Positions 1-64,000 of a stretch of DNA of 64,000 nucleotides are shown piece after piece. Source of the DNA: Nitrospirota bacterium. Lineage in GTDB: Bacteria; Nitrospirota; UBA9217. The position numbers and the translations under genes were made by a program. The stretch spans positions 416,001-480,000 of the forward strand of contig CAVVUN010000002.1 of NCBI GenBank assembly GCA_963751455.1, in the 5' to 3' direction. Positions within the stretch are counted from its first letter, which is position 1; every line of letters starts with the position of its first letter. Below the pieces are notes generated by a model that saw nothing but the letters and a program-made list of their open reading frames with translations, did no database searches and had not been told where the DNA came from.

Positions 1-44
1 TCGCCTGCTAATATCCTTTAAAAGGCAGCCTAAAGGAGAACAGC

Positions 45-479
45 ATGGAATGGACCGAGAAATTGACGGTCGGGATTGATACGATCGACAGCCAGCACAG
101 GGAATTATTCAAGAGGATCAATAATCTTGTCCAGGCAATAAAAGAGCACCGCTGCAAGAACGAGATAGACGGCACCATCAAGTTCCTCGATGATTACGCG
201 CGGGTTCATTTTGCCGAGGAAGAAAAGCGAATGCAGGAGACCGCATATCCCGGCCTGGAGGAACAGCGGCGGGAGCACAACAGGTACCTTCAGGCATTGA
301 ACGAATTGAAGGAGCAGGCGTCTCTACCCCGTATCCAGGGCAGCTCATACGACCTGTCAGCTACGACGAACCAGGTGGTTGTGGACTGGATCGTGGACCA
401 TATTATTAAAGTGGATATGAAGTTCGGCGAGTATTTAAAAACAGCGGGGAGCAGAGCAGGACGCAGAAAAATCGGATAA
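45..479 (+). CDS. bacteriohemerythrin
   Basis: W...G...ID.QH, HF..EE, H...H and HI...D iron-ligand pattern; AGGAG RBS. Confidence 0.9.
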   Translation: MEWTEKLTVGIDTIDSQHRELFKRINNLVQAIKEHRCKNEIDGTIKFLDDYARVHFAEEEKRMQETAYPGLEEQRREHNRYLQALNELKEQASLPRIQGSSYDLSATTNQVVVDWIVDHIIKVDMKFGEYLKTAGSRAGRRKIG

Positions 480-860
480 ACGCGGATAAACCTGAAAAAA
501 GCAGTTGGACACGGATAAAATCTGATCAACACGGATTTATAGGAAGTTACGAACAGTAATGGATTCACCCAAAAGGCGAGATGGCTTTTTGCTCTATCAC
601 ATTGTTTTGATCCGCTGTTTCCGTGTTCATCCGTGTTCAAATGCCGTTTTTAGGATAAATCTGAACAATAGGTGTTTTGACTTTTAGAAAAAGACCGGCC
701 GTTACTGGATACGCATTTCAACTAAAGAATTTATTCTATCTGCGTTAATCTGCGTTCGCCCCGTTAGAGATTCATCTCAATCGAGACAAATAAATCGGTT
801 CAAGTAAATATCTTTGCTCTATCTCTAACGGGGTTCATCTGCGGCCCAACAGCCGTTTCC
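461..860. repeat. clusters of short tandem/inverted repeats (CACGGAT/CGCGGAT/CGCAGAT family)
   Basis: acacggataaaatctgatcaacacggat ... ccgtgttcatccgtgttc; atctgcgttaatctgcgttc. Confidence 0.8.
758..834. mobile_element. 77-bp MITE
   Basis: TIRs GCCCCGTTAGAGAT / ATCTCTAACGGGGT (13/14 match), splits an atctgcgttcatctgcgg repeat. Confidence 0.65.
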
Positions 861-867
861 ATGTTGC

Positions 868-2295
868 TCATTTCCCTTCCAGGCTGCTCATTTCGCCGAC
901 GCGATGGATCTTCATCATGTTCGTGCTGCCCGCAACTCCGACCGGGACCCCGGCCGTAATCACGATCAAATCGCCCCTTTTTGCCAGGTTCCGGCGCAGC
1001 AATTCCCGCTCCACACTCCCGATCATGTCGTCGGTCGTGCGCTTGGTTTTCAGCAGGATCGGAGTCACCCCCCAGTACAGAGAAACAAGCCTTCCGATCC
1101 GTTCAAAAGGCGTTGCCGCAATGATGCTCTCCGCGGGCCGGTGTTTTGATACCAGCAGCGCCGTAGAGCCCGACTGGGTAAAGGCGATGATTGCCTTTGC
1201 CTTCTGTTCCTCTGCAGCCCGGCATGCGGCATGCGCAACGCTTTCACCTGCGCCGCTTACGTGCGCGTCGGCCGGGACAGGGCGAAGAGAGGTTTCCGCA
1301 TGCAGGGCTATTCTTGCCATGACTGCCACGGACTGGACCGGATATTTGCCCACGGCGGTTTCACCCGAGAGCATGACGCAGTCAGTCCCATCCAGGATCG
1401 CGTTTGCGACATCGGATGCTTCGGCACGGGTGGGCTGCGGGCTCTCGATCATGCTTTCGAGCATCTGCGTTGCGGTGATGACGGGCTTTTCAGACTGGTT
1501 GCACGCCTCGATGATTTTTTTCTGCAGGAGGGGCACCTGCTCAGGCGAGGTTTCAACACCGAGATCTCCTCTCGCCACCATTATCCCGTCGGACGCTTCG
1601 ATGATCTCATGAAGGTTCATCACGGCCTCGGGTTTCTCGATCTTCGCAATGATCGGTATGTCCCGGCGGAGTGAGCGAATAAAGCGCCTGCTGCGAAGAA
1701 TATCCTCGGCCGAGCGGACGAATGAGAGCGCAATGTAATCCACGCCCTGGGCAACGCCAAAGATGAGGTCTTCCTTGTCCTTCTGCGAAAGAGACGGGAG
1801 TGAAAGATGAGTGCCGGGGAGGTTGATGCCTTTATGGCTCCGAAGAACTCCGCCGCAGACTATTTTACAGACCACGTCCGCATTTTTCTTTTTTGTTACC
1901 TTCAGCTCGAGCCTTCCGTCGTCGAGCAGGACATGGTCGCCTACTCTCAAGTCCCTGGTGAGGCGGGTATAAACGACGCTTATGGCCTCGCTGGTTCCGA
2001 CGATCTTCCGGGGGGTTAGCAGAATCTCGCTGCCCCGTCTCAGTTTGACGCCGCCGTCCTTCATCGCACCAACCCGGAGCTTCGGGCCCTGGAGGTCCTG
2101 GATAATGGCGATGTGTTTCCCGGCCTTCACGGCTTCGCTCCTGATCAGCCGGATCCGCAGCTTGTGGTCCTTACGGTCGCCGTGTGAGAAGTTCAATCTG
2201 GCGGCGTCCATGCCGGCCCGGATCAGTTTTGAAATCATCGCCGGTGAACTTGATGCAGGTCCAATCGTTGCGATTATTTTAGTGCGTTTATTCAT
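868..2295 (-). CDS. pyk: pyruvate kinase
   Basis: TKIIATIGPAS, ARLNFSHG, IIAKIEK, MVARGDLG, TATQMLESM. Confidence 0.97.
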   Translation of the reverse strand: MNKRTKIIATIGPASSSPAMISKLIRAGMDAARLNFSHGDRKDHKLRIRLIRSEAVKAGKHIAIIQDLQGPKLRVGAMKDGGVKLRRGSEILLTPRKIVGTSEAISVVYTRLTRDLRVGDHVLLDDGRLELKVTKKKNADVVCKIVCGGVLRSHKGINLPGTHLSLPSLSQKDKEDLIFGVAQGVDYIALSFVRSAEDILRSRRFIRSLRRDIPIIAKIEKPEAVMNLHEIIEASDGIMVARGDLGVETSPEQVPLLQKKIIEACNQSEKPVITATQMLESMIESPQPTRAEASDVANAILDGTDCVMLSGETAVGKYPVQSVAVMARIALHAETSLRPVPADAHVSGAGESVAHAACRAAEEQKAKAIIAFTQSGSTALLVSKHRPAESIIAATPFERIGRLVSLYWGVTPILLKTKRTTDDMIGSVERELLRRNLAKRGDLIVITAGVPVGVAGSTNMMKIHRVGEMSSLEGK

Positions 2296-2405
2296 AGTCG
2301 GGATTATACCTGATTAACGCTGAAAAGTTGAGGAAAAATAAACTAAAGTTATTTAATCAGGGGATGAATTGAAGATTAGAAATATAAAAGCTATAGAAGT
2401 GACTT

Positions 2406-2582
2406 AGCCACGGATGAACACAGCCTGCATTCGCGCTTCGCAAAGACTTAGACCCTTTGTCGACCATCAAGACGGGAATCAAGGGCCTCATAATTGCTGG
2501 CCGCAGGCAGATAGGCACGGATTTTAAGAAGTCTTAAAATGTCTCTTCTTTTATCAGTGTTCATCCGTGTCCATCCGTGGTT
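2406..2582. repeat. CACGGAT-family inverted doublet with an 84-bp insert (2424-2507)
   Basis: ccacggatgaacacag ... atcagtgttcatccgtgtccatccgtgg; insert CCTGC...GCAGG flanked by CAG duplication. Confidence 0.7.
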
Positions 2583-2601
2583 ATAAGTCAGATCCGGTTT
2601 T

Positions 2602-3726
2602 TCACGGTTCGATCCTGATCAGTTCGTATTTCCTCGTCCCAAGACCCAGCCTCTCCGCCTCGTCGATCTGGAGCTGCATGGGCCGGGGATTCAGGCGGGA
2701 CATGACGTCCTCACCCGACTTTACGCCTGTTTCATCTGCCGCGGACTGGGGAAGGGGAGGGGCCGCCTTGAGCATGTCGAGGGTGGCCTGCTCTATGGCG
2801 ACGATATCGTCCGAGATCATTATGCCCTGGTCCTGGATCACAGGAACATCCGCGACCGGCATGCAGTCGCATTCCGGCTGGACCTGGTAGAGGAAGTTGA
2901 TGTACACCACTTTTCCCTTTTGAAATGTCGACAGCACAGCTGCAGCAGCCTCCGCTATGCTCTTCTGGAACGTGTTGTCGTCCTGCGGCATGATGAGGGC
3001 GCCTTCCTGGCAGACCCGGCTGCAGCGCCCGCAGTGCCAGCACGAACTCTGGTCAACCACGAACACGCCGTCTTTAAAATCGATCGCGTGAAGCGGACAG
3101 ATGTTTTTACATTGTTCGCAGAAGGTGCAGATTTCCGGGTTCCATTGGAGGGAGAGCTCGCCGTGGCAATGCATGCCGCCCCGTCCTTTTTTCCATCCCT
3201 GATGACGGTGTCGCGAGCTGACGCAGCCCATGGCAAGGTTCTTGAGCGCTCCGGCGTAACCTGCGTTGATATGGCCCTTCGTATGGGTGCAGACGACCAT
3301 GGCTGGAACGTCATGGATAACCGACGCGACGGCGATTTCTCCCAGAATCGGGCCGGCCTTGACCAGGATGCTGTCTTTGCCGTAGAGGCCGTCAGCAAGC
3401 ACAACCGGCGCTCCGCAGGAGAGGTGGTTCAAACCGTTCTGATTCGCGACTTCAAGGTAGTCCAGGCCCATGATCCTTACGGTATCGGTCACGAAGGGCT
3501 GTGCGCCTGTCGTCTTGATTGCTTCCACCACTTTGCGAAGCATTATTGGCGGTATTATCCTGAATGCGCCCTGCGAGCCCCAATGGGTTTTGACAGCGAC
3601 CCACTCGTCTTCCACGAAGCGATCCGTGAAGTTGATCTTTTCCAGGAGCGTTTCAAGCTTTCCGGGAACACTGTGCGTGTAATCCCATCGTAAAGTGCGG
3701 GCTGAAGAGAAAAAGACATCGGACAT
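2602..3726 (-). CDS. DUF362-type Fe-S protein with 2x[4Fe-4S] ferredoxin domain
   Basis: VAVKTHWG, HTKGH, ALKNLAMG, CxxCxxCxxxCP twice, PECDC, SDDIVAIEQA. Confidence 0.85.
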   Translation of the reverse strand: MSDVFFSSARTLRWDYTHSVPGKLETLLEKINFTDRFVEDEWVAVKTHWGSQGAFRIIPPIMLRKVVEAIKTTGAQPFVTDTVRIMGLDYLEVANQNGLNHLSCGAPVVLADGLYGKDSILVKAGPILGEIAVASVIHDVPAMVVCTHTKGHINAGYAGALKNLAMGCVSSRHRHQGWKKGRGGMHCHGELSLQWNPEICTFCEQCKNICPLHAIDFKDGVFVVDQSSCWHCGRCSRVCQEGALIMPQDDNTFQKSIAEAAAAVLSTFQKGKVVYINFLYQVQPECDCMPVADVPVIQDQGIMISDDIVAIEQATLDMLKAAPPLPQSAADETGVKSGEDVMSRLNPRPMQLQIDEAERLGLGTRKYELIRIEP

Positions 3727-3740
3727 CGGGTTCCTCGCTT

Positions 3741-4037
3741 TTAAAAGGCGCCGGGACGAAAGAAAAGAGTAATTTCAAAAGCAACAGTATTTGCAAAGAT
3801 CCCGATGACGGCCAGCAGAAGCGCCCATCGGGTTAGTGGAGACGTGTCCAAAGTCTGGAGGTCCGATCTTGCCAGAACGACCACGGACAAGGCAAACCCG
3901 AATGCATTGGAGGCGAGGAAGGAAGCAGAGAAGGCTCTCCCCGAGACGTTTACCGGGTCCAGAAACAAAAGCGAGGAATAAACCAAAAGCGGTATTCCAA
4001 GAGAGAAAATTCCGTATGCCACATCGATTTTTTTCAT
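3741..4037 (-). CDS. small membrane protein (3 TM), unknown function
   Basis: hydrophobic ORF tightly packed between rsmI and the DUF362 gene. Confidence 0.6.
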   Translation of the reverse strand: MKKIDVAYGIFSLGIPLLVYSSLLFLDPVNVSGRAFSASFLASNAFGFALSVVVLARSDLQTLDTSPLTRWALLLAVIGIFANTVAFEITLFFRPGAF

Positions 4038-4039
4038 GG

Positions 4040-4879
4040 CTATTCAGCTTTACCTAGTTTCAAGCTCTCCTTGTACACTTCTTTTTTCGGCAGGCCTAAC
4101 TCTTCTGCGGCTACTGAAACAGCCTCTTTCCTGCTTAAGCCGCGGTGAATCATAAGGTTCTTGAGATACCCTGCTGCATCGACATCCTGCTTTTTGGGTT
4201 CCTGAGATGCGCCATGGACGACAATCGTGAACTCGCCCTTAAGGGAACCTTGGTTCAGCTTTATCAGGATTCCCGAAAGTGTTCCCCGTAATGTTTCTTC
4301 GTGGATTTTTGTCAACTCACGGGTCACGACGGCTCTACGATCACCAAAAACTGCGAGCACGTCTTCGACCGTTTTCAGGATCTTGTGCGGGGCTTCGTAA
4401 AAGATGATTGTTCGCCGTTCATTCTCAAGCTCCCTGAGCCGTTTAAGGCGTGCGCCCTGCTTGGCGGGGAGAAATCCTTCGAAAACGAAACTGTCGGTGG
4501 GCAGCCCGGAAATAGAAAGTGCGGTTATTGCCGCCGTTGCCCCCGGTATCGGGACCACCGGCACGTCCTGAGCCAGAGCGAGATTTATAAGGAAATAACC
4601 GGGGTCCGAGATGCCTGGCGTTCCGGCATCGGACACGAGGGCGATGTTCTTTCCCTCGAGCAGGCGGGCGATAAGGACCGGGCCCTTTTCTTCCTTGTTA
4701 TGATCATGATAGCTGGTGAGCGGTCTGTCGATGCTGTACCGGTCGAGCAGGTGCTTCGTATGGCGTGTGTCCTCGGCCGCGATCAGGTCCACTTCCTTGA
4801 GCACCCTGATTGCCCGAAGGGTGATGTCCTCTAGGTTTCCGATGGGGGTGGCTACTATGTAGAGGGTGCCGGTAGACAT
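4040..4879 (-). CDS. rsmI: 16S rRNA C1402 2'-O-methyltransferase
   Basis: LYIVATPIGNLEDIT, AAEDTR, VSDAGTPGISDPG, RELTKIHE. Confidence 0.96.
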   Translation of the reverse strand: MSTGTLYIVATPIGNLEDITLRAIRVLKEVDLIAAEDTRHTKHLLDRYSIDRPLTSYHDHNKEEKGPVLIARLLEGKNIALVSDAGTPGISDPGYFLINLALAQDVPVVPIPGATAAITALSISGLPTDSFVFEGFLPAKQGARLKRLRELENERRTIIFYEAPHKILKTVEDVLAVFGDRRAVVTRELTKIHEETLRGTLSGILIKLNQGSLKGEFTIVVHGASQEPKKQDVDAAGYLKNLMIHRGLSRKEAVSVAAEELGLPKKEVYKESLKLGKAE

Positions 4880-4919
4880 GATTGATTGTTCTCGCAAAGA
4901 AACAAATTAAAAAAATTGT

Positions 4920-5058
4920 CTCTCGCAAAGGCGCAAAGAGCGCTAAGAAAACAGTCCAGAAAAGAAAGGATTTAGAGCTTGTCTTAAAATAGACATTAAG
5001 TCTTTCTTTGCGACCTTTGCTCGACTCGACTGAGCTCGTCGAAGTCCTTTGCGAGAGA
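4920..5058. repeat. empty CGCAAAG-family inverted doublet
   Basis: tctcgcaaaggcgcaaagagcgctaag ... ctttgcgacctttgc..ctttgcgagaga. Confidence 0.75.
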
Positions 5059-5100
5059 TGCGGTTTGCTTTTGTTTTTAATGCTCTCTTAAGAAACTGTA

Positions 5101-6825
5101 TTAATAGCTCTTATACCTGTTCGTTATCGGGAAGCGGCGGTCTTTGCCGAGACCTCGCGGGCTGATTTTTACGCCGGGTGGGGCCTGCCTGCGCTTGTAC
5201 TCGCTGTAATCCACGAGACGAATGACCCGCTCCACGGTCTTCCGGTCGAAGCCCAGCTTAAGAATCTCGTCGAATTCAAGATCATCCTCGACATAGGCCT
5301 TGAGAATAGGATCGAGGATATCGTATAGGGGAAGGGAATCGCTGTCCTTCTGATTCGGCCTGAGCTCGGCAGTAGGCGCCTTGATCAGGACCCGTCTCGG
5401 AATCACGGTCCTTCCGGCAAGACGATTGATGCATTTGCAGACGTCATAGACCATGGTTTTGGGCACGTCCTTGATTACCGCAAAACCACCCGCCATGTCC
5501 CCGTACAAGGTTGCATAACCCGTGGACATTTCGCTTTTGTTGCCGGTCGTCAGAACCAGCCACCCGAACTTGTTCGAAAGCGCCATGATGATGATGCCCC
5601 TGATCCTTGACTGCAGGTTCTCCTCGGTCACGTCCTGTTTTGTGCGGGCAAAAACACCGCGAAGCGTATTCAAAAAAGCGTTGAACGGCTGGTGAATCGG
5701 TATCGTGAGCATCTCAATGCTGAGACTGCGCGCGAGATCCGCAGCATCCTCACGGCTTTCGCGGGAACTGAACTGCGACGGCATGAAGACTCCGCGCACA
5801 TGCTCTTTGCCTATGGCAGCAACGGCCACGGCCGCAACCAGTGACGAGTCAACTCCGCCCGAGAGGCCGATTACCACATCCTTGAACCCTGTTTTATTCA
5901 GGTAATCCCGGGTCCCGAGAACGAGTGCGTGGTACACCTCTTCAATAATGGGATACGGCTTCAGAATGCGCGCGGCAGGCAGCCTTTTTTTCTGAATACG
6001 CGGCCGGTTCCGGATGGTAAATGTTTCTATAAAACCCCTGTTTTCAAGCGGAACCGAACCGGAAAAAGCGTCCACCTCTTGCCGTTCAGGGCCCGTGAGC
6101 TTTATATCATGCGTGATCAGGTCTTCCTCGAATTGTTTTCCGGTTGCAAGCAGTTTTCCCCTGGGATCGAGGATCATGCTGTGTCCGTCGAAGACGAGTT
6201 CGTCCTGTCCTCCAACCGTGTTTGCATACACGATAAAGACCTTGTTATCCTTGGCGCGCAAGGCAAGCATCCGCTCCCGCTCCTTGCCTTTGCCTTTATG
6301 ATACGGAGATGCATTGATGGTTATGATTATCTCGGCCCCGGCCTGTGCCTGGGTCCGGGCCGGCCCGTCCGCGTACCAGATGTCCTCGCATACGTTAACG
6401 CCGATATTTATGCCGTTGATCGTGATTACCGGGAAGTGCCTGCCCGGCTTGAAATACCGGTATTCGTCGAACACTCCGTAATTGGGCAGAAGCATTTTGT
6501 GATAAACATGAACAACTTTCCCATTATGAAGGATCGCAGCCGCATCGTAGATATATTCGTTCGAGTCCACATATCCGACGATAGCGGTGATGCCTTTCGC
6601 GGCTTTTGTGATCTCTCTGAGCGTCCGCAGGTTGTCCTTCACGAATTGCGGCTTCAAAATGAGGTCTTCGGGAGGATACCCCGTTACGGCCAGCTCGGTG
6701 AAGACCACCATATCGCTCCCGAGCTTCCGGGCGCGCTGCATGTAGTCTATGATCTTGTCCTTGTTGCCCTTAAGGTCACCGACCGTAAGGTTTATCTGTG
6801 CCATGGAAATACGGATCGTTCTCAT
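5101..6825 (-). CDS. nadE: glutamine-dependent NAD+ synthetase
   Basis: N-terminal nitrilase domain (ELAVTGYPPED, CEDIW) plus GLSGGVDS, ENLQSRIR, TGNKSE, PTAELRPNQKD. Confidence 0.96.
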   Translation of the reverse strand: MRTIRISMAQINLTVGDLKGNKDKIIDYMQRARKLGSDMVVFTELAVTGYPPEDLILKPQFVKDNLRTLREITKAAKGITAIVGYVDSNEYIYDAAAILHNGKVVHVYHKMLLPNYGVFDEYRYFKPGRHFPVITINGINIGVNVCEDIWYADGPARTQAQAGAEIIITINASPYHKGKGKERERMLALRAKDNKVFIVYANTVGGQDELVFDGHSMILDPRGKLLATGKQFEEDLITHDIKLTGPERQEVDAFSGSVPLENRGFIETFTIRNRPRIQKKRLPAARILKPYPIIEEVYHALVLGTRDYLNKTGFKDVVIGLSGGVDSSLVAAVAVAAIGKEHVRGVFMPSQFSSRESREDAADLARSLSIEMLTIPIHQPFNAFLNTLRGVFARTKQDVTEENLQSRIRGIIIMALSNKFGWLVLTTGNKSEMSTGYATLYGDMAGGFAVIKDVPKTMVYDVCKCINRLAGRTVIPRRVLIKAPTAELRPNQKDSDSLPLYDILDPILKAYVEDDLEFDEILKLGFDRKTVERVIRLVDYSEYKRRQAPPGVKISPRGLGKDRRFPITNRYKSY

Positions 6826-6930
6826 GAAATTCTCACTAAGAAATTATCAATATAAATAACAAACGCCAAAACAGGTTTCTCGCAAAGGGCGCAAAGGACA
6901 GCATAAGTCATCTCATGATATTGAGGTCAA

Positions 6931-7308
6931 TTACAACCCATTTGCTATACGAGTTATTCCATTTTTCATTAATTCAACATTAAAATTAACGAGCAGGCCC
7001 AGTTTCATTTTTGTCAATTTCTGATAGGTCAATAGCTGTTTCTTATGAACAGGCATCACATTTTCTACGGATTTTATTTCAACGATGACCTTGTTATCTA
7101 CAATAACATCTGGTCTGAAGCCTAAATCCATTTTAATTTCTTCATAGATAACCGGTATGTCGACTTGGCAGCTAACAATGACACCCAGCTTTTTAAGTTC
7201 ATATACAAGGGCCGCTTCATAGACGGATTCTAGTAGACCTGGACCGAGATTTTTATGGATTTTTACGCAAAGATCAACGACAATTTTTGACAACTCGTTT
7301 TCAGTCAT
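6931..7308 (-). CDS. GxxExxY protein (PD-(D/E)XK nuclease-like)
   Basis: GPGLLESVYE motif, D..V...VIVEIKS, QLLTY, GLLVNF; AT-rich; flanked by inverted CGCAAAG repeats. Confidence 0.92.
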   Translation of the reverse strand: MTENELSKIVVDLCVKIHKNLGPGLLESVYEAALVYELKKLGVIVSCQVDIPVIYEEIKMDLGFRPDVIVDNKVIVEIKSVENVMPVHKKQLLTYQKLTKMKLGLLVNFNVELMKNGITRIANGL

Positions 7309-7309
7309 T

Positions 7310-8503
7310 TCAGACTTCCTTTGCGCCCTTTGCGTCTTTGCGAGAAAAATGGCTTTTCGCTTCCTCTATCACCTGCTTCAGAGCGATCTGCTTCTCTTCC
7401 GCTATCTTTCTGCAGTCCTCAAACTCCGGAGTGGCAGTCAGGATCTCCTCCCCGCGCCTGCTGATCTTGATCCTGACTTTGCCGTACCTGGTTTCTATTT
7501 CCCGTGTATCGCGCTCAAGTTTGAGCCTTCCCACTTCACTGACCCGGAGGCCGATGCTCGTTGTTTCCCGGAAAATGGTGTTTGCAAGCATACTCTTTTT
7601 ATCTTTATCACAGAGGACCGACAGCAATATCGCCGGTCTTCCCTTCTTCATGATGATCGGCGCAAGATACACATCGTGGGCGCCCTGCTTCATGAGCTTC
7701 TCTATAACATAATCATAAAGCTGCGGGTTCATGTCGTCAATGTTCGTTTCGATTATTATGGACTGGTCCTCTTCATATGATTCAAGCGGCTCTCCAAGGA
7801 TCACTCTCAAAACATTCGGTTGGCCGGAAATATCCTTGCCGCCTGCGCCATATGCCGCGCGGTTTGTTCGCATTGCAGGAACGGGCCCGAAGGAAGAGGC
7901 AAGCGTGCTCAAAATGGCTGCTCCTGTCGGCGTCGTCAACTCGAACGGAATTGTGGACCCGTAGGAGGGCGCGGCCTTCAGCAGTTCTATAGTTGCAGGG
8001 GCGGGGACAGGAAGCATGCCATGCGCTGTCGTGACGGTTCCGGAACCCAGGTTCACCGGCGATCCGACTATCTTTGTTACACCGAGCAGGTCGAGTCCGA
8101 TTACTGAACCGACTATATCGACAATCGCGTCGACCGCTCCCACTTCATGAAAATGGACCTTGTCCGGCGTTGTCCCATGAACATGCGCTTCAGCCTTCGC
8201 CAGCCGTTCGAAGATGGCGATGCTCTGCTGTTTTATCGAGGCCGAAAGCCGCGATTTTTCGATAATCGTGCGGACGACCGAAAGGTGGCGTGCAGGCTGC
8301 TCCTTCGTGTCGATATTTACGTTTACCTTGGTAGCTGCTATACCAGAGCGGCTGACTTTTTCAGCCGTGATCTTGTATCCGGCAAGGTTCAGCCTGGCAA
8401 GCTCCGAGCGCAATGCGTCGATATTCACGCCCGCATCCACGAGTGCTCCCAGGGTCATATCGCCGGATATACCGGAAAAACAGTCGAAGTAGGCTAGAGT
8501 CAT
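7310..8503 (-). CDS. larC: nickel-pincer cofactor nickel insertase
   Basis: YFDCFSGISGDM, HFHEVGAVD, PVPAPAT, ELTTPTGAA, ETNIDD, MKKGRP. Confidence 0.95.
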   Translation of the reverse strand: MTLAYFDCFSGISGDMTLGALVDAGVNIDALRSELARLNLAGYKITAEKVSRSGIAATKVNVNIDTKEQPARHLSVVRTIIEKSRLSASIKQQSIAIFERLAKAEAHVHGTTPDKVHFHEVGAVDAIVDIVGSVIGLDLLGVTKIVGSPVNLGSGTVTTAHGMLPVPAPATIELLKAAPSYGSTIPFELTTPTGAAILSTLASSFGPVPAMRTNRAAYGAGGKDISGQPNVLRVILGEPLESYEEDQSIIIETNIDDMNPQLYDYVIEKLMKQGAHDVYLAPIIMKKGRPAILLSVLCDKDKKSMLANTIFRETTSIGLRVSEVGRLKLERDTREIETRYGKVRIKISRRGEEILTATPEFEDCRKIAEEKQIALKQVIEEAKSHFSRKDAKGAKEV

Positions 8504-8668
8504 AGCGAATTATGCCGTCATTGCGAGCCAGAGGCGAAGCAATCTCGTTTTTGTCGTTGTAGCAATCTTAATAAAAGTTCCTGAAAAGCAAGTCATTGCG
8601 TGACGCGGTTTTTTGCGACGCGGCAATCACGTTTTGTTCGCAAATCCCGGCAGTTTTTGAATTTCCTA

Positions 8669-9101
8669 CTACTGCAATAATGCATCAAACAAGTCCTTCC
8701 ATTCGGGGTTCATGCTATTTACCAGTTCGATCTTTTTCTTGCGAGAACCGCCTTTAATCTGCTTCTCTCTGGCAATTGCCGAGTGCGCATTCTGTCCAAC
8801 TTCATAATAAACAAGTTTGATGATCTCGTAAAAAGTCGTCTCCCCGGTGAAAACCGGGGTCCAGTGGTTATCGAACTTATTGAAAAGACTGGATACCGGC
8901 GTTCGCCGGTATGACGAAATTGGGTGTTTTCTGACTTCTTACGAATGCATCAAGTTTAGAGATATTATATTTTTGGTAAAACCATCTGCTGTTTTTTGTT
9001 TATGCTGATGAACGCGTTCTAATCAGATTATTAGTCACTCCTGTATAGAGAACCGAGTGAATTTTGTTCGTCATAATGTAAACGTAATACTGTTTCTCCA
9101 T
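8669..9101 (-). pseudogene. GIY-YIG nuclease pseudogene
   Basis: manual translation MEKQYYVYIMTN..VLYTGVTNNL..GFT.KYNISKL / VYYE..AIAREKQIKGGSRKKKIELVNSMNPEWKDL; two frameshifts and a MITE insertion. Confidence 0.9.
8819..8951. mobile_element. 133-bp MITE (GATG...CATC ends) carrying a GTCATNCCGG hairpin pair
   Basis: TIRs GATGATCTCGTAAAAAGTC / GACTTCTTACGAATGCATC; AAGTTT duplicated on both sides; removal restores SKLVYY. Confidence 0.85.
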
Positions 9102-9184
9102 ATCTGTTTAAATGCGAGATTGCTTCGTCGCGATGCTCCTCGCAATGACGACTCAGAATGGGGTTAGCTTAAGAAGAATGGCAG

Positions 9185-9940
9185 CTACTTTTCCCCCAGC
9201 AGGTTTATCCGGTGTGCGAGCACGCCGGCGCCGAAGCCGTTGTCGATGTTCATGACGGCCACTCCCGACGCGCAGGAATTGAGCATGGTCAGGAGCGGGG
9301 CAAGACCCTGGAACCCTGCGCCGTATCCGATGCTGGTTGGTACGGCTATAACCGGCTTGTCCACAAGTCCGCCTACAACTGAGGGAAGAGCGCCGTCCAT
9401 GCCGGCAACGACGATGATTACCCTGGCCCCGTCGAGAATGTCATGCTTGCTCAGCACACGGTGAATGCCTGCTACTCCCACGTCATAAACGGTTTGAATA
9501 GTGCTGCCGAGTGCGGCGGCCGTAACCGCGGCTTCCTCAGCCACCGGGATGTCGGACGTGCCGGCGGTAACTATGATGACCACGCCTTCAGTCGTCTTTT
9601 TCTCTTTGTGTTGAATGACTATTGCCCGTGAAGCCTGGTGATAGACCGCCCTCCGGTCAAGCTTTTTTACGGCTTTGAACACCGGTTCGCTCGCTCTTGT
9701 TGCGAGAATATCGCTCTTGTTCGCAAGCATGCGCTTTGTTATGCCGAGAATCTGCTCGAGTGATTTCCCTTCGCAATAGATGACCTCGGGCATGCCGTGC
9801 CGTAGATGGCGATGGTGGTCGATATGCGCGTACTGCAGGTCCTCAAACGGCAGCCGTTTGAGACGGTTGAGCGCGGTCTCGATATCGGTCTTGCCGCTGC
9901 GGACGTTTTGCAGCAGTTTTACGAGGTCAGCTGTGTTCAT
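9185..9940 (-). CDS. larB: nickel-pincer cofactor biosynthesis protein LarB
   Basis: PEVIYCEGK, TAGTSDIPVAEEA, DVGVAGIHR, AGMDGALPS, NIDNGFGA. Confidence 0.95.
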   Translation of the reverse strand: MNTADLVKLLQNVRSGKTDIETALNRLKRLPFEDLQYAHIDHHRHLRHGMPEVIYCEGKSLEQILGITKRMLANKSDILATRASEPVFKAVKKLDRRAVYHQASRAIVIQHKEKKTTEGVVIIVTAGTSDIPVAEEAAVTAAALGSTIQTVYDVGVAGIHRVLSKHDILDGARVIIVVAGMDGALPSVVGGLVDKPVIAVPTSIGYGAGFQGLAPLLTMLNSCASGVAVMNIDNGFGAGVLAHRINLLGEK

Positions 9941-9990
9941 AAAACGATTAATTGTCCTTATTAATAAAATGCCAAACGAGTCAACATATT

Positions 9991-10081
9991 ATCCGCAGAT
10001 TAACGCAGATTTCGATGATTAAAACCAGATATGATTTATTCTTTCTTAAAAATCTGCGCACTTCTGCGAAATCTGCGGATT
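9991..10081. repeat. CGCAGAT-family inverted doublet
   Basis: atccgcagattaacgcagat ... atctgcgcacttctgcgaaatctgcggat. Confidence 0.75.
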
Positions 10082-10155
10082 AATGCTTTTGAAGATTTCC
10101 GGCATTTTTGAGGGGCTTCCTCGTTAATTCCGTGTTTGCGTAATCCGCATTCGAA

Positions 10156-11157
10156 TTATTCGCCCCTGAGTTCACGGCTCATCAGGTCCTTTGCCGCCTG
10201 CTTCGGGCTCTTATTCTCGTACAGAAGCTGGTAAACCTCGTCAACGATCGGCATATCAACGTGGTATTTCTTGGCAAGTTCACGAGCTGCCTTCGCGGTC
10301 TTTACGCCTTCCGCGACGGTCTTCATTCCGGCCATGATATCGTGCAGCTTTTCTCCCTTGCCGAGCCGCGTGCCAAGGGTCCTGTTTCTCGATAATCCGC
10401 CTGTACAGGTGAGCACCAGGTCGCCCATGCCGGCCAGCCCCGCGAAAGTCTGCATGCTTCCTCCCATGGCAATGCCTAGACGGGCCATTTCAACCAGCCC
10501 TCGCGTAAGAAGCGCTGCCATGGTGTTATAGCCGAAACCCATGCCTTCCAGAACGCCGGCTGCGATCGCTACCACGTTTTTGAGCGAACCGGCCAGTTCC
10601 ACGCCGGTGACGTCTTGATTTGTATACACGCGGAAGTAAGCGTTGCTGAACACCTCCTGCACTTTTTTACCGACAGCGGGATTATATGATGCAAGCGCGA
10701 CGGCTGTGGGCATCTTCTGGGCCACTTCCTTGGCGAAGCTTGGTCCTGAAAGAAAGCAGAGACGTTCATGGAACTTCTTAGGCAGCACGTCCTTGAAAAC
10801 TTCCGAGAGCGGCATGAGCGTTTCGATCTCGATGCCCTTTGAAGCGCTCGCAAGCATGACGTCATGCCGAAGAAAAGGCGCCAGCTGTTTCGTTACTGCG
10901 CGCACCGTGTGGGAGGGGACCACTGAAAGCACAATCTGCATGTCCTTTACAGCGTCCTCGATAGAAGATGTCACCTTAATAGATTCAGGAAGCGTGAACC
11001 CGGGCAGGTAGACCTTGTTTTCGCGTGTTCGAGATGTTTCATCGGCCAAATCTGTTTCGTACATCCACAGAGTGACCTGATGTCCTTTGTCAGCAAGAAG
11101 CATGGACAGAGCCGTGCCCCATGCGCCTGCCCCGATAACCCCAATTTTGTCAGCCAT
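10156..11157 (-). CDS. gpsA: NAD(P)H-dependent glycerol-3-phosphate dehydrogenase
   Basis: GAGAWGTA, ASKGIE, SGPSFA, LKNVVAIA, GMGDLVLTC..SRN. Confidence 0.96.
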   Translation of the reverse strand: MADKIGVIGAGAWGTALSMLLADKGHQVTLWMYETDLADETSRTRENKVYLPGFTLPESIKVTSSIEDAVKDMQIVLSVVPSHTVRAVTKQLAPFLRHDVMLASASKGIEIETLMPLSEVFKDVLPKKFHERLCFLSGPSFAKEVAQKMPTAVALASYNPAVGKKVQEVFSNAYFRVYTNQDVTGVELAGSLKNVVAIAAGVLEGMGFGYNTMAALLTRGLVEMARLGIAMGGSMQTFAGLAGMGDLVLTCTGGLSRNRTLGTRLGKGEKLHDIMAGMKTVAEGVKTAKAARELAKKYHVDMPIVDEVYQLLYENKSPKQAAKDLMSRELRGE

Positions 11158-11467
11158 AGTCCCCATTGTCGTGCCGTCTCCCAGAGCAACGTTAACGCTT
11201 AGACCCATTATCGTACCCTTTCGCTGGAATACGCGAAAGGGGAATCAAGGGTAATCTAAGGAGAATCATAAACTCGTTATTGTACCCTCTCCCTGAGGAA
11301 CGGGAGTAAATCTTACCCCTTTGTTTACCCTCTTTCTTGGAAACGAAATAGGGGAATCAAGGGTAATCAAGGGCCATTATAAGGGTTGTCGGATTGGCTG
11401 TCAAAAGATTTGTGGATGCTTTACGCCCATCCAAATACAGGCGTAGGGCATATCCTCACAGGGAAGG

Positions 11468-11944
11468 TCACTCCATAAATTCATCTTCATAGAACACGTC
11501 GCGAGCCGGTAATGGTTCGCGGGAATGCACCATAAAGTGAGCTCCTTCCGGATCAAAAGCGCATTTCTGGGTCTTGTCTATTCGAAAACCTGTCCTTTTA
11601 TAATATTCCGGATCCCCGAGTATATAAACGGGTAGAGAAGTCCCGGCGATTTTAAGAGATTCTTTAATGATCTGCTGGCCCAAACCCTGTCGTTGTTTCT
11701 CAGGCAGAACAGCGATAGGTGCCAGATGATACCCTATCTTGATTTTACGGTCGTCATATGCTGTTGAATAGCAGATATAAGCTACCACCTTGCCTTTTTT
11801 CTCGATAATGAAATCAAAGGAAATCTTTTGGTGGTCTCTCAGCTTTTTTACCAGATTCGATTCCAGGATACTTGCGGCAAAAGCCCTGTCGAGAAGATAA
11901 AATATCTGGAGGTAATCGTTATCAGCGGGTCTCTTAATAATCAT
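11468..11944 (-). CDS. GNAT N-acetyltransferase
   Basis: LAPIAVLPEKQRQGLG, LGDPEYYKRTGF; start could be 11992. Confidence 0.85.
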   Translation of the reverse strand: MIIKRPADNDYLQIFYLLDRAFAASILESNLVKKLRDHQKISFDFIIEKKGKVVAYICYSTAYDDRKIKIGYHLAPIAVLPEKQRQGLGQQIIKESLKIAGTSLPVYILGDPEYYKRTGFRIDKTQKCAFDPEGAHFMVHSREPLPARDVFYEDEFME

Positions 11945-11994
11945 GGTTTGTAAAATAGAAATGCCGCGAAGGCCGGTAATTAAGGCCGTCATTC

Positions 11995-12384
11995 TTAGCC
12001 CACTGCGAACCGGGCGAATCCGGCGTGGAGTTCATGCACGTACACCATCTCACTGCCCAACATACGAGCTTTTTGCCAAAGCCGCTCCAGCAGCTCCGGA
12101 GTCGGCTCGCCGTAGATATCGGTCCTCAAAAGCTTGATCAAAGCGGCAAACTTGCGAAAAACAGGACCTGCCACCTTCATATGAAACTCTGCCGATGCCG
12201 AGTCAGGATGGACCTGGAAAACGGTCACTTGGGTGCGGTCCATATTGAAGAATACCTCGTAGGCAATCGTCTTCGGCTCGTTTGCCTCCACGAACCCGGC
12301 CAGTTCATTCATGGCCGTCTTGAGCTCCTCGATCTTTCCCTCATGGATCCTGGAGCTGTCTATAATAACGATAGATCGGGACAT
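11995..12384 (-). CDS. ABM-like dimeric alpha/beta-barrel protein
   Basis: GKIEELK..VEANEP.TIAYEVF..HPDSAS..FH pattern. Confidence 0.6.
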   Translation of the reverse strand: MSRSIVIIDSSRIHEGKIEELKTAMNELAGFVEANEPKTIAYEVFFNMDRTQVTVFQVHPDSASAEFHMKVAGPVFRKFAALIKLLRTDIYGEPTPELLERLWQKARMLGSEMVYVHELHAGFARFAVG

Positions 12385-12596
12385 TCTGGGCTCCCCAGTT
12401 AACCTGATTAAAATTTCGTTTGCTTGATCTAACTAATAGTACCACGAATCAATGCGGACGATAAATGTTCTCGAACAGTGTGTGAGAATGAAATTCCTAC
12501 GAAGAACACTTCATGAAGACTAAAGAAGTATTAAAGCGGGGAGGAGTCAAATGCGGTGCCACGTCGAGGACGAGGCTGTTCAGTGAGCGGTTCGCT

Positions 12597-13931
12597 CTAC
12601 CCGGCCTGACGACTGCTTTGCACAGCCTGGTACAAGCGCTGAACCAGGGCCTGATTGTAGCCATGGGATGTCATGTTGGCAGTAACCCTTCCTCTGATGT
12701 GAAGGCCGAGGAGGTAGAGGTCGCCGATTATGTCCAGTATTTTATGGCGCACGAATTCGTCGGGGTAACGGAGTTCGGTGTTGATGACCTTGCCATCGTA
12801 CATGATGATGTGAGAATGGAGGTAACCACCTCCGACCTTTCCAAGCTTCTGGGCCATTTCGATATTTTCAAACGTGTTAAAGGAGCGGGCAGGGGCTATC
12901 TCCTTTGCAAAAGAACTTTTTTCGGGATTGAATGTAAGGGTCTGTTCGCCTATGGGTGCAGGGTAATCGACCCTCATTGATACCTTGAACCCTTCAAAGG
13001 GCTCGGCATACAGATGCTTTTCATGCCTGTCCTCGTTTCCAACCGCTATCTTCTGGCGGATGACAGCAACCCTGGCGTAGGCGGACTGTTTCTCAACCCC
13101 TGCTTCTTCGATGAGATCGCAAAAATCCTTGGCGGAGCCGTCTATGTTCGGGATCTCTTCATCGACTTTTATAAGAGCGTTCGTTATGCCGTACATGGAA
13201 AGAACCGCCATCAGGTGTTCAATGGTGCGCACGCGCCGCCTGCCGTTGTCCAGCGTGGTGGAGTTCGCAGAGAAGGTCTTTGACGAGGCAGTCTGGGAAT
13301 AGTCCTCAACAGAGGTGATAAGTCCACGGATGGTTTGACCGTCAAGAGTCTGAAAGACAATCCCTTCATTGGTCCCGAGGGGGCTCAGGATGACACCTGT
13401 ATTTCGGCCGCTCAAAAGACCAATGCCGTTAAGGACCACATTCCCTCTGAGGGTGCGCTGACGTTGTGGGGAATCCACTACTTCAACGAGGCCGGGAGGT
13501 ATCGAAAGATCGGTGTTGACTATCTCAAGCCGCGTATCCGAGGGCAGGGTGCCCGCGCCGGTCCCTGAAGGCCGGTGCTTCAGGGCAGACTTCACCTTGT
13601 CGAGTAAAACCTCCAGGTGCAGCGGTTTTTCCAAAAAATCATAGGCGCCGGCCTTGATGGCGGCAACCGCCGCATCGATGCCGGCATGTCCGCTCATCAT
13701 GATGATAGGGAGTGCGGGAAATCGGTCATGCAGACGTTTCAGGAGCTGCATGCCGTCTATGCCGGGAAGCCAGATATCCAGCAGGACAAGAGAAGGCTCC
13801 AGTGTATCGAGCTTCTGCCAAAGGCTCTCCGCATCCGGAAATGAGACGGCCTCATACCCCTCGTCCTTTAGAATGCTCTCTACTGTGGAACAGATGGAAG
13901 CCTCGTCGTCTACAATACAGATAGGTTTCAT
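12597..13931 (-). CDS. lpxC: receiver-domain / UDP-3-O-acyl-GlcNAc deacetylase fusion
   Basis: REC (VDDE, LLDIW, MMSGH, FLEKP) then QRTL..GIGLLSG, TIEHLMA, EIPNIDGSA, EIAPARSF, DEFVRHKILD, SH. Confidence 0.92.
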   Translation of the reverse strand: MKPICIVDDEASICSTVESILKDEGYEAVSFPDAESLWQKLDTLEPSLVLLDIWLPGIDGMQLLKRLHDRFPALPIIMMSGHAGIDAAVAAIKAGAYDFLEKPLHLEVLLDKVKSALKHRPSGTGAGTLPSDTRLEIVNTDLSIPPGLVEVVDSPQRQRTLRGNVVLNGIGLLSGRNTGVILSPLGTNEGIVFQTLDGQTIRGLITSVEDYSQTASSKTFSANSTTLDNGRRRVRTIEHLMAVLSMYGITNALIKVDEEIPNIDGSAKDFCDLIEEAGVEKQSAYARVAVIRQKIAVGNEDRHEKHLYAEPFEGFKVSMRVDYPAPIGEQTLTFNPEKSSFAKEIAPARSFNTFENIEMAQKLGKVGGGYLHSHIIMYDGKVINTELRYPDEFVRHKILDIIGDLYLLGLHIRGRVTANMTSHGYNQALVQRLYQAVQSSRQAG

Positions 13932-13964
13932 ATCAGGTTTGTGTGATGTTCTCCGCGCTTAAAG

Positions 13965-14189
13965 TTAATTAGGGTAATATAGGGTAGGACAATGCAGGGC
14001 GTTTGTCAAGAACATGCTGTGCGGTTGTCTCGAACGGATAACAGCTCCTGATATTTCTTCATTAGTGAACCGGGCATGATTGATATAGTCTCCGGCATCA
14101 ATAATTGCATCGATCTGAGCTATTTTTTGATTTCCTTGAGCATAATTAGCCAGCAAGAACCAGGCATCGCTAAATTTGTAGACAGCCAT
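13965..14189 (-). CDS. short hypothetical, probable distal (truncated) cassette gene
   Basis: ATG just downstream of the attC at 14202-14255. Confidence 0.4.
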   Translation of the reverse strand: MAVYKFSDAWFLLANYAQGNQKIAQIDAIIDAGDYINHARFTNEEISGAVIRSRQPHSMFLTNALHCPTLYYPN

Positions 14190-14201
14190 AATGTGTCTTC
14201 T

Positions 14202-14255
14202 CTTTTACGTGCGGGTGTAGGGCGCGGTTCATAGCGTCCCACCCGCATGTTAAAA
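14202..14255 (-). other. attC-like site
   Basis: top strand TTTTAAC atgcgggtgggacgc..gcgccctacacccgcac GTAAAAG; R' degenerate. Confidence 0.6.
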
Positions 14256-14262
14256 TTTTGAA

Positions 14263-14562
14263 TTAGCCGTGCGATGCTTCGGCATGTAACTTCAAACCGA
14301 GAGCGCCAACGACTTTCAGAATGGTATCGAAGCCGGGACTGCGGTCACCCGAAAGCGCCTTGTAGAGACTCTCGCGGGAAAGGCCAGCATCCCGCGCAAC
14401 TTGCGCCATACCCTTGGCACGGGCTATATCGCCAAGCGCTTTTGCTATGAACGCTGCGTCACCATTGGCCTCTTCAAGACATGCTTCAAGGTATGCTGCC
14501 ATTTCCTCCGGAGTACGGAGATGTTCGGCAACATCGTATCGAGTAGTTTTGGTTTTTCTCAT
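14263..14562 (-). CDS. addiction-module antitoxin (HI1420-like HTH)
   Basis: YDVAEHL..AYL..ALGDIARAKGMAQVARDAGLSRESLYKALS..PGFDT. Confidence 0.92.
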   Translation of the reverse strand: MRKTKTTRYDVAEHLRTPEEMAAYLEACLEEANGDAAFIAKALGDIARAKGMAQVARDAGLSRESLYKALSGDRSPGFDTILKVVGALGLKLHAEASHG

Positions 14563-14571
14563 TGTTCCCTC

Positions 14572-14862
14572 CTACAGATTTCGTGCGAGGCTCAATGCCT
14601 TTTTGATATCGGCAGCTTGCGTGCGCTTGTCGCCACCAGCCAACAAAATGATCAATTCGCGTCCGCGCATCGTGTAGTGGATACGGTAACCAGGACCGTA
14701 ATCAATACGCAATTCAGATACGCCCTCGCCGACCGGACTGACATCCCCAGGATTTCCCGCCGCAAGACGTTCGACCCTGGCCAACACTTTCGCACGTGCT
14801 CGAATGTCGCGCAGACCATCGAGCCACCGGACATACGTTTCTGTTTTACGAATCTCGTACAG
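14572..14862 (-). CDS. RelE/ParE-family toxin (HI1419-like), apparent CTG start
   Basis: (L)YEIRKTETYVRWLDGLRD.RARAKV..GNPGDV.PVGEGVSELRIDYGPGYR..LLAGGDK. Confidence 0.85.
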   Translation of the reverse strand: MYEIRKTETYVRWLDGLRDIRARAKVLARVERLAAGNPGDVSPVGEGVSELRIDYGPGYRIHYTMRGRELIILLAGGDKRTQAADIKKALSLARNL

Positions 14863-14867
14863 GGCAT

Positions 14868-14896
14868 ATTGTAGCCAGAAGGCTACACATTGTCAA
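14868..14896 (-). promoter_or_regulatory. sigma70 promoter with operator palindrome for the TA cassette
   Basis: TTGACA-17 nt-TACAAT overlapped by TGTAGCC-N4-GGCTACA. Confidence 0.85.
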
Positions 14897-14920
14897 TTAA
14901 TATTCAAATTGAAATCAGAA

Positions 14921-15283
14921 CGGACCACGCTAAAGTTCTGGTTTTCAAATGATATCGTTCCAATAATAGGCATTTTCAAGGCTTAAATCCATCTTTTCAT
15001 GCCCCAAAATCGTACGCACAGGCCATAGCGTTTTTTAGCTTCAAAAAGCCATTGCAGCCAAAGCCGGCGATCCTTGTCAAACTTCAGCAAAAATTCCTTC
15101 TTATGACAGCGGTGCGTGATATGCCAAACATTACCGGGAATGTAATGCCGATTTGCCCGTGGCATCTTGCTTCTCTCATTAAAGCGTTCATTTTCCATCA
15201 AAAACAGCTTTCTAAGGTTAAAAATCAATCCGTTTTTTTTCAAGATTACTTTAGTTATAAGATATTTAGCTTGGTCCGACCCC
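14921..15283 (-). mobile_element. internally deleted Y1 (RAYT-like) transposase element with inverted ends
   Basis: N-terminus MPRANRHY..WHITHRCH from 15165 joined to the C-terminal tail; ends CGGACCACGCTAAA / TTTAGCTTGGTCCGACCCC. Confidence 0.75.
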
Positions 15284-15315
15284 TGACACCTGCCGATGAT
15301 TTGTGTTCGATAATT

Positions 15316-15981
15316 TTATCGTTCGCCTCGAGTGCGGAAGAGAAATTCCAGGTTCAGGTACGTGAACCATTCATCTACATCGTAATAGTTCGAGGAATAG
15401 GTATTGTTTATGTATCCTGCGCCGTCAAGCGAATAGCGCGTTATGCTGTAACCCGCTTTCAGCATGATGGTCAAGCCGGAAGAAAGATTGACGTTCATAC
15501 CGAGGGAAGGGCCCACTCCGAGCCCGGATCCGTCAAGATCAAAATCGGCCGCTTTTGAGGGTGCACCCTTGACCCTGTAAAAACGGATCTCGGGTCCCAA
15601 CCACATCCTGACATTATCGGAAACTTGCCCTCCAAAACCGAATGCATGGGACATGATCATGCCTGCCAGGTCGATATCGCTTGTAACCAGAGGAGTGCCG
15701 GTTTGGTTTCTGGCGATGAAATTCTTGGTGGTGAATTTATCTCTGCCGATTTCGAGATGGTAGTTGAAGATACGATCGCTTGAGAGGTTGGAGTCGAATG
15801 TTATTCCGAACGCCTTGTGTTGTGTATCAGTTGAAAATTTAGAAAAGGTATATTCGTCCTTCCAGTCCGCGGATCCCCTGCCAAACGATCCATATAAGCC
15901 CAAGCCGGCGGCGTCTGAACGGGACGCAGAGAATATAAGGATCATGGTGCACAGAAACAGCCATCCCGAATTTTTATTCAT
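15316..15981 (-). CDS. exported outer-membrane beta-barrel-like protein
   Basis: signal peptide, alternating aromatic/Gly strands, C-terminal LNLEFLF; AGGAGG RBS. Confidence 0.7.
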   Translation of the reverse strand: MNKNSGWLFLCTMILIFSASRSDAAGLGLYGSFGRGSADWKDEYTFSKFSTDTQHKAFGITFDSNLSSDRIFNYHLEIGRDKFTTKNFIARNQTGTPLVTSDIDLAGMIMSHAFGFGGQVSDNVRMWLGPEIRFYRVKGAPSKAADFDLDGSGLGVGPSLGMNVNLSSGLTIMLKAGYSITRYSLDGAGYINNTYSSNYYDVDEWFTYLNLEFLFRTRGER

Positions 15982-16061
15982 TTACCCTCCTTTTGAAATA
16001 AGAGCTTTGAATTTTTAAGTCAAGTGCAGATTCCGGTCAACCTTCGAGGAGAATGAAAATT

Positions 16062-17219
16062 TTACCAGGTGTAGCCGGCCGATACACCGAGGTTCAAATG
16101 AAATCCAGGGGTCTTATATCCTTCAAGGTTTCCATGACAATCGATTATTCCCGCCTGGACCTGGGGAAAGAGAATAAAATTCCGGTCCAGAGGCAGTTTA
16201 TACCCGAGATGCAAATTGTAGTCGGAAAAAACGCCTCGTTCCGTTCCAGACTGCTGATTTGAATCGGCTTTCCAGTTTCCGCGGATGCTCCATCTGCCCA
16301 GTCCCATCCCGTAATAGAGCCCTTTGAAGGGGAAATGGGTCGCGTAGAAATTAACACCCAGTTCCACTGCCGTTCCCCGTCCGTTTTCTTCGTACGTTGC
16401 TTTATGATATGTGTATCCTTGATAGCCTGCTTTCCCGTAAATAGTCGTGCGTTCAAATATTTTCCTTTCGAAAGAAACGTGTTGCGACCAACCATCAGTA
16501 CGTCGCCCCCCGTCAAAGGCAGCACCGATTATCAGTCCATTCTCGCGGCTGCTTGTGATCGAATCTTTGGGTGTGATCAGCTCCATGCCTTTTCTTTCTT
16601 CCCTAAGACGCTCGGCATTGCCGCCCGTGATCTGGAAGCTCGCTGCAGTATTGTTTTCCGGCAACTTGCGTTCAGCCTTCTCAGGAGTAAGAGTTGTTCT
16701 CCGGCCCTCCTCTGACAACACCTCTGCCGCTTCATCGGCAATTAAACGCGCTGCTTTCCTGGCCGCCGCCCGTCCGGAAACGCGCTTTACACGAGAATCG
16801 AAAACCTGGTCACCGCTTTTTTTGAAAAGGCGGAAACTGACCGCAATTTTTATCCTGGCGGTTCTCTCGACTTTTTTCAGATTGTATGCAAGAACATAGT
16901 CCGCGTCATCACTTCCTGACGCGAGGAATATCTTCCGGCCCGTAAGATATTCCTCGATTGATTCTTTGAGCTGCTTGTCGATCTCGAGTTCGCGATCGAT
17001 CCGGTCGTTATTCTCTGTCCTGATTGTCGTTTCGGAAACAACCAGAACTTTATCCTGTGCTCTTGCTTCATCGCCGTACGCTGACGAGTTCAGAACGATG
17101 AGACAGGTGGACAACAATAAACACCAGCTTGATGTACGCACAGTTTGCCTCCCTCTGCTTTTTATCGTGAAACAACGCGCTGGGGCCGCTATTCGTCGGG
17201 CCACCTCATTCGGCTCCAT
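16062..17219 (-). CDS. exported protein with C-terminal beta-barrel
   Basis: signal-like segment, barrel-like strands ending GVSAGYTW. Confidence 0.65.
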   Translation of the reverse strand: MEPNEVARRIAAPARCFTIKSRGRQTVRTSSWCLLLSTCLIVLNSSAYGDEARAQDKVLVVSETTIRTENNDRIDRELEIDKQLKESIEEYLTGRKIFLASGSDDADYVLAYNLKKVERTARIKIAVSFRLFKKSGDQVFDSRVKRVSGRAAARKAARLIADEAAEVLSEEGRRTTLTPEKAERKLPENNTAASFQITGGNAERLREERKGMELITPKDSITSSRENGLIIGAAFDGGRRTDGWSQHVSFERKIFERTTIYGKAGYQGYTYHKATYEENGRGTAVELGVNFYATHFPFKGLYYGMGLGRWSIRGNWKADSNQQSGTERGVFSDYNLHLGYKLPLDRNFILFPQVQAGIIDCHGNLEGYKTPGFHLNLGVSAGYTW

Positions 17220-17401
17220 TTATCATCCTTAGCGCTGGTTTGTTGCAGAAAAACCACAGGACAGTCACTTTGCAACACACAGTAGATACAAGCTTAGCGT
17301 ACTTTTTATTGATTTTTTAGGTGTTACCCACTCTATGGAATGATACTGATACTTTAGTAATGCAACTGATATGCCAATTGGAGATGGTTTATTTGGTGGG
17401 A

Positions 17402-17458
17402 TAAGCACGCGCCTGACGCGCCGCCTTTGACGCGTCGCGGTCGAGGCGCTGGTTGGAA
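17402..17458 (-). other. attC-like site
   Basis: R'' TTCCAAC, imperfect hairpin gcgcctgac..gtcgaggcgc; R' degenerate. Confidence 0.5.
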
Positions 17459-17470
17459 TCATTGGCCGTT

Positions 17471-17671
17471 TTACATTTGTCTTTTGTTGCTTTTGAACTG
17501 CTCTATTTGGTGTAAGTATTTCTTTGGTAATTCTTGACCTCTCATCCTGCGGGGGAGCAGCTTTTTCGGATTCCACCAAAGTTTATTCTTGATATGAAGT
17601 GTACTGCTGCAGACTATGCAATTTATTGGCATTCCAGGTCGAATAGGTATATTGATCACTGTTTTTTTCAT
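17471..17671 (-). CDS. small hypothetical cassette ORF
   Basis: 66-aa ORF (CxxC) lying between two attC sites. Confidence 0.35.
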   Translation of the reverse strand: MKKTVINIPIRPGMPINCIVCSSTLHIKNKLWWNPKKLLPRRMRGQELPKKYLHQIEQFKSNKRQM

Positions 17672-17710
17672 GGTATACCAATAATGGTCATGGGGGTTGA
17701 TCCCAACAGT

Positions 17711-17762
17711 GGCAAACATCGAGCGAGGGGCGCGGTTAGCGCCCCTCCCGCGCATGTTGGAT
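17711..17762 (-). other. attC site
   Basis: top strand ATCCAAC atgcgcgggaggggcgc taacc gcgcccctcgctcgat GTTTGCC. Confidence 0.7.
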
Positions 17763-17963
17763 TAGGTGGGGTTCCATTTGTAGGTAGGAAACTTCTGAAA
17801 TGTTTGCTTTCTCTTTAGCATGTTCAATCGTCATGCTGACAAGGTTGCCTTTTGCATCCAAGTCAATGTAGAGATTTTCTGAGATTTCCTTTGTTTCTAC
17901 CGCTGGGGTATCCGAAAAGTCGATAAGCGCCGTATCCGTATCTGAAAAATATCGTATTCTCAT
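17736..17963 (-). CDS. DUF2283-type antitoxin
   Basis: MRIRYFSDTDTALI..ETKEISENLYIDLDAKGNLVSMTIEHA; AAGGAGG RBS. Confidence 0.85.
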   Translation of the reverse strand: MRIRYFSDTDTALIDFSDTPAVETKEISENLYIDLDAKGNLVSMTIEHAKEKANISEVSYLQMEPHLIQHAREGR

Positions 17964-17965
17964 GT

Positions 17966-18163
17966 TTAATCCTCCTTAAAACTGCGGTCAAAAAAAGCGT
18001 TATGTACCGTTTCACCGTCCTCCAAGAGGATAACGCGAAGATATTTGCCTGTCTCTTCGATGAATCGCCATTTCTTTATTCTGCCGTCTGATTGAACCAC
18101 CGTTTTGACGGGTTCCTTAATCGTTTTCTCTATCCAGGGATCCGTGATGATTGCCCGGTCTGG
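17966..18163 (-). pseudogene. 5'-truncated DUF4258-like toxin
   Basis: manual translation PDRAIITDPWIEKTIKEP..QSDGRIKKW..GKYLRVILLEDGETVHNAFFDRSFKED; start replaced by Y1 element end. Confidence 0.7.
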
Positions 18164-18187
18164 AGGAGGTCATTGGGGTCAAATCTT

Positions 18188-19020
18188 TCATGTTGACAGA
18201 TTTCCCTCTAATCTAGCCAATAGCGCTCGAACCTTTATGTCTTTATTCACTTTTTCATATAATCGCTTTCGCTCCTGGCTGACCGTGACATAGTCAACTG
18301 CAAATATCTGCCCGATCTGCGGACCTTTTAGTCCTCCTGCCCGGTACAGCAATTCCATTACGATTCGACGTAAGTCACCTTTTTCGATCTTGATGGCTTC
18401 GATATCCTTACCTGTTTCTTTTTTGACTTCTTTAAAAACCTCTTCTGTTGACCTATGACGATATATCTCACCTACTGCCGGCCGCTCCCGGTCATTGGCT
18501 GCCTCTATGTAATTCTCCTTCACCCATGCAATAAACCCCTCTCCCCCCAGAATGCTTTGCCCAATCATGCTTTCTTTAAGCTCTGACTCTTGGGTCATCT
18601 CTGCATAGATCCGCTTCTTATATTCTTTTCGACCCCGATACGTATCTCCACCGTATTCTCCTAGCACCATGGAGTAATCAACGTACCATTCCTTCTTTCT
18701 CGTACTTAAAAAGCCTGGAAGGCTGCTCCACCGATAACGAATAAGATATTTGATTTTCTCCGGTTCCGAAAGTTTTTTCATGGCTTTTATTTTAACCGGA
18801 TTCAAGTGAATGTAGCGGGACAGAACGGAAAGATATTCGTTTCTCTCAACAAGAACGCTCTTGTACCTGCCTTGGTACAGGTGTCCTACGCGGTCGTGGC
18901 GTCGATTGTAATAACCAGTATAGGTTATATTGAACTTGCGCATGAATTCGGAAAGGTTGGCTTTTGGTGTTTCGAGAAGCAGATGGAAATGGTTGGACAT
19001 AAAAACGTAACTGTAAGGCG
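18188..19020 (-). pseudogene. 5'-truncated Y1/RAYT-like transposase with C-terminal HTH
   Basis: MSNHFHLL (HUH), GHLYQGRYKS, RYIHLNPVK, YRWSS. Confidence 0.85.
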
Positions 19021-19031
19021 CGGCTCCTTCC

Positions 19032-19263
19032 GGGGTCGGACCACGCTAAAGTCCTGGTTTTCAAATGATATCGTTCCAATAATAGGCATTTTCGAGGCTT
19101 AAAGCCGCCTTTTCAGGCCCGAAAAGCGGTTTGTAAGACGCAGCATCCTCTCGTAGCGCATAACTGCCATCTGTTCCGTACACATCACGGCCCTTGGCCT
19201 TGATTCCAAGCTTCTCTCTTGTAAAGTTTACGAATAACTCGCTGCCTACGGCAATACTCTCGG
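19032..19263 (-). mobile_element. 3' remnant of a second Y1 element (same family as 14921-15283)
   Basis: ESIAVGSE.FV..YALRE..LSLENAYYWNDII; about 65 bp nearly identical to 14921-14987; end GGGGTCGGACCACGCTAAA. Confidence 0.75.
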
Positions 19264-19572
19264 ATGTGCTACTGGAAACAGTGGCGCAGAACAAGGAAGC
19301 GGGTCAGAGAGCTGCTGAAACTCGGCGTGAGCAAGGATAACGCGATATCGGTGGGAATGAGCAGGAAGGGGTACTGGCATCTTGCGAAGACCGAGGCCAT
19401 GAACGTCGGCCTGTCAAATGCATATCTCAAAAGACAAGGGCTTACATCAATCAGAACACTGTGGATCAAGATTTACTATCCGGCTACGGCCCGATAATTT
19501 TCCGCGAATCGCCCGGTGCGGACCCGCACGCCGGGTGGTGTGTGGGGAGGGGCGGCTAAAGACCGCCCCTTA

Positions 19573-21406
19573 GTGCGCCTGAAAGTGCGCAAAGTCAGAG
19601 GGGTGCAAGTCCCCTTCAGGTAGACGTTCACCTGCCTGTAACCGACCGTAACTGCGTCGTCGTGAGACGGGGTGGAGAGCAACGGAAGGTGAACCGTCAG
19701 TCCGTAGGATAACGAAATCGATTCGGCCGGTTGTAACGGCGAGCCTGCTGAGGAATGGCGAAGCCCGGACTCTTCGGAAGAAGAGAAGCCTGTCACGCTG
19801 ATGAGCGTGTTAAAGCGATGACAGGGAGCAACAGGTGGTTGGATACGGAACGATGGGAAGTCATTGCACATGAATCAGGGATATCTGTTCCGGCGAGTGA
19901 CCGTGAACAGAAGTCAGAACCTCCATACGAGCGATGAAGCGCTTGTAATGAGCGTGGAGCAAAGGGAGGCAGGAAGGTAGATGAGCAAAGACCATACAGA
20001 GGGAAAGAAACCGACTTCAGTGGAGAATACGCCTAAACCAGTCGGAGAAACAAAAGCCCAACAATGGGCATGGGTGGAACCCACGGTATGGACGGAGCGC
20101 ATGCTGACGGCCCTCGGCAACGGGGTGAAAGGAGGCAGATGGTATAGTTTGATGGATAAGGTACACTCCCCAGGCAATCTCCAAGCCGCGTGGGCGCGAG
20201 TGCGCGCCAACGGTGGAGCAGCAGGAGTGGACCGCCAAAGCATCTCGGCATTTCAAACCAACGCAGAGAAGCATCTGGACGAACTCGAAGAACGCTTAAA
20301 AGGGAACAGGTACCAAACCCAAGCAGTCAAGCGAGTATGGATACCCAAGCCCGGCAGCACCGAAAAGCGTCCGCTCGGCATTCCGGTCGTCAAAGACCGG
20401 ATCGTCCAGACAGCGCTCAGAAACGTCATCGAACCGATATACGAGAACATCTTCGCTGAACAGAGCTACGGCTTTCGACCGGGGCGCGGCTGCAAAGATG
20501 CGCTCCGGCGCGTAGACGAACTTTTGAAGACAGGCTCCACGTGGGTTGTGGACGCTGACATCAAGAGCTACTTTGACAGCATACCCCATGACAAACTCAT
20601 GCGGGAAGTCGAAGAACAGGTGGCGGATGGAAAGGTGCTGGAACTGATAGCCGGATACCTGAAACAGGGGATCATGGACGGACTCACCGAGTGGGAGCCG
20701 GACAAGGGAACTCCGCAGGGCGCGGTCATCAGTCCTCTCCTGGCCAACATATACCTGAATAAAATCGATCATGCGATGCGGGCCAAAGGTTACGAGATGG
20801 TCAGATACGCCGACGATTTCGTCATCCTTTGTCGCGGTGAAGCCGAAGCGCAGCAGGCGCTCGCCACAGTCAGGGACCTTATCGAAGAACGAGGTCTTAC
20901 GCTTCATCCGGAGAAAACCCGGATAGCCGATGCCAAAGAGCGAGGAGGTTTCGACTTTCTCGGATATCACTTCGAGCGCGGCATGCGGTGGCCGCGTAAG
21001 AAGAGTCTCAACAAGCTTAAAGACACTCTTCGCAAGAAGACGATGCGGAAATCGGGCGTGGATATGGCGACCATCATTAAGGACGTTAACAAAAGCCTAC
21101 GAGGTTGGTTTGAATACTTCAAGCAAAGTCACAGGACGACGTTTCCACGAATAGACAGTTGGCTGCGCATGAGATTGCGGAGCATTCTACGGAAGCGTCA
21201 GAAGCGAAGAGGAAGAGGCCGGGGCGCAGATCATCAACGATGGCCGAATGCCTACTTTAGCACTCAAGGACTGTTCACTCTTACAACAGCCCATGAGATA
21301 GCTCGTCAGTCCCGTTGAGGGGCACTGCCGACTGGAGAGCCGGATGCGGGAGATCCGCACGTCCGGTTCGGAGGGAGGGGAGGCCGCAAGCCTTCCCTAC
21401 CCCTAT
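19573..21406 (+). mobile_element. complete group II intron (non-IIC, probably bacterial class E), inner member of the twintron
   Basis: 5' GTGCG; DV gagagccggatgcg..cgcacgtccggttc (AGC triad); DVI ending ACCCCTAT. Confidence 0.9.
19981..21318 (+). CDS. ltrA: group II intron reverse transcriptase/maturase, no endonuclease domain
   Basis: RPLGIP..DR..Q, SYGFRPGR, DADIKSYFD, GTPQGAVISPLLANIYL, YADD, FDFLG. Confidence 0.95.
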   Translation: MSKDHTEGKKPTSVENTPKPVGETKAQQWAWVEPTVWTERMLTALGNGVKGGRWYSLMDKVHSPGNLQAAWARVRANGGAAGVDRQSISAFQTNAEKHLDELEERLKGNRYQTQAVKRVWIPKPGSTEKRPLGIPVVKDRIVQTALRNVIEPIYENIFAEQSYGFRPGRGCKDALRRVDELLKTGSTWVVDADIKSYFDSIPHDKLMREVEEQVADGKVLELIAGYLKQGIMDGLTEWEPDKGTPQGAVISPLLANIYLNKIDHAMRAKGYEMVRYADDFVILCRGEAEAQQALATVRDLIEERGLTLHPEKTRIADAKERGGFDFLGYHFERGMRWPRKKSLNKLKDTLRKKTMRKSGVDMATIIKDVNKSLRGWFEYFKQSHRTTFPRIDSWLRMRLRSILRKRQKRRGRGRGADHQRWPNAYFSTQGLFTLTTAHEIARQSR

Positions 21407-21437
21407 CCCGATTGGAAGTACGGTATTCCCAATTTTA

Positions 21438-24194
21438 CTACTCTTTGTGAGATCCTGTAGGATCGCTCTTCTTCATGATGTCCTTCAGGAACCCCTCTGC
21501 TTCTGCGGACCTGCCGTTCTTCATCATGACCAGCGCCTTGATCGAGTTCCTTGCCATGTAATCGCGGATCATAAGGATCGGCACCATGGGCGGATGCTTC
21601 CCCATATCTCCTTCGGGCGTTGCATCGTACTTTCCGTTGATGATCTCCTCGCGGGTCCTGTCCAGCTGCTCGTACCACGCCCTCTTGTCAGCCGGCAGCG
21701 CCTTGAACCAGGCGCTTTTCGAACGCGGATAATTGCGATAGTGGTCCCTGATCGCCGTGAAGGTGACGATGGCGCGCTTCCTCTGCTCGGCTGAATACTT
21801 CGGCATTGAGAACTCTCCCATCTCGGCAAGGATCTCGTCGAGGATGAATTCCTGCAACTGCACCGCGTCATCGGTCTTCTTGTCGCCAAGGAACTTGACC
21901 GTCTTGCCGGTAGTTTCGAGCAAATACCCCCGATAGGCTATCATCGCCTGGCTGGCCGTCTCGTTCTGGAGCAGTGTTTGAGGGATGCCTTCCGGCGTCT
22001 TTTCCTCGTTCCCGATGAAGTTGAATTCCCGAGCGCCCGCCTTCTGTAGAATGTCAATTATCTCCGCATTATTGATGTAGCGTGCGCGGCCGAGCGGCGT
22101 TCTATTCTCGCCCTTGATCAGTCGGTTGAGATCGACACCCTTGGTCCCCGCCAACAGCCGGACCATCTCCGGCCTGTTCTGGTTGATATTATGGACCAGC
22201 GGTGTTTCGCCGTACTCGTCCTCCCGGTTAAGGTCTGGACGACGCGACAGGATCTTCTGCGCCAGATCGAGCCCGTATTTGCCCATCCCGGAGTTGTACC
22301 AGCCCATATGCACCAGTGTCTCGCCCTTGTAGTAGGGAACGTTGACGTCGATCTCCTCGCGGTCCAGAAGCATCATGGCGATCTCATACCCGTAGCGCAA
22401 TCGGGAGTGGCGAATGGCCCTATTCAGGTAGTCCCCCGCCGCTGTCCGCTTGTTCACGTCCAGATCGGACCGCGCAAGGAAGAGCTTGACGATTTCAGGC
22501 TGGTCTTGTTCGATCGCCAGGACCATGGGCGTTATCCCCTCCCCGTCCTCCTTGTTGATGTCGATGTCCTTACGCGCGGCCAGGAGCTTCACGAGCTCGA
22601 TATTGGCCGGGTCCGAGGACAGGCGTCCGGGCTTTGGCTCGAACGCGGCATGCAGCAGCGTCTTTCCGTCCTTTGTGACCGTATCCGTCCGCGCCTTCCG
22701 CTCCAGCAGCACCGCGACGCTCTTCTGATCGCCGAGAGCGACAGCGTGGTACAGGGCCGTCCTGCCGTGCTCGTCAACCGCATCCAGGTTCAGGCCCGGA
22801 GCGCCGAACAGCTCAGCCGCGATGTCTACCCGGTGGTTCTGAAGCGCGCGCATGAGCGGTGTCGCTCTCTCCTTGCCCGGCAGGTTCACGTCGATCGCGG
22901 GACCCGCCAATTTATGAGACCTCTGAAGATGATCGTAAAGCGCCTCTTCACCTATGGCCCAGAAGCGTGACAGCGCCTTCACAAAAAGATAATTGTTATC
23001 CTTGTGCAATATCTTTGGCTTGAAGTAGTTATCGTATTTAAGCTTATCCTGCCAGACAGCAGTGGGAAACACCTGATTCTCCCCGGAAAGATCGGGCGCC
23101 AGTTCATAATTCGATAATTTTTTATGCTCGATATATTTCCCGGAGAGAAGGTCGATCATGTCGCAGCCGTTGGTTTTCACAAAGCAGATCTTGTCGTCCA
23201 GAAACTCGACAAAGCGGTATCTGCCGTTCCTGTCGTAGTCCCCTGAATGCGTCTGCACATGCCGGTGGTAATTCCACAATACAGTACCTTTGGAATCGAA
23301 TGCAAGCAGATAGACTTCCTCGCCCTCTGATTCGTAAAAATTCTTGCCGAAAAAGACCATATTGTTGTAGGACAATACGCCTGTTGTCGAGTAATTGAAT
23401 TGCCTGGCTATCGGTATATTGAGCTTCTTTTCCAGATCCTCCATGGCTACGGTCTTGATCAGGCGGCCCGTATCGATCTGCAGGAAAGAGAGGACATTAT
23501 TTTCCCCAACCACAAGCGTGTCATCCGTCACCGTGTAGCCGTTATAATTGATAAACTGGTCCGTAGTGGTCTTTCCCGGTATTTTATAGGAAAGTATCTC
23601 TCTGCCTGTCCACTTGTCAATGGCGCTGAAAACATCCGGGGCGTCTTTCATACGTTTTAGAAAATAGAGGCGGTCCCGGCCAAAGATCGGCTCTCCCCGG
23701 TCAATTTCCCTGTTCCACAGGACCTCGGGATTCTTGACAGGGGCAAACGGACCTTTCTTCTTCGAGGATTTAATTTCGGTATTTTCCGGCTCTCGCCACG
23801 TAAACTGATCCTTCACCTGCGGCATGAACGGCAGATCGCTTTTCAGGAACAGGACAGATTGCGTGTGCTTTTCGTTGTAGCGGTTCTTCGCTACCATGTA
23901 GATCATGTCGGGAGATAACTGCACGATGTGATGAAGCTCCGATTCGACAGTCTCGTAGGGCTCCTCGATGCTTACGACAGGGGCTGCCGATCTGTCAAGG
24001 ATGACGATCCGGTCATTTGCCTTGCTTACCTGGGAAATGGTCGAATCCTTTATCTCGCCCGTGACCAGGGCGATGAGCACGTTTCCCCAGAGTGGCCTGA
24101 CATACTGGACATCTCCCTGGGCCACCATTTCCGAACCGAAGGACACGAAGAAGCCCGAACCGTTTCTTCCTCTGACCGAGGAAGTTCCTTCCAT
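21438..24194 (-). CDS. beta-propeller-like plus ankyrin-repeat protein; probably the 3' part of a 21438-24800 read-through gene
   Basis: ankyrin motifs TPLMRA, GRTALYHA, GKTLLHAA, GITPMVLA, GETPL; same frame as the upstream YARHG ORF. Confidence 0.85.
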   Translation of the reverse strand: MEGTSSVRGRNGSGFFVSFGSEMVAQGDVQYVRPLWGNVLIALVTGEIKDSTISQVSKANDRIVILDRSAAPVVSIEEPYETVESELHHIVQLSPDMIYMVAKNRYNEKHTQSVLFLKSDLPFMPQVKDQFTWREPENTEIKSSKKKGPFAPVKNPEVLWNREIDRGEPIFGRDRLYFLKRMKDAPDVFSAIDKWTGREILSYKIPGKTTTDQFINYNGYTVTDDTLVVGENNVLSFLQIDTGRLIKTVAMEDLEKKLNIPIARQFNYSTTGVLSYNNMVFFGKNFYESEGEEVYLLAFDSKGTVLWNYHRHVQTHSGDYDRNGRYRFVEFLDDKICFVKTNGCDMIDLLSGKYIEHKKLSNYELAPDLSGENQVFPTAVWQDKLKYDNYFKPKILHKDNNYLFVKALSRFWAIGEEALYDHLQRSHKLAGPAIDVNLPGKERATPLMRALQNHRVDIAAELFGAPGLNLDAVDEHGRTALYHAVALGDQKSVAVLLERKARTDTVTKDGKTLLHAAFEPKPGRLSSDPANIELVKLLAARKDIDINKEDGEGITPMVLAIEQDQPEIVKLFLARSDLDVNKRTAAGDYLNRAIRHSRLRYGYEIAMMLLDREEIDVNVPYYKGETLVHMGWYNSGMGKYGLDLAQKILSRRPDLNREDEYGETPLVHNINQNRPEMVRLLAGTKGVDLNRLIKGENRTPLGRARYINNAEIIDILQKAGAREFNFIGNEEKTPEGIPQTLLQNETASQAMIAYRGYLLETTGKTVKFLGDKKTDDAVQLQEFILDEILAEMGEFSMPKYSAEQRKRAIVTFTAIRDHYRNYPRSKSAWFKALPADKRAWYEQLDRTREEIINGKYDATPEGDMGKHPPMVPILMIRDYMARNSIKALVMMKNGRSAEAEGFLKDIMKKSDPTGSHKE

Positions 24195-24203
24195 AACGCC
24201 TCA
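24161..24203 (-). promoter_or_regulatory. candidate bacterial SECIS after an in-frame TGA
   Basis: TGA GG CGTT ATGGAAGGAA CTTCCTC GGTCA GAGGAAG A AACG. Confidence 0.55.
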
Positions 24204-24800
24204 GCATCCCGTATAATTTCTCGTTATGCTGATTCCCATGTCAGGCAGGCTGACCGGTCCTTCTCCTTCATTCGGAAACTGGATCTGCTCGCCCAGTTGC
24301 TCGTGGTTGTGGTACTTGACGAATTCAACGCGCCCAAGGGCTTCAATATTTCCTTTTTCAACTGCGGTGAGGCTCGCCTCCGTGAATCCCGGATCAGGTT
24401 TGTACCAGGACTGCGACGTAAAATAAGAGAACAGGTCTGCGGAAGAGAATGTCCTGCCGTGCTGCGCATAGATCTCGTTGCGTAGCAGTCTCAGGCGCGG
24501 GTAATCAAGCAGGATCAGTCGCCATAGCTCGAGCCGACGCTGCAGTTGTCCCCGGAGATATTGATAAACCGCCTCTTGTTCCTGTTCTTCCAAGCCGCCT
24601 ATTTTTACATAAACAGGTCCCCTCGCCTCAAGGGCTTTCAGGGCTTCCTGGACATACGTGTGCAGTTTTTGATTCGAATCAATAGGTTCAGACTGAGAAG
24701 CAAAAGCAGGGGAAGGATAAGTAAGGAAGGAAAACATTGCCGGCACACATATGATCAAGCACAACCAGATATGCAACACACTAAGCGATCTAGATAACAT
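24201..24800 (-). CDS. exported YARHG-domain protein; probably the 5' part of the read-through gene
   Basis: signal peptide; LRLLRNEIYAQHGRTF..LFSYF..QSWY..LTAVEKGNI; GGAGG RBS. Confidence 0.85.
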   Translation of the reverse strand: MLSRSLSVLHIWLCLIICVPAMFSFLTYPSPAFASQSEPIDSNQKLHTYVQEALKALEARGPVYVKIGGLEEQEQEAVYQYLRGQLQRRLELWRLILLDYPRLRLLRNEIYAQHGRTFSSADLFSYFTSQSWYKPDPGFTEASLTAVEKGNIEALGRVEFVKYHNHEQLGEQIQFPNEGEGPVSLPDMGISITRNYTGC

Positions 24801-24853
24801 GACACCTCCGTAAGTTTGAGTGTGGAGATCTTAGGATATCATACTTATGCCTC

Positions 24854-24912
24854 TACGAACGACGAGCTGAGCCCCGCGCCGTAGAGCGCGGGACTCGAAC
24901 GACTTGTTAAGT
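24854..24912 (-). other. attC site
   Basis: top strand ACTTAAC ..gagtcccgcgc tctacg gcgcggggctc.. GTTCGTA; upstream stop codon overlaps R''. Confidence 0.75.
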
Positions 24913-25635
24913 TTCGAGCATCTTATAGGCAGTTTTCACAAAATAAACTGGATTTCGTTCCCAGAGGCCTTTTTTATTTACCTTGTCGATTGATATTATC
25001 TGGGGTTGTGTAAAATGAAAGTGCATTACATATTTCTTTTGAAAATACTTCCCGATGGGGTATCGCATGAGAAAGTAAAATGTTGCGTTTGCGAGTAATA
25101 CCCAAAAAATAGTAAGCGCCACTAGATCTACTAAAACAAATATGACAAGGGTAATCGATAACAATATAAAGGAGACGCCTCCGAGTATATGGGTGTTTGA
25201 ACCGCAATATTTCGAAAGAACTGCAGCGGATTCTCCTCGTTCAAGATATGAAGATAGTTCGTCAAGGGCACTTTTAATTTCTTTTTGTGATTGTATATCA
25301 CCATATATTCGAAAGCCATTGTCGAAAGATCGACCTCCAATTCTGCATTTGTTTTCCGCGCGCTCTTTCAAGAAATGAATCGTGCCATGCTCCAGAACAT
25401 GATTAATTTTCGTCATCAGGCTCATTTCCGAAACTCTAAATAAAAAGGTGAGAAAAGGCAAATAGAAGAATAAGAGGAATATGAAGAGTAAGGGTAATGT
25501 CATCGCATAAAGCAGGAAGGCTTGATTTTTCATTAATCCAAACACGGCAACTATTAAAAAATAAAGGAAATAGACGATAGATGGGTTAAAAACATATTTG
25601 CTAAGGAATCTTCTAATTTTTTTCTCATCCATCAT
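24907..25635 (-). CDS. membrane protein (DUF6391-like) cassette gene
   Basis: AT-rich, 4 TM, NHVLEHGTIH and CGSN motifs. Confidence 0.65.
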   Translation of the reverse strand: MMDEKKIRRFLSKYVFNPSIVYFLYFLIVAVFGLMKNQAFLLYAMTLPLLFIFLLFFYLPFLTFLFRVSEMSLMTKINHVLEHGTIHFLKERAENKCRIGGRSFDNGFRIYGDIQSQKEIKSALDELSSYLERGESAAVLSKYCGSNTHILGGVSFILLSITLVIFVLVDLVALTIFWVLLANATFYFLMRYPIGKYFQKKYVMHFHFTQPQIISIDKVNKKGLWERNPVYFVKTAYKMLET

Positions 25636-25644
25636 ATGTTTTCC

Positions 25645-25730
25645 TAGATTAATGGGGCGGTAAGTCGCGGCCCCGAAGGGGCGACGATCTTGACTGCCTG
25701 GATCTCCCCGAGCGTAGCGAGGGGTTAGGC
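25645..25730 (-). other. degenerate attC-like site
   Basis: R'' GCCTAAC, hairpin ggcagtcaag..gcccc ttc ggggc..cttaccgcc; R' not canonical. Confidence 0.45.
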
Positions 25731-25836
25731 AGTCTCGTGAGTTACCGCCGCAATAGTCTTTATTCCCCGGTTTCTATTACGGCGTTATTTGCGCTAGTTA
25801 TTGCTTGTTTACTTTATATAATTTCAGAGATCGTAC

Positions 25837-26412
25837 TTATTTTTTATCTCCGCCAAAAAGAGAATCGCCCCAGGTTGCATGGTCTGACCAATTCGTACCC
25901 ACAGGATCCACTTCGAGTCTTAACCGCTTCGCGCCTTTGGGAATGGGGATTCGGGGTGTTGTTAACGCCTGCGGACCCGAGACAGTACCTTCCCAAACCA
26001 GGCTGCTGTCTATGAAGATGCGTCCGGTGACATTACCATAGCTAGTTGGATAGGTGTCCTGTCGAGCAAGACCGAACACCGTCTGGAAATACTTGGCTCC
26101 CGGCGGGACCTTGAATTCCGCATAGGCAATTTCTTTTTCAGGAGGATGCATACCCACAGCATGTTCATAGCGAATGTTGTCGATCCACACTTCCGGCTGC
26201 CAGTACACTCTGCCCCATTGAATGTTGCCGTGGATATTCGCCTGAGCGAGCAGCGTGTTCTGATTCGCGTCCAGATAGAATGGGTCAGGGTCAAGCCGGG
26301 TAGCGCAACCTGGCAACATGACTAAGACGATTATGATCATAGCTGCAACGGTGCTTGTTCGGGTCGCGACACAGGTATAATTCGAGAACATTGACAAGCA
26401 TGATCCATTCAT
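25837..26412 (-). CDS. lipoprotein with NPCBM/NEW2-like carbohydrate-binding domain (cassette)
   Basis: lipobox LPGC; GMHP, GAKRLRLEVDPVG.NWSDHATWGD. Confidence 0.75.
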   Translation of the reverse strand: MNGSCLSMFSNYTCVATRTSTVAAMIIIVLVMLPGCATRLDPDPFYLDANQNTLLAQANIHGNIQWGRVYWQPEVWIDNIRYEHAVGMHPPEKEIAYAEFKVPPGAKYFQTVFGLARQDTYPTSYGNVTGRIFIDSSLVWEGTVSGPQALTTPRIPIPKGAKRLRLEVDPVGTNWSDHATWGDSLFGGDKK

Positions 26413-26423
26413 ATGAGCAACTC

Positions 26424-26484
26424 CTAGAACACGCGAGTGACCTGCCGGGCAGCTTCATCGCCCGGCCTGTGTCGAATCGCTGGT
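26424..26484 (-). other. attC site interrupted by an intron (completed at 28595-28599)
   Basis: plus strand CTAGAAC..gccgggc agcttcatc gcccggc..TGGT | intron | TAGAAA restores GTTAGAA. Confidence 0.75.
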
Positions 26485-28594
26485 GTACGCCCGGCACGAA
26501 CGTGAACTTATGGGGTGCAAGTCCTCTGTACGAGAACCAGAAGTAGAGTAGCACAAGTACTAGCCCATGGCAAGGGCGGAAGGGTGAACAGGGCGGAAGG
26601 GTGACCGACCGTCTGGAGGAAGCCTAAGGCAATGGTTCGACAAGCTCACCACGCGAGCCAGAGCCTGTCCTGAGCGGAGTCGAAGGAAACAGAAACCGCA
26701 TACAAGGCTTAGCCCTCGGGCGAGTTGGCACCACATGACGAAGCCCATTGGTTCAGGGGGTAGGGTAAATGCGGCGCAATACAATTATCCTTGTCCTCCT
26801 GACCCTCGCCCTCAGGGAGAGGGACCGGGTGAGGGAGGGCCGCTTAACGGAAATTCTTATCCGGGGAGATCTGCACGCCGTGCGATAGGATCGTCATGAG
26901 AAGAATCCGGGACGGGTCAACCCGGCAAACAAGGCCCAGGCATATCCGTTTGCTGTTAACGGATATGAGTTCCCCTTTCAGGGAAAACACGAATACTACA
27001 GCATCTCACGACGAACCCCTGTAGCGCCTTCTCTGGAAACAGAGACGGTGAGCGCGTACCCTGCACTCGCGATTCCACTCGTAAGCGCTGGGCACAAGCA
27101 GAAGTCAGCAGATGGCATAGTAGTCCCGTTTTATAGGGACGAAGGCCGGAACGCGGAAAGGAGAAAGGGCATTCCATAAGCTTCGGGAGGTGATGAGTCC
27201 GACAAGGATGAGCCGTATCCGGGCGCGTTATGGAGAAATAGCCCACTCGAATGACCACAGTAGAAGAAGTTGTAAGCAGTGAGAACATGCAGCAGGCATG
27301 GCAGCGGGTCAAGGCGAACAAGGGAGCGCCCGGCATCGACAATATGTCGATAAAGGACTATCCCGAGTTTGCAAGGGCCAACTGGCCGAGGATCAAGGCC
27401 TCCTTGCTGGACGGGACGTATAATCCCACTCCGGTCAAGAGGGTCGAGATTCCAAAAGACAACGGAGGTGTCCGGCTTTTGGGCATCCCCACGGTTTCCG
27501 ATCGCGTAGTACAGCAAGCGATCACCCAAGTGCTCGTCCCCGTCTTCGATCCCCATTTTTCCGAATCGAGCTACGGGTACAGACCGGGTCGTTCGGCGCA
27601 TCAGGCCGTAAAGAAGGTGGTTGAGCTGATCAACAAAGGATACCGCTACGCAGTTGACATCGATCTTGCAAAATTCTTCGACAACGTCAATTGGGACGTC
27701 CTTATGAGCCGGGTAGCCCGGCGCGTCAGGGACAAAGGCATCCTCCAACTGATCGGCAGATACCTTCGGGCGGGAGTCGTCGTAAACGGCAGGCTTACCC
27801 GTACCACCAAAGGCGTTCCGCAGGGCGGTCCACTTTCGCCGCTCCTGTCGAACATCCTTCTGGACGATCTCGATAAGGAACTAGAGAAACGTGGGCATCA
27901 GTTCTGCCGGTACGCAGATGATCTAATCATTCTGGTAAAGTCAAAGCGGGCCGGAGAACGAGTGATGCAGAGCGTCACCAGTTTCCTTGAAAAGAACCTC
28001 AAGGTGCAGGTGAACAGGGACAAGAGCAAGGTGGGAAGCGCGGAGTCCAGTATATTCCTGAGCTTTACGTTCCATCTCAAGAGGCCCACCGTCTCCCGGA
28101 AGGCGTTTGTAAACTTCAAGAATGAACTCAAGCGTCTTACCGGCCGCAGTTGGGGTGTATCCATGAAGCATCGCTACGGAAAAATCCAGACCTACTTACA
28201 GGGCTGGATGAATTATTTCGGTATCGGCATGAGATACAATGATGCGGTCGAGCTGGATCATCGTCTCCGCCGTCGGATTCGGATGTGCTACTGGAAACAG
28301 TGGCGCCGGACGAGGAAACGGGTCGGAGAACTGATGAAACTCGGTGTTGGTGAGCGACCTGCGGTAACAGCGGGACTGAGCAGGAAGAGCTATTGGCATC
28401 TTGCAAAGACCGAAGCCATCAATGTCGGCCTGTCCAATGCCTATCTCAAAGAGCAAGGGCTTACATCAATCAGAACACTGTGGATCAAGATTCACCATCC
28501 GGCCACGGCCCGATGATTTCCGCGAACCGCCTGGTGCGGACCCGCATGCCAGGTGGTGTGGGGGCTGGGGGAGAAAATCCCCCGGCTACCCGAT
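26485..28594 (+). mobile_element. group IIC-attC intron
   Basis: 5' GTACGCCCGGCA; DV gaaccgcctggtgcggacccgcatgccaggtggt (CGC triad); 3' ACCCGAT; inserted at TGGT/T in the attC bottom strand. Confidence 0.9.
27251..28516 (+). CDS. ltrA: group IIC intron reverse transcriptase/maturase
   Basis: NKGAPGID, RLLGIPTVSDR, DIDLAKFFD, GVPQGGPLSPLLSN, YADD, GWMNYF. Confidence 0.96.
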   Translation: MTTVEEVVSSENMQQAWQRVKANKGAPGIDNMSIKDYPEFARANWPRIKASLLDGTYNPTPVKRVEIPKDNGGVRLLGIPTVSDRVVQQAITQVLVPVFDPHFSESSYGYRPGRSAHQAVKKVVELINKGYRYAVDIDLAKFFDNVNWDVLMSRVARRVRDKGILQLIGRYLRAGVVVNGRLTRTTKGVPQGGPLSPLLSNILLDDLDKELEKRGHQFCRYADDLIILVKSKRAGERVMQSVTSFLEKNLKVQVNRDKSKVGSAESSIFLSFTFHLKRPTVSRKAFVNFKNELKRLTGRSWGVSMKHRYGKIQTYLQGWMNYFGIGMRYNDAVELDHRLRRRIRMCYWKQWRRTRKRVGELMKLGVGERPAVTAGLSRKSYWHLAKTEAINVGLSNAYLKEQGLTSIRTLWIKIHHPATAR

Positions 28595-28603
28595 TAGAAA
28601 TCT

Positions 28604-28792
28604 TTATTGACACTTATTCCTTGATTTCTCTTCCATTGATATGCAGTTATCGCAAACCCATCTTGTTTCGAGCTCCATTTTCTTTCTGATTTGATGGAGA
28701 TGCTGGCGACAAGTAGCTTGATTACAACTTGAGCATATCCCGCCGCGTGGAGTATCGAACTCTCCGCGGCAAATATGGCATTTCCATGGCAT
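28604..28792 (-). CDS. small zinc-finger protein (cassette)
   Basis: CHIC..CSSC..CRQH..CDNC in 62 aa. Confidence 0.6.
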   Translation of the reverse strand: MPWKCHICRGEFDTPRGGICSSCNQATCRQHLHQIRKKMELETRWVCDNCISMEEKSRNKCQ

Positions 28793-28824
28793 GATTTCTT
28801 TCGATAATTCCATAGTCCACTGTG

Positions 28825-29205
28825 CTATTTTGGTTGAGGAAATGTCATCGACAAAACTCCTAATGTTGTGAACATTACAACAAAATAGAACACATAAAAT
28901 ATTTGTATTTTGATCAGTCTGCGTTTAGTTGCGCCGATGGCTTCGAATTTTACTTTTTTATTAATAGATAGGAACGTAAGAGAGTATATAACGAATGCCA
29001 ACAGAAACGGGAATAATGGAACTTGAAGCATTATTAACATGCTGGGGATAATTTCCAAAATTGGTATTTTAATTTTAATTTGCAGCGCGCTGAACAACAT
29101 GACCAAGAAGTTGATGAAAATGATGAATCCCTCAAGGATAGCCATAACAACGTGGTAATTAAGGTCGTCCACACCGGAAGATTTTAAGTTGTTCGTTGTG
29201 TCCAT
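28825..29205 (-). CDS. membrane hypothetical protein (cassette)
   Basis: AT-rich 3-TM ORF starting just after an attC. Confidence 0.55.
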   Translation of the reverse strand: MDTTNNLKSSGVDDLNYHVVMAILEGFIIFINFLVMLFSALQIKIKIPILEIIPSMLIMLQVPLFPFLLAFVIYSLTFLSINKKVKFEAIGATKRRLIKIQIFYVFYFVVMFTTLGVLSMTFPQPK

Positions 29206-29228
29206 TTTATGACCGTCATTATTTTCTG

Positions 29229-29285
29229 GACTAACACGCGCGTGAGGAGCGAGCTTTTCGCGACTCACTGACGCGCTCGTTGGAA
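29229..29285 (-). other. attC site of the first cassette
   Basis: top strand TTCCAAC gagcgcgtcagtgagtcgcg..cgctcctcacgcgcgt GTTAGTC. Confidence 0.75.
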
Positions 29286-29326
29286 CGATCTGAACCATAG
29301 GGGTTAAGAAAATGCATAATCGATAT

Positions 29327-30610
29327 CTACAGATCGGCAACCGTTAAGGGCTCAATCGTTTTCATCTCAAAGGTCTTAGTTATATCAAGAATGTGTCTGA
29401 AGTTCGATACCGCCGCCAATGGTTCTATATGTTTGATTGACAATTCGGCAAATTTTGATCGATCGAAAGCTACCGAATAGATATATTGATCTTCAAGTGC
29501 GCCTGATTTATTATCAATGCGCTGTGTGTACCCAGACACCAATATCTTAGTGATGTTTGTACTGATGTTGAAAAAGGACCCAGCGAAGAAGAAGGCTAAT
29601 CCTACAACGCAACGAACGTAATCTTCCTTGAGTTCTTTTTGAGTCTTCGACTTGATCGATAATTTGCCGCTTAAAAGTAGATTGGCCTTATCTTTTGGGA
29701 GATCTTCTATTTCTGGCACATCAAGATCGACCATAAGAATTCCCTTTTCTTGTTCGTAATCATAATTGAGAGAGAAATCAACAGGTAAGGACAACGACTT
29801 GAGAAAGGAATCTATTTGGCTGTGAACATAATATTCCGCGCCTGATAGAAAATTTTTCAATTCGTTTTTTCGTGATTCAAAAGCTGCAAGCAAGCGCCCG
29901 TCCTCTTGCTCTTTTTTCCCTGCTTCGGCCTTTTCAAAAGTCTCCTTATCTGAAAGCCACCGATTTAAGGCCGCATCGTACTCGAACTGAATATTTTGAT
30001 CGACATATTCGGCTCTTTTCTTCTTCAAAGTCCAAAAGAACACACTCTTAATTTCTTGCTTTGCTTTTTTAGCAAGTTCACTTCGCACACCATCTATTTC
30101 AGGACGTGGAGTGGAAAAAGGTTTAACTTCATAAGTTTCGATTTTAATCTCTTTTAGTTCTTGTTCTATTGTTTTTATCTCGAGTAAGACAGGTGTAAAT
30201 TTAAAGATATGGATAAAGGCGCTTGTATTGTTTTCCACCTCTCTTTTCTTACCACTGACAAGCTCTTCAAGTTTCTGCTTGTATTCGGGCGTTTTTTTAA
30301 TTTTTCTCAGTAACGCCTCATCGAGGATTGGATCTCCATAATGGTCTTTTATTATCGGCTGACCAGTATCATCAATTTTGATATTTACATCTATGTATAT
30401 TTTCTCTTTGGCTGGTTTAGAGCGCGGTAAACCGCTATCGATCCGTTTTCGATTATATAGTCCTGTCCCTGGAATCCCGGTGTTCATGTACGTACCCCGA
30501 GGCCCGAAATTTAAAGATGCCCCACGAACACCAGCAGTTAAGCTGAGTCCTGACTTCGAGAGATTTAATCTTAAGCCTTTCGCGAGCCGAATGCTTTTCC
30601 TGAATCGCAT
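29327..30610 (-). CDS. DUF4236-domain protein (first cassette)
   Basis: MRFRKSI.LAKGLRLNLSKSG.S..G.RG...GIPGTGLY. Confidence 0.85.
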   Translation of the reverse strand: MRFRKSIRLAKGLRLNLSKSGLSLTAGVRGASLNFGPRGTYMNTGIPGTGLYNRKRIDSGLPRSKPAKEKIYIDVNIKIDDTGQPIIKDHYGDPILDEALLRKIKKTPEYKQKLEELVSGKKREVENNTSAFIHIFKFTPVLLEIKTIEQELKEIKIETYEVKPFSTPRPEIDGVRSELAKKAKQEIKSVFFWTLKKKRAEYVDQNIQFEYDAALNRWLSDKETFEKAEAGKKEQEDGRLLAAFESRKNELKNFLSGAEYYVHSQIDSFLKSLSLPVDFSLNYDYEQEKGILMVDLDVPEIEDLPKDKANLLLSGKLSIKSKTQKELKEDYVRCVVGLAFFFAGSFFNISTNITKILVSGYTQRIDNKSGALEDQYIYSVAFDRSKFAELSIKHIEPLAAVSNFRHILDITKTFEMKTIEPLTVADL

Positions 30611-30630
30611 ATGATCCTCTTATTTTCTGT

Positions 30631-30780
30631 TTACAACCAGTGTTTGAAGGGCCGCAAACCGTCCCGTGATTTACGAAAATCCGGTATTAGTCTTCGGAAA
30701 AATGCACATTCGATCAATAATGAGGCACCTTTTTGCTGCCGTGGATGCGCCCAGTCTAATACCGGCATTCCGGTATTAGT
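30631..30780 (-). other. putative attI region
   Basis: core GTTGTAA (30631-30637) nearly complementary to the first cassette's R'' TTCCAAC; CTAATACCGG repeats upstream. Confidence 0.55.
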
Positions 30781-31004
30781 TTGATGCATTTCTGCAACTT
30801 TTCATTAATCGCGAGTATATTTTATGCTTTCCGGCATGTCAAGATAAAGTGTTGACTATTCAGGTTACTCGCAGCGATAATTCTCTCGAATAAGAAATCT
30901 GGATTGCCGCGTCGCTTTGCTCCTCGCAATGACGAATAAAAAACAGAAACATTTGTCACCTCGTAAGGTTGAGATTTCATGAGCATTATGGAGGGCCGGC
31001 GGCC

Positions 31005-32675
31005 ATGCAACCTATACCCAAAGATATTCAGGTTAAATTTGATGACATGCTGAAACAGCGGAATGTCCCTCTGTTCTCCCGGGCCGATTACCGTAAGTGG
31101 CTTCTATACTTTCTTGACTTTCGTGCCAAATATCCGCTTCCTGATGCCAAACCGGATCAAGTGAAGCTGTTCGCCGACAAGCTGCGGTCGAAGAATCAAA
31201 CCATCGTGCAAGTAGAGCAGGCTGCGGATGCGATTTCGCTGTTCTTCGCGTCTCAATCGACAAAAAGCACCGGAAGTGCAGGTCTTAAACCCATCCCCCT
31301 CTCCGTCTTCCCCTTGAAGGGGGAGATGAGTGAGCGGACAGCCTTCCACTTGAAGGGGGCGATGAATGAGAGGCTAGTGTCTCCCCCAAAAAGAGAGGCG
31401 AATAAGAGGGAGGTCTACCTGGCCACCGGGCAAAGGGTGTCCACAGCGCCTTTGCCTCCGGTAAAATACGATCGAGCCCGGGAAGCAGAATTGAAGAAGG
31501 AATCCGGCATGGTCTGCGAACCGCCGGCCTCTTCCATGCCCTTCGCACCGCGGCTCAGAAGCGGTAAGCAATACGATGAATGGCGTTGTCTTCGAAAGAC
31601 CGCGTCTCCGGCATGGGACAATGTAATAGCGCTGCTTGCTGACGAGATCAAGATCCGGCATTACTCCCGGAAGACGCTTAAGCACTACGCTGACTGGATC
31701 CGCAAGTTTCAGAGCTACTTGAGACATAAAGACCCTGCGGAGCTGTCGTCAAAAGATGTTAAGGCGTATCTCACCTTTCTCGCGGTGGATTGCAAAGTGT
31801 CTTCATCGACGCAGAATCAGGCTTTCAACGCCTTGTTGTTTCTGTACCGGCACGTTCTCAAAAAAGATTTCGGAATCCATAACGACATCCCGCGCGCGAA
31901 GAAATCAAATTACATCCCTGTGGTTCTTTCCCGGCAGGAAATCGATGCAGTTTTGCAAAATCTCCACCATCCGTTCCGGCTCGTTGCTCAACTCCAGTAC
32001 GGCTGCGGACTTCGCATTTCGGAAGGCTGTAAACTGCGGGTCAAGGATTTCAATTTCGACACAGGGTTGCTCTCTGTCCGGGGGAAAGGTGAAAAGACAC
32101 GGACCGTGCCTATACCGGAGAGGCTCGTTCCAGAACTGCAGGCCCAATTAGAATCCGTAAAGAAACTTCATGATGAGGACATCAAGGCGGGATTTGCCGG
32201 TGTATTTCTAGACGATCAACTTGAAAAGAAGTATCCGAAAGCCGCGAAAGACCTCGTCTGGCAGCCCCGCGACTTTGCATCCCAGGCTTCAGCCAAAGCG
32301 GGATGCGCCGTAGTCCGCGGGAGGTCGCTCGTGATTTTCGGAGCCGTTGGCTCCTGCTGAAGGAAGCTCCTCTGGTTTTTCCCGCAGGAATCGCTCACCT
32401 TCATCGCGCAGAATAAGCAGCGGCGGCGGTATCATCTTCGTGACTCGCACGTCCAGGAGGCGCTGAGCGAAGCTGTCAGAAAGGCGAGGCTCACCAAGCG
32501 CGTCACGTCCCACACCTTCCGTCACTCATTCGCTACACATCTCTTGCAGGCAGGTTACGATCTTCGCACGATTCAGACTCTACTCGGCCATGCCGATATC
32601 AGAACGACAATGATCTACACGCACTGCCTTCCGGGCAAGGAGATGAAAGAAGTAAAGAGTCCGCTGGATTTCTGA
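31005..32675 (+). pseudogene. intI: integron integrase interrupted by a 108-bp insert with an in-frame TGA
   Basis: HYSRKT, STQNQAFNALLFLY, YGCGLRISE, GKGEK, LEKKYP..WQ | [30 protein letters not shown]. Confidence 0.92.
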
Positions 32676-32767
32676 TATAAATTCTCCGTTCATCCTTCGA
32701 CAGGCTCAGGACGAACTGAGTGTCGTTCTTGCCTTGCAATTTTCCCGCGAATATGTTTAACTTCTGT

Positions 32768-33304
32768 ATGGACTTCAAGGCAGTCATTTCGATACTGCTC
32801 AGGCGTTTCGAGGAAATGGGCGTGCGGTACGCCCTTATGGGGGGATTCGCGCTTGGGCTCTGGGGTGTGGGAAGGTCGACGGTGGATCTGGATTTTTTGA
32901 TTGATCGCGACGACACTGGGAAAATCGATGCAATCATGCAGAAAATGGGATATGAGCGCAAATTTAAAAGCGACAACGTCTCCCAATACGTTTCACCTTT
33001 GCCCGTGTTTGGCGAAATCGACTATATTCACGCATTCAGGCAGGCGAGCCTCGAAATGCTGGAGAGGGCGGCCGGCAAGGAAATCTTCGGGGGACAATTC
33101 AAAATAAAGGTGCTCATGCCGGAGGATATTATCGGATTGAAGCTGCAGGCCATGAGGAACAATCCGTCCAGAAAGGATGCGGATATGGCCGACATCAAGG
33201 CTCTCGCGTCCGTCAGAAAAGGTTCGCTCGATCTGCAATTGATCAGGAGATATGCTGAAATCCTCGATGCGCAGGATTTGCTCAAGGAGGTAAATGATCT
33301 GTGA
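32768..33304 (+). CDS. minimal nucleotidyltransferase-family protein
   Basis: MGGFAL..GR.T.DLDFL; EDIIGLK..R...D.ADI. Confidence 0.8.
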   Translation: MDFKAVISILLRRFEEMGVRYALMGGFALGLWGVGRSTVDLDFLIDRDDTGKIDAIMQKMGYERKFKSDNVSQYVSPLPVFGEIDYIHAFRQASLEMLERAAGKEIFGGQFKIKVLMPEDIIGLKLQAMRNNPSRKDADMADIKALASVRKGSLDLQLIRRYAEILDAQDLLKEVNDL

Positions 33305-33528
33305 TGACGCTTTCCAAGGCAGCAGAAGATGAGATTCGGTCACAGGCTCATTCCGCTGAGCTGCAAAAAGATATGGAAACAGTTGCGTGTTCGCGACATA
33401 ATCCCTTTATCGAAGCCGGGCGGGTTGACGTTGAGGCCTATATAACATTCGTAACCGGGTTCAACGAGTTTATCAATCACAGGCCGAAACCGTTTGTTGT
33501 CATGGCAGATACCGATATGCGTCTCTGA
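33301..33528 (+). CDS. small hypothetical protein coupled to the nucleotidyltransferase
   Basis: overlaps the upstream stop; AAGGAGG RBS. Confidence 0.65.
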   Translation: MMTLSKAAEDEIRSQAHSAELQKDMETVACSRHNPFIEAGRVDVEAYITFVTGFNEFINHRPKPFVVMADTDMRL

Positions 33529-33596
33529 TCGTGCTTTCCAGAGAATGCTTCCTGTTTTTATTTGACCTGCTTTGTTAAAAAGTATTATCATCCCCT

Positions 33597-35312
33597 ATGA
33601 ATTCCTGGCATGGAAAAGCTCTCCATATTGATTTGTCGAGCCGCACTGTCCGGACCGAGGTCCTGGACAAACAGCTTCTTTCAACGCGAATAGGCGGAAG
33701 GGGACTGGGCGTTGAACTGATGAAGAATCACTTCAGGCTCGATCCCTATGACAGTGGTATACCCCTGATCTTTGCTGTAGGACCGCTGTCCGGAACTCCT
33801 GCGCCTGCTTCTTCCCGCATGTCCGTTGTCTCGCGCTCTCCGCTTACCGATACGATCACGGACTCTTCGGTCGGCGGCACTTTCCCGATCAAGCTCAAGT
33901 CCGCGGGCTATGATTGTGTCGTGGTAACGGGCAAGGCGCCGGCACTGGTCTATATTTCCATCAAGGACGACAAGGTGGAAATCAAAGACGCTTCGAGGCT
34001 GCGCGGAAAGGGGTGCCAGGAGACGAACCAGCTTCTCGAGACTGAAGGCACTTCAGCCTGTATAGGGCCGGCAGGGGAGAACCTGGTCAGGTTCGCGAAC
34101 ATCATGATCGGTGGAGCGAATTCAGCGGGCCGCGGCGGTCTGGGCGCTGTTATGGGCGCGAAGAACCTGAAAGCGATCGTCGTGGACGGAACGAAAAAAA
34201 CTTCCATAGCAGACCCCATTGGTTTCAAGAAAGCCCAGGAAGATGTGATGAGGCTTCTTCGCGCTTCGCCCGTTGTTATGGGGGAACTCGGGCTTGGAGA
34301 GTACGGAACTTCGACACTTGTGGACGTCATAGCCAGGAGAAATATGGCGCCCACGGAGAACTTCAAAAAAACCTTTTTCCCGGAGTCCGGGTCATATTCC
34401 GGGCCGAGCCTGAAGAAAGAATTCGGCTTCAAGAAGCACGGCTGCGCAGTCTGTCCCATCCAGTGCAAGAAACTGACCTCCTGCGGCAGGCCGGTGCCGG
34501 AGTACGAGACCCTCTCTCACTTCGGCGCTTTGAATGCCAATTCCGACGCGGAATCCATCATCAAGGCGAACCTTCTCTGCAACAGCCTCGGCATGGACAG
34601 CATCTCGGCTGCCGCAACGCTTGCCGCTTTCGGCGAAGCGAGGGGCAGGTTTCTTACTGGAGACGAGATCCTCGATATGCTGAAAAAGACCGCGTTCCGT
34701 GAGGGCGAAGGCGAAATGCCGGCCGAGGGTTCGAAGAGGCTTTGCACGTTTCTGGGCAAGCCGGAACTATCCATGTCGGTTAAAGGACTCGAGCTTCCAG
34801 CCTACGACCCGCGCGGGTCCTACGGCATTGCCCTGGCCTATGGAACATCGACCCGCGGCGGGTGCCATCTGCGCGCGTATCCGATCAGCCAGGAAATCCT
34901 GAGAAGGCCTGTTGCCGTGGACCGTTTCAGCTTTGAAGGCAAGGCGCGCATGATCAAGATCGCCGAGGACAATAATGCAATCGTGGACTCGCTTGCGGTC
35001 TGCGCCTTCGCTTTTCTCGGAGCATCGATCGAGGAGTACGCGCATCTCCTGGCATCGGCAACAGGCGAGAACTTTACGGGGCAGGGGCTTATGAAGCTGG
35101 GCGAGGAGGTAATTCTCGCAGAGCGAAGCTATAATAAACTGAACGGGTTTACACCATCTGACGATTTTCTGCCGGAGCGGTTCTATACCGAAGCCGGTAC
35201 GCCGGGAGAAGGCATCGAAATCGCGGCCATCGACAAGGCGAGATTTAGCGCGGAGATGGAGAAGTATTATAGAATGAGAGGCGAGGGAGAGAGCGGCAGA
35301 GAAGAATTGTAA
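33597..35312 (+). CDS. aor: aldehyde:ferredoxin oxidoreductase (W/Mo)
   Basis: GGRGLG, RSPLT, IGPAGENLV, GRGGLGAVMGAKNLKA, C..CPI.C, PEYET, YDPRG, RGGCH. Confidence 0.92.
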   Translation: MNSWHGKALHIDLSSRTVRTEVLDKQLLSTRIGGRGLGVELMKNHFRLDPYDSGIPLIFAVGPLSGTPAPASSRMSVVSRSPLTDTITDSSVGGTFPIKLKSAGYDCVVVTGKAPALVYISIKDDKVEIKDASRLRGKGCQETNQLLETEGTSACIGPAGENLVRFANIMIGGANSAGRGGLGAVMGAKNLKAIVVDGTKKTSIADPIGFKKAQEDVMRLLRASPVVMGELGLGEYGTSTLVDVIARRNMAPTENFKKTFFPESGSYSGPSLKKEFGFKKHGCAVCPIQCKKLTSCGRPVPEYETLSHFGALNANSDAESIIKANLLCNSLGMDSISAAATLAAFGEARGRFLTGDEILDMLKKTAFREGEGEMPAEGSKRLCTFLGKPELSMSVKGLELPAYDPRGSYGIALAYGTSTRGGCHLRAYPISQEILRRPVAVDRFSFEGKARMIKIAEDNNAIVDSLAVCAFAFLGASIEEYAHLLASATGENFTGQGLMKLGEEVILAERSYNKLNGFTPSDDFLPERFYTEAGTPGEGIEIAAIDKARFSAEMEKYYRMRGEGESGREEL

Positions 35313-35653
35313 ATATCAAATTGCAAATTGCAAATCTACGGCGAAGTTCCCTTGTCCATAATTCAGGAATTGACTAGTACAACGTAACCCTAGTTGGTTA
35401 ATAGTTCCACGATGTCATTCCGGTGTGCTTTAAGCAACAAGCCGGCACTAAAAAGATTGAACCGCGAGGGCGCAAAGGTCGCCAGGAAGGCAATACTATC
35501 CTGTGGCATATTACGGGAATTTCGCTGTCCTCGCGTTCCTCGCGACTTCGCGGTAAATAGTCCTGCCGTTTTGAGAGGAATTCGATTTGTAACTGACTAC
35601 TGGACGCGGCTAAGGGTGCAATACAATCAAGAATTAGTTTTACAGTGCACTAG

Positions 35654-35787
35654 CAGGTTGTTGAAAGAGTCTTTTTGAGTGGTTCGACAGGGCTCACCAC
35701 GAACGGATAAGAGTAAATAATTTCATCGATCCCTCCGTTCGCCCTGAGCCTGTCGAAGGGTGGACAGAGGGTTCTTCAACAGCGCTG
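35654..35787. mobile_element. 134-bp MITE with IS5-like ends and CTAG target duplication
   Basis: CTAG|CAGGTTGTTGAA...TTCAACAGCGCTG|CTAG; internal TTCGACAGG hairpin pair. Confidence 0.75.
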
Positions 35788-37518
35788 CTAGAAAGCTATG
35801 CCCGCGGCCATTACCCTGTTTCTGCCTTCCTTCTTTGCCCGGTACAAGGCTGCATCCGCTGCCTGAAGAACCTCTTCTGCGGTCATTCCGTCCTCCGGAA
35901 AACTGCTGACGCCGATGCTGACAGTGACCTTCCCGCCGGGCTGGGTCTCCTGCTTCGGGAACTTGCACCAGTCTACCATGTTTTTCAGCCGTTCCGCGAT
36001 CGCAATCGCCTGGTTCTTCTCTCCGGTTTCGAGCAGGAGGACCGCGAATTCCTCTCCGCCGTACCTGGCCACAATGTCCGTTTCTTTGAAATTGTCCCTG
36101 AGAATGTCAGCCAGTTTTTTCAGAAGAACATCTCCCTGAGGGTGGCCGTTCGTATCGTTGTAATGCTTGAAATGGTCGACATCTATCATCAGCAGGCTGA
36201 AGGTCCTTTTGTAGCGTTTCGATCTCAGGACCTCGCCGTCAAGCACCTCCTTGAACTCCCGGTAGTTCTTGAGCTCGGTAAGTCCGTCGGTTTTGGAAAG
36301 CTGCATTGTTTTCTCGTACAGCAGGGCGTTCGATACAGCCAGCCCTGCGGCATCCAGAAGCCGCATCGACGAGTCCATGTTCGCATTCATGAGTGGAATA
36401 TATTCCTTGGGCAAATTCATGAGGAAAGCGCCGACCGGCCTGAAAAGCTCGCAGCTTACGCAAAGCGCCAGCTTGTCCAGGTAATTGCCGAGCATCGTTC
36501 CCTTGCAATGGGTTCCAGCGAGCTCCCAGCATCTTCCTTCCCCCGGGTGCCCGTACGCGCGGCAGTGCGTATCGGAGCAATGAAAATACTCGAAGCAGGG
36601 CTGAAGCGACGCAGCCATAACCGGCAGGACCAGGCACCTCCTGGCCCCCATCAGATCGAGGGCCCTCATTTCATAATCCGAGCTAACAAGCCGCTGGTCT
36701 ACCACCATAGCGACACCACGGAGCACCGCATCCGTAAAACTGTTCTTGTCGATCAGCGGAATATTCAGCTCCTGGTTTCCGACACTCAGCGTAAGCAGCC
36801 GGCGATCTTTATTGATCGGCATATACCGGCTGGAGCTTGCCCCCACCAGACCGCGCAGTTCGTTCTCAATGATGGAAATGACCTCGGTAAACCGTATCGA
36901 AGACCGCAGCCGCTCCGAGAGAGAATAAAGGCGCAGCACCTCCTCGTTTTTTTCGTGCAGCTGTTTGCTGAGGTAGGTAACGAAATAGGCGGTCAGGAAA
37001 ACTGTGCTTATAAACGCCAATCCATATGATACGATCACGGTATAATCAGAGAAAATGATCGGTTCGTTTCTGAAGATGCCGTAGTGAGGCAGAACGCCCA
37101 CGTGTTTCATACCAAGAACGAGCGAAGGCAGGAGCACGGCTACCCCGGCGAAGCCGAAGGAAAAGCGCCACGGAAGAATGATGCCGCTTATCACGACGTG
37201 GAAAATGAAAAAATAAATGAAGGGGCTGTCACAGCCGCCCGAGAAATAAACCGCAAAAGCGAGGATAAGCTGGTCGAGAATGATCTGGACCAAAGCCAGG
37301 CGCTGGAGGTTTTCGCGCGGAGACTTCAGCTTCCACTGGTAAACGAGGTTGCAGGCGGTCGCTGTGCCGAGAATGGCGTAGACGGGAATAAGGGAGAAGG
37401 ACATTACCGCAACTTCGCGCAGCACGTGAGTAATGATGAGTACGCCGAGTATTCCTGCCCATCTGACATTTACAAGCCATAGCAACCGCTGTTTGAGGTC
37501 AAGTGTGTTGGTCAACAT
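35788..37518 (-). CDS. membrane diguanylate cyclase with GAF-like region and Cys-rich insert
   Basis: about 6 TM; DGLT.L.N, DVDHFK.YND..GH..GD, ARYGGEEF. Confidence 0.92.
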   Translation of the reverse strand: MLTNTLDLKQRLLWLVNVRWAGILGVLIITHVLREVAVMSFSLIPVYAILGTATACNLVYQWKLKSPRENLQRLALVQIILDQLILAFAVYFSGGCDSPFIYFFIFHVVISGIILPWRFSFGFAGVAVLLPSLVLGMKHVGVLPHYGIFRNEPIIFSDYTVIVSYGLAFISTVFLTAYFVTYLSKQLHEKNEEVLRLYSLSERLRSSIRFTEVISIIENELRGLVGASSSRYMPINKDRRLLTLSVGNQELNIPLIDKNSFTDAVLRGVAMVVDQRLVSSDYEMRALDLMGARRCLVLPVMAASLQPCFEYFHCSDTHCRAYGHPGEGRCWELAGTHCKGTMLGNYLDKLALCVSCELFRPVGAFLMNLPKEYIPLMNANMDSSMRLLDAAGLAVSNALLYEKTMQLSKTDGLTELKNYREFKEVLDGEVLRSKRYKRTFSLLMIDVDHFKHYNDTNGHPQGDVLLKKLADILRDNFKETDIVARYGGEEFAVLLLETGEKNQAIAIAERLKNMVDWCKFPKQETQPGGKVTVSIGVSSFPEDGMTAEEVLQAADAALYRAKKEGRNRVMAAGIAF

Positions 37519-37824
37519 CTAATTTACCAGTAATCGCTGCAACGGTTCTGTGACTGACGAAAAAGCACGGAATTTTATTAAACTTAAATGCACTTTTATG
37601 CAACACTATAAACCAGTCTAATACTTTTTTCAATACTTAGTTCCGTAATTCAACGTTTAGGATGGATTAATAGGGGGATAGGAGAAAAAAAAGTAAGAGA
37701 GAGCGGTGAGGCTCGCCTTTTGGGTTCGATCTTTCGATTCCGGCTTGTCCGGATTAGTCAGTACAAATCAAATTATTCTCAAAAACGGGAAGAAAAAATC
37801 TTATACTTTGCCACGGATTAACAC

Positions 37825-37990
37825 AACTATTCAGCTTCTTTTCAGAACAGCATTAAGACAAATCTAAGAAAAAGCCCTTCTATCCGCAGATTTCGCAGAT
37901 TGACGCAGATTCTAAAACCGGAATTCTGGTTTTGTTTTTATCTGCGAAATCTGCGTAATCTGCGGATAAAAAAATGACCTGAGTAGTTAC
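37825..37990. mobile_element. GTAACTA-ended MITE copy (inverted relative to 60741-60907)
   Basis: aactattcag...ctgagtagttac; near-identical to the reverse complement of 60741-60907. Confidence 0.85.
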
Positions 37991-38101
37991 AAGAACTTTT
38001 GCCTTTATCCGTGTTCATCAGCCTGTGCCCGCGTCTTGGCAACAGCAGGGTGTGTGCATCCGCGGCTAAAATGAATTTGTTTAGGTCTCGGTTTGTCCGG
38101 C

Positions 38102-38752
38102 TTAGGGATTTATAAGGAAGTCGTTCTTCTTTTGCTCCGCGTCGCGAACCAGTACCCGCCTGCCTTTTATGCTGAGTCTTCCTTCCGCAATCAATTGAAT
38201 GGCGCGTGAATAGATCTTATGCTCCTGGGCAAGTATCCGCTCGGAGAGGCTGTCCTCGGTATCGCTGTCCAGGACAGGTACGACGGCCTGAATGACGATC
38301 GGCCCTGTGTCCATGCCTTCGTCAACGAAGTGGACGGTGCAGCCGGAAAATTTGACCCCGTGCGCGATGGCCGCTTTCTGGACATGGAGGCCGGGGAAGG
38401 ATGGGAGCAGAGCGGGGTGAATATTCAGGATCCTGTTCGGATAAGCGCTGATCAGCTTCGGCGTAATCATCCGCATGAACCCCGCCAGGCAGACAAGTTC
38501 CACACCGCGTTTCCGGAGTTCCTTGACGATCAAGCCGTCATAAGCATCGCGCCTGCCATTGAAGCCGCTGGCGTCCAGATGCACACCGGGAATATTGTGC
38601 TTGGCGGCGCGTTCGAGAGCGTATGCATCGGCCTGGTCGCTTATTACCACAACAAGCTCGGCTGAAAGGGACCCGTTCGCGATGTTATCGATGATGGCCT
38701 GGAGATTCGAGCCGCGGCCGGAGACGAGGACGCCGATTTTGAGTCTTTTCAT
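38102..38752 (-). CDS. purN: phosphoribosylglycinamide formyltransferase
   Basis: SGRGSNLQA, LAGFM, NIHPALLP, GCTVHFV..DTGP. Confidence 0.97.
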   Translation of the reverse strand: MKRLKIGVLVSGRGSNLQAIIDNIANGSLSAELVVVISDQADAYALERAAKHNIPGVHLDASGFNGRRDAYDGLIVKELRKRGVELVCLAGFMRMITPKLISAYPNRILNIHPALLPSFPGLHVQKAAIAHGVKFSGCTVHFVDEGMDTGPIVIQAVVPVLDSDTEDSLSERILAQEHKIYSRAIQLIAEGRLSIKGRRVLVRDAEQKKNDFLINP

Positions 38753-38848
38753 AAAAGCCTCTATTTCAAATTGTAAATTGCAAATTTCAAACGAACAGGA
38801 ACCAGTTCAAAAATTTGCACTTTGCAATTTGCATTTTACAATTTGAAA

Positions 38849-39871
38849 TTACGCATACTTTACAACCTGCTTCCCCTTCACGATCTCGCCGATACGATAT
38901 GCCTTGTCCCCGAGCTTCTTCGCATTCTTCAGGAGGGCTTCTGCCTGCCTGGCAGGGACTGCCAGGATCATCCCGATCCCCATGTTGAAGTCGCGGTACA
39001 TCTCTTCGTCATCAATATCGGCCTTTTCCCGGATGAGCCCGAAGACAGGGTGAATGTCCCAGGTCCCTTTCCGGATCAGGGCTGAAGCGCCTTTCGGCAG
39101 CATGCGCGGCGTGTTTTCGGTGATGCCGCCGCCCGTAATATGCGCCATTCCGCGAATATCGAATTCCTTCATGAGTGCCATGATCGTCTTTGCGTAAATC
39201 CGGGTCGGTGTGAGCAGTACCTCTCCGAGCGGCTTGTCTAGTCCGGGGGGCACATCCTTAAGTCCATAACCGGCCTTTTCCAAAAGGACCTTACGGACCA
39301 GGGAATAGCCGTTGCTGTGTAACCCCGAAGAAGCCAGGCCCACAAGGACATCACCCGGCCTTATCTTCGAACCGTCCACGATCTTTTTCTTCTCGACGAC
39401 CCCCACGGCGAACCCCGCGAGATCATATTCATCCTCGGCGTAGAATGAAGGCATTTCCGCGGTCTCGCCTCCGATGAGCGCGCACCCCGATTGTTTACAC
39501 CCTGTCGCGATTCCCTTAACGATGTCCGAATGCTCCGTGGGCTTCAGCCTGCCGGTTGCGAAATAATCGAGGAAGAAGAGCGGCTCCGCTCCCTGGACGA
39601 TAATGTCGTTCACGCACATGGCCACAAGGTCTATGCCGACTGTATCGTGTTTCCCGGTCAGGAAGGCGATTTTTAGCTTCGTCCCGACCCCGTCCGTACC
39701 GGACACGAGAACGGGCTCCCTGTACTTCTTCAGGGCGAACAGCCCTCCGAACCCTCCTATATGCGTCATGACTTCGGGCCGGAAAGTGGACTTTACATAC
39801 GGTTTTATCCTGCGTACAAATAGATCACCGGCATCGATATCGACCCCGGCGTCTTTATAAGTAATGGCCAT
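38849..39871 (-). CDS. purM: AIR synthetase
   Basis: YKDAGVDI, DGVGTK, GGETAEMP, SSGLHSNG, AHITGGG, FNMGIG. Confidence 0.97.
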   Translation of the reverse strand: MAITYKDAGVDIDAGDLFVRRIKPYVKSTFRPEVMTHIGGFGGLFALKKYREPVLVSGTDGVGTKLKIAFLTGKHDTVGIDLVAMCVNDIIVQGAEPLFFLDYFATGRLKPTEHSDIVKGIATGCKQSGCALIGGETAEMPSFYAEDEYDLAGFAVGVVEKKKIVDGSKIRPGDVLVGLASSGLHSNGYSLVRKVLLEKAGYGLKDVPPGLDKPLGEVLLTPTRIYAKTIMALMKEFDIRGMAHITGGGITENTPRMLPKGASALIRKGTWDIHPVFGLIREKADIDDEEMYRDFNMGIGMILAVPARQAEALLKNAKKLGDKAYRIGEIVKGKQVVKYA

Positions 39872-39893
39872 GGCATCCCCTTAAATTTCGACG

Positions 39894-39922
39894 ATAGTAC
39901 CTGTAACCGGCAACGGTGTCAA
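39894..39922 (-). promoter_or_regulatory. sigma70 promoter of purMN
   Basis: TTGACA-17-TACTAT. Confidence 0.7.
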
Positions 39923-40157
39923 TATGTTATTTCTTGAAGAGGACGCAGAGATAATCAGTTATTAATGACATCATTTGGACGCGGATAAAATCGGATAAAT
40001 GCGGATTAAGACAGGAATGTCTGGTTTATCAGCGAAAATCCGCGTTCATCTGCGTCCCAGGTTGATAGGTAACGCTATGCTTTTCTTGGCGCCCTTTGCG
40101 TCTTTGCGCGAAAAGTGTTTCGTTTTACGGTGGTAAAATTAAGGAGGGAGATATGTT

Positions 40158-43100
40158 ATGAATTCGACACGGGAATTATGCAGCCTCGACTACCTGGTCG
40201 GGACTCTTTCTACCGCGTATAAGGGAGCTATTACCTCGCTTGCTGTCACGGATTTCTGCATGATCGAAGAAGGCGATTCCATCACCCTCAACGGGACAAT
40301 ACTCGCAATGCCGCAGGGGAACTATGATGCGTCGCTTATAGGCAGGGGCAATGAGCTTGCGAGGGCAAGGGTCGGGAACGGGTTCTTCGAGCTGAAGGCG
40401 CCTGGCGACACGGTCCGCGAGGCAAAGGACCTACAGATCGACATCGTGCAGTCGGGCAGGCATATCGGGACTTTCCTGCTCAAAAAGGAAAACAACCGTG
40501 GAATATATATTTCAGCTGCTGAATTGTCCGAGGAACTGAAAGGCTTCGATTTCAGAAAACTGACCGTTCGTTTGGGAAACAGGGTAGGACTGCTCAGAAA
40601 GGCTGAAGGCATTATTGCAGCTGTTTTTTCGACAAAGAAGGACTGGAATTCATTTTCACGGCAACTGCATACATTTTCTGCAGATCTTTTCTGGTCTGCC
40701 CCGGATGTTTTCTACGGGTCATTCGATATCCTGGTCCATTTTTCAGTCAAGAGCGCGGAAAGGACCGGCTCAGCAGATGCGGGCAAGCCTGTGGAGAATG
40801 TTCTCGATTTAATCGCGCTTCCGCTCGAGCATGAAGGGGACGGCAGGAAAATTCGCATGGCTGCCGGGGAATGGCTGAAAGAACTGAAAGCTTCTTCGCT
40901 GGATCTGTCCGTGACACCGCAAACGGCGGTGCGCATTCTTTCTTCAATTGCTGGGCGGTTCGCGGATATTGAAACGGAGCCCCTGCTCGAATCGCTTCTT
41001 GAATCGTTGAGGAAAAAGATAACCGCTCTTCCTCTTCTTCCTGAATCGACCGTAGATATGCTGAGAGCGCATTTCAACAGCGAGGAATATGAACTGATTA
41101 TGCTGTACACCAGCCAGGGACGGAGGCAGCTCCTGGGCAAGCTTGCCGAAGCCGGCCGCTCCCTGGAAAACAAGGAAATTGGAAAGGTATTCCAATTTCT
41201 CTTCGCGTTAAATACCGGTCTGCTGGACGAAGCTAAGACCGTGCAGCGGTTGTACGAGACGATCGCGGGCGCAATGAATGCAGGGTCAGCCGACTTGTTC
41301 GTATCGGGCCTGATCCGGCTTTTCGACCATTTGCGCTTTATGTCTTCTGCCGCGCTTGATACTATAAAAGCGAGCATACAGCTCATAATCCGTAAACTGG
41401 TCTCCTACGGTAAAGTTGAGGCGTGCCGTGCGCTGCTGAGCGCGATGAGCCGTATACCTTCGCCCGCGCTGGAAGAGCTGCTCCTGGACGCCGGGGTTGC
41501 GGGGGCGGTCCTCGATTCCGGCCGCAAAGAGCTTTCGGATGAGTACTCGGCCATCATCGAACAGATTGTGATACCTGCTCCGAAGGTACGCGAGCTATCG
41601 ACCGAAACCTGGGCCGAGATCGCCAACCCGCTGCATCTGGACCGCCTTATCAGATTTATGGACGTGTTGCAGGTCGGACAGGGACAGCTTCGGAATGTTC
41701 TTGTGCACGTCATTGCGAACCTCTCCATCAGCGGAGCATTCATCCCCGATGACAGGCTTTTCCAGCGAAGGGTTTCCTCGTATCTGAATTCCGCGGCAAT
41801 GCAGAATGATTTTCTTCTGAATTACCTCTTGCTGGAAAAATTGCCGGTCTACTATCACGAAGTCGGGGCCGTGAGCACGATACGGGATTACTCTACGGAG
41901 ATAGATTCCTGGGGGAACGATCCGGTCCTGTACTTTTTGAGGAAACAGGTCCATGTGAATGCGAGCAACTACAATGTACGCTTGATTGAAAAGATCATCG
42001 CTTCCTGGGTTTTCGATGATCCCTCCCTGGTGCGCGAAGCCGTTCCCGCGGATGTTTATCACGGTTTGAACCGCGCGCTTTTCCATGGGTATGCTCAAAG
42101 AATAAAACCTGTTTTTCAAGGGATGAGAGTGCTCGACGCTGAAGGCCTTCATTTGGAGAGGCTCATGCAGCTCACTGAGAATGAACTGCACGATACTATA
42201 GTGAAAAGCGGGGACCGCGGTGAAATACCTTCAAAGATTCTGCTCATCTGCATGCTGTACCGTGAGCTCATGAAGAAGTATTCTCTCAGTGACCGGGATT
42301 TCAGGCGGGGAGATGCCGTCCGGGTATTGGCGGAACATGTTGATTATGTGCAAAAGCTGAGAGAGCTCGTCCTGGCGGAGGAAAAAACTGTCGCCACCGA
42401 ATCACTTTATTTCAAACGGCACATTGCGTTCGGGATTCCTTCGGTGCTCGGCACGTATCATGAACCCAAGTTTGATGCAATGGCGCAACTGCTGCGCGCG
42501 GATGCCAAAGCAAGAGTGGTTCTGGAAGAAGCGACTGAGAGCATTGAGCGGGCAAAAAATGGTTTTACTCTGCAAGAGGCGCTTTCATGGCTCCAAATCC
42601 TTGCCTCCGGATACGGCATTTTAAAGATCCATGGGGCTGAGAATATGCAGCTGGAAGAACTGGGGGTTGCGGTAATTGAAAATAAACTGCACCTGTCGCA
42701 GGTGCGCGACATACTGGCTCTGTGGCAGAAAGAACTTGCCTGGATCGCGGAATCAATAAACCGTATTTTCCAGGAGAAATGCCTCGCTGATATCAACCGG
42801 TTCCCCAAAGACGAACTGCCCCAGTCCCTGATGAACCTTGATCAGGCAGCGCACGACTTTGCTCAAAAGGCGGCGGATATCGTGGTCAGGAATATCATCA
42901 GTACGGTTCCCGGTCTTATTGAGTCGGACCGAATGGTGGAACAGCTTCAGATCGCTTTCTCGGATACTGCTTTAACCCTTCAGGACCCGGTATTAAACGA
43001 GCAAAAATTATCAGAGGAGCGGCGCTTTTATCCGCTCTCTGAGATAGGGCGCGCGGATGTAATGAGACTCGGTCCCCAGCTCGGCAGCAAAGCGAAAAAC

Positions 43101-44552
43101 CTTGCGCTTCTCCAGGGAAGGGGTTTTCCTGTCCCGGCAGCCGTAGTCTTTCCGGCCGCACATACGCACGAAATCGGATCTCTGCACGGCCCGAAATTCA
43201 AGAATCTTCTGAAAGACGCGGTCTCTGATATCGAACGCAGGACAGGCGCCGGATTCGGGGACCCTGAAAGACCGCTATTTTTGTCCGTCAGGAGCGGTTC
43301 CTACGTATCCATGCCGGGTATATTGTCTTCCCTACTCTATTGCGGAATGAACAGGGAAACGCTTGACGGGCTTTCAGAAAAGAGCGGCGAGGCGCTTGCC
43401 TGGGATTCATACCGGAGATTCATCGAACAGTATTCAGTTGTGGTGCTCGGCCTTGATCCGGAAATATTTGAAACCATCATGAATACTATTGTCAAGAAAA
43501 GCCGTGTGTTCGAGCAGGAGGCGGAGTTTGACGGAGCGCACCTGAAAAGAATTGTCGAGCTTTATCAGGAGGAAATCAGCAGCAAAGGGCTTGCTATTCC
43601 CGATGACGTCTATGAGCAGCTGGGCCAAAGCGTCCGCTCTATTTATGCTTCATGGTTTACGGAGCGCGCTAAATCATTCAGGCGGGCGCTGAAGATCTCC
43701 GAACAATGGGGCACGGCTGTTATGCTGATGCAGATGGTTTCAGGGAACACGGCGGGGTCCGGCGCATCCGTCTTTTTTACCCGCAATCCGTTTACCTATG
43801 AGCAGGAAATCTACGGCGAGACCCGCGAAGGAGCCAGCGGAGATGATCTGGTTTACGGCAGGCACAGGAACCGTCCGATCGGCAAAATCCAGATTGCGGA
43901 GAAGGCTCCCGGACAAGCCCGGCAGACAACGTTGAGCCTCGAAGAAGTTGATCCCCATTTGTACGAACTGCACCGGGACCTTGGTCGGAAAGTGGAGCAG
44001 GCCATGGGCGGGCTTCCCCAGGAGATCGAAGCTACCTATGTCCTGCAGCCGGACGGAACAAAAAAGATTTTTCTCCTGCAGGCCCGGCGAATGGAATTCA
44101 GCGGCGGCCGCCCGTTGAGGTTCAGCGATGTGTGCATGATGGAAAATACCATCATCGGGAGGGGAATCGGCGGATACGGAGGAGCTTTAAGCGGCGTTGC
44201 GTCTTTTGCGCGGGACCGCGACGAAGTGGTCCGCCTTCACAGGGAGAGCGGACTGCCGGTGATCCTGCTCAGAATGACGGCGAGCACCGATGACGTCTCT
44301 CTTATGCCCGTGATTAGCGGCATTATAACATCGGCGGGAGGCGTTACGTCACATGCTGCAGTACTTGCACGAAAATTCGGGATAAACGCGGTCTTGGCAT
44401 GTACCGGCATGTCCATCGAGATTGATAAATACGGGGAACTTTTCGCACGAATCGGGGATGCCATCGTAAAAAAGGGGACAGCAATAAGTCTTGACGGCTC
44501 GACAGGCCTGATATTCTCAGGTGTATGCCTGATTACCGAAAAAAGAGCCTGA
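40158..44552 (+). CDS. large PPDK-like phosphotransferase lacking the pyruvate-binding domain
   Basis: GSKAKNL, PLFLSVRSG..SMPG, DSYRRF, G.SGDDLV.G, LLQAR, GGVTSHAAV; about 950-aa unknown N-terminus. Confidence 0.8.
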   Translation: MNSTRELCSLDYLVGTLSTAYKGAITSLAVTDFCMIEEGDSITLNGTILAMPQGNYDASLIGRGNELARARVGNGFFELKAPGDTVREAKDLQIDIVQSGRHIGTFLLKKENNRGIYISAAELSEELKGFDFRKLTVRLGNRVGLLRKAEGIIAAVFSTKKDWNSFSRQLHTFSADLFWSAPDVFYGSFDILVHFSVKSAERTGSADAGKPVENVLDLIALPLEHEGDGRKIRMAAGEWLKELKASSLDLSVTPQTAVRILSSIAGRFADIETEPLLESLLESLRKKITALPLLPESTVDMLRAHFNSEEYELIMLYTSQGRRQLLGKLAEAGRSLENKEIGKVFQFLFALNTGLLDEAKTVQRLYETIAGAMNAGSADLFVSGLIRLFDHLRFMSSAALDTIKASIQLIIRKLVSYGKVEACRALLSAMSRIPSPALEELLLDAGVAGAVLDSGRKELSDEYSAIIEQIVIPAPKVRELSTETWAEIANPLHLDRLIRFMDVLQVGQGQLRNVLVHVIANLSISGAFIPDDRLFQRRVSSYLNSAAMQNDFLLNYLLLEKLPVYYHEVGAVSTIRDYSTEIDSWGNDPVLYFLRKQVHVNASNYNVRLIEKIIASWVFDDPSLVREAVPADVYHGLNRALFHGYAQRIKPVFQGMRVLDAEGLHLERLMQLTENELHDTIVKSGDRGEIPSKILLICMLYRELMKKYSLSDRDFRRGDAVRVLAEHVDYVQKLRELVLAEEKTVATESLYFKRHIAFGIPSVLGTYHEPKFDAMAQLLRADAKARVVLEEATESIERAKNGFTLQEALSWLQILASGYGILKIHGAENMQLEELGVAVIENKLHLSQVRDILALWQKELAWIAESINRIFQEKCLADINRFPKDELPQSLMNLDQAAHDFAQKAADIVVRNIISTVPGLIESDRMVEQLQIAFSDTALTLQDPVLNEQKLSEERRFYPLSEIGRADVMRLGPQLGSKAKNLALLQGRGFPVPAAVVFPAAHTHEIGSLHGPKFKNLLKDAVSDIERRTGAGFGDPERPLFLSVRSGSYVSMPGILSSLLYCGMNRETLDGLSEKSGEALAWDSYRRFIEQYSVVVLGLDPEIFETIMNTIVKKSRVFEQEAEFDGAHLKRIVELYQEEISSKGLAIPDDVYEQLGQSVRSIYASWFTERAKSFRRALKISEQWGTAVMLMQMVSGNTAGSGASVFFTRNPFTYEQEIYGETREGASGDDLVYGRHRNRPIGKIQIAEKAPGQARQTTLSLEEVDPHLYELHRDLGRKVEQAMGGLPQEIEATYVLQPDGTKKIFLLQARRMEFSGGRPLRFSDVCMMENTIIGRGIGGYGGALSGVASFARDRDEVVRLHRESGLPVILLRMTASTDDVSLMPVISGIITSAGGVTSHAAVLARKFGINAVLACTGMSIEIDKYGELFARIGDAIVKKGTAISLDGSTGLIFSGVCLITEKRA

Positions 44553-44563
44553 AGCAACTATTT

Positions 44564-44695
44564 GATGGTTTCGTAAAAAGTCGAAAATCGCCGAAAGACC
44601 GTCATTCCGGCTTGTCCGGAATCCTTCTTTATCAACATGTTGTATGGCGAAACGATTCCCGACAAGCGGGAATGACGACTTTTTACGAGATCATC
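44564..44695. mobile_element. 132-bp MITE, same family as 8819-8951
   Basis: GATGGTTTCGTAAAAAGTCG...CGACTTTTTACGAGATCATC; AACTATT repeated on the flanks. Confidence 0.85.
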
Positions 44696-45151
44696 AAACT
44701 ATTGATTTGTTCGTAAGTCGGATTTTAACGGCAATTAATTTTTAAAATCGTTTTCTCCGCCTCTCAGCGCCTCGGCAATGGATTTTTGTTTATTTCGATA
44801 CAGATTCCAGAGTCTTGCGAATATTCGTAATCAATCCTTCCAGCCTTCACCTTTTTATAATACCTTCGATTTTAGAAAAATCTACTCAAGGCAATTCTTC
44901 ATAGTTTAGTACGATTGACAAAGAAACATCCACTGGTAACCTTAATTATAATATTAGAAATCCTTTGTGAATAATTGTTTTCACATCAAACCAGGAAACC
45001 ATCCGTCCTTCTAGACGCGTTGAAAGCGCCGCATATCGATGTCCGTGACAGATCTTATCAAATTTCAAGCAGGAAGCTCAGCAGGGGATTGCTTCTCAGG
45101 ACTGCTTTTTGATGCAACTGTTCCGGCTCGACTGGGGAAACGGAGGAGAAC

Positions 45152-46597
45152 ATGGAACTGAATCAGCTCTGGGAAAAAGTGCCGCCCGACGTTCTTAATT
45201 TTATTTTGCGCAAGGAATCGGTGCGCAAACTTATCCTCAGAAAGGCTGAAGAGAAATTATACAGCGATTTTGTTCTGGGTAATAAAGAGAAGCGTCCGCC
45301 GCGCGTTCAGCAGGGGCGGTACCTTATCCTGAAAAATCTCCTGCGTTCGATAGACAAGGCGATGACCGAAGAGAGGATCTCGCCGGCTGCATCGAGGTCT
45401 ATCTTAAGCAATTTTGTGGGTAAAGTTTTGCTCGGAGAAGAGGACCGCTGCGGCCCTTTCCGCGAGCAGTACGGCGTCTATCCTCCGGCTTTCCTTACGA
45501 TAAGTCCGACTAAAAAATGCAATCTCTTCTGCAAAGGCTGCTATGCTTCGGGCGGTTCATCCGGCAATTCCGAATCGCTGGCATACGACGTTTTCAACAA
45601 AATTTTGGAGGAAAAAAAGAGGCTTTGGGGCTCACATTTTACGGCCATTTCGGGGGGTGAGCCTCTTCTATACCGGGACGGCAAAAAAACGATATTCAAT
45701 ATCTTCGAAGCGCATCAAGACCAGTATTTCATGATGTACACAAACAGCATCCTGGTCTCAAAGGAGACCGCCCGAAGAATGGCAAACCTGGGGAACGTTA
45801 CGCCCGCTGTTTCTCTTGAGGGCTTTGAAAAAGAAACCGACCAGCGCCGGGGCAGGGGTGTTTTCAAAATGATCCTGAGGTCCATGGAGAATCTCCGGCG
45901 AGCGGGGGTTCCCTTCGGCATCAGTGTGACCGCTACGCGCCAGAACGCGGATACAATAATGAAGGACAAATTCGCGGATTTCTTTTTCAAGGAAATGGGG
46001 GCAGTGTACGGATGTATCTTCCAGTACATGCCGATCGGTGGGAGCTGCGGCATGGACATGATGGTCACGCCGGAGCAGCGTGTTGCCCTCTTCCAGAAAG
46101 AACAGCGGATGATCAAGGAATCGAGTCTCTTTCTGGTGGATTTCTGGAACGGAGGGCCCTATACGGTCGGGTGCATGTCAGCCGGCCGGCCGGGCGGGCA
46201 CTTTTACATAGACTGGAACGGCAATATCGCGCCCTGCATTTTTTATCCGTATTACGTCACGAACATATACGACCTTTACCGGAACAACAAGACGTTGAAT
46301 GAAGTCCTGTTCTCGCCGTATTTCAACTCAATCCGCTCGTGGCAGGACGAGTATGGTTACACCCAGCCGCCCGATAAGGTCGGCAATTTCATTGTCCCCT
46401 GCATAGTCAGGGATCATTATAATGAAGCCTTTGTACGGGTGAATGAGTTCGGGGCGCGGCCCATGGATGAAAACGCCGAACACGCCCTGAATGACCAGGA
46501 TTACCGGAAGCGGATGACGGAATACGGGCAGAACGCGAAGTCACTGACCCAGAAGCACTGGGAATCGGAATTCATGGGAAAAGGAACGGAGATATGA
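45152..46597 (+). CDS. radical SAM protein (SPASM/twitch-like)
   Basis: CNLFCKGC, SGGEPL, GCMSAG..YIDWNGNIAPC. Confidence 0.9.
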   Translation: MELNQLWEKVPPDVLNFILRKESVRKLILRKAEEKLYSDFVLGNKEKRPPRVQQGRYLILKNLLRSIDKAMTEERISPAASRSILSNFVGKVLLGEEDRCGPFREQYGVYPPAFLTISPTKKCNLFCKGCYASGGSSGNSESLAYDVFNKILEEKKRLWGSHFTAISGGEPLLYRDGKKTIFNIFEAHQDQYFMMYTNSILVSKETARRMANLGNVTPAVSLEGFEKETDQRRGRGVFKMILRSMENLRRAGVPFGISVTATRQNADTIMKDKFADFFFKEMGAVYGCIFQYMPIGGSCGMDMMVTPEQRVALFQKEQRMIKESSLFLVDFWNGGPYTVGCMSAGRPGGHFYIDWNGNIAPCIFYPYYVTNIYDLYRNNKTLNEVLFSPYFNSIRSWQDEYGYTQPPDKVGNFIVPCIVRDHYNEAFVRVNEFGARPMDENAEHALNDQDYRKRMTEYGQNAKSLTQKHWESEFMGKGTEI

Positions 46598-46849
46598 AAT
46601 CGAAACGCCTGTTAAAGATATTGAAACATCGGCAGGGCCTCATATCGAAAGTGAGGACGTTGTCAGCGTGCCGGCGTCTGCGTCTGCGACGCTATGCGCC
46701 TGTGCCGCTCGGGATTGCATAAGAATAAGCCTAAAAAGAGCATTGGGACGCAGAAAAATCGGATAAACGCGGATAAGGTCGGATAAAAAAACGTTCTTGT
46801 ATCGTAAAAGCAGTCACCCTTCGGGTGAATTTTTTTCTCTAAAAATTCT

Positions 46850-46955
46850 GTAACTACTCAGGTCATTTTTTTATCCGCAGATTACGCAGATTTCGCAGAT
46901 AAAAACAAAACCAGAATTCCGGTTTTAGAATCTGCGTCAATCTGCGAAATCTGCG
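46850..46955. mobile_element. partial GTAACTA-ended MITE copy
   Basis: gtaactactcaggtcatttttttatccgcag... matches 60741 onward, then joins a different repeat end. Confidence 0.8.
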
Positions 46956-46993
46956 TCCAACTGCCGTTTTCAGGATAAGAGGTTACGGCTGTT

Positions 46994-48010
46994 TCATGAT
47001 TCGACAAGCCTGGCGCTTCTTCGCGGGATAGTATCATTGGGCTGAACAAGGACGTTGTTCAGCCCGAACTGTTTTTTAAGCGTCTTAATGTTCGATCGCT
47101 TCTGGCCGATCGCGCTCGAGACGTCCCCGGGATTGACGAGAAATAATGCGCTGCCAGGCGTGCACTTCCCGGCGTATAAGGCCGCTCTCATGCGTTCCAG
47201 CAAAATTGACGATTCCACAAGCTGCCGAAAGGCGGGATGGTAAGGGCCCGCGAGAATCGTTCCCGGCTTTTCCAATTCTTCCGTCGGCTGAAGGCCGACC
47301 CTGATTACCCTGATTCGCGCTGTTTCAAATCTCACAAGCGCTTTTTTGCAGAGATTGACGGCTTCATCAAGTGAGAGAGGAGAATAGCGTCCGGTACAAT
47401 AGAGCTTCTCGAGCGGAGTGTCCCTGATCACGAGCGCCGGGTAAAGACGCACGAAGTCCGGTCCGAGCGCTATCGTCCGTTCAACTGTTTCCATGAATTG
47501 CTCGATAGAATCGCCGGGCAGACCCGGCATCAATTGCATGCCTATCTCAAACCCCTGTTCCTTAAGCATTCTAACCGCGTTTACGGTATCCGATGCCGTG
47601 TGACCCCGACCCGACATGGTCAATACGGTATCGTTCATTGACTGGACGCCGAGTTCGACGGTTTCGACGTGACCTTGTTTAAGGATTGTCAGAATTTCCG
47701 CGCTGACGCAGTCCGGCCTCGTCGAGAGCCTGATGCTCCTGATCCGCCCGGACCGAATGAACGGATCGGCTGCTTTGAGGTAAGCTTGCTGAAGATCGAG
47801 TGGGAGCGCCGTGAATGTTCCGCCGTAGAAGGCGATCTGGGCGGACTCAGTCGCCGTACCAGTCTCAAGATATTCTTTGATTTTTCCGGACAGGGAAACA
47901 GGCTCTACCGATTTTTGCATGCCGGTAATATTTTTCTGGTTGCAAAAAATACATTGATGCGGACATCCGGAATGGGGGATGAAGAAGGGGATGATCATAA
48001 AGTAACTCAT
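46994..48010 (-). CDS. Elp3/YhcC-like radical SAM protein
   Basis: IPHSGCPHQCIFCNQ, FYGGTFT, STRPD, ELGVQS, GPYHPAF. Confidence 0.9.
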   Translation of the reverse strand: MSYFMIIPFFIPHSGCPHQCIFCNQKNITGMQKSVEPVSLSGKIKEYLETGTATESAQIAFYGGTFTALPLDLQQAYLKAADPFIRSGRIRSIRLSTRPDCVSAEILTILKQGHVETVELGVQSMNDTVLTMSGRGHTASDTVNAVRMLKEQGFEIGMQLMPGLPGDSIEQFMETVERTIALGPDFVRLYPALVIRDTPLEKLYCTGRYSPLSLDEAVNLCKKALVRFETARIRVIRVGLQPTEELEKPGTILAGPYHPAFRQLVESSILLERMRAALYAGKCTPGSALFLVNPGDVSSAIGQKRSNIKTLKKQFGLNNVLVQPNDTIPRRSARLVES

Positions 48011-48065
48011 TGAAAATTGCAAATTGGAAAATGCAAATTGAAAATCTATGACACTGCGCGTGCGG

Positions 48066-48761
48066 TCAAGAGCGGATTTCCCGGCCAAACCCGGCCAGGG
48101 CTTCCTTGGCAGCGCGTTGCTCTGCCTCTTTCTTGCTTTTGCCGCTGCCGCGGCCTTTCACGTTTCCGTTGATCAAAACCTCGACCTCAAACTGCTTCTG
48201 GTGGTCCGGACCGGTCTCCGAAGCAATCCGGTATTCCGGGAGCTGCCTGAGACGGTCCTGGCAGAGTTCCTGGAGTTCGGTTTTGTAGTCCAGCGCTGAG
48301 GGCATGCTGCAGCTTAACCTCATTATTTCTTCAAAAAAGCGTATCACGAACGCTTCGGCCGTCTGTTTACCGGCATCGAGGTAAATGGACGCAATGAGCG
48401 CTTCCAGGCAGTCGGCAAGCAGGGAGTCCTTGTTCCGGCCCCCTGTCTGCTCTTCTCCGCGCCCCAGCAGCAGATAAGTCCCTAGTCCGAGCCTGCGGGC
48501 AACGGCCGCCAGAGCGGGTTCGCTGACGATGGAGGCGCGGAGTTTGGAAAGTTCACCCTCGCTTGATGCCGGACACAACTTCATTAAATATTCACTAACA
48601 AGGAAATTGAGGACGGAGTCCCCGAGGAACTCCATCCGTTCATTATGGTAGGGCACTTTGTTTTCGTTGGCGTAGGACTTGTGAGTGAGGGCGCGTTCGA
48701 GCAACTCGGGATTGCTGAACCGATGGCCGATGCGCTCCTGCATGTCCAAGAGGGAAGGCAT
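48066..48761 (-). CDS. rnc: ribonuclease III
   Basis: ALTHKS, NERMEFLGDS, LADCLEALI, dsRBD KTELQE..SKKEAEQ. Confidence 0.97.
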   Translation of the reverse strand: MPSLLDMQERIGHRFSNPELLERALTHKSYANENKVPYHNERMEFLGDSVLNFLVSEYLMKLCPASSEGELSKLRASIVSEPALAAVARRLGLGTYLLLGRGEEQTGGRNKDSLLADCLEALIASIYLDAGKQTAEAFVIRFFEEIMRLSCSMPSALDYKTELQELCQDRLRQLPEYRIASETGPDHQKQFEVEVLINGNVKGRGSGKSKKEAEQRAAKEALAGFGREIRS

Positions 48762-48810
48762 AGTACTCCGTCACAGAAAGCCGCCCGTATTACGGTTACC
48801 CGGACAGGGT

Positions 48811-50067
48811 TTATTTCCGGAATTTTCTGAAGACCAGGCACGCATTGGTGCCGCCGAACCCGAAGGAATTAGACATGACCACCTCTACAGAAGCTTTTCT
48901 CGCGACATTTGGAACATAATCGAGGTCGCATTCCGGGTCGGGGTGCTCCAGGTTGATGGTCGGCGGCAGAACGCCGCGATCCATGGCAAGAACGGATATG
49001 ACGGCCTCCACACCCCCGGCAGCGCCGAGCAGATGCCCGGTCATCGATTTCGTGGAGCTTACCGGGATTTTGTAAGCCCTGTCGCCGAACACGGTCTTGA
49101 TCGCAGTTGTTTCGAGCTCGTCGCCGAACTTCGTGGAAGTGCCGTGGGCGTTAATGTACCCCATTTCGGCCGGATCGATGCGGGCGTCCTTGATCGCCAT
49201 CTTCATGCAGCGTGCAGCGCCTTCCCCATTCGGAGCGGGCGCTGTGATGTGATATGCATCGCCCGACGCTCCGTAGCCGATAATCTCGGCGTAAATCCGG
49301 GCGCCACGCTTAAGCGCGAATTCCATTTCCTCCAGGATGACCACTCCGGATCCCTCGCCCATGATGAACCCGTCCCGTTCAGTATCAAACGGACGGCTCG
49401 CGCGCTGGGGTTCAGCGTTGCGGGTTGAAAGGGCTTTCATGGCATTGAACCCTCCCACGCCGAGGACGCAGATGCACGATTCCGATCCGCCGGCGATCAT
49501 GGCGTCCGCGTCGCCCCGCTGTATCCACTTGAAGGCATCGCCGATAGAATGGGTCCCTGTGGCGCATGCCGTGACCACGCAGATGTTCGGTCCCTTGGCG
49601 CCGTACCTGATCGAAATCATTCCGGCGGACTCGTTTATGATCAGCATCGGGATGAAAAACGGAGTTATTTTCCGGAAACCGCGCTCGAGATAAACCTTGT
49701 GGTATTTCTCGATGGACGGGAGCCCGCCCATGCCTGCGCTCACCATGACACCGATGCGCTCGGCGTTCTCGGGCGTGATCTTGAGGCCGGACATGTCCAT
49801 GGCCATCTGGCTGGCGGCGATCCCGAGCTGGATAAAGCGGTCCATTTTCTTGATCTCTTTAAGCTCGATGTACTTCTCGGGCTGGAAGCCCGGGATCTCG
49901 CCTGCTATCTGTGTGGGAACGGTTTTATCATCGAATTGCGTTATCGGACCGATTCCGGACTTGCCGCTGATCAGACCTTCCCAGCTTGTTTCGGTATCGA
50001 GGCCGACGGGCGTTATCATTCCGACCCCGGTAACGACGACTCTTTTCCTCAAAAGACCCTCCTGCAT
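48811..50067 (-). CDS. fabF: beta-ketoacyl-ACP synthase II
   Basis: [39 protein letters not shown]. Confidence 0.97.
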
Positions 50068-50295
50068 TCGGCCAAGGACTCAACAGCGGTAAACACAACA
50101 GCTTTAAACTCGATTGTCCGACATCCGCCTTCGGATTACGATCGATATCTGTTTCTGTGAACCTGTTTATCCGCGGTTCAATGCCTTATAGGATAAAAAA
50201 TCCGAAAAGCCAAAAAACCGGCGCCGTGTCTGCGGGTCGGTCTTCTGGCTTTCGGAAAAATATTTCAAAAATACTTTCGGTTCAATGCTGAAACA

Positions 50296-50532
50296 CTACT
50301 TGGCTTTTGCCTTGATATAATCCATAGCGTTTTGGACCGTCGCTATTTTCTCTGCATCTTCATCCGGGATTTCAACGCCGAATTCTTCTTCCAGCGCCAT
50401 GACGAGTTCCACGGTGTCGAGCGAGTCAGCGCCCAGGTCGTTGACGAACGACGCCTCAGGTTTTACGTCGCCTTCGGGCACACCGAGCTGCTCGGAAATA
50501 ATCTTTTTCACTTTTGCGTCTATATCTGCCAT
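50296..50532 (-). CDS. acpP: acyl carrier protein
   Basis: [20 protein letters not shown]. Confidence 0.98.
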
Positions 50533-50610
50533 TGTTATCCTCCTGTAGTTGTATCCTAATTTTCTGATCTTATTGATATGATGAACATGAATCCGGAATC
50601 CGCACTACCA

Positions 50611-51351
50611 TTACATATACATTCCGCCGTTCACGTGTATCACTTGGCCGGTAATGTACGACGCCCACGGAGAAGCGAGGAAGCGTACCGCGTTCGCGAC
50701 ATCCTCGGCTGTGCCGAGCTTTCCCATTGGAATCTGCTTCGCGAGTTCCGCCCTGACGTTTTCGGACAATGCCTGAGTCATGGCTGTGTCGATGAAGCCC
50801 GGCGCCACCGCGTTCGCCGTTATGCCGCGGTTCGCATATTCCCGTGCGATTGTTTTCGTGAGACCGATCAGGCCCGCCTTCGAAGCGACGTAATTGGCCT
50901 GTCCGGCATTGCCCATCGCGCCCACGATCGATGCGATGTTGATGATCGTCCCGCCCCGCTGCTTGCTCATATATTTGAGCGCGGCCTTGGCGCACAGAAA
51001 TGACCCCTTCAAATTGATACCGAGCACCAGGTCCCAGTCCTCCTCCTTCATCCTGAGAATAAGACCGTCCCGGGTAATGCCGGCGTTGTTTACCAGGATA
51101 TCGATCTTCCCGAATTTGGCGACAACCTGGTCGATCATTGCCGTTACATCCGCTGACGACGCAACATTGGCTTTGGTCGCTAGCGATTTTCTGCCTTTAT
51201 TTTCAATGTCTGCTGCGGTTTTCTCTGCCGCTTCCAGGTTTATATCGCAAATTGCCACATCTGCGCCGTCAGCGGCAAGCGCGAGCGCAATATCTCTGCC
51301 GATACCCTGCGCGGCGCCGGTAACGAGCGCTGTTTTTCCGTTCAAACTCAT
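50611..51351 (-). CDS. fabG: 3-oxoacyl-ACP reductase
   Basis: TGAAQGIG, NNAGITRD, NYVASK, APGFI. Confidence 0.97.
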   Translation of the reverse strand: MSLNGKTALVTGAAQGIGRDIALALAADGADVAICDINLEAAEKTAADIENKGRKSLATKANVASSADVTAMIDQVVAKFGKIDILVNNAGITRDGLILRMKEEDWDLVLGINLKGSFLCAKAALKYMSKQRGGTIINIASIVGAMGNAGQANYVASKAGLIGLTKTIAREYANRGITANAVAPGFIDTAMTQALSENVRAELAKQIPMGKLGTAEDVANAVRFLASPWASYITGQVIHVNGGMYM

Positions 51352-51389
51352 TCAATGCTCCTATCGCAAGCCAGGGATCTGCTCACGAA

Positions 51390-51803
51390 TTATTTTTTTG
51401 AACATTTACTGTCCTTGAGAGTCAATCCGTTCAACGAGAATATGTTGTATTTTTCGAATTTGCCGGTGCAGGTCACGGAGTCATTCTTGTGGAACTTGGA
51501 TACATCATCCACAATCGCGTCGACGACAAAATTTTTCTCTCTGCCGGGAACAGTAATCCACAGCACTACTTTTTCGCCCCGTTTCCCGCTCTCAACATCC
51601 TGGACCTTGCCCGAGGCAGTGACGTCTTTGCCCTTCATATCCTTCATGTACGATTTTATTTCCGACTTTGTATACTTTTCCTTGTTCATGTGCTGAGCGA
51701 TCGTGGCAGCGTCCTGAGCGGCGAAAGCCGCGTTCCCGAAAATCATGAGAAAAGATGCTACAGCTGACGCCAGGATAGTGGATCTGAAAATTATCACACT
51801 CAT
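51390..51803 (-). CDS. exported Lys-rich OB-fold-like protein
   Basis: signal peptide AAFA; KGKDVTASGKV.DV...VTCTGK. Confidence 0.6.
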   Translation of the reverse strand: MSVIIFRSTILASAVASFLMIFGNAAFAAQDAATIAQHMNKEKYTKSEIKSYMKDMKGKDVTASGKVQDVESGKRGEKVVLWITVPGREKNFVVDAIVDDVSKFHKNDSVTCTGKFEKYNIFSLNGLTLKDSKCSKK

Positions 51804-51834
51804 ACAAAACCTCCCCGGTATAGTGAAATTTCGA

Positions 51835-52767
51835 TCAAGCTCCAACAGCACTGAGCGTATCATTCATGGTCCTTATGTCTTCAACATTCAGTATTTTTGC
51901 TTCCCGTGCGATTCGTTTTACGAGGCCGGAAAGCACTTTACCAGGTCCGATTTCGATAAAGGTATCGAAGCCTTCGGCAACCAGGTTCTTAATCGAGTCT
52001 TCCCAATAGAGCGGAGCGCTGATTTGTCTTACGAGCGATTGCCTGAGTTCGGATGCGGCTTTCAGGAACTTCGCATCTGCGTTGTTAACGAGTGGAATGC
52101 GAAGATCGGCGATCGATATTTTTTCCAATTCTTTTGCCAGCCGCTCGCCAGCCTGTTCCATCATGCCGCAGTGCGACGGGACGCTTACAGAAAGAGGCAC
52201 TACTTTTTTAGCTCCTGCCGATTTTGCCAGTTCCATTGCCTTTTCAACTGCTTTTTTTTCACCGGCAATGACGATTTGACCGGGGCTGTTATAATTTGCA
52301 GGGGCAACTATACCATTTTTAGCAGCTTCAAGGCAAGTTTTTTCTACGTCCTGCCGCTCCATTCCAAGGACGGCTGCCATGAGACCGGCGCCTGCGGGAA
52401 CCGCTTCCTGCATGTACCGGCCGCGTTTTTGAACGAGAGAAACGGCGTCCACGAAATTAAACCCGCCTGCAGCGGTTATCGCCGTATATTCACCGAGGCT
52501 GTGCCCGGCAACGGCTGCAGCGGAAAGGCCGCGACGCTCGAGCGGACGAAGAATCGCGATGCTCGCCGTAAGGATTGCCGGCTGCGTGTTCTCGGTCTGG
52601 TTCAGTTTTTCAACGGGGCCCTGCAGGCACAGTTCAGCCACATTGAAACCGAGCACCTGGCCGGCATGATCGAACACTTCCTTGGATTCAGGAAAATTTT
52701 CGATGAATTCCCTTGCCATGCCCGGGTATTGCGAGCCCTGGCCGGGAAAGATGAAGGCGATTTTCAT
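51835..52767 (-). CDS. fabD: malonyl-CoA:ACP transacylase
   Basis: FPGQGSQ, TQPA, GHSLGEY, EIGPG. Confidence 0.97.
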   Translation of the reverse strand: MKIAFIFPGQGSQYPGMAREFIENFPESKEVFDHAGQVLGFNVAELCLQGPVEKLNQTENTQPAILTASIAILRPLERRGLSAAAVAGHSLGEYTAITAAGGFNFVDAVSLVQKRGRYMQEAVPAGAGLMAAVLGMERQDVEKTCLEAAKNGIVAPANYNSPGQIVIAGEKKAVEKAMELAKSAGAKKVVPLSVSVPSHCGMMEQAGERLAKELEKISIADLRIPLVNNADAKFLKAASELRQSLVRQISAPLYWEDSIKNLVAEGFDTFIEIGPGKVLSGLVKRIAREAKILNVEDIRTMNDTLSAVGA

Positions 52768-52857
52768 GTAGGTTCCAATCTCGATAAAGCTATTGGACGC
52801 GGATTTTTGCTGATGACGCAGATTGAACGACAGCGTTTATCTGCGTCCAAAAATTTT

Positions 52858-54051
52858 TTAGCCGCTTATTTCTTTGAACTTCCTGATCATGACCGGCAGA
52901 ACTTCCATCACGTCTCCCACGATGCCGTAGGTTGCGACGCTGAAGATCGGCGCATTCGGATCTTTATTGATGGCGACGATGACGTCCGAGGACTGCATGC
53001 CGGCCAGGTGCTGGATCGCCCCTGATATGCCTGCCGCGATATAGAGTTTGGGGCAGACCGTTTTCCCTGTCTGTCCGACCTGGTGCGAGTACGCGATCCA
53101 ACCCTCATCCACTGCTCCCCTGGTAGCGCCGATAGCGCCTCCGAGCGTCTTGGCAAGTTCCTGGAGCAGCTCGAAGTTCTTCGAGCAACCCATACCGCGC
53201 CCTCCGGCCACGATTACGTCGGCTTCACAGATATTGATTGTTTCGGTCAGTTCATCCACGGTCTTAAGGACCTTTGTCCGCATATCTGCCGCTGCCGTGA
53301 ATTTAAAGTCAATGACGTTGCCTTTCCGGGACGGGTCAGGCACGGCCTTTTTCATTACTTTATGCCTGACCGTTGCCATTTGAGGCCGGTGATTGGGGGA
53401 AACGATCGTCGCCATTATATTTCCCCCGAAGGCCGGGCGCGTCTGGTGCAGATTGCCGCTCTCCGGGTCTATATCAAGCATAGTGCAGTCGGCCGTAAGC
53501 CCGGTGTAGAGCTTTGCCGCAACTTTCGGAATGAATGAGCGACCGATCGCGGTTGCGCCGGCAAGGATGATCTCGGGCTTGTGGAGCGTTGCCAGATTTG
53601 TCAGGACTGCACTGTAGGAGTCGTCGTTAAAATCCTTGAGCGAGGGATCATCCGCAGCATAGACGGTGTCCGCGCCGTGCGCTATAAGCTCCAGGGCCTT
53701 ATCCTTGATCTTGTGACCGACAAGCACCGCGGAGAGCTTTGTTTTCCGCTTGTCTGCGAGCTTCCTTCCTTCGCCCAGCAGTTCGAGTGCAACACTTGAT
53801 ATGCAGCCCTTGTTCTGCTCGGCAAACACCCATACGCCTTTGTAAGCCGAAAGGTCCTTTGCCGCGGCAACCGGTTCTTCACCAATCCGCTCGATTGCTT
53901 TGAATTCGCAGGCTTCAACGCAGGCTCCGCACATTGTGCAGCTTTCCGTTATGAAGGCGCTGCCGTTGCGCATTTCGATTGCCCCGAAGGGGCAGGTCGA
54001 TACGCACGTTTCACATCCGGTACATTTGTCAATATCGACTTTGATGCTCAC
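52858..54051 (-). CDS. etfA: ETF alpha subunit with N-terminal 2x[4Fe-4S] ferredoxin
   Basis: CTGCETC..CP and CTMCGAC..C; [22 protein letters not shown]. Confidence 0.93.
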
Positions 54052-54098
54052 TGTTACTCCTCAGCTTGAAAATGATGCAGGATCATGGATCGTGCTTC

Positions 54099-54884
54099 TT
54101 AAAGCAATGATTGCTCTTTCAGCTTCTTCGCCACCAGCTCGATCTGCTGTTCTACTGAGCCGGACAGGATCTCGCGCTGTCCGCGGGGCACGGGCGGGAA
54201 GATTCTGACCACCTTGGTCGGTGAACCCTTGAGCCCGATCAAATTCTCGTCCGCTTCAATATCTTTTGCCGTCAACGTGGCGACCTTGAGGTTCTTGGCC
54301 TTCATTTTGCCCTTCAAGGACGGCAAACGCGGCTGGTTGATCTCTTTGACAACGGTGATAAGGGCGGGAAGGGAAGTTTCTACGACGTCGAAGCCTTCAT
54401 CCATCATCCTCTCGACTGTCATGGTGCGATCCTGTACATTTTCTATTTTACGGATATACGCTACGAAGGGGATGCCGAGCATATCGGCAGTCTCGGGTCC
54501 AACCTGCGCGGTATCGCCGTCTATTGCCTGCTTGCCCGCAATAATCAGGTCATAATTCCCGATCTTCTTGATACCTTTGGCAAGAGTATACGACGTGGCC
54601 CAGGTATCTGCGCCTGCAAACGCCCGATCGGAGATGAGGACCACGTCGTCAACTCCCATTGCCACTGCGTCTTTCAGCGCTTCGGAAGCCTGCGGCGGTC
54701 CCATTGTAACAGCCGTCACCTTGCCGCCGTGCTTTTCCCGCAGGCGCAGCGCCTCTTCGAGAGCGTACATATCGTAAGGGTTGATTATGCTGGGCACACC
54801 GTCTCGGATGAGCGTGTTCGTCTCCCTGTTGATCTTGACTTCCGACGTGTCGGGGACCTGTTTAACCAGAACAATAATATTCAT
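54099..54884 (-). CDS. etfB: ETF beta subunit
   Basis: KQVPD, INPYD, GADT.ATS, GKQAIDGDTAQVGP. Confidence 0.95.
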   Translation of the reverse strand: MNIIVLVKQVPDTSEVKINRETNTLIRDGVPSIINPYDMYALEEALRLREKHGGKVTAVTMGPPQASEALKDAVAMGVDDVVLISDRAFAGADTWATSYTLAKGIKKIGNYDLIIAGKQAIDGDTAQVGPETADMLGIPFVAYIRKIENVQDRTMTVERMMDEGFDVVETSLPALITVVKEINQPRLPSLKGKMKAKNLKVATLTAKDIEADENLIGLKGSPTKVVRIFPPVPRGQREILSGSVEQQIELVAKKLKEQSLL

Positions 54885-55024
54885 GAACTACTCCATGTAC
54901 CCACTCTATTGTTATCCGCAGATTACGCAGATAAAACAAAACTTGAATTAAGCTTTAAGAATCTGCGTCATCTGCGAAAATCTGCGGATGAATGGTTTTT
55001 CCTGGGTGTAATTTGGGTGTGTTT

Positions 55025-56182
55025 CTATTTCTGTCTCGTTGCTTCCCTGATCATGTCCAGGGCAACCACGTTGCGCTGGATCTGGTTCGTGCCCTCGTAG
55101 ATTTGGAGGATCTTGGCGTCGCGCATCATTTTTTCTACGGGGTATTCTTTCATATAGCCCGACCCGCCCATGACCTGCACGGCGTCGATAGTTACCTTCA
55201 TGGCCGTGTCCGTGGCGAAAAGCTTGGCCATGGCGGAGGCCCGTGAAATGTCCTTAGCGCCGCTGTCGATGAACCGTGCAACGGCATACACGAGAGCACG
55301 CGCCGCTTCGGTCTGCGTCTGCATGTCCGCCAGCATGTGTTGAATTGCCTGGAACGAGGTAATGGGCTGGCCGAACTGTACCCGCTGTTTCGCGAATTTG
55401 ATGGCTTCATCGATTGCGCCCTGGGCCACGCCGACGCCCTGCGCGCCCACTCCCGTGCGGGAACTGTCCAGGGTCTTCATGGCCACAATGAAGCCCATGC
55501 CTTCTTTCGAGATCAGATTTTCTTTCGGGATGCGGCAATTATTGAAAATGAGCTCCGTGGTGGATGATGCGCGGATGCCCATTTTGTTCTCTTTCTTGCC
55601 GAAGGTGAACCCGGGCGTGCCTTTTTCAACGATAAACGCCGATGCTCCACGCGCCCCCTTGGACCTGTCCGTTATGGCAATGATCGTATAGATATCCGCC
55701 TCGCCGCCGTTCGTGATCCACTGCTTGGTGCCGTTGATTACGTATTCATTGCCGTCAAGTTTTGCCGTAGTCTGCACGCCGCTTGCGTCGCTGCCGGCAT
55801 TCGCTTCGGTAAGCCCGAATGCCACCAGCTTTTTCCCGGAAGCGATTTCAGGGAGATATTTTTTCTTCTGGGCGTCGGAGCCGTTAAGCAGGATAGGGTA
55901 GGTGCCCAGCGCATTTGCTGCAAAACTCGTGGAAACGCCGAGGCATGCCTTGGACAGTTCTTCAACCGCGATGTAGAGATCGAGTGCCTTTCTTCCGAGA
56001 CCGCCGTACTCCTCGGGGATATAGATGCCGAAGAGGTCCGCCTGTGCAATCGCTTTCATGATATCCGACGGGAATTTATTCTGTTCATCGAGTTCGGCGC
56101 GAACCGGCACGATCTTTTCCTGCGCGATCTGTCGTGCGAGGTCGCGGATCATGATCTGCTCTTCCGTCAGCAAGTAGTCCAT
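55025..56182 (-). CDS. acyl-CoA dehydrogenase (butyryl-CoA type)
   Basis: FGLTEANAGSD, NGTKQWIT, KMGIRAS, RVQFG, RDAKILQIYEGTNQIQR. Confidence 0.94.
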   Translation of the reverse strand: MDYLLTEEQIMIRDLARQIAQEKIVPVRAELDEQNKFPSDIMKAIAQADLFGIYIPEEYGGLGRKALDLYIAVEELSKACLGVSTSFAANALGTYPILLNGSDAQKKKYLPEIASGKKLVAFGLTEANAGSDASGVQTTAKLDGNEYVINGTKQWITNGGEADIYTIIAITDRSKGARGASAFIVEKGTPGFTFGKKENKMGIRASSTTELIFNNCRIPKENLISKEGMGFIVAMKTLDSSRTGVGAQGVGVAQGAIDEAIKFAKQRVQFGQPITSFQAIQHMLADMQTQTEAARALVYAVARFIDSGAKDISRASAMAKLFATDTAMKVTIDAVQVMGGSGYMKEYPVEKMMRDAKILQIYEGTNQIQRNVVALDMIREATRQK

Positions 56183-56323
56183 TGAAACCTCCAAGGATAA
56201 ATTTCAAAATCCCAAACCACAAATAATTCCAAGACGTTAAAATTAAATTTCAGATAACAGCGTTTGATATTTGGCTCTAAAATTGGAATTTATTATTTGA
56301 TGCTTGTCCAGAGATGCTTTCCG

Positions 56324-57304
56324 TCACCATCTTACCAGTGCAGACGCCCAGGTAAGACCTCCTCCAAACGCCTCAAATAAGATCAGATGGTTGTCCCTGA
56401 TCTTGCCTTCGCGAACGGCTTCATCAAGTGCCATCGGAATGGAAGCCGCGGAGGTATTGCCGTATTTCGGGAGCGTCAGCACGACTTTTTCCATGGACAT
56501 GTTAAGCCGCTGCGCCATGGCCTTGATGATCCTGAGGTTGGCCTGGTGAGGAACGAGATAATCTATGTCCTCCGGTTTTACTTTATTGTGGTCGAGCGCC
56601 TCCTGGACCACAGCTTCGAGCGACCTCACCGCAGATTTGAACGTCTCGTTGCCTTTCATCCTGATATAGTGCATTCGGTTCTGGATCGTATCGTGCGACG
56701 CCGGAGCCTGAGCACCACCCCCGGGAACATGAATCAGGTCCCCGAGCGACCCGTCGGAATGAAGATGCGTCGAAAGGATCCCGCGTTTCCCTGCGTGACG
56801 CTGGATCACAACGGCGCCCGCGCCGTCGCCGAACAGGATGCATGTGCCACGGTCCTCCCAGTCGGTAAAGCGCGACAATATTTCAGCGCCGACAAGGAGA
56901 ATGTTCTTGTATGCTTCCGATTTTATGAATGCATTTGCAACGGAAAGTCCGTAAATGAAGCCCGAACACGCGGCGGAGATGTCGAAGGCAACCGCCCTCT
57001 TCGCTCCCAGTTTTTCCTGAAGCACGCAACCCGTGCTCGGCAGGATCATGTCCGGCGTCATGGTGGCGACCAGTATCAGGTCCAGTTCATCTGCTCTGAG
57101 GCCCGCTGCTTTCAGCGCCTTCTTGGCCGCTTCATAAGCAAGATCGGAGGTTGATTGGTCCTTATCGGCGATCCTCCGTTCTTTGATGCCGGTCCGCTCG
57201 ATGATCCACTCATCACTCGTGTTGACCAGTTTTTCCAGATCATGATTCGTTATGATTTTTTTTGGGGCGTATGATCCGGTACCTGTTATCCGTGCATGGA
57301 TCAT
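56324..57304 (-). CDS. fabH: beta-ketoacyl-ACP synthase III
   Basis: AACSGF, FGDGAGA, PHQAN, GNTSAAS, FGGGLTW. Confidence 0.97.
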   Translation of the reverse strand: MIHARITGTGSYAPKKIITNHDLEKLVNTSDEWIIERTGIKERRIADKDQSTSDLAYEAAKKALKAAGLRADELDLILVATMTPDMILPSTGCVLQEKLGAKRAVAFDISAACSGFIYGLSVANAFIKSEAYKNILLVGAEILSRFTDWEDRGTCILFGDGAGAVVIQRHAGKRGILSTHLHSDGSLGDLIHVPGGGAQAPASHDTIQNRMHYIRMKGNETFKSAVRSLEAVVQEALDHNKVKPEDIDYLVPHQANLRIIKAMAQRLNMSMEKVVLTLPKYGNTSAASIPMALDEAVREGKIRDNHLILFEAFGGGLTWASALVRW

Positions 57305-58313
57305 CTTGTTTTGACGAACTCCATATTTTTTTCGATATCCTCGTGAATATGCTTGTTTACTTCGCTTTTTGCGAATTCCATGGCGACCCTGATGGCGTTC
57401 TTGATGGCCTGTCCGGACGACCGGCCGTGACTGATAATGCTTATACCGTTTATGCCGAGGAGCGGAGCGCCGCCGTATTCGGCGTAATCTATGCGGCGTT
57501 TCAGAGCGCGAAAGGCCGGCCTCATCATGAAATATCCGAGCTTTCTGACGAGATTGTCGCCGATATTTTGCCGGAGCATAAGCCCGATTGTTTCCGCGAC
57601 TGCTTCAGAGACTTTCAGCACCACATTGCCGATGAACCCGTCGCATACCACTACATCTGCCCTTCCGGACATCACGTCTTTGCCCTCGACATTGCCGATA
57701 AAATTTACCGATGTCTCTGTCAGGAGCTTAAATGCTTCTTTTGTCAGTTCATTCCCCTTCGTTTTTTCCTCTCCGATCGAGAGTAGTCCGACGCAGGGAT
57801 TCGGGTTTTTGAGCAAATACTTCGCAAAGACCTCGCCCATGATTGCGAACTGCAGGAGATGACTTGGTTTGCAATCCACATTCGCCCCGACATCCAGTAC
57901 GATGGAGGTGCCTTTCATCGTCGGCATGAATGTCGTGATTGCCGGCCTCTCAACCCCTTCAAGGGGGCCCAGCACGAACAGAGAGGTTGCCATCGCCGCG
58001 CCGGTATGGCCCGCGCTGATTACCGCTACCGCTTCTCCGCTTTTAACCAGTTCGTTGGCGACGCGAATGGAGGAATTTTTTTTTCTGCGAAAAACCGTGG
58101 ATGGCGAGTCGAGCATGTCCACGACCTCTGTGGCGTTTCGAATTTCTATGGGAAGCGTTTTAGCCAGGGGATATTTGTTGAGCTCGGCCTGTATGGTCTG
58201 TTCAATACCGACGAGTATGATTCCGACGCCGTATTCCTTGGCCGCAGTTACCGACCCGGCCACGACCGCATGCGGCGCGTTGTCCCCCCCATTGCATCAA
58301 CGGCGATTTTCAT
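57301..58313 (-). CDS. plsX: phosphate acyltransferase, with a 1-bp frameshift in a G run near the start
   Basis: MKIAVDAMGG at 58313 is out of frame with DNAPHAVVAG..; SAGHTGA, DVGAN, CDGF.GN, GGAPLLG. Confidence 0.93.
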
Positions 58314-58394
58314 ACCTGATTTTCCCACAATATAAAAGGCAAAGGGCATACCGAACAGTGCAGTATCATCCCTTTGCCTTCTCGCAAGCCTACG

Positions 58395-58577
58395 TTATAT
58401 CTGCTGAACAGTAACGACTTCACGGCCGTTGTATGTGCCGCATGACAGACAAGCATGATGGGGCTTCTTGACCTCCTGACATTGCGGGCAGACGGAGAGA
58501 TTGGGGGCCTTCAAGAACTTGTGGGTCCGCCTCTTGTCCCTGCGTGATTTCGAGGTCTTGTGTTTTGGGTTCGCCAT
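58395..58577 (-). CDS. rpmF: 50S ribosomal protein L32
   Basis: [25 protein letters not shown]. Confidence 0.97.
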
Positions 58578-58718
58578 GTTGGTCTATTACTCCTTGCTTA
58601 TTTTTTGGTCCAACTCGTAATTCCCGCTTTGTCATTTCGAGCGAAGCGAGAAATCCTGGTTTATACGATAGACCCTTCGCTTCGCTCAGGGTAAAGATTT
58701 CTCTCTTGTGAGAAATCT

Positions 58719-59234
58719 TCATTTTTTGAACAAATCCTTGAGATCCGAGAACGGCCCGAACGCATCTTTTTTCTTACTGCTGCATTCGCACTGCGAAACA
58801 TTCAAATCAGTTCCGCATTCCGGGCAGAGCCCTTTGCAATCCGGGCTGTGGAGCGGCACCATCGGAATGGAGATCAGGATCTGTTCCTTTACGAACTGAA
58901 GCGGCTCGAGTTCGTCGCCCTGATAGAACTCCTTGTCGAGCTCGGCGCCGGCCAGTTCATGCTCCGGCTCCGCTTCCAGGGCGCTCATCGGGGTGGCCTG
59001 GATCGCAAGTTCCGTTTTGACATCATATGCGAATTTTCTCAAACACCGGCTGCACTCAAGCTGGACCGTGGAGTGAACCGTGCCGTCGATCGTGAGGTTC
59101 CCGTTTCCCGCCGGCTTGATACTAAGAACTGCTGTAAATGCCGTGGATGCTGTTCCGGTATCGAACAGATCGAGCTTTTGGTCAAGCTCCAGTGTAAGCC
59201 CTTGGGGTGGTAAATCGCTTATAGTGATACTCAT
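58719..59234 (-). CDS. yceD: DUF177/YceD protein
   Basis: ECSRCL, DCKGLCPECG; position before rpmF. Confidence 0.9.
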   Translation of the reverse strand: MSITISDLPPQGLTLELDQKLDLFDTGTASTAFTAVLSIKPAGNGNLTIDGTVHSTVQLECSRCLRKFAYDVKTELAIQATPMSALEAEPEHELAGAELDKEFYQGDELEPLQFVKEQILISIPMVPLHSPDCKGLCPECGTDLNVSQCECSSKKKDAFGPFSDLKDLFKK

Positions 59235-59264
59235 TTCGAAAGCTCCCGGGGCTGTGAGTCTCGA

Positions 59265-59293
59265 ATTATATAGAGAAGACGCCGTTTTGTCAA
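59265..59293 (-). promoter_or_regulatory. sigma70 promoter of the yceD-rpmF-fab operon
   Basis: perfect TTGACA-17-TATAAT. Confidence 0.85.
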
Positions 59294-59360
59294 GAAGAAA
59301 TACCGGAAATGCCATGTAAAGGAGGCACTCACATTACCGCTTCACGGGCAGCGACGCTTT

Positions 59361-60596
59361 TTATTCTTCCGGTCGAGCATAGCGGATATTCGGTCCGCCG
59401 CCATTCACCCTGAACAACAGCAACAGTCCAATAATGAAGAACCCCGCCACGGAAAGGATCGCCGGTCGCTGACTGCCGAAACCCGAAGAAACGAGCCCGA
59501 AAACCAGCGGGCCGAAGATCGCTGAGGATTTTCCGACCAGGGAGTATACCCCGAAATACTCCGCTTCCCTGCCTTTTTCGACGAACTGTGCGAAAAAGGC
59601 TCGCGTGCCAGCCTGTACGGTGCCCAGCCCCAGTCCGGCAACGCATGCCACGAACCAGAATTGCTGCTTGGTCTGCACAAAATAAGCGACCACCGTGATC
59701 AAAGTCCAGAGTATAAGAGATAACATTACTATTTTTTTGGGACCCCAGACATCCGTGGGTTTTGCCATAATAAAAGCGCCGATCAAAGCGGAAACCTGCA
59801 CGGTAAGAAAAAGGATGATGAGTTCCTCAGTGCCGAAACCAAGCGTCGTGGACGCAAAGATGCTCGAAAATACAATGACGGTAATGACGCCGTCTTCATA
59901 GAAAAGGTATGCAAGAAGAAATTTTCTCGAATCCCTGCGGCCCCAGAGCTCCTTGATGGTTTTCCAGGCCTGTCTGGAGCCTGTGGCGGCCGCTGCGAAT
60001 GCGGACTGCCTTGACGGATCGTCCGCTGGAAGGAATAAAAAAGCGGGAACCGAGAAGATAGCAAAAAAAGCGGCCGTAAGGAGCCACGTCAGGTCGAACA
60101 GCCCGGCTTTGACGAGGGGCAGCGCAATCAGCAACGAGCAAATCGATCCTGCATAACCGACTCCGAAACCCCAGCCGGATACGCGGCCCTGCCTGTCTTC
60201 ACCGGCAATGCGGGGCAGAAATGAATTATAAAATACCAGGCTGCCTTCCATCCCGATATTTGCGAAAACAATGAGAGCGAAACCGAGCATAACTGCGCCG
60301 GGTGTGATCAGAGAAAATCCGGCAACAACCACGATGCAGACAGCTGTATAGAGAGCAAGCAGCTTCTTCCGCAGTCCCGCGTAATCCGCAATGCCCCCCA
60401 GAAACGGCGAGGAAAGAGCGGTGAATATCATGCTGATCGATATCGCCCGCCCCCACCACAGGTCTCCTTCCCCAAAACGGTTTCCGACTATCACGCCCGC
60501 ATAATATACCGGAAAGATAACTGTAGATATCACGGCCGAGTAGCTTGAGTTGGCGAAATCAAAGAGGCACCAGCTGATTATTTGCTTTCTGTTCAT
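59361..60596 (-). CDS. MFS transporter (UMF1/BtlA-like)
   Basis: SWCLFDFANS, VFYNSFLP, GRVSGWG, EYFG.Y; 12 TM. Confidence 0.9.
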   Translation of the reverse strand: MNRKQIISWCLFDFANSSYSAVISTVIFPVYYAGVIVGNRFGEGDLWWGRAISISMIFTALSSPFLGGIADYAGLRKKLLALYTAVCIVVVAGFSLITPGAVMLGFALIVFANIGMEGSLVFYNSFLPRIAGEDRQGRVSGWGFGVGYAGSICSLLIALPLVKAGLFDLTWLLTAAFFAIFSVPAFLFLPADDPSRQSAFAAAATGSRQAWKTIKELWGRRDSRKFLLAYLFYEDGVITVIVFSSIFASTTLGFGTEELIILFLTVQVSALIGAFIMAKPTDVWGPKKIVMLSLILWTLITVVAYFVQTKQQFWFVACVAGLGLGTVQAGTRAFFAQFVEKGREAEYFGVYSLVGKSSAIFGPLVFGLVSSGFGSQRPAILSVAGFFIIGLLLLFRVNGGGPNIRYARPEE

Positions 60597-60740
60597 AAGC
60601 TATATTTGCTTGTTATATATGAAAGACCGTGATTGCGCAAGTTCGATATGGCGACAGGCCGATTTATACCCGTTTCGTTGATACCCCGAAAATACCCCGA
60701 TCTTTTTATTGACTTTATTTTCATTTTTATGATAAAAAAT

Positions 60741-60907
60741 GTAACTACTCAGGTCATTTTTTTATCCGCAGATCACGCAGATTTCGCAGATAAAAACAAA
60801 ACCTGAATTCTGGTTTTAAAATCTGCGTCCATCTGCGAAATCTGCGGATAGAAGGCTTTTTCTCCGATTTGTCTTAATGCCGTTCTGAAAAGAAGCTGAA
60901 TAGTTAC
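60741..60907. mobile_element. 167-bp MITE carrying a CGCAGAT doublet
   Basis: TIRs GTAACTACTCAG / CTGAATAGTTAC in an A-run target. Confidence 0.85.
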
Positions 60908-60982
60908 AAAAAAATAGTCAATTCTGAAATTTATTGATGCCGCCGTATCAGCGTAAATTTAAGATTATAGAAAGGAGTCACA

Positions 60983-61600
60983 TTGCGAAGATTATTCGTC
61001 GGGCTCGTTCTTTTTTTCCTGGTAACAGGCTTTTTTGTCTGCGAAGCAGGGACCGCTATCTATAAATATGTCGATAAGAACGGTATTGTCTGTTTTGCGG
61101 ATAATCTTCAGGCGGTTCCCGAGAACTACCGGAATACCGCAGTTATCATGCCCGACGAATCCAGTGATGAACCCCGGCGGAGCGCTGTCCTCCCCGCAGC
61201 AGTGAAACAAACCGACGAAGCGCCGGTTGAGGCTGAGACGAAGCACGTAGCAAGCCGTCCGCGCCCGCTCGGTACGAGAATAATGATTTCAGGTGTTGTC
61301 GTTATAACCGCTCTTCTGGCTTTCGTCAGTCTGTCAAGACTTCCCCAACTGAGGGAAAAGAAAAAAATTCTCTCCGCAATCCGGGGGGGCCTGATTGCCG
61401 TCGTATCGCTCTTTATCCTTGTCGCTCATGTGAAAGACCTTATAAACGGCGTCGGAGCTGCGCGCGGCGCTGTAGAAGACGTTCAAAACCGGTCGGCCCA
61501 GAGGGGCAAGAAGGCCGGCCAGGCGATAAAAACTCTTAACGAGCTGCTCAAGGAGCAGCAAAGCCAGGCCGGAAAGGAGCCATCCGAGAACCAGCGTTAA
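60983..61600 (+). CDS. DUF4124-like exported/membrane protein
   Basis: IYKYVDKNG.V.FADN..VPE.YR; AAGGAG RBS before TTG. Confidence 0.75.
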   Translation: MRRLFVGLVLFFLVTGFFVCEAGTAIYKYVDKNGIVCFADNLQAVPENYRNTAVIMPDESSDEPRRSAVLPAAVKQTDEAPVEAETKHVASRPRPLGTRIMISGVVVITALLAFVSLSRLPQLREKKKILSAIRGGLIAVVSLFILVAHVKDLINGVGAARGAVEDVQNRSAQRGKKAGQAIKTLNELLKEQQSQAGKEPSENQR

Positions 61601-61608
61601 AATTGTCT

Positions 61609-62997
61609 TTATGGTTCTGTTTCCGTGACCGCATGTATAGCCTTGTAGACGATACCGACCATCCGCTTGAGCTCGTAATGTGAAATCGAAAGAGGAGGCA
61701 TAAGAACAATCACGTTCCCGAGGGGCCTGATAATGAGCCCATGCCTCCGGCATTCCGCGGTCACCCGTATCCCGGTTTTTCGCGCTATAGGGTACGGTTT
61801 CCTTGTTCCTTTCTCTTCCACAAGCTCGATCCCGGCCATTAATCCTTTCTGTCTGACATCGCCCACGTGATCCAGATGTTTAAACCGCTCAAGCATCCGG
61901 GAAAGCAGCGCGGCTTTGGCCCGCACTTTAATGAGCGTCCGCTCTTTCTTAAAAATATCAAGGCTTGCAACCGCGGCTGCGCATGCGAGGGGATTGCCTG
62001 TATATGTGTGACCATGGAAAAAAGTCTTCAAGTCCTGGTGATTGCCGAGAAATCGGTTGAATATCTCATTGGTTGCAAGCGTCGCGGCAAGAGGAAGATA
62101 ACCGCCCGTAATGCCCTTTGCGATGCACATGATATCGGGAGCCACTCGTTCCTGCTCGCACGCGAACATGGTTCCGGTCCTGCCGAAACCCGTTGCGACT
62201 TCATCAATAATCATGAGCACGTTGTATCTGGTGCAGAGCTCCCGGATCTTTTTGAGATACCCGGGCGGCTGCACCAGCATGCCCGCCGCTCCCTGGACCA
62301 GGGGTTCCATGATCAGCGCCGCTGTTTCCGGGGAATGACGGCGGATCACTTCTTCCGCCTTCTCAGCACAGGCCATTTTGCAGCCGGGATAGTTTTTCCC
62401 CAGCGAACAGCGATAGCAGCAGGGGGTCTCTATTTTGTATGATTGAAAGAGCAGGGGCTGGTATATTTGGTGAAAGAGTTCTATGCCGCCGACACTGACC
62501 GACCCAAGGGTGTCGCCATGATAAGCTTCCTTGAGCGAAATGAATTTCGTTTTACGCCGGTATTCCGGCCCTCTTTGGAGCCAGTATTGAAACGCTATCT
62601 TGAGAGCTATTTCGACGGCGGTGGATCCGCTGTCGGAATAAAAGACTTTTGACAGTCCTTTTGGTGCAAGAGCGACGAGTTTTTCCGCAAGAACTACCGC
62701 AGGTACATTCGACAGCCCAAGCAGCGTCGAATGAGCGATCATCCCGAGCTGCGCGGAGACTGCTTTGTCTATTTCCCGCTTTCTGTGACCATGGACCGTC
62801 ACCCAGAGGGAAGAAACTCCGTCAATATATTTCCTTCCGTGTATATCAGTAAGAACGCTCCCCCTGCCGGATTCGATGATGAGCTGAGGTTCTTTTTCCC
62901 AGTCCTGCATCTGTGTGAACGGATGCCAGATATATTTCTTGTCCAGTTTTTCGAGACGAAGAGCCTCGCGGATTTTTCCTATACTTTTATTTGTCAA
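61609..62997 (-). CDS. bioA: adenosylmethionine-8-amino-7-oxononanoate aminotransferase
   Basis: WHPFTQM, DGVSSLW, DSGSTAVE, YHGDT, DEVATGFGRTG, AKGITGG, HGHTY. Confidence 0.96.
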   Translation of the reverse strand: MTNKSIGKIREALRLEKLDKKYIWHPFTQMQDWEKEPQLIIESGRGSVLTDIHGRKYIDGVSSLWVTVHGHRKREIDKAVSAQLGMIAHSTLLGLSNVPAVVLAEKLVALAPKGLSKVFYSDSGSTAVEIALKIAFQYWLQRGPEYRRKTKFISLKEAYHGDTLGSVSVGGIELFHQIYQPLLFQSYKIETPCCYRCSLGKNYPGCKMACAEKAEEVIRRHSPETAALIMEPLVQGAAGMLVQPPGYLKKIRELCTRYNVLMIIDEVATGFGRTGTMFACEQERVAPDIMCIAKGITGGYLPLAATLATNEIFNRFLGNHQDLKTFFHGHTYTGNPLACAAAVASLDIFKKERTLIKVRAKAALLSRMLERFKHLDHVGDVRQKGLMAGIELVEEKGTRKPYPIARKTGIRVTAECRRHGLIIRPLGNVIVLMPPLSISHYELKRMVGIVYKAIHAVTETEP

Positions 62998-63059
62998 AAC
63001 GTTCCCTTAAATTTTCCGGTGAATGACATCTTGGTGAATGACATCTTATGGTTCGCTGA

Positions 63060-63087
63060 ATTATAGGACATAGAGCTGTTTTGTCAA
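63060..63087 (-). promoter_or_regulatory. sigma70 promoter of bioA
   Basis: TTGACA-16-TATAAT. Confidence 0.75.
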
Positions 63088-63187
63088 TATAAAAAGGTCT
63101 TGAAAAGCCTGACTTACTTCTGGTAGAATACGATTTGCATTCCTTCATGATGGAATTCCGGTGAGCGCCCGAGGAGGCCTGTTCTGT

Positions 63188-64000
63188 ATGATCAACAATA
63201 AGAAATTCTATCTGTCCGCAGCTTTCATTCTCGTAGTCGGCATTTTTGTCGGGCTTGTTCTTTCGTCGCATATCGGCGTCATCAATCCTTTGCCGGCAAA
63301 AAACCAGATATCATCGAAATCGACAGATATATTATCCCAGCTGAGCGAGGCTCAATCCGAGGTGGCGGCTGTCGCCACGCCCTCCATTGTAAATATATCG
63401 ACGACAAGGGTCATCAAGTCGCACGAGGAGACAACGCCTTTTGAATTTTTCGACGATCCCTTCTTCAGGCGGTTCTTTGGAGAGCAGTTTCCTCATCCGA
63501 ACGTACCGAAGGAGCGCAAGGAGCAGAGCCTGGGATCCGGTGTAATCGTGTCAGAGGACGGGTATATCGTCACCAACAACCATGTCATCGAGAAGTCGCA
63601 GGAAATTAAAGTGCTGCTTTCGAACAAAAGGGACTACAGGGCAAAACTGATCGGCGCGGACCCCAAGACGGACATCGCTGTCATCAAGATCGAGGCGCAC
63701 GGTCTTCCTGCGCTTTCCTGGGGTGATTCCAACAAGCTGAAGGTCGGCGAAATCGTATTTGCGATCGGGAACCCGTTCGGATTGAACCAGACAGTGACCA
63801 TGGGCGGCATCAGTGCGGTCGGTCGCGCGAATGTCGGTATTGCCGATTATGAGGATTTTATCCAGACGGATGCTGCAATCAATCCCGGTAATTCCGGCGG
63901 AGCGCTGGTGAATGCCCGGGGCGAACTTATCGGCATCAATACGGCCATCCTGTCCAGAACGGGCGGATATCAGGGAATCGGCTTCGCCGTACCAAGCAGC
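63188..64000 (+). CDS. DegP/HtrA serine protease (runs off the window)
   Basis: manual translation: [44 protein letters not shown]. Confidence 0.95.

Follow-up and report, generated by a model that had tools for sequence, protein, structure and literature searches.

A candidate YARHG and ankyrin selenoprotein gene in an integron cassette array of a Nitrospirota bacterium

The window analyzed here is a stretch of 64,000 nucleotides from the genome of a Nitrospirota bacterium (G000). On its minus strand, two annotated open reading frames of 199 and 918 amino acids lie in the same frame and are separated by TGA-GGC-GTT, as an earlier sequence-only reading had described and as translation of the region confirmed. 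Read through, they form one frame of 1120 amino acids whose only internal TGA, at codon 200, stands in the context ..ITRNYTGC-U-GVMEG.. (Table 1). The sequence-only reading had also assigned a strong ribosome binding site and a signal peptide to the first frame only. The former was borne out by pairing with the host anti-Shine-Dalgarno sequence, which gives -10.1 kcal/mol for the first frame versus -5.6 kcal/mol for the internal ATG, and a value at least as favorable as the latter is found for 14% of the 3,208 internal ATGs in a sample. The signal peptide is likewise predicted for the first frame only, from a KD15 hydropathy of 2.43 versus 0.97 in the second and an AFA/S motif, and the product is predicted to be exported. 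The Cys and Sec residues of the predicted mature chain are limited to C199, U200, C539 and C546.

Table 1. Features of the candidate gene and its surroundings, in window coordinates.
Feature	Position	Strand	Basis
Read-through CDS, 1120 aa, one in-frame TGA (predicted Sec200)	21438..24800	-	Translation, homologue with same TGA, dN/dS
In-frame TGA in G198-C199-U200-G201	24201..24203	-	Same in G030 and sediment allele; Cys at column in nearest homologues
Shine-Dalgarno GGAGGT of true start	24804..24809	-	Sequence and anti-SD energy
Predicted Sec-pathway signal peptide, aa 1-34, ..PAFA/SQ (cleavage after PAFA)	24699..24800	-	Hydropathy, prediction
YARHG domain, aa 102-158, PF13308	24327..24497	-	Domain match and VIA match
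Sec-bearing all-beta domain, about aa 182-320, three sheets, partial-propeller-like	23841..24257	-	AF2 model, fold search
Second beta region, BamB/PQQ_2-like propeller blades, about aa 355-625	22926..23738	-	P0005 model, Foldseek, PQQ_2 matches
Ankyrin repeats, about aa 633-935	21996..22904	-	Domain matches; only in TGA clade
C-terminal region, about aa 940-1120, no family match	21441..21983	-	Domain scan
Internal ATG (Met203), start of annotated 918-aa ORF, weak SD	24192..24194	-	Not conserved in Cys homologues
Candidate bSECIS upper hairpin CTTCCTC-GGTCA-GAGGAAG (arms 24184-24178 and 24172-24166), loop 23 nt past UGA, -9.8 kcal/mol	24166..24184	-	Fold, published model
Upstream attC: R'' ACTTAAC, L'' GTTCGAG, L' CTCAGC, R' GTTCGTA	24853..24912	-	Boxes read and shared core
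Putative R''-like half (CTTCCA) of cassette's own attC, cut by intron insertion	21413..21418	-	IIC-attC biology (PMC3001079)
Group II intron with RT (19981-21318), nested in last nucleotides of truncated second intron	19573..21406	+	
Truncated second intron, host of the nested group II intron	about 19260-19572 plus 21407-21412		
Integron integrase, divergent from array, broken by ~105-bp repeat with in-frame stop	30969..32669	+	

The Sec-bearing domain is modeled by AF2 with a pLDDT of 87.3 and a pTM of 0.84, and the C-U pair sits in the turn between the strands of aa 190-197 and 204-210, so that the TGA is predicted to fall in a beta-hairpin turn inside one domain. Foldseek gave no match to this domain at E <= 0.001, and the matches in the ESM Atlas (best score 0.90) are unnamed clusters and uninformative. 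The best VIA match is PliI (Z 6.8, rmsd 4.2, 96/122), alongside Tsi1 (Z 5.9, rmsd 4.1, 120/147) and CarG (Z 5.5); none of these reaches 8, and values under 8 may reflect a common arrangement only. The YARHG domain matches that of lpg2210 with a Z of 6.7 and an rmsd of 2.1. For the second beta region, the model of the homologue P0005 gave Foldseek matches to BamB (TM 0.33 or less, rmsd about 24, with a low-confidence linker). PQQ_2 matches were obtained in five of the ten proteins scanned, below the cut-off except in P0009 and P0012.

A hairpin follows the TGA. The 7-bp stem with a GGTCA loop 23 nt after the codon, pointed out previously, is present in the MFE fold of the region; the lower CGTT/AACG stem proposed with it also pairs in that fold but is not conserved, GTT being replaced by GTC in a second genome (G030) and in a sediment allele. 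The published bSECIS model (PMC13188914, section 5) asks for a loop of 3-9 nt, a stem of 4-16 bp, G in the first two loop positions, a spacing of 16-37 nt and an MFE <= -7.5, and the candidate hairpin, with 5 nt, 7 bp, GG, 23 nt and -9.8, fits all four criteria of that paper. By itself, the hairpin is modest evidence, because the region folds no better than its shuffles (z -0.47 to -1.16, not significant) and because, among 10,103 in-frame host TGAs, 378 pass the published model on the upper stem and 758 are followed by a generic G-loop stem of at least 7 bp. The specificity derives from the GGUCN loop, which occurs with a stem of at least 6 bp after 72 of 199,132 genomic TGAs (32 with at least 7 bp). 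This pentaloop is common to the candidate and the SECIS elements of host SelD and FdhA, and it is also found in a host rhodanese, a MerB-like protein and two small thioredoxin-like proteins. Eight in-frame TGAs have GGUCN hairpins of at least 6 bp, six of them, the candidate included, in plausible selenoproteins.

The host has the genes that selenocysteine insertion calls for: selA, selB, selC and selD were all found when the check proposed with the original reading was made. The canonical selC, selA and selB are intact in G000, the host selD is split over two frames, and selA, selB and selD are fragmented in G030; indel errors are likely behind the split selD and the pieces in G030. In the host family, selB is present in 31 of 32 high-quality genomes. 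Global recoding of TGA (code 4/25) was rejected, since prfB is present and TGA terminates 618 of the 1,629 long ORFs of the host.

G030, which belongs to another genus, has the same TGA and an identical 19-nt hairpin, with 71% identity over aa 81-600. Between G000 and G030, dS is 0.72, 1.55 and 0.43 and dN/dS is 0.24, 0.13 and 0.26 for the N-terminal, core and ankyrin parts, respectively, and these ratios (0.13-0.26) point to purifying selection on both sides of the TGA. In two sediment runs, a third allele differs near the junction by 6-7 changes, which fall without exception in third codon positions and spare both the TGA and the stem. All seven N-terminal ORFs of the family end at RNYTGC, the stop codon being visible in the DNA for two of them and one allele, while P0008 and P0157-P0160 are known only as ORF ends. 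At the TGA position, six of the ten uninterrupted homologues, the three nearest included, have GCCG (from protein records, not codons), and P0014 has one Cys at this column. Both findings named beforehand as support, GCCG in homologues and a conserved TGA with its hairpin, were thus made. Trp, Arg or Gly at the codon, or two genes throughout, had been named as counter-evidence; the column instead holds Cys in the three nearest outgroups and Gly in two distant homologues only (P0012 and L089), and all ten uninterrupted homologues are one chain. The CC pair is missing in four of these ten and is therefore dispensable in part of the family. In the tree, the TGA clade (100/100) lies within a 100/100 group holding the Cys forms P0005, P0011 and P0006, and the ankyrin repeats are restricted to the TGA clade. 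Taken alone, the absence of synonymous change in the stem does not reach significance (0/7 versus 33%, P about 0.06); DNA identity is likewise seen in 31 of 199 identical-residue windows elsewhere, and no compensatory stem change was observed among the compared copies.

Among the family (64 genomes) and a phylum sample (401 genomes), it occurs in G000 and G030 only. A profile search of genome contigs gave 56 loci, none above E 3e-11; these are generic YARHG matches, and none matched the Sec-domain HMM. No match was obtained in the viral contigs or, with the same query, in the metagenome contigs, and a search of the metagenome contigs with another query gave 80 loci with one family member, L089, without the CC pair. 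A search for longer proteins with the P0021 domain found none, which is weak evidence.

On the upstream side, the gene is bordered by a clear attC site, identified by its boxes and by contig loose ends; the automated attC scan missed it because its MFE leaves the R boxes unpaired. The crossover near 24860 marks the 5' edge of a cassette of about 3.45 kb, and the ATG follows about 60 nt past it. The 53-bp core of this attC is common to many sediment contigs with differing flanks, and a second copy lies at C1:396227. An alignment of five attC sites was poor. On the downstream side of the cassette in G000, nothing of its own attC was found beyond the R''-like half before the nested group II introns. 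The claim that both ORFs lie in one cassette is therefore clear at the upstream end and only partly borne out at the other. Group IIC-attC introns sit in the attC bottom strand, opposite to the cassette genes (PMC3001079); the introns here have this orientation and the ORF is compact, between an attC site and the putative attC half, but the cassette, unlike those described there, encodes a recoded gene. Its neighbors in G000 are DUF6391 and NPCBM cassettes and introns, and the integrase has a TIGR02249 match of 351 bits over two pieces. In G030, an attC-like hairpin (8866-8925) lies upstream of the homologue, the downstream end reads CTACGAAC without a hairpin, the neighbors are a transposase and small ORFs, and no full intI match was found. 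For the claim of a mobile element, the array with attC and integrase holds, but the cassette's own attC is interrupted and intI carries an insertion with a stop; from this setting we infer that the gene is mobile.

Taken together, it is highly probable, from the sequence evidence, that the two frames are one selenoprotein gene in an integron cassette array, with Sec read-through and a cassette origin; the GCCG homologues, the TGA and hairpin kept in another genus and the host selA, selB, selC and selD support the selenoprotein reading. It is very unlikely that the frames are two translationally coupled genes resulting from a single split in the family, the first encoding an exported YARHG protein of 199 aa and the second, with a restart at Met203, a cytoplasmic ankyrin protein of 918 aa. 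The ATG 6 nt past the TGA is kept in G000, G030 and P0004, with GAGG 4 nt upstream and overlapping the stop, and ankyrin repeats are commonly cytoplasmic; however, the Shine-Dalgarno sequence is as weak as noted above, the split would cut a predicted beta-hairpin within one domain, the ten homologues are single chains, and the break coincides exactly with the codon where the nearest homologues have Cys, with a host-type SECIS after it. Marginally less probable still is read-through in which a selC*-type tRNA(UCA) supplies mainly Cys at the TGA, or in which the selenium supply decides between Cys and Sec; the protein would then be full-length but not a strict selenoprotein. A further UCA tRNA, unusually folded and bearing U73, is present at G000:C13:3947-4041, and selC* tRNACys, which has U73 and GCA or UCA anticodons, can suppress UGA as Cys (PMC5389517); the host selD also looks frameshifted. 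Against this, the canonical selC, selA and selB are intact, no second selB above the cut-off was found in G000, and C13 is a contig of only 9.4 kb in an assembly with 5.4% contamination, the selC*-like identity of the tRNA being judged by eye. The earlier statement that the protein is full-length only with selenium is uncertain, because this tRNA could insert Cys. That a Cys codon was mutated to a stop or misread in sequencing, leaving a pseudogene or artefact, would need only one change (TGY to TGA), and the assembly has other breaks (selD, intI), but the probability is next to nil: conservation refutes it, G030 keeping this TGA at dS 0.4-1.5 and an independent allele having it too, with apparent purifying selection on both sides and seven of seven ORFs stopping at one residue.

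No YARHG, propeller or ankyrin family is listed among the 119 catalogued selenoprotein families (PMC13188914, Table 1), in agreement with the initial view that the type was unrecognized, and NCBIfam 20 gave ankyrin and BamB matches only, below the cut-off, and no catalogued selenoprotein family. The family is most likely missing from the current catalogue as covered by that table and NCBIfam; the groundwater-MAG candidates, the NCBIfam-based family paper and the BSepDB family list lie outside this comparison, and the first two could hold it. Neither YARHG together with selenocysteine nor a selenoprotein as an integron gene cassette or on a mobile element was found in the open-access literature. 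In mammalian thioredoxin reductase, GCUG is the C-terminus of a flavoenzyme and can form a vicinal selenenylsulfide. The candidate has the same tetrapeptide, able to form such a bond, but the likeness drawn in the sequence-only reading is superficial because the motif is internal (198-201 of 1120), in a beta-turn, and no FAD/NADPH domain is present. The CU-dipeptide selenoproteins SaoL, SaoB, SaoC and HgcA are described as truncated in databases at the aligned Cys before the UGA (10.1101/2022.07.06.499078). This truncation, the CC homologues and a 7-bp G-loop SECIS are shared with the candidate, as is export, here predicted, with SaoB and SaoC; unlike them, the candidate has an unrelated fold, 1120 aa in multiple domains, a cassette location, no conserved operon and no NCBIfam match. 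YARHG-domain proteins are exported and modular, with proposed binding near peptidoglycan or outer-membrane lipid (PMC3355149, PMC3848476), and the candidate shares the modularity, the predicted signal peptide and export, its YARHG domain being N-terminal, ahead of the beta and ankyrin domains. The PQQ alcohol dehydrogenase XoxF has a vicinal Cys104-Cys105 pair (PMC13573614); propeller blades and a vicinal CC pair recall such dehydrogenases and BamB, but the model, with its low-confidence linker, did not superpose as a closed propeller, and there is no dehydrogenase family match. Tsi1, a partial beta-propeller immunity protein, reaches into a Cys-dependent wall hydrolase with a loop that joins two strands (PMC3391265). 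Tsi1, PliI and CarG are all periplasmic protective proteins; however, identity to them is 7-12%, none of the three is known as a selenoprotein, and no cognate effector lies beside the gene in the G000 and G030 neighborhoods.

Under the selenoprotein reading, SelB-GTP-Sec-tRNA would bind the GGUCA loop and insert Sec200, the signal peptide would direct the chain to the periplasm, and failed read-through would leave the 199-aa YARHG stub. The family ancestor may have had G-C-C-G in the beta-hairpin turn; in one lineage, the second Cys would have become Sec, with the next codons (TSSVRGR) frozen into the SECIS and ankyrin repeats gained, and cassette transfer would then have spread the gene within a host family whose members nearly all decode Sec. 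Held by YARHG close to the wall or to outer-membrane lipid, the protein could form a vicinal Se-S ring between C199 and U200 on an exposed loop of the Tsi1/PliI-like partial propeller, and through this ring it would bind or react with a partner in the envelope, not work as a thioredoxin-type catalyst. This function is the weakest step and is proposed tentatively. Given Sec read-through, a rather unlikely alternative is that the pair instead serves in the periplasm as a chelator of a soft metal or organometal (Hg, Cu, As). In its favor, the CU motifs of the catalogue are largely metal-related (SaoL, HgcA, MbdU, SaoB and SaoC), chelation has been suggested for other CU proteins of bacteria, and one of the host's selenoprotein candidates is MerB-like. 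Against it, the Sec domain lacks a further conserved Cys or His that could be the third ligand, the genes next to the cassette include none for metal resistance, and NCBIfam gives no match to those five families. Decidedly improbable, and more speculative, is a cassette-spread periplasmic immunity-like inhibitor whose Cys-Sec loop, on a Tsi1-like partial propeller tethered to the wall by YARHG, would trap the catalytic Cys of incoming wall hydrolases, with the UGA as a selenium switch between the 199-aa stub and the complete protein and a selC*-type tRNA as a Cys fallback.

If the interpretation is true, the 119 known selenoprotein families, in which redox-enzyme folds dominate, would be joined by one outside those folds, a large, exported protein with Sec in an internal beta-turn. 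The change from Cys to Sec looks recent and single, and relatives with Cys and without it are extant, which makes the question of why Sec is used instead of Cys testable in one scaffold. Gene callers split all TGA-bearing copies seen here into two proteins, and therefore large, rare accessory selenoproteins are probably being overlooked. Given the location of its gene in an integron cassette array, this would be a case of a selenoprotein traveling as a mobile cassette: a recoded gene with its own SECIS in the coding sequence could ride the array, and its expression would then need the SelB of the recipient.

Recoding of the candidate TGA is strongly supported in silico. As the sequence-only reading had claimed, the YARHG and ankyrin ORFs share one frame of 1120 codons, in which a single TGA is the only internal stop on translation, with the surrounding residues ITRNYTGC, the TGA and GVMEGTSSVRGRN. 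The hairpin described behind this codon folds as proposed and passes the published bSECIS model (criteria from PMC13188914, section 5), with a 5-nt loop starting with GG, a 7-bp stem, a spacing of 23 nt and -9.8 kcal/mol. Taken alone, it is weak evidence for a SECIS element, since its folding z-scores are -0.5 to -1.2 and 378 of the 10,103 in-frame TGAs of the host genome also pass this model as background.

The whole gene is also present in one of 61 related genomes, that of another genus in the host family (G030), with 71% identity over the query. This copy has a TGA at the same codon and an identical 19-nt hairpin; the lower stem that had also been proposed is broken there. Between the two copies, the N-terminal part has a dS of 0.72 and a dN/dS of 0.24, the core 1.55 and 0.13, and the ankyrin part 0.43 and 0.26. 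These values exclude a pseudogene, and a pseudogene or sequencing error is a negligible explanation of the TGA. None of the seven stem codons carries a synonymous change, in contrast to codons 202, 204, 205, 214 and 215, but this difference by itself gives P about 0.06. A third allele, on contigs from two sediment runs, differs at 6-7 sites near the junction; every difference falls on a third codon position and leaves the TGA and stem intact. Contig X3 crosses the TGA codon, and contig X2 extends just 29 nt beyond, below the 31-nt standard. Searched against proteins, the 199-aa ORF matched nine sequences at E <= 1e-20, seven of which are family members (self and the G030 copy among them; 58-87% identical to the query excluding self). 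All seven N-terminal ORFs terminate at RNYTGC, with the stop codon read from DNA in two. The other two matches are unrelated multi-YARHG proteins. The candidate is a rare accessory gene, found in 2 of 64 genomes of the host family and in 2 of 401 sampled across the phylum.

Ten uninterrupted homologues have been recovered, and the anticipated G-C-C-G form is found in six of them (P0005, P0006, P0009, P0010, P0011 and P0021; read at protein level). In a gapped alignment, P0014 places one Cys at the Sec column; the pair is GG in P0012, MA in P0017 and AG in the metagenome locus L089. In a tree of 16 rows (midpoint root only, P0021 left out, P0160 and P0004 counted as one gene by inference), the members interrupted at the TGA form one group (100/100) nested in a group, also 100/100, that includes P0005, P0011 and P0006. 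A single Cys-to-Sec change would be the simplest history. The hairpin-encoded residues TSSVRGR are identical in all three C-terminal halves of the TGA clade and variable among the Cys forms. Ankyrin repeats were observed in the TGA clade only.

As Sec decoding presupposes, the host genome contains selA, selB and a canonical selC, together with a selD that itself contains a TGA. Within the host family, selB is present in 31 of the 32 genomes of high quality. The host also encodes prfB and ends 618 of its 1,629 long ORFs with TGA, so that this codon is an ordinary stop elsewhere. The predicted SECIS elements of host SelD and FdhA, in which a stem of 6-7 bp carries a GGUCN pentaloop, resemble the candidate's hairpin. 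GGUCN hairpins with a stem of at least 6 bp lie behind 72 of 199,132 genomic TGAs. Eight of the 10,103 in-frame TGAs are followed by one; they belong to SelD, FdhA, the candidate gene, a rhodanese, a MerB-like protein, a small thioredoxin-like protein and two that seem spurious (the names rhodanese, MerB-like and thioredoxin-like were given by reading sequences, not by family scans). Host selD spans two frames, and selA, selB and selD of G030 are in pieces. Several ORFs on host contig C13 also seem frameshifted, which together with the split selD suggests indel errors in the host assembly; the breaks in both genomes are likely of this kind. Two small proteins on contig C2, likely selenoproteins, share the motif M-N-D-P-M-G-K-x-U, with PPCPS further on, and each has a CCGCC-GGTCG-GGCGG hairpin.

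Features of the candidate locus, the host genome (contigs C1 to C15) and a related metagenome locus
Feature	Position	Strand	Remarks
Candidate frame	24800-21438	-	1120 codons
In-frame TGA	24203-24201	-	predicted Sec200
YARHG	aa 102-158	-	Pfam
Ankyrin repeats	from about aa 633	-	Pfam
Upstream attC	24912-24853	-	R'', L'', L', R' boxes
R''-like half, downstream	21418-21413	-	sole attC remnant, ahead of intron
Nested group II introns	19260-21412		full intron 19573-21406, six bases ahead of truncated intron's 3' end; truncated intron itself in attC R'' box
Integron integrase	30969-32669		divergent from array; broken by ~105-bp repeat with in-frame stop
Repeat in integrase	32265-32369		~105 bp, in-frame insertion, 75% like five other genome copies; TGA 32358-32360
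LpxC fusion	12597-13931	-	LpxC behind response-regulator receiver domain
selC	C1:369631-369729		canonical
selD	C2:129959-130880		two frames
Small proteins	C2:128600-128896, C2:117333-117692	+	one 1.3 kb upstream of selD
MerB-like read-through ORF	C6:115585-116076	-	WFAQ-U-GFE, GGTCT hairpin; QU in place of the CU described for SaoL
Rhodanese-like ORF	C15:451655-453127	-	exported-looking, CxxCH motif, YCAGMT-U-AMS, GGTCG hairpin
Second UCA tRNA	C13:3947-4041	-	U73 discriminator, unusual cloverleaf; directly after YedF/SirA-like ORF (named by eye) and rhodanese-like ORF
CC-free member	L089:593-2935		780 aa, low G+C; flanked by HicAB-like fragments (by eye) and REP-type transposase-like ORF

It is very probable that SelB-dependent Sec insertion at the TGA would yield an exported protein of 1120 aa, and that termination would leave a 199-aa stub. 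Two coupled genes in place of one read-through gene are suggested by the ATG six bases past the TGA, but its SD is unremarkable and Met203 is not kept in the Cys forms, and this arrangement is considered highly improbable. The second UCA tRNA, which resembles selC* tRNACys(UCA) (PMC5389517), would allow the TGA to be read as Cys, possibly beside Sec; such decoding is judged highly improbable. The sequence-only reading was also correct that the second ORF lacks an export-type start: a hydrophobic N-terminus is found in the full protein and most homologues, is weak in P0011 and is absent from P0021 and the Met203 ORF.

An AF2 model of aa 35-345 (Cys substituted for Sec, 19 sequences; pLDDT 87.3, pTM 0.84) shows a helical YARHG part followed by an all-beta domain. 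C199-U200 is placed in the turn joining strands aa 190-197 and 204-210, so a stop there would split a hairpin within the domain. P0011, P0017 and P0021 end just past the all-beta domain, which indicates that YARHG and this domain form a unit. For the Sec-bearing domain, Foldseek gave no match at E <= 0.001 and VIA-align none with Z >= 8; the VIA-align top area holds PliI (Z 6.8), lpg2210 YARHG (6.7), Tsi1 (5.9), DUF4738 (5.9) and CarG (5.5), with propeller fragments interspersed. BamB-like blades follow this domain. Tsi1 is a partial beta-propeller whose loop enters a Cys-dependent wall hydrolase (PMC3391265); the modelled likeness may serve as a lead and is not taken as an assignment. An extracellular location is nearly universal among YARHG domains, for which binding near peptidoglycan or outer-membrane lipid has been proposed (PMC3355149 and PMC3848476).

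The Cys-Sec pair might, tentatively, form a vicinal Se-S ring, an exposed point of contact in a protein that binds the envelope or acts as an inhibitor. Four of the ten uninterrupted relatives do without the CC pair. Ring closure would be easier for Se-S than for Cys-Cys. Metal chelation by the pair is rather unlikely, as no additional conserved ligand residues are present, and the Se-S contact is favoured over chelation or catalysis.

The proposal of an integron cassette holds for the upstream side, where a clear attC has all four boxes; the gene's own downstream attC is reduced to an R''-like half. The array is filled by ORFs in a shared orientation, by attC-like hairpins and by oppositely oriented group II introns, the pattern of IIC-attC introns (PMC3001079). 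Further intI matches occur elsewhere in the host genome. The core of the upstream attC is common to many sediment contigs with differing flanks, one of which runs into an intron start at 24907. The G030 copy is also preceded by an attC-like hairpin and adjoined by a transposase, and no full intI match was found in this 71%-complete genome. Past this copy (L030:12349), the R''-like CTACGAAC exactly complements the R' box GTTCGTAG before the host copy (24853-24860). A cassette origin of the gene is likely from these features, and its present-day mobility is doubtful.

No YARHG, propeller or ankyrin family is among the 119 selenoprotein families in the whole Table 1 of a 2026 review (PMC13188914), and no NCBIfam 20 model covers the protein. 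The CU families of Haft and Gwadz follow the same discovery pattern; the candidate protein is unrelated to those. In the open-access literature, apart from the BSepDB family list and two lists of candidates to which the review refers, no description was found of YARHG with selenocysteine or, in titles and abstracts, of selenoproteins carried by integron cassettes or by mobile elements. The candidate is regarded as a new selenoprotein family in an unusual mobile setting.
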